This document shows positions 1 to 27,079 of a stretch of 27,079 bases of DNA, piece by piece. The DNA lies in assembly GCA_002315975.1 (NCBI GenBank), contig DCIK01000021.1, forward strand, positions 1 to 27,079, written 5' to 3'. The notes under the pieces are model-generated. The model saw only the letters and a list, made by a program, of their open reading frames with translations. It had not been told where the DNA came from and did not search any database. The number at the start of each line of letters is the position of its first letter. Positions within the stretch are counted from its first letter, which is position 1. This DNA comes from Clostridiales bacterium UBA1728 (GTDB lineage Bacteria > Bacillota > Clostridia > Oscillospirales > Oscillospiraceae). A program made the translations under genes and the position numbers.

Positions 1-26
1 CTAGCGTGGGGTTTTCGCATTACAAT

Positions 27-54
27 CACACGCCCGCATTGCTGCGGGCGTGTG
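27..54 (-). terminator. GC-rich stem-loop just downstream of the URO-D-like gene
   Basis: Perfect 11-bp inverted repeat CACACGCCCGC (27-37) / GCGGGCGTGTG (44-54) with a 6-nt loop, 12 nt past the stop at 66-68. No clear U-tract on the minus strand. Confidence 0.3.
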
Positions 55-65
55 AGGCTTATCTC

Positions 66-1160
66 TCAGTTTCCGTAGAACTCGCGGCTGGCGCAGTAGA
101 GCTCAGAGGCCATAATCCACAGATCCTCGCTGTTGCCGCTCATGACGGAGGGCAGGTAGCCGCCGGTGGATGCAAACAGCTCCACATTCTCGCGGATGAG
201 CTGGCGGAGCTCTTCCTCGCTGTATTTGCGGCTGCGGTCATAATTCTCCAGTCCGGCGTAGAAGCCCAGCTTGTCGCCGTAGTCCTTCTTGTACGCGGGC
301 AGGTCGTTGACCCGGCGCTGTAGCTGCATGAAGTCAGCGCCCAGCTCCACAAAGGCGTCCAGGAACTTGTCTACCTTGCCGCAGCAGTGGAAGGTGTAGA
401 GCTTACCCATGCCGTGGGCGTGGTCGATCATCTTCTTGGTGGGCTCAAAGAGGAGCTCGCGCATCATGTCCGGGGAGAAGAAAGCGTCCTTCTCGGTGCC
501 CCAGTCGTCATGGATGCAGAAGAGGTCCACGGGGTAGAGTCCGGCCAGGCGATCCATAAGCCAGATCATCCAGTCGGTGAAGCGGTCGAAGAAGGCACGG
601 GTGGCCTCGGGCTCCACGAACATGGCCTCCAGCGCCTCGGAGAAGCCGCCCAGCAGGTCGGCCAGTGCCTGGAAGGGGCCGTGGTAGAGATCGAGAATCA
701 GGATGCGCTCGCTGTCGTACTCGTTCTTCATGAACTCGGCGGCGCGCTCGTCCAGATTGTACTCATGGAGGTCGGGCCACTTGATCTGCTCCTCCCACTT
801 GAGGATATCGTCGCAGACGCGGGTGCCGATGGTCATGCAGGCGCCGCCGGCAGCCCTGTCATAGGTCCAGCTGTTGCCGAAGGCATCGAAATAGGTGTAG
901 CGGGGACGGGGATCACCCAGCACGGGGCCCAGCTGATGGCCCTCGGGGCCCTTGGTGTAGATGTGCGCCATGTGCTGCTCCATGGTCTCGCCGGAGCCCA
1001 GAGGTACCCACATGGGGTTCTCGTGGCGGGCCATGCGGTAGAAGTTCTCCTTCACGGAGATGGGAGTCTCAAAGGCGGGCAGGTCCATGGGCTTGCCGCC
1101 GAAGGCAGATCTGGTCTGCTTCTTCGCGCCGGTGCCGTATGCAGGTCTTTCCAGAGCCAT
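66..1160 (-). CDS. uroporphyrinogen decarboxylase (URO-D) family protein, MtaA/CmuA-like methyltransferase type, paralog 1
   Basis: Full 364-aa ORF. Shares blocks with the 5515-6600 paralog (ENFYRMA..NPMWVP, HDDWGTEKD, FHCCGK), a pattern I recognise from URO-D-like methyltransferases. Family call is from recall, not a search. Confidence 0.6.
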   Translation of the reverse strand: MALERPAYGTGAKKQTRSAFGGKPMDLPAFETPISVKENFYRMARHENPMWVPLGSGETMEQHMAHIYTKGPEGHQLGPVLGDPRPRYTYFDAFGNSWTYDRAAGGACMTIGTRVCDDILKWEEQIKWPDLHEYNLDERAAEFMKNEYDSERILILDLYHGPFQALADLLGGFSEALEAMFVEPEATRAFFDRFTDWMIWLMDRLAGLYPVDLFCIHDDWGTEKDAFFSPDMMRELLFEPTKKMIDHAHGMGKLYTFHCCGKVDKFLDAFVELGADFMQLQRRVNDLPAYKKDYGDKLGFYAGLENYDRSRKYSEEELRQLIRENVELFASTGGYLPSVMSGNSEDLWIMASELYCASREFYGN

Positions 1161-1259
1161 AATGTTCCTCTTTTCCCGGCAGTTTTGCTGCCGCTGTATG
1201 TGTAAAGTCGGGATCTTTATGCATTCAGATTATAACACCGCTTCTTCAATGTGTCAATA

Positions 1260-1320
1260 TGGGAATTGGGGACGGTTCTCGATTACCAAAGTGGGAATTG
1301 AGAACCGTCCCCAATTCCCA
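1260..1320. repeat. long perfect inverted repeat in a divergent promoter region
   Basis: GGGAATTGGGGACGGTTCTC (1261-1280) and its exact reverse complement GAGAACCGTCCCCAATTCCC (1300-1319), 19-nt spacer, plus one flanking T:A pair. Confidence 0.8.
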
Positions 1321-1330
1321 CATTCCAGCC

Positions 1331-1359
1331 TTGCTTTTTCTTCCCGGATGGGGTAAAAT
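1331..1359 (+). promoter_or_regulatory. candidate sigmaA promoter for the VanY-like gene
   Basis: TTGCTT (1331-1336), 17-nt spacer, TAAAAT (1354-1359), about 30 nt upstream of the ATG at 1390. Confidence 0.35.
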
Positions 1360-1389
1360 GACGCGAATGCTTTATTAAAGGACGCACCC

Positions 1390-2259
1390 ATGAAAAAGAA
1401 AAAATCCAACCGGATCGTTCTGGTCTTTACGCTGTTTTTTATCGCTCTGGCTCTGCTGACTCTCCGCTATCTGGACAGAGACAACAGCCCCGTCAGCGCC
1501 ACGGCTGCGCCGGAGCTTGTGAATCGGAGCACCTCCGTCCCCGCCGAGATGCCGGAGGCACCTGCGGCAGTCTCTACCCCGGAGCCTACACCCACGCCCA
1601 CGCCGGAGCCCACAGTGAATCCCGACTCCCCCGAGGGTCGCGCCCTCGCGCTGGGGCTGCCCAAGCCCCCGGAGATTGACGCCACGAGCTGGGAGTTCAT
1701 CCTCGCCAACGGCGAGAACTCCATTGCCGAGTATGCCCCACCCTCCACCGTCACGCTGGAGGGGCAGATCATCGACGAGCGCATTGAGGAGCCGCTGAAG
1801 GCCATGGCCGCCGACACCCGCGCCCAGGGGCTGAGCGTTTATCTCTCCAGCGGCTACCGGAGCTATAACGAGCAGGCGCAGAACTTCATCCGCGTGTGCA
1901 ACAATAACGGCGTGTCGGACGGCAAGAACAGCGAGGGCTTCTACATCACCATGCCCGCCGGCTGCAGCGAGCACCAGACCGGTCTCTGCTGCGATATCAC
2001 CGATATGTACTACCCCACCAAAAACTCCTCGCTGGAGAACACCGCCATGTTCCAGTACATGAGCAGGCACTGCCAGGAGTTCGGCTTCATCGTCCGCTTC
2101 CCCAAGGGGCTGGAGCAGACCACCGGCGTCATGTACGAGCCCTTCCACTTCCGCTATGTGGGCGTGGAGGCCGCCACCTACATCATGGAGAACGGCATCT
2201 GTCTGGAGACCTTCCTGAGTCTGTATCGGGACGATATTGTGCCGGTGAAAATGCCGTAA
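1390..2259 (+). CDS. D-alanyl-D-alanine carboxypeptidase, peptidase M15B/VanY family, membrane anchored
   Basis: 289-aa ORF with an N-terminal TM helix ([17 protein letters not shown]) and a Pro/Thr/Glu linker. VanY-type motifs: [30 protein letters not shown]. Confidence 0.8.
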
Positions 2260-2288
2260 GTGTGCTCAAATTTCCCCGCATTTTTTCC

Positions 2289-2318
2289 TTGACAAGCTCC
2301 CCCCCTCTATGGTACACT
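2289..2318 (+). promoter_or_regulatory. candidate promoter of the rplU-rpmA operon
   Basis: TTGACA (2289-2294), 18-nt spacer, TACACT (2313-2318). Confidence 0.45.
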
Positions 2319-2319
2319 A

Positions 2320-2401
2320 TCAAAGCCGCATCAAAGGGGTTTTATTTAAGTGCGTTTGCACACCCCCAGAGCGAGTCTGCAGAAAGGCAGGATTTGTCCT
2401 T
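2320..2401 (+). promoter_or_regulatory. 5' leader of rplU, possible L21 ribosomal-protein leader
   Basis: About 80 nt of untranslated leader between the promoter and the rplU ATG. Firmicutes commonly carry an L21 leader RNA here. Its structure was not verified by eye. Confidence 0.25.
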
Positions 2402-2716
2402 ATGAAGCACGCTGTCATCGTTACCGGCGGCAAGCAGTACCGCGTGGCCGAGGGCGACGTCATCTACGTTGAGAAGCTTCCCGTGGAAGCCGGCGAGACC
2501 GTCACCATCGATCAGGTTCTGGCCATCGTCGACGAAGAGTCTTCCGTGTTCGGCACCCCCGTGGTCGCCGGCGCCACCGTGACCGCCAAGGTCGAGAAGA
2601 ACGGCAAGGCCAAGAAGATTCGCGTCTACAAGATGAAGCCCAAGAAGAACTACCGGCGTACCCAGGGCCATCGTCAGCCCTACACCAAGCTCACCATCAG
2701 CGCTATCAACGGTTAA
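2402..2716 (+). CDS. rplU: 50S ribosomal protein L21
   Basis: [26 protein letters not shown]... is a canonical L21 sequence. Start taken at the internal ATG 2402 of ORF 2309-2716. Confidence 0.95.
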
Positions 2717-2753
2717 TCGCCACACTATTTGACAATCGGAGGTGTAATTAAGC

Positions 2754-3014
2754 ATGGCACATAAGAAAGGCATGGGCAGCACCCGCAACGGTCGCGACAG
2801 CGAGTCTAAGCGTCTCGGGCCCAAGCGCGCCGACGGTCAGTTCGTTCTGGCCGGCAACATCCTTGTCAGACAGCGCGGCACCAAGATCCATCCCGGTGTG
2901 AATGTCGGTATCGGCGGTGACGATACCCTCTACGCTCTGGTGGACGGCACCGTGAAGTTCGAGCGCAAGGATGCGAATCGCAAGCAGGTCTCCGTGTACG
3001 AGATCGCCCAGTGA
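2754..3014 (+). CDS. rpmA: 50S ribosomal protein L27 (no N-terminal propeptide)
   Basis: [22 protein letters not shown]... is canonical L27. GGAGGTG RBS at 2738-2744. Confidence 0.95.
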
Positions 3015-3026
3015 TTCAGGCTATGA

Positions 3027-3059
3027 GGCGGGAGCAGGGTTTCTGTTCCCGCCTTTTTT
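3027..3059 (+). terminator. rho-independent terminator after rpmA
   Basis: GGCGGGAGCAG / CTGTTCCCGCC stem (one mismatch) followed by TTTTTT (3054-3059). Confidence 0.7.
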
Positions 3060-3161
3060 CGTCTTCGTTCAATCAGGGTATTATTACAGGAGCAGAGCTC
3101 CTGTTATAATAATTCAACTTTTTTCGCGCAAGGCGCGAACTCTGCGAGGCTGAGGTATACT

Positions 3162-4445
3162 ATGGCAAATACTTTTGTCGATAAAGTCAATATCACCGTG
3201 CGCGCCGGTCGCGGCGGTGACGGTGCGGTGAGCTTTCACCGGGAAAAATACGTGGCTGCCGGCGGCCCCGACGGCGGTGACGGCGGCAAGGGCGGCGACA
3301 TCGTCTTTGTGGTAGACGAGCATATGTCCACCCTGCTGGACTTCCGTTATAAGCGGAAGTACATTGCCGGTGACGGTCAGAACGGGCAGAACAAGCGCTG
3401 CAGCGGCAAGGACGGTCAGACCCTGTATATCAAGGTGCCCCGGGGTACCCTGATTCGCCACAGGGAAAGCGGCGGTATCATGGCGGACCTGTCCGAGACC
3501 GCGCAGGTGACCATTGCCAGGGGCGGCAACGGCGGCTGGGGCAACCAGCACTTCGCCACGCCTACCCGGCAGGTGCCCCGCTTCGCCAAGCCCGGTCTGG
3601 AAGGCGAGGCCTTTGAGCTGACGCTGGAGCTGAAGCTCCTTGCCGATGTGGGTCTGGTGGGCTTCCCCAATGTGGGAAAGAGCACCCTGCTGAGCAGCGT
3701 GAGCCGTGCCCGGCCCAAGATCGCCGACTACCACTTCACCACCCTCTCCCCCAATCTGGGCGTGGTCTACATTGACGAGGGCGTGAGCTTCGTGCTGGCC
3801 GACATCCCCGGCATCATCGAGGGTGCCAGTGAGGGCGCCGGTCTGGGCCACGACTTCCTCCGGCACATTGACCGCTGCCGCCTGCTCATTCACGTGGTAG
3901 ACGGCTCCGGCAGCGAGGGCCGCGACCCCATTGAGGACTTTGAGGCCATCAACAAGGAGCTGCGGGAATACTCCCCCGAGCTCTCCAGGCGTCCCCAGAT
4001 CGTCTGCGCCAACAAGTGCGACATTCTTGGCGATGAACGGGAAGGTCTGGAGAAGCTGAAGGCCTATGTGGAGGCTCAGGGCTACGAATTCTACGAGATT
4101 TCCGCCGCCACCCAGAAGGGCGTACGGGAGCTCATGGGTCACGCCGCCGCACGCTTGCAGGAGCTGCCCCCCATCGCCGTCTACGAGCCCGACTATGTGC
4201 CCGTGGAGGAGAACCGGGGCGAGCCCGAGGATACCGAAATGCGTCTGGAGGGCGACACCTGGTATCTGGAGGGCGCATGGCTCTCCCGCATGGTGGCCCG
4301 CACCAACTTCACCGACTACGAAAGCCGGATGTACTTCGACCGCACCCTCCGCGACAACAACATCTATAAGATGCTGGAGGAGCGCGGCATTGTGGACGGA
4401 CAGTTTATCAATGTGGAAGGTCTGGAGTTCGAGTACCGGAGCTGA
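3162..4445 (+). CDS. obg: GTPase Obg/CgtA
   Basis: 427 aa. Glycine-rich Obg fold at the N-terminus (RAGRGGDGAVSFHREKYVAAGGPDGGDGGKGGDIVF), G1 motif GFPNVGKST, and a C-terminal OCT-like domain. Confidence 0.95.
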   Translation: MANTFVDKVNITVRAGRGGDGAVSFHREKYVAAGGPDGGDGGKGGDIVFVVDEHMSTLLDFRYKRKYIAGDGQNGQNKRCSGKDGQTLYIKVPRGTLIRHRESGGIMADLSETAQVTIARGGNGGWGNQHFATPTRQVPRFAKPGLEGEAFELTLELKLLADVGLVGFPNVGKSTLLSSVSRARPKIADYHFTTLSPNLGVVYIDEGVSFVLADIPGIIEGASEGAGLGHDFLRHIDRCRLLIHVVDGSGSEGRDPIEDFEAINKELREYSPELSRRPQIVCANKCDILGDEREGLEKLKAYVEAQGYEFYEISAATQKGVRELMGHAAARLQELPPIAVYEPDYVPVEENRGEPEDTEMRLEGDTWYLEGAWLSRMVARTNFTDYESRMYFDRTLRDNNIYKMLEERGIVDGQFINVEGLEFEYRS

Positions 4446-4479
4446 TTCTTCCCCTTGCCGTCCCTTCTGGGGTGCAGCC

Positions 4480-4655
4480 GGTAGTGAATGACACGCCGGG
4501 GGCGTGTCAGAGCCGGCGCGAAGCGCCTGAGGGATCATATGCGGAAAATTCCGGAAAAAGCGACTGAAAAAGTCGCACCATGCATAAAAACACAGAACAC
4601 TCTCGGCTCCCCTGTTGCGAAGCAATGGGGGAGCTGTCGCGAAGCGACTGAAGGG
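4480..4655. repeat. mosaic intergenic hairpin-repeat cluster (modules B, C, D)
   Basis: B = GGTAGTGAATGACACGCCGGGGGCGTGTCAGAGCCG (4480-4515). C = CTCTCGGCTCCCCTGTTGCGAAGCAATGGG (about 4599-4628). D = GCTGTCGCGAAGCGACTGAAGGGG (about 4632-4655). All three recur reverse-complemented and in a different order at 15628-15746. Confidence 0.85.
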
Positions 4656-4666
4656 GTATGTGCCAT

Positions 4667-5281
4667 TCAAATGGCTTTCCGCAGCCAGGAGAGTGCCTTA
4701 TCCAGCCCGCCCAGCTCGTCGATGAGTCCTTCCCGCACGGCCTGTTCGCCGTAGAGGACGCTGCCCACATCCTGGGTCAGTTCCCCGGTGGCGTTGGTCA
4801 GTGCGTCCAGCCTTTTGCGGCTGATGTGCGAGTGGTGCACGGTGAACTCGGCGATGCGCTCCTGAATGCGCTCGAAGTAGCTCCAGGTCTGGGGCACGCC
4901 GATGACCGTGCCGTTGAGCCGCACCGGGTGGAGGGTCATGGCCGCCGAGGGCACCATAAAGCTCCGCTGTGCCGCCACCGCCAAGGGTACACCGATGGAG
5001 TGGCCGCCGCCCAGCACCAGCGAGGCCGTGGGCTTGGTCATGGAGGCGATGAGCTCGGCCATGGCCAGCCCCGCTTCAATGTCTCCGCCCACGGTGTTGA
5101 GCAGGAGCAGCAGAGCCGTGGCGCTCTCGTCCTCCTCGATGGCGCAGAGCAGAGGCAGCATATGCTCGTATTTGGTGGTCTTGCTCTCCGGCGGCAGGAG
5201 GGTATGCCCCTCGATCTGGCCGATGATGGTCAGAATGCGGATGCCGCCCGCCGCGGAAACCGCGCAGTTTTCTTCATTCAT
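4667..5281 (-). CDS. ClpP-family serine protease-like protein (TepA-like)
   Basis: 204 aa from ATG 5281 (internal Met of ORF 4667-5395), with RBS GGGGGTG. ClpP/TepA-like blocks: LLLLLNTVGGDIEAGLAMAELI, GGGHSIGVPLAV. Confidence 0.6.
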   Translation of the reverse strand: MNEENCAVSAAGGIRILTIIGQIEGHTLLPPESKTTKYEHMLPLLCAIEEDESATALLLLLNTVGGDIEAGLAMAELIASMTKPTASLVLGGGHSIGVPLAVAAQRSFMVPSAAMTLHPVRLNGTVIGVPQTWSYFERIQERIAEFTVHHSHISRKRLDALTNATGELTQDVGSVLYGEQAVREGLIDELGGLDKALSWLRKAI

Positions 5282-5290
5282 ATGAAAACA

Positions 5291-5319
5291 CCCCCACGGC
5301 ACAGTCTGCGCCGTGGGGG
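5291..5319 (-). promoter_or_regulatory. 10-bp GC hairpin overlapping the RBS of the TepA-like gene
   Basis: CCCCCACGGC (5291-5300) / GCCGTGGGGG (5310-5319), 9-nt loop. On the minus strand the 3' arm contains the GGGGG RBS and is followed by TGTTTTC then the ATG. Confidence 0.5.
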
Positions 5320-5475
5320 TGTGGTTTATTCTGCCTCGCAGAGTTTGCCGCTTTGCGGCAAAAAACGAAATCATTATGATGTGAGCTCTGCCCACATCAT
5401 AATACCCTGAGGCGCGGTATCATGCCGCGCCCTCATGCCGACCAAGGCGGCAAAGCCGCCGCGATAAGCATGAGC

Positions 5476-5508
5476 AAAGCTCAAAGGAGATGGCTTTGCC
5501 ATCTCCTT
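5476..5508 (-). terminator. stem-loop downstream of URO-D paralog 2
   Basis: CAAAGGAGATGGC / GCCATCTCCTTTG, perfect 13-bp stem with a 3-nt loop, ending a few nt below the stop codon at 5515-5517. Weak U-tract. Confidence 0.4.
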
Positions 5509-5514
5509 TGATGT

Positions 5515-6600
5515 TTACACTCTCTTATACAGCTTGTTGTAATAGTTCAAAGAGTAGTTATACAGCTCGTCGCGGGCGATGGCGGCCTGATCGGGCTTGG
5601 TGCGGATGATGGCAACGCAGCGGCCGTTGGCACCGAACTTTTCCACATAGGCATCCACGGCATCGCGGGTCTGCTGCTCGTTCCACTGGGGATTGAGGTT
5701 CATGACAAAGCCGAAGGTCAGCTCCTTGTTGAAGTTGGCAAGCAGCTCGTCGGGGTCGTTGATGGGCTGCTGGGGGCTCCACATATCCACGCCCATGTCG
5801 ATCATCTCGGGGCAGTACTGGATGTTCTTGCCGCAGGAGTGGAGCTCGATGAACTTGCCCTGCGCCTTCAGGGTCTGGAAGAAGCGCTTGGTGGGGGGAA
5901 CGATGAACTCGCGGAACATCTCGTTGGAGTAGAAGCCGGCGCGCTGGGTACCCCAGTCGTCGTGGTAGAGGACGCCGTCCACGCGGCCATAGTTGTCGAT
6001 GACCTTCTGGCAGAGCTCGATCTTGTAGTCGGCCATCTTCTCCAGAAAGCGGTGCATGGCCTCGGGCTCGGTATAGAAGGAGAGCAGATACTCGTCAAAG
6101 GGCATCATCTCGTGAACACGCTCGGTGATGCCTTCCACGCACTGATAGACATGGGCGCGGTTGGGATCGAGGTTGGCGGCGAGCTTGGCACCGTCGGCCT
6201 TCCAGTCGGGGAGACTCAGGTCAGGCCAGTCAAAGTCGTTCTCCCAGTGCTCAAAGTCGTTGATGACGCGGGTGCCGGGCATGGTGATGGAGCCGCCGGC
6301 AGAGGGAACCCACTGCCACAGAACGCCCCACCAGTCGTAGTCGTCCACGGTTTCGGGGACGGGGTGCTCCTCGATGGCATCGGGCCAGATAGTGTTGGTG
6401 TCGTTGCCGGAAACGGGAATCCAGTAGGGCTGATTGCCGGTGACGGCGCGCTTATAGTTCTCGGCCACGGTCACAGGATAGTCACGGGCCTCCAGGGGAG
6501 CCTTGGGCTTCTGCATCATGGCGGGCATGGACTTGGGATCCTGCCAGTACCGGCTGTAGTCGCGCTCGGCGGCGCGCTGCATAAACTTGCTGACGCTCAT
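5515..6600 (-). CDS. uroporphyrinogen decarboxylase (URO-D) family protein, MtaA/CmuA-like, paralog 2
   Basis: Only the last 361 aa (MSVSKFMQRAAERDY...) of the 1019-aa ORF 5515-8574 look real. ATG at 6598-6600 is preceded by a GGAGGA RBS. Blocks HDDWGTQRAG and LHSCGK parallel the 66-1160 paralog. Confidence 0.6.
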   Translation of the reverse strand: MSVSKFMQRAAERDYSRYWQDPKSMPAMMQKPKAPLEARDYPVTVAENYKRAVTGNQPYWIPVSGNDTNTIWPDAIEEHPVPETVDDYDWWGVLWQWVPSAGGSITMPGTRVINDFEHWENDFDWPDLSLPDWKADGAKLAANLDPNRAHVYQCVEGITERVHEMMPFDEYLLSFYTEPEAMHRFLEKMADYKIELCQKVIDNYGRVDGVLYHDDWGTQRAGFYSNEMFREFIVPPTKRFFQTLKAQGKFIELHSCGKNIQYCPEMIDMGVDMWSPQQPINDPDELLANFNKELTFGFVMNLNPQWNEQQTRDAVDAYVEKFGANGRCVAIIRTKPDQAAIARDELYNYSLNYYNKLYKRV

Positions 6601-6786
6601 GTTCGTTCCTCCTATGTTTTGATATTGAGATTGCATTAAAACCTGTTCTATGCTATTATACTCATAAAATACGGCTCTTCCAATGGACAGGCGGCATAAT
6701 CTCACGGGTGTTTTTCCCCTGCGTTTTTGTGCAAATGCGTCCCGGAAGCCGGCAAGAGTCCAAGAGCTCAACGGGGAGAAGAGAGA

Positions 6787-8229
6787 ATGAAGCTTAGTAT
6801 GTGGATGATCGCCAACCGGCTCAGCGCCATGGATATGGAGACCGAGCTCTCCGAGGACGCGGGCGTTACCCTCAATTCCGCACGGCTGGCCTACGCCACC
6901 AACTGCGTCCATATCTACGCCGAGGGCAGCGATGTGGTCTGCAAGGGGGACGGCGGCACTCTCCGCTTCCGCAATATGGACCTGCGCACGGGCTTTGAGG
7001 TGGTGCAGAGCGTTTTCGATTACTTTGAGGACTGGAAGAGCTGTATGCAGGAGGACATCAACGCCCTGAATTTTCAGGCGGCCATCTCTCTTGCGTGGCA
7101 GGTGCTCCGGAACCCGCTCGTCCTCTTCGACGGCAACAACCGGGTGCTGGGCATCACGAGGCAGTACTCCCCCGACGCGCTGGATGTGGAATGGAGCTAC
7201 CTCTCCCGCTTCGGCTACTCCTCGCTGGACGCCGTCCGCTCCCTCCGCCGCAGCTCCCGACCTATGACGCTCCTGCGCAAAAGCGCCGTCCCCGGCGTTG
7301 TGGCCGCCGACACCGCGCAGGTGAACTACGGAAGCGCCACCTTCGCTCTGAGCTGGGGCGACATGAACTGCGGCAGACTTACGATTCTCTCCAGCGAGCG
7401 GCCCCTGAACCCCGGAGACTATCAGCTCATGGAGCTTCTGGTGCAGATGCTGGAGCCGGCGCTGGGGCAGATGTCCTACCGCAGCGAGAAAAGCTCTGCG
7501 GTGGACGTGTTTCTGAACCTGCTGCTGGGCAAGCCCTACGGGGAGGATCAGCTCAGCGCCCGTCTGCGCTACACCGCCTGGTCGGCGGAGGAGCTCTACT
7601 ATCTCTGCGTTCTGCGCATGGAAGGCGAGGAGGAAGGCCCGGAGCTCTACACCGGGCAGCTGCGCTCCATCCTCCAGAGCAATATTTATAATACCGTCGC
7701 GCTGAAAAACGAGGGCGATCTGATTCTCCTCAGTACCCGGGACCTGAGCCGGGACCCTGCCGCTCTGGAGGTTCTCGCCAGACTCCGGGAGAAGAACTCC
7801 CTGCGCATGGGCTTCAGCATCGCCAGCCGGGGCATCGTGGGCATCGGTGCCCTCTATGCCCAGACCCGCTACGCCCTCGCCCGCTTTGATTGGAGCAGTG
7901 GGCTCCCCTTCTGCCGCTTCTTTGATCTGGCCATTGACTATATGCTGGAAATGCCGCTGGGACAGGCGGTGAGCGCCGTGATGCCCTCGGTGCAGGCGCT
8001 GTGGCAGGAGTGCCGGGGCGGCGATGATCTGGTCAACACCCTCCGCTGCTACCTCCGCAACAACTGCTCCGCCGTCAAGACCGCCGGCGATCTCTACATT
8101 CACCGCAACACCGTCCTCTACCGGGTGCAGAAGGCCGAGGAGCAGCTGGGGCTGGACTTCCACCGCTGCTATGACCGGAGCTATTTCCTCATAGCCGTGA
8201 AAATTCTGGAGCTTAATTCTCGTTTTTAA
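6787..8229 (+). CDS. PucR/CdaR-family transcriptional regulator
   Basis: 480 aa from ATG 6787. C-terminal PucR-type HTH (TLRCYLRNNCSAVKTAGDLYIHRNTVLYRVQKAEEQLGLDF). Divergent from URO-D paralog 2. Confidence 0.75.
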   Translation: MKLSMWMIANRLSAMDMETELSEDAGVTLNSARLAYATNCVHIYAEGSDVVCKGDGGTLRFRNMDLRTGFEVVQSVFDYFEDWKSCMQEDINALNFQAAISLAWQVLRNPLVLFDGNNRVLGITRQYSPDALDVEWSYLSRFGYSSLDAVRSLRRSSRPMTLLRKSAVPGVVAADTAQVNYGSATFALSWGDMNCGRLTILSSERPLNPGDYQLMELLVQMLEPALGQMSYRSEKSSAVDVFLNLLLGKPYGEDQLSARLRYTAWSAEELYYLCVLRMEGEEEGPELYTGQLRSILQSNIYNTVALKNEGDLILLSTRDLSRDPAALEVLARLREKNSLRMGFSIASRGIVGIGALYAQTRYALARFDWSSGLPFCRFFDLAIDYMLEMPLGQAVSAVMPSVQALWQECRGGDDLVNTLRCYLRNNCSAVKTAGDLYIHRNTVLYRVQKAEEQLGLDFHRCYDRSYFLIAVKILELNSRF

Positions 8230-8259
8230 TCGAGAGCCGAAGAAAAGGAGCCGTGAGCT

Positions 8260-8637
8260 TTGAAACGCATTCTGTATTTTTTTGTCGCGGCGCTGCTGCT
8301 GGCGGGGCTCGCCGTCTATGCGCTGGGGCAGACTGTGGTGACCTCCGCCTATATCGGAAACTACAGCATTTCCGAGGACGGCAGCGAGCTGCGCTTTTCC
8401 GTAGGTGTGGGTAGCTCCATGGGATATGTCCGCTCCTATAAGGACGAGCACAGCGGAAACGAGCACTATCTGCGCTTCTATTACGCCTGGGGCGGCTTCA
8501 ACAGCCGCTGGGGTGCAAAGAGCGAGTACTTTCTCCCCCTCTCCCCCACCGACACCGCTATCTATGTAAAGCACAGCAAGGGCTATCAGCTCGCGCTGGA
8601 GAAAGACGCAGAAGGGGTTTGGGTGAGGGGTGAATAG
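8260..8637 (+). CDS. small secreted or membrane-anchored hypothetical protein
   Basis: 125-aa ORF with a TTG start 9 nt after AAAGGAG. N-terminal hydrophobic signal/anchor (ILYFFVAALLLAGLAVYALG). No family recognised. Confidence 0.45.
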   Translation: MKRILYFFVAALLLAGLAVYALGQTVVTSAYIGNYSISEDGSELRFSVGVGSSMGYVRSYKDEHSGNEHYLRFYYAWGGFNSRWGAKSEYFLPLSPTDTAIYVKHSKGYQLALEKDAEGVWVRGE

Positions 8638-8686
8638 GCCGCTCTACACTGCCATATTCCTGTAGACTTTTCTTTGTTCTTTACTA

Positions 8687-8714
8687 TTGACACCAATAAA
8701 TCATATGATATACT
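8687..8714 (+). promoter_or_regulatory. near-consensus sigmaA promoter of the TnpB-like nuclease gene
   Basis: TTGACA (8687-8692), 16-nt spacer, TG-extended TATACT (TGATATACT, 8706-8714). It lies downstream of the track's TTG start (8674), which argues for the GTG start at 8737. Confidence 0.6.
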
Positions 8715-8736
8715 TATGTTAAAGGAGGTGAGACAA

Positions 8737-10428
8737 GTGTCGGAAAGCTATTTAGAGCCCATATCAACCTATACCATGAAGCTGCGGCTATACCCCACAA
8801 AAGCGCAGGCAGAGCTCATAGACAAGGCTATCCGTGCGCTTCATCTCGCCTTTAATATGACCTTTCACGAGGTTTTCCAGAAGAACCCGGAGGTGTGCAC
8901 CCAGCCCAACGCAGAGGGGGCAGTCTGGCCGGATTTTAAGAAGATGACCGGGAAAGAATGGCGGCATCGACTGATTGAAATGAATCCGCTCATTGCCGAA
9001 GCACCCGCTCCCGCCATCATGCAAAACGGCGGTATCTTCATGAAAGAGGGGCGCGACGCATGGCCGGGAAACGGTCTTGGTTCAAAAAAGAAATTCTTTC
9101 CGGTTGATATTGTCAGGCGTGAGGATTTTCATTTTTACAGCCAGAATAAGCCGCGAAGAAACTTTACCGTACAGGTAGACGCAAAGAAAATCGTCCCGTC
9201 AGCAAGCAATCCAAAGGTCTGCACCATTGAGTTCCCCCTGTCCGACATCTATCCGGGTGGGAAAAAGCGCCCGAACACCACGGTAAAGGCCAGAGGTTTT
9301 AGCCGCAAGCTCCGTTTTGGAGAGAACGGAGAACACAACTTTGAAGAAGCACTTTCAAACGGAGAGCTGAAAAATGCTTACACCGTAAAGTTTTCCAAAG
9401 ACAATTGCGGCGACTACTACGCCTCCATTACCTTCTCTTGCGGGAAAACCGCCCGGCAAAGCCTGTTCCGTGAGCTGAAAGTCGAATCTGACATTCAGGA
9501 TGTCGGGATCGATGTTGGCATCAAGGATGTGGCCATACTCAGCGCCGGCGATAAGGTAGAAAACAAGCATTTCAAGCAAGCCCGCGACCACACGCTGCGG
9601 AAGCTGAACCGTCAGCTTTCCCGGCGCATGGGCCCGGCAAACATGGCCTATCGGGACTATAACAAAGCCATACGGGCAGAGAATCGCGCTCTCCCGGAGG
9701 GCGAGGAGCCAAAGCCGCTGATGACTCCCAGCAAGCGTTATCTGGAAACCCAGAGAAGAAAAGCGCGGCTGGAGCGGCGCATTGCCAGACAGCGAGAGAG
9801 CTACTATCATGAGCAAACGGAAAGGATTGTTTCCCATGCCTCTACCATTGCGGTGGAAACGCTCATGGTAAAGAATATGCTCCGCAATCACAAATTGGCT
9901 TTTGCCCTCGGTGATGCCGCCATGAGTGAGTTTGTCGCCATGCTCAAATATAAGGCCGAGCGGCGGCACATTCCGATTCTGACCATCGGCACCTTTGAGT
10001 CCTCCAGTCAGCTCTGCTCTGTCTGCGGCTTTCTGAACCCGGCGGTAAAAAATCTGGATATTCGGGAGTGGTGCTGCCCCCAGTGCGGCACAACCCATGA
10101 CCGGGATATCAACGCAGCAAAAAACATACTTGCTATCGCCCAACGAAAGGGCAGCAAGGAAGATATCGAAGAAAACATCAAAGGCCCGCCAAAGCGAAAG
10201 CCCGCCGAGCGCAAGCCAAAGGATACCATCATACTGGAGGACAGGCAGGAGCTGGTGGTGCGCTTCAGCCGGGAGCTGTCAAAATTCAATGCACCGCGTT
10301 ATGTAATCATCAACAAGACGGACGGCACCGTTATCGACGATGGTCAGGGTGCCGGATACAGAAGCATCAGCAACGCGAAAAACTGTTTCAAAGCGAAAAT
10401 GAACTGGTCTGCGAAAAACAAAGCATAA
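8737..10428 (+). CDS. TnpB-like / Cas12-family (type V-like) RuvC nuclease, CRISPR-associated
   Basis: 563 aa from GTG 8737, 8 nt after AGGAGG; alternative starts are TTG 8674 and ATG 8776. TnpB architecture: N-terminal YTMKLRLYPTKAQAELIDKAI, RuvC-I VGIDVGIKD (D codon 9511-9513), RuvC-II IAVETLMVKN (E codon 9856-9858). Also a Zn ribbon CSVCG...CPQCG and RuvC-III HDRDINAAKNI (10096-10128). A CRISPR array follows about 240 nt downstream. Confidence 0.85.
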   Translation: MSESYLEPISTYTMKLRLYPTKAQAELIDKAIRALHLAFNMTFHEVFQKNPEVCTQPNAEGAVWPDFKKMTGKEWRHRLIEMNPLIAEAPAPAIMQNGGIFMKEGRDAWPGNGLGSKKKFFPVDIVRREDFHFYSQNKPRRNFTVQVDAKKIVPSASNPKVCTIEFPLSDIYPGGKKRPNTTVKARGFSRKLRFGENGEHNFEEALSNGELKNAYTVKFSKDNCGDYYASITFSCGKTARQSLFRELKVESDIQDVGIDVGIKDVAILSAGDKVENKHFKQARDHTLRKLNRQLSRRMGPANMAYRDYNKAIRAENRALPEGEEPKPLMTPSKRYLETQRRKARLERRIARQRESYYHEQTERIVSHASTIAVETLMVKNMLRNHKLAFALGDAAMSEFVAMLKYKAERRHIPILTIGTFESSSQLCSVCGFLNPAVKNLDIREWCCPQCGTTHDRDINAAKNILAIAQRKGSKEDIEENIKGPPKRKPAERKPKDTIILEDRQELVVRFSRELSKFNAPRYVIINKTDGTVIDDGQGAGYRSISNAKNCFKAKMNWSAKNKA

Positions 10429-10439
10429 TTCCTGACAAA

Positions 10440-10640
10440 TAAGCAAAGCCGGTGGGAGGTCTGTCCCCACCGTTCTGCGCGAGGTTCCATCGAACACGTT
10501 TCGCTGGCCGCTTCGCACAGAGAACAGACATATCCAAAGTGCAAGGAGCAACAGACCGTTGTTTCGTGAGCAATCGCTGCAGCGGGTGACGCAACCCGGC
10601 ACGGATATGCCACCGTACATTTGTGCAAATGGCTTTTATT
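10440..10640 (+). ncRNA. candidate tracrRNA / omega-RNA-like scaffold ending in an anti-repeat
   Basis: CCGTACATTTGTGCAAATGGCTT (10613-10635) matches the reverse complement of repeat positions 2-24 at 21 of 23 nt and is followed by a T-rich tract. Upstream helices: GGTGGG/CCCACC (about 10451-10471), CGGGT/ACCCG, and a closing pair CATATCC (10529-10535) / GGATATG (10603-10609). The 5' end is not defined. Confidence 0.5.
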
Positions 10641-10667
10641 TTGCTTCATAAAGTGTGCAAATTTGCC

Positions 10668-10896
10668 GAAGCCACTTGCACAAGTGTACGGAGCAGAAGA
10701 CTCTAAAGTTAGCGTCTTTTTTAAAAACTTTAAGAAGCCACTTGCACAAGTGTACGGAGCAGAAGCAGTCTCTGACCGTGTCCTCCTCTCGGATCACAGA
10801 AGCCACTTGCACAAGTGTACGGAGCAGAAGCTCCACTGGGCGGAGCTCCGTCCAGCTCCGGCGGGAAGCCACTTGCACAAGTGTACAGAACTTGTG
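10668..10896 (+). CRISPR. CRISPR mini-array, 4 repeats and 3 spacers
   Basis: 32-nt repeat GAAGCCACTTGCACAAGTGTACGGAGCAGAAG at 10668, 10734 and 10799 (identical). The fourth copy at 10865 keeps the first 22 nt, then diverges. Unique spacers of 34, 33 and 34 nt; period 65-66. AT-rich leader upstream. Confidence 0.85.
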
Positions 10897-11016
10897 GGTG
10901 GCAACGATGAAGTAGGCCGCCCCTCATCCGTCACGGCTGCGCCGTGACACCTTCCCCAAGGGGGAAGGCAAGAGAAGCGCTGTATTTGCGTGCCCTCGCA
11001 TCGCTTTTTGACGAAT

Positions 11017-11050
11017 CAAAACACCCCTGCCGTTTGGCAGGGGTGTTTTC
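11017..11050. terminator. bidirectional rho-independent terminator
   Basis: AAAA-CACCCCTGCC (11022-11031), loop GTTT, GGCAGGGGTG (11036-11045), then TTTTCG. Sits between the CRISPR islet and the 3' end of the aminopeptidase gene. Confidence 0.75.
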
Positions 11051-11053
11051 GCT

Positions 11054-12448
11054 TTATCTGTCCTTATAGAAGCTCTTCATGCCCTTGTAGGTCATGTAGC
11101 AGTCGAACTTGGCCACGGTCTCGAAGGGGGCGTGCATACTCAGCACGGGCACACCGGCGTCGATGGTGTCGATGTTGCGGTTGGCCATGTAGAGAGCCAC
11201 GGTGCCGCCACCGCCCTGATCGACCTTGCCCAGCTCGGCCATCTGCCAGACCACGCCGTTTTGGGCGAAGATGCGCCGGAGCGTGCCCACCACCTCGGCA
11301 GCGGCATCGCTGGCGCCGGACTTGCCGCCGTGGCCGGTGAACTTGCAGATGCCCATGCCGTAGTTGACCTTGGCAGCGCTGCGCTTCTCGCAGACCTCGG
11401 GATAGAGGGGATCGAAGGCGTTGCACACATCGGCGCTGACGCAGAAGCTGTTCCAGAAGCAGTCGCGAAGCGCCACCTTCTGCGCGGCGCAAAGGCTCTC
11501 CATAAAGGCATCAAAGGCGCGGGACTGCATACCGCTCACGCCCATGGAGCCGATCTCCTCCTTGTCGGCCAGAATGCACACGGCGGTGCGCTCGGGCAGC
11601 TCGGTCTCGCAGATGGCGGCCAGCTCGGCAAAAGCGCAGACGCGGTCATCGTGGCCGTAGCCGCCGATGAGGGAGCGGTCCAGACCGATCTCGCACACAT
11701 CGAAGCAGGGCACAGCCTCCAGCTCGGCGGAGAGGAAGTCCTCCTCGGTGATGCCGTAGCGGTCGTGAAGCAGACTCATCACCGCCAGCTTCACCCGGTC
11801 GCTGCCCTCGTCGGCGTAGGGCACGGAGCCGATGAGCAGGTTCAGACCCTCGCCGCTGATGACCTGAGAGGCCACCTTGGCCATCTGATCCTTACCCAGA
11901 TGGGGCAGCAGGTCGGTGATGACGAACTTGGGCTCGTCCTTTTCGTGACCCATGACCACATCAATGGTCTCGCCGCTGCGCAGAGACACCACGCCGTGGA
12001 GCTCCAGCGGGATGGTCACCCACTGGTACTTCTTGATGCCGCCGTAGTAATGGGTTCTGAAGTAGGCCAGCTCGCTGTCTTCGTAGAGGGGAATCTGCTT
12101 CAGATCCAGCCGGGGCGCGTCCACATGGGCGGCGGCGATGTTGGCACCGAAGCTCAGATCCTTCAGGCCGATGACGGCCAGCAGCAGCGCCTTGCCCCGG
12201 TTGTTGAGATAGACCTTGGTGCCGGGGGTGAGGGGCATACCCTCGCTGTAGGGCACAAAACCCTTGCTCTCGGCGTAGGCGATGCCCTCCCGTACAGCCT
12301 CCCGCTCGGTGCGGGAAGCGTTCAGGTAGCTCATGTACTCGCCGCAGTAGCGCTCCAGCTCCAGCCGCTCCTCAGTGTCGATGAGATCATAGCCGTTCTT
12401 CTGGTTGTAAAAAAGCTCGTCGCGGAGATTCTTTTCCTGCTCAGCCAT
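11054..12448 (-). CDS. M18-family aminopeptidase
   Basis: 464 aa from ATG 12448 (AGGAGG RBS). M18-like motifs: AAHVDAPRLDLK, GYGHDDRVCAFA, ADKEEIGSMG, SADVCNAFDP, LSMHAPFE. Confidence 0.8.
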   Translation of the reverse strand: MAEQEKNLRDELFYNQKNGYDLIDTEERLELERYCGEYMSYLNASRTEREAVREGIAYAESKGFVPYSEGMPLTPGTKVYLNNRGKALLLAVIGLKDLSFGANIAAAHVDAPRLDLKQIPLYEDSELAYFRTHYYGGIKKYQWVTIPLELHGVVSLRSGETIDVVMGHEKDEPKFVITDLLPHLGKDQMAKVASQVISGEGLNLLIGSVPYADEGSDRVKLAVMSLLHDRYGITEEDFLSAELEAVPCFDVCEIGLDRSLIGGYGHDDRVCAFAELAAICETELPERTAVCILADKEEIGSMGVSGMQSRAFDAFMESLCAAQKVALRDCFWNSFCVSADVCNAFDPLYPEVCEKRSAAKVNYGMGICKFTGHGGKSGASDAAAEVVGTLRRIFAQNGVVWQMAELGKVDQGGGGTVALYMANRNIDTIDAGVPVLSMHAPFETVAKFDCYMTYKGMKSFYKDR

Positions 12449-12491
12449 GGTGATGTTCCTCCTGTATTTTAAGTTCATATTTATGTATCTC

Positions 12492-12599
12492 GTAGGGCAC
12501 GGCCTCCCGGCCGTGCCGCCGCCTGCGAGTTCTGCTTTGTCGGTATAAAATGGACATGGTGCGTCTCCCACACGGCACGGCCGGGAGGCCGTGCCCTAC
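12492..12599. repeat. 108-bp MITE-like element, copy A
   Basis: 27-nt terminal inverted repeats: GTAGGGCACGGCCTCCCGGCCGTGCCG (12492-12518) and its reverse complement (12573-12599). Each arm is itself a 9-bp hairpin. The core GCGAGTTCTGCTTTGTCGGTATAAAATGGACATGGT matches copy B in inverted orientation. Confidence 0.85.
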
Positions 12600-12666
12600 A
12601 GGCTTACCGGATTCAGCAGAACATATCCACATATTGAATCAGATTCAGGTTCCTTCGCAAAAACTG

Positions 12667-13872
12667 TTACAGTATCTGCTCAAACAGTTCCCTCGCCCGC
12701 GCTTCGTAGACCTCCAGGGTGCTGTCATTCCTCAGCTCGTGCTGACAGTGCTCTACAAACCAGCGCTCCTCGTGCTGGGCGGCGATGCGGCTGCGGGCGT
12801 AGTCCTCGCTGATGCCGTCGCGCTTCATGATGCGCTGCATTCTCTGCTCCCGGGGCGCGGTGATGGCGATGGTGGTCATGCAGTGCTCGGCAAGGCCACT
12901 CTCAATAAGGCCGATGGCATCGATGGCGGCCAGCTCTCCGCCCTCCATGGCGAAGGCGCGGAGGCGCCGCTCGCACTCCTCCACCACCATATGGTGCGTG
13001 ATGGCGTTCAGATCGGCAAGGGCAGCGGCATCGTTGAAGACCACCGCGCCCAGCTTTTTCCGGTTCAGTACCCCGTCCTCATAGACCGGCCCGAAGCGTT
13101 TTTCCAGCGCCTCCCGGAGCTCCGGGGAGCTGAGGGTCAGCTCATGATAAACCTCGTCGCAGTCCAGCACCAGTGCGCCCTTTTCCCGCAGGATGTTCAA
13201 TGCGGTGGTCTTGCCGCAGCCGGTGCCGCCGGTGAAGCCGATGACCTTCAGCGCAGAGCGCAGGGCTTCGGCGATCTTCTCCGGGCTCAGTGCACCCTGC
13301 CGGAGGACACGGTAGGGCTTGGCGCTCATGTCCAGAATAGTAGAGGGCTCGCCCTCCTGACACGCTCCCCCGTCGATGACGGCGGGAATTTTCCCCTTGA
13401 AGTAGGCCAGTACCCCCTCGGCGCTGACAGGAGCGGTCTCCCCGGAGGGATTGGCGGAGGGCCCCGCCAATGGCAGAGCGCACTGCCGCAGCAGTGCCAG
13501 CGTCAGCAGATGGTCGGGGCAGCGGAGCCCCACGGTGCTGCCTCCCGCCAGTACCACGGCAGGAATGTGCTCCTTTGCCGGGAGGATGATGGTCAGCGGC
13601 CCCGGCCAGTAAGCGTCCATCAGGGCGTATGCCGCGGCGGGCACATCGTGGCAGAGCGCCTCCGCAGCTTCCTTTCCTGCCACCATCAGCGACAGGGGCT
13701 TGTTCTCCGGTCTGCCCTTGACGGCGTAGATTTCCTCCACCGCTTTGGCATCCAGACCGTTGGCACAGAGACCGTAGACCGTCTCGGTGGGGACGGCCAC
13801 CAGCTTCCCCTCTCGGATGAGGGCGGCGGCCTCGGTCATGTCGGCAAGAGCAGAAAATACGCGGGTTTCCAC
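12667..13872 (-). CDS. fusion protein: threonylcarbamoyl-AMP synthase (TsaC/YwlC, Sua5/YciO/YrdC domain) + dephospho-CoA kinase (CoaE)
   Basis: 401-aa ORF with a GTG start 2 nt after the prfA stop and an AGGAGGG RBS. N-terminal half: VPTETVYGLCANG...KGRPENKPLSL...GPSANPSG. C-terminal half: KVIGFTGGTGCGKTT P-loop plus CoaE-like blocks. Confidence 0.8.
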   Translation of the reverse strand: METRVFSALADMTEAAALIREGKLVAVPTETVYGLCANGLDAKAVEEIYAVKGRPENKPLSLMVAGKEAAEALCHDVPAAAYALMDAYWPGPLTIILPAKEHIPAVVLAGGSTVGLRCPDHLLTLALLRQCALPLAGPSANPSGETAPVSAEGVLAYFKGKIPAVIDGGACQEGEPSTILDMSAKPYRVLRQGALSPEKIAEALRSALKVIGFTGGTGCGKTTALNILREKGALVLDCDEVYHELTLSSPELREALEKRFGPVYEDGVLNRKKLGAVVFNDAAALADLNAITHHMVVEECERRLRAFAMEGGELAAIDAIGLIESGLAEHCMTTIAITAPREQRMQRIMKRDGISEDYARSRIAAQHEERWFVEHCQHELRNDSTLEVYEARARELFEQIL

Positions 13873-13874
13873 GC

Positions 13875-14930
13875 TTAACCCTCCTTGAGCTTTTCGGCTC
13901 GGTCATGGGTGAGCAGGGCGTCGATGAGCTCATCCAGCTCCCCGTTCATCACAGAATCTATCTTATATAAGGTAAGGCCGATGCGGTGATCCGTCACCCT
14001 GCCCTGAGGGAAATTGTAGGTGCGGATGCGCTCGTTGCGCATACCCATGCCCACCTGGGAGCGTCTCTCGGCGGACACGGCGGCCTCCTGCTTTTCCCGC
14101 TCTGCGGCGGCCAGCCGGGAGGCAAGGATGGACAGCGCCCGAGCCTTGTTCTTGTACTGGCTGCGCTCGTCCTGACACTCCACCACCGTGTTGGTGGGCA
14201 GGTGGGTTACGCGGATGGCGCTGGAGGTCTTGTTGACCTTCTGCCCGCCCGCGCCGCTGGAACGGAAGGTGTCGATCTGCACCTCGTTCAAATCCAGGTG
14301 AAACTCGCTCTCGTCGGTTTCCGGCAGCACCGCCACCGTGACGGTGGAGGTGTGGATGCGCCCCTGCTGCTCGGTCTCCGGCACCCGCTGCACCCGGTGG
14401 ACACCGCTCTCAAACTTCAGCCGGGAATAGGCCCCGTCACCGCTGACGAGGAAGTCAATCTCCTTAATGCCGCCCAGCTCCGTTTCGTTGAGGTTGGCAA
14501 TCTCGATTTTCCAGCCCCGGTTCTGGGCATACATACTGTACATCCGATAGAGGCTGTGGGCAAAAAGTGCGCTCTCCTCGCCGCCAACGCCGCCGCGAAT
14601 CTCCACAATGACATTCCTGTCGTCCAGCGGGTCCCGGGGCAGGAGCAGGATTTTAATCTCCTCCTCCGTGCGCTCCATGTCGGCTCTGGCAGCGGCATAC
14701 TCTTCCCTGGCAAGCTCGCCCAGCTCGCTGTCCCCCAGCATTTCCTCGGCGCTGCGATAGTCAGCCTCAGCTTTGCGGTAACGCGCCAGCGCGTCCATCA
14801 GGGGCTGCAGCTCCTTGCGCTCCTTCGTCAGCGCCGTGTAGCGCTCCATATCGCTGTATATGTCCGGAGCGGAGAGCTCGGCCTCCAGCTGCCGATATTT
14901 CTTTTCCAGCTCCGCGGCCTTCTCAACCAT
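13875..14930 (-). CDS. prfA: peptide chain release factor 1
   Basis: 351 aa from ATG 14930 (AAAGGAG RBS). PxT-type tripeptide context RVQRVPETEQQGRIHTS and GGQ motif SGAGGQKVNKT. Confidence 0.93.
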   Translation of the reverse strand: MVEKAAELEKKYRQLEAELSAPDIYSDMERYTALTKERKELQPLMDALARYRKAEADYRSAEEMLGDSELGELAREEYAAARADMERTEEEIKILLLPRDPLDDRNVIVEIRGGVGGEESALFAHSLYRMYSMYAQNRGWKIEIANLNETELGGIKEIDFLVSGDGAYSRLKFESGVHRVQRVPETEQQGRIHTSTVTVAVLPETDESEFHLDLNEVQIDTFRSSGAGGQKVNKTSSAIRVTHLPTNTVVECQDERSQYKNKARALSILASRLAAAEREKQEAAVSAERRSQVGMGMRNERIRTYNFPQGRVTDHRIGLTLYKIDSVMNGELDELIDALLTHDRAEKLKEG

Positions 14931-14984
14931 CGCCTTCGCTCCTTTCGCAATATCGGTAGTTTTCGTGAAGCAGCCTGTAACCCC

Positions 14985-15093
14985 GTAGGGCACGGCCTCC
15001 CGGCCGTGCCGTGCAGGACAGGAACCATGTCCGTTTTATCCAAACAAAGCAGGACTCGCAGACTTCCGGCACGGCCGGGAGGCCGTGCCCTAC
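14985..15093. repeat. 109-bp MITE-like element, copy B (core inverted relative to copy A)
   Basis: Same 27-nt terminal inverted repeats (14985-15011 and 15067-15093). The core ACCATGTCCGTTTTATCCAAACAAAGCAGGACTCGC is the near reverse complement of the copy A core. Confidence 0.85.
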
Positions 15094-15155
15094 ATCGACT
15101 TTTCTGCGATTGCTGTCACTAAGTTCAAACTTTTGCACTAAAACCATTTCGGTTT

Positions 15156-15184
15156 ATTCTATCACAGCTTCCGCCTGTATGCAA
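15156..15184 (-). promoter_or_regulatory. candidate prfA promoter
   Basis: On the minus strand: TTGCAT (15184-15179), 17-nt spacer, TG-extended TAGAAT (15161-15156). This places MITE copy B inside a ~220-nt prfA leader. Confidence 0.45.
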
Positions 15185-15238
15185 CAGATGATATTCCCCG
15201 TTACGCAAAAGAAAATGAGAAACTTGCCGCTTTTTCCC

Positions 15239-15267
15239 TTGACAAGAAGGGGGGAAGTGTATATAAT
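15239..15267 (+). promoter_or_regulatory. consensus promoter of rpsU
   Basis: TTGACA (15239-15244), 17-nt spacer, TATAAT (15262-15267). Confidence 0.65.
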
Positions 15268-15337
15268 ACTCATGCTTAATAGCCGAAAACTTTTGTACTC
15301 TCAAAGCGTTTCGGCGCAACTGAGGGGAGGGAAATAA

Positions 15338-15523
15338 ATGTCGACCATCCAGGTTAAGGAAAACGAGTCTCTGGATTCTGCTCTGAAGCGTTTCAAGCGC
15401 TCCTGCGCCAAGTCCGGTGTGCTGGCTGACCTTCGCAAGAAGGAGTACTACCAGAGCCCCAGCGTCAAGCGCCGCAAGAAGTCCGAGGCTGCTCGTAAGA
15501 ACAAGAACAAGCGCTTCTACTAA
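15338..15523 (+). CDS. rpsU: 30S ribosomal protein S21
   Basis: 61 aa, [48 protein letters not shown]... is a typical S21 sequence. GGGGAGGG RBS. Confidence 0.93.
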
Positions 15524-15532
15524 GACCGATGA

Positions 15533-15566
15533 AAAACACCGTCCGATTTCGGGCGGTGTTTTTTTT
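15533..15566 (+). terminator. rho-independent terminator after rpsU
   Basis: CACCGTCCGA / TCGGGCGGTG stem (15537-15558) followed by eight T (15559-15566). Confidence 0.8.
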
Positions 15567-15599
15567 GCTTTTGTGCAGAAAACCTTCTCCTTTTGACAG

Positions 15600-15750
15600 G
15601 AGTGCGGTGATCGTCAGGCTCGCCCCCTCAGTCGCTTCGCGACAGCTTTCTCGCTACGGCTCGGTCACACGGCGGCTCTGACACGCCCCCGGCGTGTCAT
15701 TCACTACCGCCTGTACCCATTGCTTCGCAACAGGGGAGCCGAGAGGGTTC
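15600..15750. repeat. mosaic intergenic hairpin-repeat cluster (modules D, B, C reverse-complemented)
   Basis: CCCCCTCAGTCGCTTCGCGACAGC (about 15628-15652), CGGCTCTGACACGCCCCCGGCGTGTCATTCACTACC (15673-15718) and CCCATTGCTTCGCAACAGGGGAGCCGAGAG (about 15717-15746). These are reverse complements of modules at 4480-4655, in a different order. Confidence 0.85.
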
Positions 15751-15808
15751 TGCTTATTTGTTCATTATGCGGCTTATCATTGGCCGTCTCCTCCGAAGCG
15801 CGAAGGGC

Positions 15809-17743
15809 TCAGTCCTCCTCCACGGGGGGCTTGATGAGGCCAGTGCGGTAGGCCTCCAGCAGCTTCTTCAGATCCGCAACACGGCCGCGGATTTCCTCGC
15901 CGCCGTCGGTGTCCATGACCAGAAGCCGGTCGGGGTACTGCTCCACGGTGGTAATGCGCGAGAGCATATCGTCGCTGGTGGGGGTTACGGCGTTGGGGTC
16001 GAAGGGCTGGTGCTCGGCAAGATAGAGCATCTGGGAGTTGCTGACCAGCGTAAAGCCGCAGATGCCGGTCACCGGCTGATACGCCTTGGAGATGCCGCCG
16101 TCGATATTGATGAACTTGCCGCCGGCCTTGATGGGCTCCTCGCCCTTGCGCTTCTTCACGGGCACATGGCCGTTGATGATGTGGGTATACTTGCCGTCCA
16201 CGCCGAACTCGGCAAGAATAGCCTCGGCAGTGGCGGGATCGTCCCAGAGGTCGTAGTAGGGGTCCTTGGCCTCCTCGCCGGCCTCTTCCTCCTGCAGGAA
16301 GCTGCGCTCGAAGGTGGCAATCTTGTCCTTGCCGTTGAGGGGAGAGCAGGGGCCGCACCAGAGATACCAGAGGAAGTCGGTATTCTCCAGCTTGCGGTCG
16401 TACATGGCCTTGCGGCAGTTCTGCTCGCAGTAGTCAAAGAGCGCCTTGCCGCTGTAGCTCTCGCCGCCGAAGGACACCTGATGGAAGCTGCCGTCCGGAT
16501 TCATGGGCACACAGCCGTGGTAGAGGAGATTGCCGTTGCACTCCCGGTACATGGCGCCGTTCTCCATGAGATAGCGCACATGCTCCTGCAGCTTGTCGCT
16601 GCGGGCAAAGGAGTTGCACAGCAGGTCAATGACCTCCTGCTCTGCGGCGGAGAGCTTATAGGGGTCAGCGGGGTCTACGGTAGGCAGAGCCACATCCAGA
16701 GAATGATACTCACGCCCGCCGATCTTCAAAATACCGGTCTGCCGATCCAGCTTATCGAGAAGAAGCCGATCCTCCATGCGGTACTCCGGATGGCGCATGA
16801 CCAGCTGACCCTCCAGCTTGAACTGGATGACGGAAATGGCCTTGAGAATCTTGGCGTTGGTCTCGGCATTCTCGGTGACGCAGTCGGTGACGCGGCTGGG
16901 CACAAAGGCCAGACAGGGATCGTCGGCGTACTGCTCCACGGCGTAGATGGCCAGGGGGCGAACATTGATGCCGTAGCCGTCCTCCAGTGTGTCGAAGTTG
17001 CCGTACTTGACGCTGTTGCGCAGGGCGTTGGCCACGCAGGCGGGATTGCCCATGCCCGCGCCCATCCAGAGCACATCGTGGTTGCCCCAGACGAAGTCCA
17101 CGCGCTTGCGCTGCATAAGCTCGGAGATGACGCGCTCGGCAGCGCTGCCACGGTCGAACATATCGCCCACGATGTGAAGCCTGTCCACGGTCACCCGGGA
17201 GATGAAGTTGGCCAGCGCCACGATGAAGTCGTCGGCAATGCCGGTGTTGATCACGGTATCGAGGATGGATCGGAAGTAGTTCTGCTTGGAGGCATCGAAC
17301 TCCGCGGTATTGATAAGCTCCTCAATGATATAGGAGTACTCCTTGGGCATACGGGTACGCATCTTGGCGCGGGTGTACTTGTCGGCAGACTCGCGGCTGA
17401 CATTGACCAGCTGACTCAGAGCCTTGCGGTACCAGTCGTCGGTTTTGGGGCCCTTGGCGATCTCCCGCTCGGGGTAGTAGATCAGCAGGGCCAGAGCGTT
17501 CTTCTCGTCGGGGGAAAGGGAGTAGCCGAAGCACTCGTCGATCTTTCTATGTACCGCGCCGGAGGCATTCTGGAGAATGTGGGTGAAATAGTCGTATTCG
17601 CCGTGGATGTCGCTCATGAAATGCTCGGTGGTCTTGGGGAGCTGGAGGATGGCCGTCTGGCGGACGATCTCCGCCGCCGTGGAGGCGATGGAGGGAAAGT
17701 CCTTGCTCAGCAGCTCCAGATACTTGAGTTCTTCCCGTGTCAT
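15809..17743 (-). CDS. fbp: fructose-1,6-bisphosphatase, class 3 (Firmicute type)
   Basis: 644 aa from ATG 17743 (internal Met of ORF 15809-18016). MTREELKYLELLSKDFPSIASTAAEIV...TEHFMSDIHGEYDYF is the characteristic class 3 FBPase N-terminus, and the length fits. Confidence 0.88.
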   Translation of the reverse strand: MTREELKYLELLSKDFPSIASTAAEIVRQTAILQLPKTTEHFMSDIHGEYDYFTHILQNASGAVHRKIDECFGYSLSPDEKNALALLIYYPEREIAKGPKTDDWYRKALSQLVNVSRESADKYTRAKMRTRMPKEYSYIIEELINTAEFDASKQNYFRSILDTVINTGIADDFIVALANFISRVTVDRLHIVGDMFDRGSAAERVISELMQRKRVDFVWGNHDVLWMGAGMGNPACVANALRNSVKYGNFDTLEDGYGINVRPLAIYAVEQYADDPCLAFVPSRVTDCVTENAETNAKILKAISVIQFKLEGQLVMRHPEYRMEDRLLLDKLDRQTGILKIGGREYHSLDVALPTVDPADPYKLSAAEQEVIDLLCNSFARSDKLQEHVRYLMENGAMYRECNGNLLYHGCVPMNPDGSFHQVSFGGESYSGKALFDYCEQNCRKAMYDRKLENTDFLWYLWCGPCSPLNGKDKIATFERSFLQEEEAGEEAKDPYYDLWDDPATAEAILAEFGVDGKYTHIINGHVPVKKRKGEEPIKAGGKFINIDGGISKAYQPVTGICGFTLVSNSQMLYLAEHQPFDPNAVTPTSDDMLSRITTVEQYPDRLLVMDTDGGEEIRGRVADLKKLLEAYRTGLIKPPVEED

Positions 17744-17792
17744 GGGTGGTTTTTCCTTTCGGTAATGAATATGGTTGGTATTATTCGGTCTC

Positions 17793-17896
17793 GGCTCCCC
17801 CTCCGGGGGAGCCGGCACGGCGAAGCCGTGACTGAGAGGGTGTCTCCCTCTCCGCCCCGGTGTCCTCACCGGGGTACCTCTCCCAAAAGGAGAGGT
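17793..17896. repeat. five back-to-back GC-rich hairpins (modular repeat cluster)
   Basis: GGCTCCCCC/GGGGGAGCC (17793-17813). CACGGC-GAA-GCCGTG (17816-17830). GAGAGGG/CCCTCTC (17834-17852). CCCCGGTG/CACCGGGG (17855-17874). ACCTCTCC/GGAGAGGT (17876-17896). Confidence 0.85.
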
Positions 17897-17909
17897 AAGG
17901 ACAGCGGGA

Positions 17910-18716
17910 TTACGCTCCCTCTTCCAGATACCTGCACGCACTGAGGGCGGCCACATTGCCCTCGCCGGCGGCTTTGGCCAGCTGGTAGGGCTCTCCGGTG
18001 CAGTCACCGGCGGCAAACACGCCCCGGAGGTTTGTGCATTGCTGTCTGTCCACGGCGATATGCCCCTCGCTCATGGCAAGGCCGCCGAGGAGGCTGTCTC
18101 CCGCGGAGCTGGCGCGGAGGATGAACACGCCGTCGCACCCGGTAGTCTCACCGTTGAAACTCACGCCCTCTGCCCTGCTCTCGCCCGTTATGGCGTAGCT
18201 GCCCTTTTTCGTAAAGAGCTTCACCGTGCAGCCCATGTCCCGCAGGAGCTGCGCCTCGGTCTCGGCATCCTTCGTGAAGCCCAGCACCGCCACGGTTTTG
18301 CCCCGGTAGAACATCCCGTCGCAGGTGACGCAGTAGCTCACGCCCCTGCCGAGAAATTCCCGCTCCCCCGCGATGGGTCCGGCTCTGTCGGTGCCGGTGC
18401 AGAGGATGAGGGCTTTCCCCTCGGTAAAGTCGCTGCCGATGGCCACGCCAAAGCTTTTGCCCATGTCCATGGCGGCGGTGGCGCGGCCTTCGATGAGCTC
18501 GACGCCCAAGCTCCGGGTCTGCTCCCGCATACGCTCCAGGAGCTCCCTGCCGGATATGCCCGGAAGGCCGGGATAATTCTCCACCCTATGGGAGGGATAG
18601 ATGGCGCTCTCCTCGATGGGCAGGCTCACGAGAGCCACGCTTTTTTTCCTTCTGGCAGCCGTCATGGCAGCGGAATAGCCCGCCGGACCGCCGCCGATGA
18701 TGAGAATATCCCACAT
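17910..18716 (-). CDS. thioredoxin-reductase-like FAD-dependent disulfide oxidoreductase with degenerate NADPH site
   Basis: 268 aa from ATG 18716. FAD motif IIGGGPAGYSAA, redox CVTCDG, C-terminal GVFAAGDC. The expected GGGxxA and HRR NADPH motifs read VLGFTKDA and KLFTKKG. Confidence 0.7.
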   Translation of the reverse strand: MWDILIIGGGPAGYSAAMTAARRKKSVALVSLPIEESAIYPSHRVENYPGLPGISGRELLERMREQTRSLGVELIEGRATAAMDMGKSFGVAIGSDFTEGKALILCTGTDRAGPIAGEREFLGRGVSYCVTCDGMFYRGKTVAVLGFTKDAETEAQLLRDMGCTVKLFTKKGSYAITGESRAEGVSFNGETTGCDGVFILRASSAGDSLLGGLAMSEGHIAVDRQQCTNLRGVFAAGDCTGEPYQLAKAAGEGNVAALSACRYLEEGA

Positions 18717-18826
18717 GGCAATTCTTCCTCTCAAAATTTCTTCTATTATCTAACAAAACAGTTGTAAAATCAAGGGCTATCGTGTATAATTCCATGATAT
18801 GAATCACATTTGGGGGATTTAACGAT

Positions 18827-20485
18827 ATGGACGAAAGCAAAAACTTTATTCACACCTTTGTCGAAGAGGACATGGCAAGCGGCGGACGCTGCGAGGGGAT
18901 GCAGGTTCACACCCGTTTCCCGCCCGAGCCCAACGGCTATCTGCACATCGGCCACTGCAAGGCCCTCTGCATAGATTTCGGCACCGCCCAGAAGTACGGC
19001 GGTCTCTGCAACCTCCGCATGGACGATACCAACCCCGCCAAGGAGGATACCGAGTTCGTGGATGCCATCAAGGAAGACATTCACTGGCTGGGCTTCGACT
19101 GGGGCGACCGTTTCTTCTACGGCTCCGACTACTTTGAGAGAACCTATGAGCTGGCCGAGGACCTCATCAAGCGCGGTCTGGCCTATGTCTGCGAACTGAG
19201 CGCCGAGGAGTTCAGCAAGTACCGGGGCGACACCCAGCACCCCGCCGTTTCTCCCTACCGGGATCGTCCCTGGGAGGAGTCTCTGGACCTCTTCCGCCGT
19301 ATGCGCGCCGGTGAGTTCCCCGAGGGCAAGTACACCCTCCGCGCCAAAATCGATCTGGAGAGCGGCAACTTCAATATGCGTGACCCGGTTCTCTACCGCA
19401 TCCGCTACATTGAGCATCACCGTCAGGGCACCAAGTGGTGCATCTTCCCCATGTACGACTTTGCCCACCCCATTCAGGACGCGCTGGAGGGCATTACCCA
19501 CTCCCTCTGCTCGCTGGAGTATGAGGCGCACCGCCCCCTGTACAACTGGGTGGTGGAGCAGTGCGGCTTTGAGAAGAAGCCCCGCCAGATTGAGTTTGCC
19601 CGTCTGAACATCAACTATACCGTCATGAGCAAGCGTAAGCTCCGCCGTCTGGTGGAGGAGGGTCGCGTGTCCGGCTGGGACGACCCCCGTATGCCCACTC
19701 TCTGCGGTCTGCGCAGAAGAGGCTACACCCCCGACTCCATCAAGGACTTCGCCGAGCGCATCGGCGTGGCCAAGGTGGACTCCACAGTGGACTATGCCCT
19801 GCTGGAGGCCTGCCTCCGCGATGACCTGAACGCCCACGCCGAGCGCGCCATGGCCGTTCTGCGTCCCCTTAAGCTCACCGTCACCAACTATCCCGAGGGC
19901 CAGAGCGAGAGCTTTGACATCGAGCGCAATCCCACCGACGAGAACGCCGGACTGCGCTCTGTGACCTTCTCCCGCAATCTCTGGATTGAAGAGGACGATT
20001 TCATGATCGAGCCCGTCAAGAAGTACAACCGCTTCTTCGTGGGCAACGAGGTTCGCCTCAAGGGTGCCTATATTGTCAGGTGCACCGGCTACAACACCGA
20101 TGCCGACGGCAAGGTCACCGAGGTTCTCTGCGAGTACGATCCCCTGACCCGCGGCGGCGACACCCCCGATGGCCGCAAGGTGCGCGGCACCGTTCACTGG
20201 GTGGATGCCGACAACTGCGGCGAGGCTGAGGTGCGGCTCTACGATATGCTCTTCACCGACCCCGATCCCGACGGCGCCGACAAGGACTTCATGGACTGCC
20301 TGAACCCCGAATCCCTCGTGACCCTGACGGGCTGCAAGGTGGAGAAGTTCCTCTGTGATGTGAAGCCCACCGACCGCTTCCAGTTCCTGCGCATGGGCTA
20401 CTTTGCCCCCGACAACAAGGACAGCAGCCCCGAGCATCTGGTGTTCAACCGCGCCGTTGCTCTGAAGGACAGCTTCAAGAAGTAA
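18827..20485 (+). CDS. glnS: glutamine--tRNA ligase
   Basis: 552 aa. RFPPEPNGYLHIGH (HIGH motif), VMSKRK (KMSKS motif), and GlnRS-type C-terminal anticodon-binding region. Confidence 0.92.
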   Translation: MDESKNFIHTFVEEDMASGGRCEGMQVHTRFPPEPNGYLHIGHCKALCIDFGTAQKYGGLCNLRMDDTNPAKEDTEFVDAIKEDIHWLGFDWGDRFFYGSDYFERTYELAEDLIKRGLAYVCELSAEEFSKYRGDTQHPAVSPYRDRPWEESLDLFRRMRAGEFPEGKYTLRAKIDLESGNFNMRDPVLYRIRYIEHHRQGTKWCIFPMYDFAHPIQDALEGITHSLCSLEYEAHRPLYNWVVEQCGFEKKPRQIEFARLNINYTVMSKRKLRRLVEEGRVSGWDDPRMPTLCGLRRRGYTPDSIKDFAERIGVAKVDSTVDYALLEACLRDDLNAHAERAMAVLRPLKLTVTNYPEGQSESFDIERNPTDENAGLRSVTFSRNLWIEEDDFMIEPVKKYNRFFVGNEVRLKGAYIVRCTGYNTDADGKVTEVLCEYDPLTRGGDTPDGRKVRGTVHWVDADNCGEAEVRLYDMLFTDPDPDGADKDFMDCLNPESLVTLTGCKVEKFLCDVKPTDRFQFLRMGYFAPDNKDSSPEHLVFNRAVALKDSFKK

Positions 20486-20496
20486 AAAAGATATGC

Positions 20497-20529
20497 AAAA
20501 AACAGGCTGCAAAATTGCAGCCTGTTTTT
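20497..20529 (+). terminator. rho-independent terminator after glnS
   Basis: AAAAAACAGGCTGCA-AAATT-GCAGCCTGTTTTTG, a stem flanked by A and T tracts (could act in both directions). Confidence 0.8.
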
Positions 20530-20582
20530 GCATAAAGACAAGGGAGGCTTCTCTGTCTTGCAATCCGCATCCCCCGTCCCCT

Positions 20583-20830
20583 GTAGGGCTCGGCCTCCCG
20601 GACGAGCCGCAGAGAAAAAGGATTGCCGCGTCGCTGCGCGAAATCGCAATCAGGATGAAGGGATTCATCGCCATGAACGAAAGCCCTGTGGCTCCCTCTG
20701 CGAGGGAGCTGCCCCAGTGCGCTCACTGGGGCTGAGGGAGAGAGGTTCTTTTGAGCTGTTTCGTAGACGATCCCTCCCTCAGTCTCGCTGCGCGAGCCAG
20801 CTCCCTCATCTGAGGGCGCCAAGAAAGGGT
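20583..20830. repeat. intergenic hairpin-repeat cluster including a variant of the MITE arm
   Basis: GTAGGGCTCGGCCTCCCGGACGAGCCGC (20583-20610) is a variant of the 12492 arm and is identical to the copy at 23688. Further hairpins: GCTCCCTC/GAGGGAGC and CCCCAGTG/CACTGGGG. Confidence 0.75.
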
Positions 20831-20862
20831 CTTGTAGCACTTTCGCAGCAATGACAGTCTTT

Positions 20863-21276
20863 TCACGCATACCCTTGCACGACCTCCACCAGCTCCGCGA
20901 GCATGGTCTCCTCCTGGCGGTACTCGTGGATGTGAAAGGCCGGATCGCCGGCCAGCATGGCGCTGAGTCGACCCTCCTCGCCGCCGTAGAAGATGTGGAC
21001 GGGCTTATCTAAGAAGCGGGCAAAGGCCAGCTCGTAGCCCACCCCCAGAGAGGGCTGGGTGCACTCGGCGATGACCAGATCGCATTCCCGGAGCCACGCG
21101 GTGTCCCGCTGCCAGATATAGTCGCTGCCGCCGTCACCGCCCTTGTTGGTGAGGGAAGGGTCGCCCACGTGCTCGGTAAGCACGCTGCCGTAGGGTTTGA
21201 GGGCATCGATCATGCGCTTATAGCGGGCGGCATCGTTGCGTCCGCCGCGGATGGAACCGCAGAAGTAGATTTTCAT
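20863..21276 (-). CDS. 2'-deoxynucleoside 5'-phosphate N-hydrolase (DNPH1/Rcl)-like, nucleoside 2-deoxyribosyltransferase superfamily
   Basis: 137 aa from ATG 21276 (AAAGGGGAG RBS). MKIYFCGSIRGGR...VLTEHV...ECTQPSLGVGYELAFA closely resembles DNPH1-type proteins as I recall them. Confidence 0.7.
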   Translation of the reverse strand: MKIYFCGSIRGGRNDAARYKRMIDALKPYGSVLTEHVGDPSLTNKGGDGGSDYIWQRDTAWLRECDLVIAECTQPSLGVGYELAFARFLDKPVHIFYGGEEGRLSAMLAGDPAFHIHEYRQEETMLAELVEVVQGYA

Positions 21277-21290
21277 GGAGCTCTCCCCTT

Positions 21291-22667
21291 TCAATCGTTT
21301 ACGATATTCCGAATCCAGACGCCCTTTTTCAGCAGATAGATGCCGAAGAAGGTTTTGATCACGGTGGTAAGGTTCACGCAGATGTAAAGCTGCAGCAGGT
21401 TGAGGGAGGTATAGTGCACCAGCAGATAGCAGCTGGGCACTACCACCACCCAGGTAAAGAGACTGTCAAAGAGCACCGTCATCAGGGTGCGGCCACCGCT
21501 GCGGATGGCGAAGTAGGCCGAGTGTACCAGCGAGCCGAAGGGCTGGATGGCTGCCGAGGCGAAGATGAGATAGGTGGCCGTCTGCCGGACGCTGTCGCCG
21601 GTATTGTAGAAGCGCGGTACCAGCGGCGCAGCGACGCACATCAGCGCCATGGTCAGAAAGCTGGTGAGGAGGGCAAGCATCATGAGTCTGGGGCAGTCTT
21701 CTCTGGCCTTGTCCAGCTCTCCTGCGCCCAGCTCGTTGCCTAAAATGATGCCCACGCAGTTGCCCAGAGTCTGCTGCACGGTGCCGCACACCATAATCAC
21801 CACATTGGCAATGTTGAAGGCAGCGATGGCTGTGATGCCCCGGAGGGAGTAATTCTGGGTAATGGTGGTCTCGCCCAGCGACCAGAACAGCTCGTTGCAC
21901 AGCAGGGGCAGGCTGCCGGCCAGAATGGATCTGAAAAGCGGCTTTGGAATATTGAAGTGTTGGAATATCCCCTGCGCAAAGCCCAGCTTATCGGCGCGTT
22001 TGCGGCATTCCAGAAGGATCATACCCGCCTCTAAAAAGCGGGAGATGACCGTGGCCAGCGCAGCGCCCCGAACGCCCATGACCGGGAAGCCGAAGTGACC
22101 GAAGATGAGGATATAGTTGCCCACCATGTTGGCCACCACCGCCAGAATGCCCGCCTTCATGGGAATGTCGGCGGCGCCGCAGCTTCGGAGGATGCCGGAA
22201 TAGGCATTGGTCACAGCAAAGGGCACCAATCCCACCAGAATAATGCGCAGATAGCCCTGAGACTGCCGGAGGGTCTCGGCTATGTCCGCCTGCCCGTCAT
22301 CGGTGAGGAAGAGGGAGAAAAGCTCCGTGCCGAACAGGCTGAAGAGCTCGATGGCCACGGCAGTAAAGATCGTTACCACGATATAATTGAAGCGCAGGCA
22401 CTGCCGGATACCGTCGTGGTCGCCCTTCCCGTAGAACTGGGCGGCGAAGATGCCCGCACCGGAGGTGCCGCCGAAGATGGCCAGATTGTAGATGAAAATC
22501 ACCTGATTGACAATGCTCACGCCTGACATCTGCTCGGTGCCCGTGCGGCCCACCATCAGGTTGTCGAGGAGGTTTACGAAGCTGGAGACAGCGTTCTGCA
22601 GCAGCATGGGCAGCAGCAGCGCGATAACGGTTTTATAAAAGGCTTTGGTGCCGAAGTATTTTTTCAT
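21291..22667 (-). CDS. MATE-family efflux transporter
   Basis: 458 aa from ATG 22667 (internal Met of ORF 21291-22931). Polytopic, with typical MATE N-terminus LLPMLLQNAVSSFVNLLDNLMVGRTG. ATGA start/stop overlap with the upstream EamA gene. Confidence 0.85.
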   Translation of the reverse strand: MKKYFGTKAFYKTVIALLLPMLLQNAVSSFVNLLDNLMVGRTGTEQMSGVSIVNQVIFIYNLAIFGGTSGAGIFAAQFYGKGDHDGIRQCLRFNYIVVTIFTAVAIELFSLFGTELFSLFLTDDGQADIAETLRQSQGYLRIILVGLVPFAVTNAYSGILRSCGAADIPMKAGILAVVANMVGNYILIFGHFGFPVMGVRGAALATVISRFLEAGMILLECRKRADKLGFAQGIFQHFNIPKPLFRSILAGSLPLLCNELFWSLGETTITQNYSLRGITAIAAFNIANVVIMVCGTVQQTLGNCVGIILGNELGAGELDKAREDCPRLMMLALLTSFLTMALMCVAAPLVPRFYNTGDSVRQTATYLIFASAAIQPFGSLVHSAYFAIRSGGRTLMTVLFDSLFTWVVVVPSCYLLVHYTSLNLLQLYICVNLTTVIKTFFGIYLLKKGVWIRNIVND

Positions 22668-23584
22668 GGGTTTTCCGATTTCTCTTTCTGTTCTTTTGAA
22701 TTGGGCGCAAGCTCCACCAGCAGTACCGCGCCGAAGGTCAAAGCGCAGCCCAGAAGCTCCCGCTTCGAGAGGGTCTGGTGCAAAATCAGCCAGCCGAAGA
22801 GCACGCTGAACACGCTCTCCAGACTCATCAGCAGCGATGCCAATGCCGGCTCCAGCTGCGCCTGACAGACCACCTGCAGGGTGTAGGCCACGCCGCAGGA
22901 AAAGATGCCCGCATAGCAGATGGGCAGCCACGCCGAGAGGATGCCGGAGAGAGTGGGCTTTTCAAAAAGGAACATGGCAATGACGGACAGGCCTCCGCAG
23001 CAGAGCATCTGCCAGCAGCTGAGGCGTACCGCGTCCACCTGAGCGGAGTAATGGTCAATGGCCAGAATCTGCCAGGAGAAGCATATGGCGCAGAGGAACA
23101 CCAGCGCATCGCCTCTGTTCACGCTGAAGCTCTCGTTCATGCAGAGGAAGTACATACCGAACAGGGCCAGCGCCACACCTGCCCAGGTGAGAAGAGCGTA
23201 GCGGCGGCGGAGAAACAGCACCGCAAAAACCGGCACCAGCGCCAGATAGAAGCTGGTGATAAAGCCCGCCTTGCCAACCGTGGTATAGACAATGCCGAAC
23301 TGCTGCAAATTGGTGGCAATGCACATGAATGTGCCGCAGACCAGACCGCCCCGCAGGAGCTTTCTGTCTCTGCGCAGGGGCAGCAGGGGCTGCTTGCCCT
23401 TCCCCTGACGGAGATCCAGAATGCGGATCACCGGCAGCAGCACCACGCCGCCCAGGGTAACACGCACCCCGGAGAAGGTCAGCGGGCCGATGATATCGTT
23501 GCCCACACTCTGGGCCACGAAGGCCGAGCCCCAGATCATGGCCGCCAGCAGGAGCAGCAGAGAGTATACAGTCTTTTTGTTCAT
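22664..23584 (-). CDS. EamA/DMT-family transporter
   Basis: 306 aa from ATG 23584 (AAAGGAAGGTG RBS). About ten hydrophobic segments and an EamA-like N-terminus LLLLLAAMIWGSAFVAQ. Confidence 0.8.
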   Translation of the reverse strand: MNKKTVYSLLLLLAAMIWGSAFVAQSVGNDIIGPLTFSGVRVTLGGVVLLPVIRILDLRQGKGKQPLLPLRRDRKLLRGGLVCGTFMCIATNLQQFGIVYTTVGKAGFITSFYLALVPVFAVLFLRRRYALLTWAGVALALFGMYFLCMNESFSVNRGDALVFLCAICFSWQILAIDHYSAQVDAVRLSCWQMLCCGGLSVIAMFLFEKPTLSGILSAWLPICYAGIFSCGVAYTLQVVCQAQLEPALASLLMSLESVFSVLFGWLILHQTLSKRELLGCALTFGAVLLVELAPNSKEQKEKSENP

Positions 23585-23687
23585 GGTGCTCACCTTCCTT
23601 TGGAAAACAAGTGTTTCCTATTGGTGTTAGTGTAGAAACCCGGACCTGCTTTTACTGATGCATTTGTTATATGGTACTAACCCTTCG

Positions 23688-23874
23688 TAGGGCTCGGCCT
23701 CCCGGACGAGCCGCCGTAGCTCCCGTCCTTGCCTTCTCCTTGCGCACAAGGAGAAGGTGGCACGGCGGAGCCGTGACGGAAGAGGTTCCCTCCTGTTTTG
23801 AGGCTATGCCGGAATCGAAGGCTTCTAACCTCATCCGCCCCTTCGGGGCACCTTCTCCTTCCATAAGGAGAAGG
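23688..23874. repeat. intergenic hairpin-repeat cluster (MITE-arm variant plus modules E and F)
   Basis: GTAGGGCTCGGCCTCCCGGACGAGCC (23688-23713). CCTTCTCCT/AGGAGAAGG (23732-23757). CACGGC-GGA-GCCGTG (23761-23775). GCCCC-TTCG-GGGGC. CCTTCTCCTT/AAGGAGAAGG (23851-23874). Confidence 0.8.
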
Positions 23875-24087
23875 CATAGAGCGATTCCTTATTCAACGGG
23901 TCCAGATTTTCAAACTAATATTTTCCTATTATACCCGAATATCGCCGTTTTGCAAAGGCGCAGAAAGTAGATTCTGCACCCTCCGGAGCGGAAAAAACAG
24001 GGGAAAAAGCACAAAGGGCTTGATTCTTCCGGGAACTTTCGGTAGAATAGCGGCGAAGAAACTAAGTCTACGGAGCGTAACTCTTTT

Positions 24088-24894
24088 ATGAAAAACCGCA
24101 TTTTTTCCCTTCTTCTCTGCCTTGCGCTGCTCTTCGCCCTCTCCGGCTGCGGCGGCAACCGGACGCTCTCCGGCTATGAGGTGGTAGCCAAGCTCAATGA
24201 AGAGCAGTTTTCTCTGGCCTTCCGCAACGGTGACCCGCTCTGCGATATTGTCTCCGCTGCCATGAAGGAAATCTCCGCCGAGGGGCTTTTAGGCCGTCTC
24301 TCCAGCCAGTATCTGGGCGCAGACTACAGCTGCATGGAGGCCCAGAGCGGTGCCCTGCAGGAGCTCATTGACGGCGGCACCGAGCTGCAGAGCGGCCGGC
24401 GCTTCATCGTGGGGGTACAGGGCGGAGCCGCACCCCTCTGCTGGAAGAACGACAGCGGCGGCTATACGGGTCTCATTCCCGATCTGATCTCTGCGGTGAA
24501 GGAGAAAACCGGCTGGGATGTGGTCTATGCCGAGATCAAGGTGGAGGATGTGGAGATTGAGCTGGCCTCCGGCAACATCGACTGCGCCTTTCTCCCTGCG
24601 GAGATCGACCAAAGCGAGGCGCTCTCCCTCTCCCCGGCCTGGATGAACAACTCTCACCTGCTGGTGGTTCGGCAGGGCAGCGGCCTCAACCGGCTGAAGG
24701 ATCTGAAAAAGCGCAATGTGGCCATCACCGATCAGACCTGCGAGGAAGCGTTGAAGTTCGCCGATGAGAAGGTCTATGCCGCCGTCACCGTGTGGAGCTA
24801 TCCGGACATCCGCACCGCCTTCAACGCTCTGGCCGCCGGCGAGTGCGATGCCGTGGTGATCGACAATATCGTCTCCATCAACTATATCAACTGA
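24088..24894 (+). CDS. lipoprotein, family-3 solute-binding protein (SBP_bac_3-like), apparently circularly permuted
   Basis: 268 aa with lipobox LFALSGC. Residues about 30-80 (EEQFSLAFRNGDPLCDIVSAAMKEISAEGLLGRLSSQYLG) resemble the usual C-terminal SBP segment. The rest (FIVGVQGGAAPLCWKNDSGGYTGLIPDL...LASGNIDCAF...ECDAVVIDN) resembles the usual N-terminal and middle segments. Confidence 0.6.
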   Translation: MKNRIFSLLLCLALLFALSGCGGNRTLSGYEVVAKLNEEQFSLAFRNGDPLCDIVSAAMKEISAEGLLGRLSSQYLGADYSCMEAQSGALQELIDGGTELQSGRRFIVGVQGGAAPLCWKNDSGGYTGLIPDLISAVKEKTGWDVVYAEIKVEDVEIELASGNIDCAFLPAEIDQSEALSLSPAWMNNSHLLVVRQGSGLNRLKDLKKRNVAITDQTCEEALKFADEKVYAAVTVWSYPDIRTAFNALAAGECDAVVIDNIVSINYIN

Positions 24895-24913
24895 GGAAAT
24901 GCGAAAAAAGCTC

Positions 24914-24941
24914 TTTACAAATCCCGGAAATGTGGTATAAT
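24914..24941 (+). promoter_or_regulatory. promoter of tRNA-Ala
   Basis: TTTACA (24914-24919), 16-nt spacer, TG-extended TATAAT (TGGTATAAT, 24933-24941), 11 nt upstream of the tRNA 5' end. Confidence 0.6.
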
Positions 24942-24952
24942 GACTGAGCTTT

Positions 24953-25028
24953 GGGATCGTAGCTCAGCTGGGAGAGCGTTCGGTTCGCATCCGAGAGGTC
25001 GAGGGTTCGAATCCCTTCGGTTCCACCA
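24953..25028 (+). tRNA. tRNA-Ala (anticodon CGC), CCA encoded
   Basis: Hand-folded cloverleaf: acceptor GGGATCG/CGGTTCC with the G3:U70 alanine identity pair, D arm GCTC/GAGC, anticodon loop TTCGCAT, T arm GAGGG-TTCGAAT-CCCTT, 3' ACCA. Confidence 0.9.
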
Positions 25029-25034
25029 TAACTG

Positions 25035-25078
25035 TTGCAGTGATTGATACAATAATCGGTCACTGCAATCGTTTTTTT
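25035..25078 (+). terminator. rho-independent terminator after tRNA-Ala
   Basis: TTGCAGTGA / TCACTGCAA 9-bp stem followed by TCGTTTTTTT. Confidence 0.7.
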
Positions 25079-25778
25079 ATGCCTGAAAAGCTTTGGTGCA
25101 AGAGGCTTTTTCAGAGCAGAAGGTGCAAATGGCTGTCCGCAGCGGTGCAGATGCCCGTTCTCAGATGCTCAAAATGCTCTTTTCTGCCGGAAACTGTAAA
25201 AGCTATCGTTTCAAAACGGAGTAATCATGTAAAATTTCAACTGCCCGGAGGTGTGACCACATCGGTCTGCTCCGGGCGGTTTGTTTTGCAGATTTTCACC
25301 GAATTTACGGAGTGCAAGCTACATATTGCTATGCAGAGGGCAATTGCTTACCTTTCTTGTCTTTTTTTCATGTCTGCCTTGTTTGAGTTTTATGTGCTAT
25401 ACAAGGAAAAGCACAAGCGAAAAGAGTCCAGTTGCAATGAAAAATTTCACCTCGGGGGTTAATCCAAGGGTTACTAAATTTGCAAGACCGCTGAAAGCGG
25501 TGTGAGCCGCCTACAGCAGTCCTTTTGTTGCCTCCAGAACGTTTGTCATAAGCATCCAATGTTGTTACTCCCACTGATGTGGTGGCTACATCATTTCTGT
25601 GTAGCTCTTACGGTCACCCGCAAGTTCAGACTGTGCCTTCATCCCCGGAGGGATGCTCCGTGTCCAGTCGTTACACCTTCCCGTTTATGGGCTTGGCTCG
25701 GCGTTTTCTGCAAAGCCAGTTTATCACAGTTCTTCGGCTATTTCTACACCATTTTTGAAGCTGAATACGATTCGGTCA

Positions 25779-26348
25779 TCATACCACATCGTCAAAGGTG
25801 AGAGCGGAGGTGGAAACGCCCGTCTGCGCTCCGAGGGTATTATGGAGGATTCCTGTCGGCTCGTCCGTACCGGTGCCGGTGACGAATGCCTTGTCCTCCG
25901 CTCCGGCGAAGGCTCTGGCAAAACGCTTGATGACATAGTCCTTGATGTCGAAATTCGCATCGGAGACGAACTCGCAGGGCAGACGGAAGATAGCGGACAG
26001 CTTGTACCGATCGACACCGATGGGCGTGAAATCGTCCTTGATGTCCGTGACGGAGATAGCGCCGCCCTCGGGGACGAACTCCGCAATATCATTGCTGTCG
26101 GCGGCAAATATACGAGTTGCCGTTCCGTAGCTCTTGTGGACGGATGCGAGCTTGCGGAATACGCTCTCCTTGCTCAATGCCTTGTCATAGGCGGCATCTG
26201 CCTCGTTGGACAGATAGTAGGTGCTGCCGCCGACAAGACGGCACTTCTCAAGGGTGGCAGAGCTGTTTTTCCTGCCGCGGAGATGGTCGCAGAGTTCACG
26301 GTCATATTCGGGCAGACCGCAGGCCCAGAAGTTTTCGATAGCGTTCAT
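25779..26348 (-). pseudogene. HK97-family phage major capsid protein, 3'-truncated fragment
   Basis: 189-aa ORF with a strong RBS (AGGAGG). Phage_capsid-like blocks: SVFRKLASV, AEFVPEGG, YKLSAIFRLPCEFVSD, AEDKAFVTGTGTDEPTGIL. It stops right after LTFDDVV, where about 120-150 more residues are expected, and no continuation is seen in any frame. Confidence 0.6.
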
Positions 26349-26363
26349 AGTGATTTCCTCCTA

Positions 26364-26612
26364 TCAGGTCTTTTCGCAGACGGGGCACTTGTACAGTCCC
26401 AGAACATGGGAACTGCGGCATCTGCCGATCTGCTTCATGATGTGCGTCTTGCACTGGGGGCAGTAGATGTCGTACTTGAGAGCATCCTCGATGGTGTGGG
26501 GCTCATACGCATGGAGACGGTAGACGGTGTGATACTTGCTGTAGTCCGATGCCTTCCGGGGATACATCTCGCTCTTTGTGCCGGGAGCGATACCGATTGC
26601 TCTGAATTTCAT
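26364..26612 (-). CDS. small phage-associated Zn-ribbon protein
   Basis: 82 aa from ATG 26612 (GAGGAGG RBS 8 nt upstream). CPQC...CPVC pair. The longer 179-aa ORF extension lacks an RBS and overlaps the terS fragment. Confidence 0.5.
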   Translation of the reverse strand: MKFRAIGIAPGTKSEMYPRKASDYSKYHTVYRLHAYEPHTIEDALKYDIYCPQCKTHIMKQIGRCRSSHVLGLYKCPVCEKT

Positions 26613-26676
26613 AGTGCTTTCCTCCTCGTTGCATTTCGTTTGTTTGTAGGACAAGAGGACAATCGGGACAACCCGT

Positions 26677-26778
26677 TCTGCCGCCGGGATTGCCGGATGC
26701 CACTTTTTCCGTGATTGCTTTCGGTTTTCTACCGGAACCGGGGCGAGAACCGCCTCGGCTTGTTCCGTCTTTAGCCAT
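26677..26778 (-). pseudogene. phage terminase small subunit (P27 family) N-terminal fragment
   Basis: MAKDGTSRGGSRPGSGRKPKAITEKVASGNPGGR resembles the conserved P27-type terS N-terminus (GRPPKP...GNPG). The remainder of ORF 26503-26778 is unrelated and overlaps the Zn-ribbon gene. Confidence 0.4.
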
Positions 26779-26924
26779 AAGGCACTTCCTTTCATTTGAT
26801 TTTTTGATTTTTTCGCGTCTGATTTCGCTTGAAGTTTGTATGAAGCCCCGCGTCGGTTCGTAGGAAAAAGACCCACAGAGATAAATAGGCCCCCATGGGT
26901 CACAGCGGTCGATTAACGCTTGCT

Positions 26925-27079
26925 TTATCTGTCACCGAGCGCGATATGCCTCTTGTTATGACAGGAGCGGCAGAGAGACCGCAGATTACTTTCGTCATGC
27001 GTCCCGCCACGGGACAGCGGAAGTATGTGATGCACCTCCGCCGCAGTGGTAAGAATTCCGAAGTATTTGTAATTCTCTT
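26925..27079 (-). CDS. phage HNH endonuclease, 5'-partial at window edge
   Basis: Not in the ORF track. My translation of the minus strand gives ...ENYKYFGILTTAAEVHHILPLSRGGTHDESNLRSLCRSCHNKRHIALGDR*, with the stop at 26925-27. This is the classic HNH motif found next to terS in cos/HNH phages. Confidence 0.7.
   Translation of the reverse strand, partial: ENYKYFGILTTAAEVHHILPLSRGGTHDESNLRSLCRSCHNKRHIALGDR

Follow-up and report, generated by a model that had tools for sequence, protein, structure and literature searches.

A probable LaTranC-like TranC locus with a predicted dual-RNA guide in a gut Oscillospiraceae bacterium

Results and Discussion

Organization of the locus

We analyzed a 27,079-nt stretch of DNA (the window) from a gut Oscillospiraceae bacterium, which carries a gene encoding a compact RuvC nuclease, followed on the same strand by a predicted tracrRNA containing an anti-repeat and by a short CRISPR array (Table 1). 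The locus is flanked by a 125-aa lipoprotein-like ORF and a convergent gene encoding an M18 aminopeptidase, and only housekeeping genes surround it within 27 kb. Among the large ORFs of the 27-kb window, none has a cas1, cas2 or cas4 domain. The window contains a single copy of the effector gene and no second CRISPR array. The GC content of the gene is 52%, compared with 58.5% for the window. An earlier note, made from the letters alone, had described the same flanking genes and the same lack of local adaptation genes.

Table 1. Features of the effector, tracrRNA and array region, in window coordinates
Feature	Position	Strand	Basis
Predicted sigma-70-like promoter, TTGACA-16-TATACT, TG-extended	8687-8714	+	11/12 consensus matches
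Ribosome-binding site (predicted), AAAGGAGG	8721-8728	+	Read from sequence; kept in L002 and L003
Mechanical ORF of effector	8674-10428	+	ORF listing
Probable TranC effector gene, 563 aa, TnpB-derived RuvC nuclease	8737-10428	+	LaTranC homology, Pfam, NCBIfam
RuvC-I catalytic Asp D259 (GIDVG)	9511-9513	+	Invariant in 24 family members
RuvC-II catalytic Glu E374 (AVETL)	9856-9858	+	Invariant in 24 family members
Zinc ribbon C427-x2-C430 ... C447-x2-C450 (TNB domain)	10015-10086	+	4/4 Cys invariant in 24 members; PF07282
RuvC-III catalytic Asp D457 (in HDRD)	10105-10107	+	Kept in at least 90% of 24 family members
Conserved C-terminal domain, aa 498-563, DDxQGxGYRS...NAKNCxKAK	10228-10425	+	Strong conservation in TranC family
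Predicted tracrRNA scaffold	10450-10636	+	RNAalifold consensus, 12 lineages
Predicted tracrRNA stem 1 hairpin	10450-10472	+	RNAalifold consensus
Predicted tracrRNA stem 2	10477-10484/10511-10518	+	RNAalifold consensus
Predicted tracrRNA stem 3	10529-10535/10603-10609	+	RNAalifold consensus
Anti-repeat, between gene and array	10613-10636	+	RNAalifold consensus; repeat complementarity
Leader, anti-repeat to first repeat, 3' end a conserved TTTGCC	10637-10667	+	Alignment
CRISPR array, three identical 32-nt repeats and a degenerate fourth	10668-10886	+	Sequence
Repeats, GAAGCCACTTGCACAAGTGTACGGAGCAGAAG	Starts 10668, 10734, 10799	+	Identical; spacing 66/65/66
Spacers (34, 33, 34 nt)	10700-10733, 10766-10798, 10831-10864	+	
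Terminal repeat, 3'-degenerate	Start 10865	+	Sequence
Bidirectional intrinsic terminator, 14-bp stem	11018-11049	.	Shared end of the unit and the convergent gene for M18 aminopeptidase

The effector protein

The mechanical ORF extends upstream of the gene. However, the true start is most likely the GTG at 8737, which gives a protein of 563 amino acids, because both AAAGGAGG and the promoter lie upstream of this codon and an identical 563-aa call is present in a JGI metagenome (P0001). The exact protein is recorded on one contig besides the window's NCBI contig, and over 100 protein clusters share 46-73% identity with it at equal length and architecture. Pfam matches are Cas12f1-like_TNB (PF07282, residues 398-464) and OrfB_IS605. 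The catalytic residues E374 and D457 align with E278 and D361 of ISDra2 TnpB (window residues 332-466 against 236-370 of 8bf8), and the N-terminal KLRLYPT is invariant or nearly so in an alignment of 24 family members. Inspection of the translation revealed no CxxC in the first 250 amino acids. The TnpB/Cas12 layout that the earlier note had read in the protein, with 'RLYPT', the three RuvC motifs (here D259, E374 and D457) and a zinc ribbon of two CxxC pairs in place and no N-terminal zinc finger, therefore stands.

The predicted tracrRNA and the CRISPR array

The first repeat begins 239 nt after the effector stop codon. Between the two, positions 10615-10635 are the reverse complement of repeat nucleotides 2-22 at 19 of the 21 positions, a match equalled in none of 100 shuffles, and the anti-repeat:repeat duplex has a predicted energy of -39.4 kcal/mol (RNAduplex), with repeat nucleotides 1-24 predicted to pair with the anti-repeat. 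The stems of the predicted tracrRNA begin 22 nt past the stop codon. The consensus RNA from 12 lineages has three conserved stems in addition to the anti-repeat:repeat duplex, which is counted as two helices. In this consensus 90.4% of the cells are paired and 24 pairs show compensatory changes; the pairing was reached in 0 of 500 shuffles, and slid controls gave 31-50%. The duplex itself is kept despite changed sequence across lineages (for example in loci L223 and L219 compared with the window), and the single-sequence minimum free energy of the tracrRNA region has a z of -7.3. Judged from these comparisons, the anti-repeat is part of a conserved, covarying predicted tracrRNA that forms a split scaffold with the crRNA repeat.

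The 3' end of the repeat, GGAGCAGAAG, which adjoins the spacer, is invariant in an alignment across the TranC family. It contains one of two possible pseudoknot partners, GCAGA in the repeat and UCUGU in the stem-1 loop, each of which is almost invariant. No plus-strand terminator was found between the effector stop codon and the terminator beyond the array. An Rfam scan returned tRNA-Ala as the sole match above gathering thresholds, and a permissive scan of 10380-10920 gave sub-threshold hits to miRNA hairpins, which are noise caused by the hairpin of anti-repeat and repeat.

Orthologous loci and spacer targets

Two orthologous loci, L002 and L003, encode one common protein that is 73% identical to that of the window, carry the same repeat, and adjoin the same M18 aminopeptidase gene. 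L002 has nine spacers and L003 at least four, none of them in common with the window. The anti-repeat of the window is identical to that of L002. In a closely related MAG locus (L224) the M18 and PucR genes are 154 nt apart and the TranC cassette is absent, leaving an empty site. Arrays in other clades hold 0-18 spacers, varying by strain, and their repeat SNPs concentrate at the trailer end. The turnover of spacers between strains marks this as a genuine CRISPR array. The earlier note had placed such an array, with three identical 32-nt repeats and a degenerate one, about 240 nt downstream of the gene and an anti-repeat between them, and both are found here. With different arrays at the same site in related strains, and an empty site in a close relative, the locus documents spacer turnover without nearby adaptation genes.

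Further family members were sought by two routes. A GTDB genome scan used a full-length alignment and the peptide pattern RDINAAKNI. Since this pattern is generic for TnpB, 79 of the 80 loci recovered were ordinary TnpBs, and the only family member was L004, from Faecalibacterium sp. UBA1771. The second scan covered metagenomes and IMG/VR and used an alignment of the C-terminal domain, which is specific.

Using blastn, no target in GenBank phages or PLSDB plasmids was identified for the three spacers of the window or the 13 of L002 and L003. The three window spacers also had no exact 22-mer match in IMG/VR, and none matches the window itself. In relatives, three spacers have matches in phage contigs from human faeces (100%, 97% and 91-97%), and the 5' flanks of the three protospacers are ATTC, ATCC and ATTT/ATTC. 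LaTranC, the type member of the family, has been reported as an active nuclease with a 5'-TTC PAM and has engineered editor variants (bioRxiv 10.1101/2025.09.28.678669). The TTC, TCC and TTT flanks in relatives fit this published PAM. By analogy, the PAM of the window orthologue would be a T-rich, TTC-like 5' motif, as suggested by n=3 independent protospacers that all come from another clade of the TranC family.

Relationship to LaTranC, TnpB and Cas12

A phmmer search of the PDB matched the effector to LaTranC (9jfq_A) with E=2e-185 over residues 9-561 against 14-573, and the two proteins share 52% identity by BLASTP. The runners-up were ISDra2 TnpB (2.5e-33), Cas12n (9j09; 1e-8) and Cas12f (3.5e-4). 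The UniRef name 'LaTranC' is also carried by one family protein (P0070). The TranC 'transposon-CRISPR intermediates' have LaTranC, from Lawsonibacter sp., as their type member, and the family is described as a recruitment of TnpB to CRISPR, according to papers that cite Jin et al. 2025, Cell 188:6283 (PMC13639567, PMC13565253). Our comparison with TranC draws on these citing papers and on the PDB entries. The sole LaTranC-bearing contig is 1.8 kb long and ends before the downstream region, and the direct comparison with LaTranC is one of proteins.

The window effector and LaTranC belong to the same length class (563 and 575 aa) and both have the conserved C-terminal domain. Other features shared with LaTranC or TranC systems are a downstream array, with 32-nt repeats in the window, a tracrRNA between gene and array, the absence of adaptation genes nearby, a gut host of the Oscillospiraceae/Ruminococcaceae type, and TTC-like 5' flanks in relatives. 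However, 48% of the residues differ from LaTranC, and the window has its own repeat and spacers. The window effector also has an insertion of about ten residues (FPLSDIYPGGKKRPNTT, aa 166-182) that is missing from LaTranC and most of the aligned family; P0002 shares it, and at this position P0100 carries a longer one. Conversely, a 13-residue insertion in LaTranC after aa 319 is missing from the window effector. Taken together, the locus is very probably a LaTranC-like TranC miniature type V-like CRISPR system with a dual-RNA-guided nuclease mechanism. It probably corresponds to 'TranC clade 11', judging from the published description of that clade (repeats of 32-36 nt, a median of five repeats; bioRxiv 10.64898/2026.03.27.714800).

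There is a residue-by-residue correspondence to ISDra2 TnpB in the RuvC triad and zinc ribbon, and the 'RLYPT' helix is common to both. In each case the region just 3' of the gene encodes the scaffold, the guide occupies the 3' end of the RNA, and the associated 5' motif is T-rich. The window effector is approximately 155 residues longer, with expanded REC/WED regions and a C-terminal domain that is predicted to fold, and its RNA begins after the stop codon whereas that of ISDra2 TnpB begins inside the ORF. Unlike the single omega/reRNA of ISDra2 TnpB, the window scaffold is divided into tracrRNA and repeat, and its spacers are exchangeable whereas the ISDra2 guide is fixed by the transposon flank. 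The window also lacks tnpA and transposon ends. The likeness to Cas12f and Cas12n is more general: these too are compact TnpB-derived RuvC effectors with a tracrRNA:crRNA and a 5' PAM, and many of their loci are missing adaptation genes. However, the sequence similarity to them is distant and covers the RuvC/TNB core only. The N-terminal zinc finger of Cas12f is missing. The tracrRNA of Cas12n has been reported inside a disordered C-terminal coding tail (10.64898/2026.03.27.714800), whereas in the window the whole tracrRNA follows the stop codon, and the protein ends in a conserved domain that is predicted to be folded.

The TranC family seems to have arisen independently from TnpB of the IS605 type, and the earlier note's suggestion of an independent TnpB-to-Cas12 recruitment agrees with the later publication of the family as TranC. 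Its implied novelty does not hold: LaTranC has already been described, solved by cryo-EM (9jfo, 9jfp and 9jfq) and engineered as an editor. The locus is thus an orthologue new to an already described system and opens no new class. TranC systems represent, more clearly than any other living systems, the stage between TnpB transposon nucleases and the effectors of type V CRISPR, and they are under development as sub-600-aa genome editors. The locus described here contributes a natural orthologue, diverged to 52% identity, together with its predicted promoter, tracrRNA, repeat and terminator.

Alternative explanations

Because the effector passes the generic NCBIfam guided_TnpB model (172 bits, cut-off 100), scores 209 bits with IS200_TnpB, and has ISDra2 TnpB as its best relative outside TranC, one might take the locus for an ordinary transposon of the IS200/IS605 or IS1341 type whose right end includes the 'repeats'. 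Two family loci (L222 and L223) that have one repeat followed by unique sequence, and so resemble a single omega-RNA guide, would fit such an element. However, we found no tnpA (Y1 or serine transposase domain) in the window ORFs or in about 14 other family loci, and comparison of orthologous loci revealed neither IS-end homology nor a conserved left end, similarity to L002 starting at the -35 box of the promoter. The earlier note had named nesting among multi-copy IS605/IS1341 elements with LE/RE ends, or repeats lying within an IS end, as evidence against its reading, and neither was seen in the window and the family loci compared. In addition, the M18 neighbor is constant in related strains while the 33-36-nt spacers are entirely different, the spacers of relatives match phages and not the flank, and there is no second copy within the window. 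Given the lack of a conserved left end and of tnpA, we reject the transposon reading as very improbable. Assignment to an established subtype, as a divergent Cas12f (V-F) or Cas12n (V-U4), is even harder to sustain and we consider it extremely improbable. It would draw on the top PADLOC matches, which are Cas12u4 (127 bits) and several Cas12f models (at most 122 bits), and on the Pfam name of the zinc-ribbon domain. However, the Cas12u4 match is confined to aa 227-494, most of the Cas12f matches span the RuvC/TNB half only, and the single Cas12f model that extends across residues 11-469 scores 116 bits, below the TnpB models. The NCBIfam models Cas12f2 (48.8 bits, cut-off 450) and c2c8 (71 bits, cut-off 350) fall 5-9 times under their cut-offs, and the order of the solved structures, the N-terminus, the position of the tracrRNA and the folded tail described above all point away from both subtypes. 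By these profile scores the effector resembles TnpB more than it does any Cas12 subtype, as the earlier note had proposed with respect to Cas12f.

The locus could also be a decaying or repurposed remnant, that is, an orphan mini-array beside a non-cleaving domesticated TnpB that is either inactive or an RNA-guided repressor like TldR or Cas12m. The array has just three spacers and a degenerate terminal repeat, no targets were detected for the spacers, and adaptation genes are absent from the window. In a sister clade one locus has a collapsed array (L095), and three others (L109-L111) keep the gene with tracrRNA and array deleted. However, neither the catalytic triad nor the zinc ribbon is disrupted, and both are conserved. 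The tracrRNA is likewise intact, with an anti-repeat equal to that of L002, and a strong predicted promoter and ribosome-binding site precede the gene. No spacer is self-matching within the window, and nuclease activity has been reported for the homologue LaTranC (bioRxiv 10.1101/2025.09.28.678669). We regard a remnant as quite unlikely.

Proposed mechanism

As a LaTranC-like system, the locus would probably be transcribed from the promoter upstream of the nuclease gene into a single RNA that spans the gene, the tracrRNA region and the array and stops at the bidirectional terminator. The 3' anti-repeat of the three-stem tracrRNA would pair with nucleotides 1-24 of every 32-nt repeat, and the tracrRNA and repeat together may represent a two-piece version of the single omega/reRNA scaffold of TnpB. 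A pseudoknot is probable between the stem-1 loop, with its invariant UCUGU, and the ten nucleotides at the 3' end of the repeat (GGAGCAGAAG), which are likewise invariant. After presumed processing of the RNA into guide species, the 563-aa nuclease would bind the dual RNA, find spacer-complementary DNA beside a putative TTC-like 5' PAM, and cut it at the D259/E374/D457 site. The likely outcome is defence against phages and other mobile DNA. Spacers are presumably acquired in trans through the Cas1-Cas2 of another system, or by an unknown route.

The C-terminal domain

The C-terminal domain is predicted to adopt a beta-beta-beta-alpha fold (AF2 model, pLDDT 92). Comparison with PDB folds gave no match with E below 0.6, and no Pfam or PHROG family was found for it. 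Outside TranC this domain of about 60 residues occurs mostly alone, at the N-terminus of proteins of 50-250 aa; one stand-alone phage homologue is the product of L168 5983-6381. It is doubtful, though conceivable, that the domain is a small mobile module that serves as a handle for a TranC activity not yet described, either recruitment of an adaptation or repair factor or as the target of a phage decoy (anti-TranC). Recruiting such a factor, whether of host or foreign origin, would account for the turnover of spacers in the absence of cas1-cas2 in cis. Many of the stand-alone proteins are encoded in large phage genomes.

Identity of the effector

The 563-aa protein matches the Cas12f1-like TNB zinc ribbon and OrfB_IS605 families of Pfam, and scores 172 bits against the generic RNA-guided TnpB model of NCBIfam (cut-off 100). 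Its scores against the NCBIfam Cas12f2 and C2c8 models are far under their cut-offs, and the PADLOC Cas12u4 and Cas12f models give at most 127 bits, most of them spanning the RuvC half only. Among solved structures the top match is LaTranC (9jfq_A, 575 aa; full length, E=2e-185), followed by ISDra2 TnpB (2.5e-33), Cas12n (1e-8) and Cas12f (3.5e-4). This search is the decisive result for the identity of the protein, which is 52% identical to LaTranC (BLASTP). Searching for homologues yielded over 100 clusters, 520-586 aa long and 46-73% identical. An alignment of 24 family members shows no variation at D259, E374 or the four zinc-ribbon cysteines, and D457 is kept in at least 90%. E374 and D457 align with E278 and D361 of the solved ISDra2 TnpB.

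The TranC 'transposon-CRISPR intermediates' have LaTranC as their type member (Jin et al. 2025, Cell 188:6283). LaTranC has 574 aa, a 5'-TTC PAM and an sgRNA scaffold of ~157 nt that comprises a triplex as well as stems 1-3; the editor TranC11a was evolved from it (bioRxiv 10.1101/2025.09.28.678669). 'TranC clade 11' combines expanded REC/WED regions and a long structured C-terminal domain with 32-36-nt repeats (median number of repeats 5), lacks associated accessory genes, and is hosted by Ruminococcaceae/Oscillospiraceae (10.64898/2026.03.27.714800). From this description, we infer that the locus fits TranC clade 11.

The TnpB-like nuclease, anti-repeat and downstream array described in the earlier note are all present in the region. 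Its view that the protein is closer to TnpB than to Cas12f is borne out by the E values of the two solved structures and the TnpB model score. An N-terminal zinc finger is indeed absent, and together with the Cas12f2 score and the distant Cas12f structure this sets the protein apart from Cas12f; Cas12n is likewise a far weaker match than ISDra2 TnpB. The note had also considered that the protein might nest in an IS605-type element. No tnpA occurs in the window, and similarity to the orthologous locus L002 begins at the -35 box and runs through gene, tracrRNA, terminal repeat and terminator into the M18 aminopeptidase gene, so a conserved transposon left end is absent. The locus has every feature by which a TranC can be recognized computationally and lacks those that define an IS605 transposon, Cas12f or Cas12n; this makes it a new orthologue of a known kind that was published recently. 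The reasoning that led the note to propose an independent recruitment or an unclassified subtype was sound, but its novelty has been overtaken by the TranC publication.

Gene and expression signals

The mechanical ORF of the nuclease gene spans 8674-10428. The promoter and a ribosome-binding site (AAAGGAGG) place the start most likely at the GTG codon at 8737, and the identical product is annotated in a JGI metagenome (P0001). The gene has a GC content of 52.3%, compared with 58.5% for the window. A single promoter and a single terminator bracket gene, tracrRNA and array, and a terminator search found none on the + strand in between; co-transcription followed by processing is thus the simplest reading.

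Features of the TranC locus (window positions; stems and duplex from the RNAalifold consensus)
Feature	Position	Strand	Description
Promoter	8687-8714	+	Strong, sigma-70-like, TTGACA-16-TATACT
TranC gene	8737-10428	+	GTG start, 563 aa
C-terminal domain	10228-10425	+	aa 498-563, motif DDAQGxGYRS...NAKNCYKAK
tracrRNA scaffold	10450-10636	+	
Stem 1 hairpin	10450-10472	+	Invariant loop GGUCUGUC
Stem 2	10477-10484 with 10511-10518	+	
Stem 3	10529-10535 with 10603-10609	+	
Anti-repeat:repeat duplex	10613-10636 with 10668-10691	+	19 pairs
Anti-repeat	10615-10635	+	Inverted copy of repeat nt 2-22, 19/21 positions matching
Hexamer TTTGCC	10662-10667	+	Directly 5' of first repeat
Array	10668-10886	+	Spacers of 34, 33 and 34 nt
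Repeats 1-3	starts 10668, 10734, 10799	+	Identical, 32 nt, GAAGCCACTTGCACAAGTGTACGGAGCAGAAG
Repeat 4	start 10865	+	Degenerate past nt 22
Terminator	11018-11049	both	Bidirectional

Predicted guide RNA structure

We compared the intervals from stop codon to first repeat (239 nt in the window) of 12 lineages. The consensus fold consists of three stems and an anti-repeat:repeat duplex, which is maintained by quite different sequences from lineage to lineage. Compensatory double changes occur in 24 of 43 pairs, with pairing in 90.4% of cells. On each of five measures the consensus structure exceeds all 500 shuffles, and sliding the pairing partners reduces pairing to 31-50%. The 255-nt RNA of the window alone folds at -109.8 kcal/mol (z = -7.3), and window shuffles yield no match as good as the anti-repeat. 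The RNA has no family in Rfam.

Every repeat ends in ten invariant, unpaired nucleotides, (G/A)GAGCAGAAG. A candidate pseudoknot would join their GCAGA to the invariant UCUGU in the loop of stem 1; TnpB omega-RNA contains a pseudoknot. The hexamer TTTGCC (consensus TTTTGCC; columns 308-313 of A3, the alignment of the tracrRNA region) is near-invariant in the 12 lineages while the remaining leader is not conserved, and may be a leader-repeat junction signal.

TnpB processes the 3' end of its own mRNA into omega-RNA. Gene, tracrRNA and array would form one transcript that is afterwards processed, TnpB-like cleavage of the mRNA 3' end producing the tracrRNA 5' end, and the long duplex could serve crRNA maturation. 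On the precedent of LaTranC, the effector would cut DNA through RuvC in a PAM-dependent manner. Spacers might enter, on a conventional guess, via Cas1-Cas2 of another system in trans.

Arrays and spacers of related loci

At the orthologous loci L002 and L003 the protein is 73% identical and adjoins the same M18 aminopeptidase gene, and neither the repeat nor the anti-repeat differs. Their spacers (nine and at least four, respectively) are shared neither with the window nor with one another, supporting the earlier claim of a genuine CRISPR array.

Scanning metagenomes for the family-specific C-terminal domain revealed two additional clades. The first is common in the human gut and carries 0-4 spacers, varying between samples. 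In one member (L095, 540-800) gene and tracrRNA are kept and the terminal degenerate repeat is the sole repeat; in three others (L109, 4190-4250; L110; L111) tracrRNA and array are deleted and the terminal repeat directly follows the stop codon of an intact gene. The second clade has 3-18 spacers followed by a conserved terminal unit. Its repeats show an A/G polymorphism at the trailer end only, the pattern to be expected if each new unit is copied from the repeat next to the leader.

Loci L087 (5276-5340) and L102 (4432-4498) have the first spacer alone in common, and the 36-nt second spacer of L094 (4384-4451) recurs as the second spacer of L087 in a 33-nt form, 3 nt shorter and with one mismatch. 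This sharing follows no simple leader-to-trailer order and suggests either array-array recombination or repeated sampling of one protospacer. Two further loci (L222, 2429-2700, and L223, 2124-2400; proteins P0110 and P0104) combine a complete tracrRNA with a single repeat, which ends in AGCAGAAG and is followed by unique sequence; there is no second repeat. This single-guide state looks like an ancestral reRNA-like arrangement or a wholly collapsed array.

Human-faecal phage contigs contain matches to three spacers of the human-gut clade (34/34, 33/34 and 30-31/32, with a weaker record of 29/32 for the third). The 5' flanks of these protospacers (ATTC, ATCC and ATTT/ATTC) are in line with the TTC PAM of LaTranC. 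Spacers of the window, L002 and L003 have no targets in GenBank phages or PLSDB; those of the window have no exact 22-mer match in IMG/VR and no self-match within the window.

Genomic context

The large ORFs of the window are all housekeeping (URO-D-family proteins, VanY, Obg, ClpP-like, PucR-type regulator, M18 aminopeptidase, Sua5-CoaE, RF1, FBPase, MatE and EamA). As the earlier note had stated for the cas genes, the 27-kb window has no cas1, cas2 or cas4, nor a second array. The other family loci likewise lack these and tnpA, and their housekeeping neighbourhood differs at each. At one locus (L220, 1-787) a cas3 gene with Cas3_HD and helicase domains precedes the TranC gene by ~2 kb, so a type I system, possibly with an adaptation module, coexists in that genome.

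At 90% identity, the flanking M18 and Obg proteins cluster with those of Oscillospiraceae MAGs, 'Candidatus Apopatocola equi' among them. In a related MAG (L224, GCA_024404375.1; M18 at least 90% identical) the M18 and PucR-type genes are 154 nt apart (8396-8549), an empty site without the TranC gene, array or lipoprotein ORF found at 8230-11053 of the window. Together, the L002 comparison, this empty site and the lower GC point to a cassette horizontally acquired or lost and fixed in the chromosome within a lineage, rather than an active insertion sequence. The 125-aa lipoprotein-like ORF (8260-8637) is also missing from L002 and is thus a separate variable insert.

The window has two URO-D-family paralogues (66-1160 and 5515-~6660, both on the - strand). 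The second borders the cassette region on its upstream side. In L002 and L003 it lies directly upstream of TranC, and a RelB/ParE pair separates it there from the ClpP-like gene. A 401-aa ORF (12667-13872, - strand) fuses Sua5/YciO/YrdC (TsaC-like) and dephospho-CoA kinase (CoaE) domains, a fusion also called in L084 and L224. Two ORFs have no Pfam match: one of 634 aa (18770-20674, - strand), with two copies of a 21-nt tandem repeat (19009-19051), and one of 353 aa (25653-26714, + strand).

The C-terminal domain

The conserved C-terminal domain is modelled by AF2 as a beta-beta-beta-alpha fold with high confidence (pLDDT 92), and has no match in PDB (by fold), Pfam or PHROG. Searched as a profile against 1.84 billion representatives, it occurs in 599 clusters; in most of the 150 listed, it lies N-terminally in a protein of 50-250 aa. 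Homologues are also encoded as small stand-alone proteins on 46 IMG/VR phage contigs (L168-L213; 16-640 kb). These proteins are ~130 aa long, the domain forming the N-terminal ~55 aa (e.g. L168, 5983-6381; L183, 5977-6363).

Follow-up and report, generated by a model that had tools for sequence, protein, structure and literature searches.

Organization of the locus

The window, i.e. the whole 27,079-nt stretch of DNA that was analysed, carries on its forward strand a gene for a TnpB-derived RuvC nuclease followed by a structured segment and by a single CRISPR array (Table 1). The 563-aa effector is 100% identical to a metagenome protein of the same length and is homologous over its full length to LaTranC (PDB 9JFQ, E=3e-185, ORF residues 30-582 aligned with residues 14-573 of 9JFQ_A), the homology taking in the expanded N-terminal half as well as the C-terminal domain. 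LaTranC, reportedly a member of TranC clade 11 and engineered as TranC11a, is represented by the structures PDB 9JFO, 9JFP and 9JFQ (Jin et al., Cell 2025, doi 10.1016/j.cell.2025.09.004). In UniRef, the entry named 'LaTranC' shares 52% identity with the effector at 95% coverage. Residues D259, E374 and D457 together with C427, C430, C447 and C450 were found invariant in 19 family members and are all present in the window protein, the D-E-D catalytic triad and zinc finger of which are intact. Among the NCBIfam models, the broad subfamily model guided_TnpB was passed with 171.7 bits (cut-off 100), while the equivalog-level model IS200_TnpB gave 208.7 bits, below its 425-bit cut-off, and CRISPR_Cas12f2 gave 48.7 bits for a cut-off of 450 bits. 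The Cas12f structure PDB 9NZQ was matched over residues 369-486 only, corresponding to the RuvC/zinc-finger region (E=3.8e-4).

Table 1. Position of the features described at the effector-tracr-array locus.
Feature	Position	Strand	Remarks
Promoter-like site	8687-8714	+	TTGACA, 16-nt spacer, TATACT, with TG; 11/12 consensus matches; consensus match only
Effector gene, TranC (TnpB-derived RuvC nuclease)	8737-10428	+	563 aa from GTG 8737
RuvC residues D259, E374, D457	9511-9513, 9856-9858, 10105-10107	+	
CxxC...CxxC zinc finger	10015-10086	+	Within effector gene
Predicted tracrRNA stem 1	10450-10472	+	CGGUGGG-A-GG UCUG UCCCCACCG
Predicted tracrRNA stem 2	10473-10522	+	Base GCGCGAGG (10477-10484) with CUUCGCAC (10511-10518); clade-specific apical hairpin
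Predicted tracrRNA stem 3	10529-10609	+	CAUAUCC (10529-10535) with GGAUAUG (10603-10609)
Anti-repeat	10613-10636	+	Pairs with nt 1-24 of every repeat
Gap, anti-repeat to repeat 1	10637-10667	+	Leader or connecting loop
CRISPR array	10668-10896	+	Single array in the 27-kb window
32-nt repeats	10668-10699, 10734-10765, 10799-10830	+	GAAGCCACTTGCACAAGTGTACGGAGCAGAAG
Degenerate terminal (fourth) repeat	10865-10896	+	6 mismatches
Spacers	10700-10733, 10766-10798, 10831-10864	+	34, 33 and 34 nt
Bidirectional intrinsic terminator	11018-11049	.	Strong; 14-bp perfect stem, A and T runs at flanks

A consensus scan for sigma-70-like sites upstream of the effector-tracr-array unit returned only the promoter-like site of Table 1, the two further sites of the scan either overlapping it (8680-8709) or lying inside the effector gene (9782-9810). 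This promoter-like site is contained in the longest open reading frame, which begins with a TTG at 8674, so that the real start codon must be located downstream of it. At the other end, the intrinsic terminator closes both the effector-tracr-array unit and a convergent M18 aminopeptidase gene. No cas1, cas2, cas4 or tnpA gene was found in the 27-kb window, in which the neighbours are housekeeping genes.

With four 32-nt repeats next to the effector and without adaptation genes, the array agrees with what has been described for TranC clade 11, namely repeats of 32-36 bp in numbers of 3-17 per array (bioRxiv 10.64898/2026.03.27.714800). The degenerate repeat at the far end of the array and the gain of tracr-proximal spacers in related loci place the leader on the tracr side. 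Related arrays range from 1 to 20 repeat-spacer units and their spacers differ between samples, indicating spacer turnover. A related genome (L161/L162) carries such a locus at this same chromosomal position, with flanks 83-89% identical and an entirely different set of spacers. As to the targets, a viral contig of IMG/VR carries, immediately 3' of a TTC, a match to the first 21 of the 34 nt of spacer 1; a match of this length could be due to chance in so large a collection. Exact-seed spacer scans of IMG/VR gave nothing beyond this partial match, nor did any of 81 unique spacers find a BLAST match among GenBank phages or PLSDB plasmids.

Anti-repeat and scaffold between the effector and the array

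The first-pass annotation of this DNA had proposed that positions 10613-10635 are complementary to repeat nucleotides 2-24 with two exceptions. This complementarity was recovered here, the two deviations being one U:G wobble and one A:C mismatch, and an extra pair between U10636 and G10668 lengthens the duplex to repeat nucleotides 1-24, for a total of 21 Watson-Crick pairs, 2 G:U pairs and 1 A:C mismatch. When repeat nucleotides 2-24 were searched in the window with up to 3 mismatches, the four repeats and one minus-strand match (10613-10635, 2 mismatches) were returned, compared with 0 matches in shuffles of the window. The pairing runs well past the internal palindrome ACTTGCACAAGT and the idea of a palindrome artefact is rejected, in agreement with the earlier reading. 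The sequence TTTTATTTT said to follow the anti-repeat was likewise located, at 10634-10642, and the proposed distance of 32 nt between 10635 and repeat 1 was counted (31 nt from 10636).

About 170 nt of helices, closed by CATATCC and GGATATG, had also been proposed upstream of the anti-repeat. The two motifs do close a conserved helix, stem 3, but the structured part starts at about 10450 and not at 10429, so that the scaffold preceding the anti-repeat spans 10450-10612, roughly 165 nt, compared with about 140-165 nt across loci. The folding check suggested with that annotation was run on 10450-10699 and gave -108.8 kcal/mol versus -76.9 +/- 5.0 kcal/mol for shuffles (z = -6.3), in a fold holding the three scaffold stems and the anti-repeat:repeat duplex. 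The inner 12 nt of stem 1, GAGGUCUGUCCC (10456-10467), are invariant in all loci, and the interior of stem 3 is about 25 nt longer in the window clade than in other clades. Stem 2 can be extended by pairing of UUCU (10473-10476) with AGAG (10519-10522), in competition with a pairing of the repeat tail: the tracr folded alone forms this extension, while UUCUGC:GCAGAA pairing is formed instead once repeat 1 is included. In an Rfam scan of 8000-11200, no family was found in 10429-10699 at E<=1.

Conservation and covariation of the predicted RNA

The comparison of this RNA with its relatives was based on an alignment of 16 loci. Scans of genome and metagenome contigs yielded 3 true relatives among 160 loci because one of the two back-translated patterns used was generic to TnpB, and further loci were fetched protein by protein. 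LaTranC's own contig (L177) is too short to contain the RNA, which was represented in the comparison by a member of its 90% cluster (P0124; L178-L180), locus L178 being among the loci compared. All 13 other effector lineages that were fetched, including the LaTranC 90% cluster, present the effector, the scaffold, the anti-repeat, the gap and an array of 32-nt repeats on one strand.

RNAalifold independently predicted stems 1-3 and the anti-repeat:repeat helix, with compensatory changes in 27 of the 43 pairs. Across this 43-pair structure, 93.1% of the cells are paired, versus 32-52% when the partners were slid by 1-3 columns, and the observed pairing values were reached by 0 of 500 shuffles. 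Compensatory changes were seen in 4 of the 9 pairs of stem 1 (97% of cells paired) and in 4 of the 6 pairs of helix 3 (96% paired), helix 2 having 8 pairs with 93% paired. For helix 4, i.e. the anti-repeat:repeat duplex, 17 of 20 pairs have compensatory changes on both sides and 90.6% of the cells are paired across the 16 loci. The covariation analysis that had been recommended on homologous loci was thus favourable to the proposal: the complementarity of the anti-repeat is kept and the four helices covary. The best duplex partner of the repeat is the anti-repeat site in 14 of the 16 aligned rows; for L081 and L173, which have the weakest pairing, RNAduplex preferred a site about 16 nt downstream. 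Of the 16 loci, 11 retain the U:G wobble at position 8 of the anti-repeat. A chance inverted repeat is rejected on the basis of the absence of matches in shuffles and of the compensatory pair changes across loci. G:U cells outnumber A:C cells (61 vs 18), which favours the + strand as the RNA strand.

A covariance model of the tracr matched only 23 TranC-type sources, namely the window and 22 fetched loci, once per locus and with 95-147 bits (the window scoring 107.7 bits and L178 127 bits), and gave 0 matches in about 155 generic TnpB loci searched for omega RNA homology. The stem-1 motif likewise occurs once per TranC-type locus and in 0 of these about 155 loci. Four matches to the motif in IMG/VR were considered as chance matches, having no scaffold behind them. 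A candidate pseudoknot between the stem-2 loop and stem 3 is a lead drawn from positional covariation only: the motif TTGCC/GGCAA of other clades is not evident in the window, and the pseudoknot energy was not significant against shuffles locus by locus.

Gap and guide-proximal repeat tail

The first-pass annotation had further suggested that read-through from the anti-repeat into repeat 1 would give a covalent hairpin, and this part of the proposal was retained as a possibility only. The contiguous sequence folds accordingly and, in the consensus scan, the stretch from the effector to the array, gap included, was free of promoter and terminator calls, but a weak hairpin (-8.3 kcal/mol, z = -0.97) precedes the U-rich tract (10634-10642) at the start of the gap, and the two could act as a terminator. 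The motifs TTGCTTCAT (10641-10649) and TGTGCA..TTTGCC (10654-10667) of the gap are conserved across clades; no consistent -35/-10 geometry of an array promoter was found in the gap across loci. The gap could accommodate the terminator of the tracr, a promoter for the array, or the two together. Its length is 27-31 nt in the window clade, compared with 40-47 nt in other clades, where it is not conserved as a loop.

A natural single guide, in which the tracr, the 31-nt gap, repeat 1 and spacer 1 would be made and used as one covalent reRNA-like RNA with the gap as its loop, was accordingly weighed against separate tracrRNA and crRNA. Such a guide would be compatible with dual-RNA use for spacers 2 and 3, and it agrees with the consensus scan, in which nothing was called from the effector promoter (8687-8714) to the terminator (11018-11049), with the fold of the contiguous sequence into exactly such a hairpin (z = -6.3), with a gap that is shortest in the window clade (27-31 vs 40-47 nt) and with the derivation of the family from a single reRNA, as is thought (PMC13565253). 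On the other hand, it could serve spacer 1 only, the hairpin and UUUUAUUUU after the anti-repeat may end the tracr, and the gap motifs TTGCTTCAT and TGTGCA..TTGCC, being conserved across clades, are more promoter- or leader-like than loop-like. In addition, the natural guide of the family is, according to secondary sources, a reRNA split into separate tracrRNA and crRNA (PMC13565253, PMC13639567). LaTranC-type cleavage is also reported with reRNA besides tracrRNA + crRNA. The single guide is regarded as possible but unlikely.

The eight repeat nucleotides next to the spacer had been described as staying single-stranded. A passive role for them is unlikely: the 3' end of the repeat, GAGCAGAAG (about 8-9 nt), which adjoins the spacer, is invariant in 16 of 16 aligned loci while the rest of the repeat is variable, and the GCAGA within it complements UCUGU, the invariant loop of stem 1. 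This invariance, together with the complementarity to an invariant loop, suggests that the GAGCAGAAG tail makes a tertiary or protein contact. In the window clade the repeat tail is also complementary to UUCUGC at 10473-10478. Within the subclade formed by the window and L161/L162, a complement of 6-7 nt to GCAGAA(G) has been acquired by the linker that follows stem 1, reading UUCUGC in the window and UUUCUGU in L161, and this linker complement could work as a second anti-repeat, switching from the extension of stem 2 to a clamp on the crRNA. Since the gap is reduced to 27-31 nt, has no promoter-like site and is accompanied by the gained complement, it was considered that the split guide of this subclade may have been partly re-joined or re-clamped, by a second anti-repeat clamp or as a covalent single guide. 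This remains a rather doubtful reading; if true, it would provide a living example of a tracr/crRNA split reversing or caught midway.

Assignment of the system

Taken together, the region 10450-10636 is very likely the tracrRNA of a stand-alone, LaTranC-type TranC system, which probably belongs to clade 11. The original proposal of a tracrRNA, made of an anti-repeat and a scaffold between a small type-V-like nuclease and its array, is thereby strengthened by the LaTranC-homologous effector, by the same architecture in the LaTranC-cluster locus and by covariation. TranC systems, typified by LaTranC, are transposon-to-CRISPR intermediates. The class has been described as requiring a tracrRNA, which is encoded between effector and array (bioRxiv 10.64898/2026.03.27.714800; Jin et al. 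Cell 2025 as cited there and in PMC13565253), and its clade 11 as having a tracrRNA in this position and a monomeric function (bioRxiv 10.64898/2026.03.27.714800). The locus is hence a further example of a kind of system already described in 2025 and leaves the understanding of the class unaltered.

By analogy with the published family, from which expression, processing, tracrRNA dependence, PAM and DNA cleavage are taken and by homology to which the RNA ends are placed, the + strand would be transcribed, probably starting at the promoter-like site upstream of the effector gene and perhaps also within the gap. The RNA would then fold into stems 1, 2 and 3, and its 24-nt anti-repeat would pair with nucleotides 1-24 of each 32-nt repeat in the pre-crRNA, leaving GAGCAGAAG to join the duplex to the spacer-derived guide 3' of it. 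The 563-aa nuclease is expected to bind this dual RNA as a monomer, to read a short 5' PAM (TTC in LaTranC) and to cut complementary double-stranded DNA, so that the system would represent a minimal defence module without adaptation genes of its own.

Two other explanations of the scaffold and anti-repeat were considered and are very improbable. In the first, the scaffold would be the omega/reRNA of an active IS200/IS605-type TnpB transposon, with incidental repeats and a function in transposon maintenance instead of defence; the protein is in the TnpB family and the RNA lies 3' of the gene like omega RNAs, but against this stand the low score with the equivalog model (208.7 bits, well under 425), the absence of tnpA and the single copy of the scaffold in the window, the syntenic chromosomal site in the related genome (flanks 83-89% identical), the arrays of 1-20 units with spacers varying between samples at the guide position, and a covariance model that was blank in the about 155 TnpB loci. 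That the anti-repeat is a decayed inverted copy of the repeat, or a leader hairpin or terminator of the array without a trans-acting RNA role, can be given hardly any weight: it adjoins the leader end of the array, is partly palindromic and is followed by a U-tract, but a relic would lose the complementarity that is maintained here by 17 compensatory pair changes across lineages with greatly different repeats, and in every case the anti-repeat comes joined to a conserved, covarying scaffold of about 140-165 nt, the invariant 12-nt motif of which was found only beside TranC-type effectors.

Comparison with known systems

IS200/IS605 TnpB with its omega RNA is presumed to be the ancestor of the system of the window. 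Both share the RuvC and zinc-finger core (for example ISDra2, PDB 8H1J and 8BF8; E about 3e-33, residues 353-487) and a guide scaffold encoded at the gene's 3' end or beyond it, the guide following on the 3' side of the scaffold. However, an omega RNA is a single molecule, and its only guide is set by the end of the transposon; in the window, an anti-repeat:repeat junction divides the scaffold from the guides, which an array supplies. Moreover, the window has no transposon context and the N-terminal half (REC/WED) of its effector is expanded.

Cas12n (type V-U4; PDB 9J09) likewise pairs a tracrRNA and a mini-array with a small TnpB-like effector that branches early, and it too lacks an adaptation module. 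The predicted tracrRNA of the window begins downstream of the stop codon, whereas that of Cas12n overlaps a dispensable 3' portion of the ORF. The window effector has a conserved C-terminal domain, and the similarity between the two proteins is weak (E=1.4e-8).

Cas12f (type V-F) resembles the window by a miniature TnpB-derived RuvC effector, by a long multi-stem tracrRNA between the effector gene and the array and by a repeat:anti-repeat duplex with a short guide-proximal segment of the repeat after it. In Cas12f structures, this segment joins a second repeat:anti-repeat or pseudoknot contact. The sequence similarity to the window effector is marginal, however (48.7 bits; E=3.8e-4), and Cas12f is an asymmetric dimer, while a monomeric form is reported for TranC clade 11. 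The genes cas1/cas2/cas4, present at some Cas12f loci, are absent from the window.

The resemblance to LaTranC extends to the effector (about 52% identity, with homology along the entire protein, C-terminal domain included), to the stand-alone locus in which the effector is followed by the tracr and by a short array of 32-nt repeats without adaptation genes, and to the RNA itself. The predicted RNAs share stem 1 with the invariant GAGGUCUGUCCC, stem 2 with GCGAAC/GUUCGC and stem 3 with CAUAUC/GAUAUG, as well as a 24-nt anti-repeat and the invariant repeat tail GAGCAGAAG, and both duplexes deviate at position 8 of the anti-repeat, by a U:G wobble, and show an imperfection near positions 17-18. 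For comparison, LaTranC uses a 5'-TTC PAM and an sgRNA with Stem1-3 and a triplex, and its engineered sgC2 variant has a scaffold of ~157 nt (bioRxiv 10.1101/2025.09.28.678669). The differences reside in the protein, which is about 48% different, in the variable part of the repeat (GCCACTTGCACAAGTGTAC in the window vs GCACTTCACAGAAGTGCAT in LaTranC), in a stem 3 that is about 25 nt longer and a stem 2 with a remodelled apical part in the window, in a gap to repeat 1 of 31 nt vs about 43 nt, and in the linker after stem 1, where UUCUGC complements the repeat tail in the window and not in LaTranC.

With this locus, a recently described family of compact monomeric nucleases gains a divergent orthologue, about 52% identical to LaTranC, whose guide architecture is predicted in full, and the TranC family is already under engineering for genome editing. 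The comparative RNA alignment, which yields the covarying stems, the conserved U:G wobble and imperfection of the duplex, the invariant stem-1 loop and repeat tail and a likely loop-loop pseudoknot, may aid sgRNA design and inform on how the reRNA of TnpB was split into tracrRNA and crRNA.

The tracrRNA gene and its pairing with the repeat

A TranC (transposon-CRISPR intermediate) system of the LaTranC type has its tracrRNA gene at 10450-10636. This gene precedes the single CRISPR-like array of the 27-kb window, whose spacers measure 34, 33 and 34 nt. A search of the whole window with repeat nt 2-24, allowing up to 3 mismatches, returned the four repeats and one reverse-strand match with 2 mismatches (10613-10635), and shuffled sequence used as control gave 0 matches. 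Read as + strand RNA, the anti-repeat forms 21 Watson-Crick and 2 G:U pairs with repeat nt 1-24, leaving one A:C mismatch. This bears out the complementarity claimed in the first-pass annotation and reaches, as claimed there, well past the internal palindrome of the repeat. The CATATCC (10529-10535) and GGATATG (10603-10609) motifs, the T-tract (10634-10642) and the 32-nt distance to repeat 1 likewise match that description. The two pairing exceptions it listed look like conserved duplex features and not decay, since a U:G wobble at anti-repeat position 8 (10620:10684, columns 184/268 of the multi-locus RNA alignment A2) is the commonest state (11/16 loci, including the LaTranC cluster) and around positions 17-18 loci repeatedly have a mismatch or a bulge (10629 vs 10675 in the window).

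Folding with the repeat, suggested at first pass as a check, gave -108.8 kcal/mol for the contiguous 10450-10699 (z = -6.3 vs shuffles) and yielded three stems and the anti-repeat:repeat helix. The structured scaffold is present as proposed, but its structured part begins at ~10450 and not at 10429. Beyond the degenerate last repeat, and before the bidirectional terminator is reached, two perfect 8-bp hairpins stand back to back (GTCACGGC/GCCGTGAC and CCTTCCCC/GGGGAAGG).

Features of the locus and its surroundings (window coordinates)
Feature	Position	Remark
URO-D-family gene	66-1160	minus strand
URO-D-family paralogue	5515-6600	minus strand
Extra segment relative to L161	6618-8704	~2.1 kb
PucR-type HTH regulator	6727-8229	
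125-aa protein	8260-8637	N-terminal hydrophobic segment
Longest effector ORF	8674-10428	
Promoter-like site	8687-8714	strong; consensus scan
Effector start codon	8737	GTG; more likely start
Stem 1	10450-10472	
Linker	10473-10478	UUCUGC
Stem 2	10473-10522	
Stem 3	10529-10609	
Anti-repeat	10613-10636	
Gap	10637-10667	motifs at 10641-10667
Repeat 1	10668-10699	32 nt, GAAGCCACTTGCACAAGTGTACGGAGCAGAAG
Repeat 2	10734-10765	same
Repeat 3	10799-10830	same
Terminal repeat	10865-10896	degenerate copy
Hairpin pair	10930-10968	
Terminator	11018-11049	bidirectional

Comparative evidence

Loci of 13 further effector lineages (protein identity 50-72%) were compared, one lineage being represented by a member of the LaTranC 90% cluster. 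In 13/13, effector gene, scaffold, anti-repeat, gap and 32-nt-repeat array follow on one strand, so that the tracrRNA and anti-repeat first noticed between nuclease gene and array belong to a layout common to all these lineages. The scaffold begins 20-110 nt after the effector gene and opens with the hairpin GGYGGGAGGUCUGUCCCCRCC, followed by a GCGAAC/GUUCGC stem and a CAUAUC/GAUAUG stem, and all the repeats end in GAGCAGAAG.

From 16 aligned loci, and with no structure supplied, RNAalifold recovered four helices with compensatory changes in 27/43 pairs. In the pair-count test 93.1% of cells were paired; sliding the 3' partners by 1-3 columns lowered this to 32-52%, and 0/500 shuffles attained any observed measure. 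The covariation analysis of homologous loci that the first-pass annotation had called for found the complementarity kept, with both-side changes in 17/20 pairs of the anti-repeat:repeat helix, as in locus L174, where the repeat GGAACATCTCTCATAAGCGTGCAG is mirrored by the anti-repeat CTGCGCGCTTATGTGAGATGCTCC. The helix cells hold 61 G:U vs 18 A:C, indicating that the + strand carries the structure. A covariance model built from the tracr alone scored 95-147 bits, once per locus, in 23/23 TranC-type sources (window and 22 fetched loci) and found nothing credible in ~155 generic TnpB loci; the invariant stem-1 motif was equally exclusive to TranC-type loci.

Repeat tail and possible tertiary contacts

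The guide-proximal tail GAGCAGAAG is invariant in 16/16 loci, unlike the remaining, freely varying part of the repeat, and the tail's only complement found in every locus is UCUGU in the invariant stem-1 loop; with both partners invariant, covariation cannot test this pairing. The first-pass annotation left eight repeat nucleotides single-stranded. The last 8-9 nt do lie outside the duplex and adjoin the guide, but their free state is doubtful given the invariance of the tail and its UCUGU complement. The segment next to the guide is engaged in a pseudoknot or triplex in the guide structures of Cas12f and TnpB, and a "triplex" region is described for the LaTranC sgRNA too. By analogy with these, the tail is expected to make a tertiary or protein contact instead of forming a free linker.

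In the window clade alone (the window and L161/L162, from a related genome), stem 1 is followed by a linker complementary to the tail GCAGAA(G). This linker reads UUCUGC in the window (complementary to 10693-10698) and UUUCUGU in L161 (4252-4258). When tracr and repeat 1 are folded together, the minimum-free-energy structure pairs linker with tail; in the tracr folded alone the linker extends stem 2 via CAGAG (10518-10522). On these predicted folds, the linker may serve as a second anti-repeat or as a conformational switch that depends on the crRNA.

Separately, in 11/14 lineages AUUGCC in the stem-2 loop has a complement, GGCAAU, inside stem 3 (e.g. 4290-4296 and 4350-4356 of L178, a LaTranC-cluster locus), and the two sites co-vary (L176 UUGUC/GACAA, L163 CUUGCC/GGCAAG, L169 UGCCGG/CCGGCA, L166 AAAUCCG/CGGAUUU), with CACCGAA/UUCGGUG instead in L161/L162 and weak candidates only in the window (~10488-10508, ~10575-10590). 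This looks like a long-range pseudoknot from its sequence pattern; its energy vs shuffles was not significant locus by locus.

One covalent guide or two RNAs

It was also proposed at first pass that tracr and repeat 1 form one covalent RNA, a natural sgRNA. This is possible, as the consensus scan found no promoter or terminator between 8714 and 11018, making co-transcription plausible. However, a weak hairpin (-8.3 kcal/mol) can form from the anti-repeat, and UUUUAUUUU comes after it; the gap motifs TTGCTTCAT and TGTGCA..TTTGCC, kept across clades, resemble leader or promoter elements. Just upstream of repeat 1, TTGCTTCAT and TGTGCA(N4-5)TGCC are conserved in clades with differing repeats, and TTGCTTC does not track changes at the repeat 5' end whereas the true anti-repeat end does. 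These motifs may be array promoter or leader elements; their spacing to any -10-like hexamer was inconsistent. The gap measures 27-31 nt in the window clade, 40-47 nt in most other clades and, by RNAduplex, 25 nt in L081/L173, where the duplex is placed differently.

Effector gene

A promoter-like site lies inside the longest ORF, so that translation more likely starts at the GTG, a start that agrees with a 100% identical 563-aa metagenome protein. Pfam and NCBIfam place the effector in the TnpB/Cas12f superfamily; it passed none of their Cas12 or IS200 equivalog models, and membership tests rejected Cas12f, Cas12n and mobile IS200/IS605 TnpB identities. The UniRef entry "LaTranC" is 52% identical, and the LaTranC PDB chains 9JFQ, 9JFO and 9JFP match essentially the whole effector including the C-terminal domain (E=3e-185). 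Across an alignment of 19 members, neither the RuvC residues D259, E374 and D457 nor the CxxC...CxxC zinc finger varies.

Genomic context and signs of activity

The rest of the window is housekeeping (URO-D-family proteins, ClpP, PucR-type regulator, M18 aminopeptidase, Sua5/CoaE, RF-1, FBPase, transporters), and no cas1, cas2, cas4 or tnpA was found in its 27 kb. L161/L162 carry the locus at the same chromosomal site with flanks 83-89% identical, but only 71% nucleotide identity in the effector-tracr segment and entirely different spacers. Identical effectors accompany unequal arrays in L167/L168 (4+ vs 1 repeats), L170/L171 (20 vs 1) and L174/L175 (6 vs 2); the first and third of these pairs each share the trailer-end spacer and have their additional spacers towards the tracr. 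In a system that lacks its own adaptation genes, such differences fit either deletions or polarised acquisition in trans. Over its first 21 nt (ACTCTAAAGTTAGCGTCTTTT, 10700-10720), spacer 1 matches exactly the IMG/VR viral contig IMGVR_UViG_3300049924_000050 (L185 2414-2434, minus strand), directly 3' of TTC, the LaTranC PAM; the match stops at 21/34 nt, with 3/13 of the remaining nt matching, and may reflect either chance at this length or a protospacer that has diverged. All other spacer searches gave no matches. The syntenic site with different spacers, the differing arrays and the spacer 1 match (weak evidence) support, at the sequence level, an active, host-domesticated defence role.

Some further features of these loci were observed. 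The segment extra to the window relative to L161, between URO-D-family gene and effector, encodes the PucR-type regulator and the 125-aa protein; in L161, conversely, ClpP and URO-D are separated by a RelB/ParE pair. The two URO-D-family (methyltransferase-like) paralogues, ~4 kb apart, have in common a 79-nt stretch of 72% nucleotide identity, seen in BLAST vs L161. In L178 (4482-4647), two repeat-spacer units are duplicated in tandem, spacers 3-4 being exact copies of spacers 1-2; the otherwise identical L179 lacks this duplication.

Proposed mode of action and comparison with LaTranC

The anti-repeat would bind nt 1-24 of every repeat, the 8-9 nt at the repeat's end would join duplex to guide, and the RuvC effector would use this dual RNA to find and cut PAM-flanked DNA; expression, processing, PAM and cleavage we infer by analogy with the characterised relative. 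TranC clade 11 is described with expanded REC/WED domains and a C-terminal domain, a monomeric effector, 32-36-bp repeats, 3-17 repeats per array, no linked adaptation genes and a tracrRNA between effector gene and array (bioRxiv 10.64898/2026.03.27.714800). For LaTranC, a 5'-TTC PAM and an sgRNA with Stem1-3 and triplex are reported, the scaffold of the engineered sgC2 variant measuring ~157 nt (bioRxiv 10.1101/2025.09.28.678669). Judged from the two texts together, LaTranC is itself probably a clade 11 member. Only the RNA model from the locus comparison and the features peculiar to the subclade go beyond the accessible literature.

Taken together, the window system resembles LaTranC in tracrRNA action and family by every feature tested. 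It differs in protein sequence (~52% identity) and repeat core; its stem 3 is longer by ~25 nt, its stem-2 apex is remodelled, its gap before repeat 1 is shorter, and its stem 1 is followed by the extra linker complementary to the tail.
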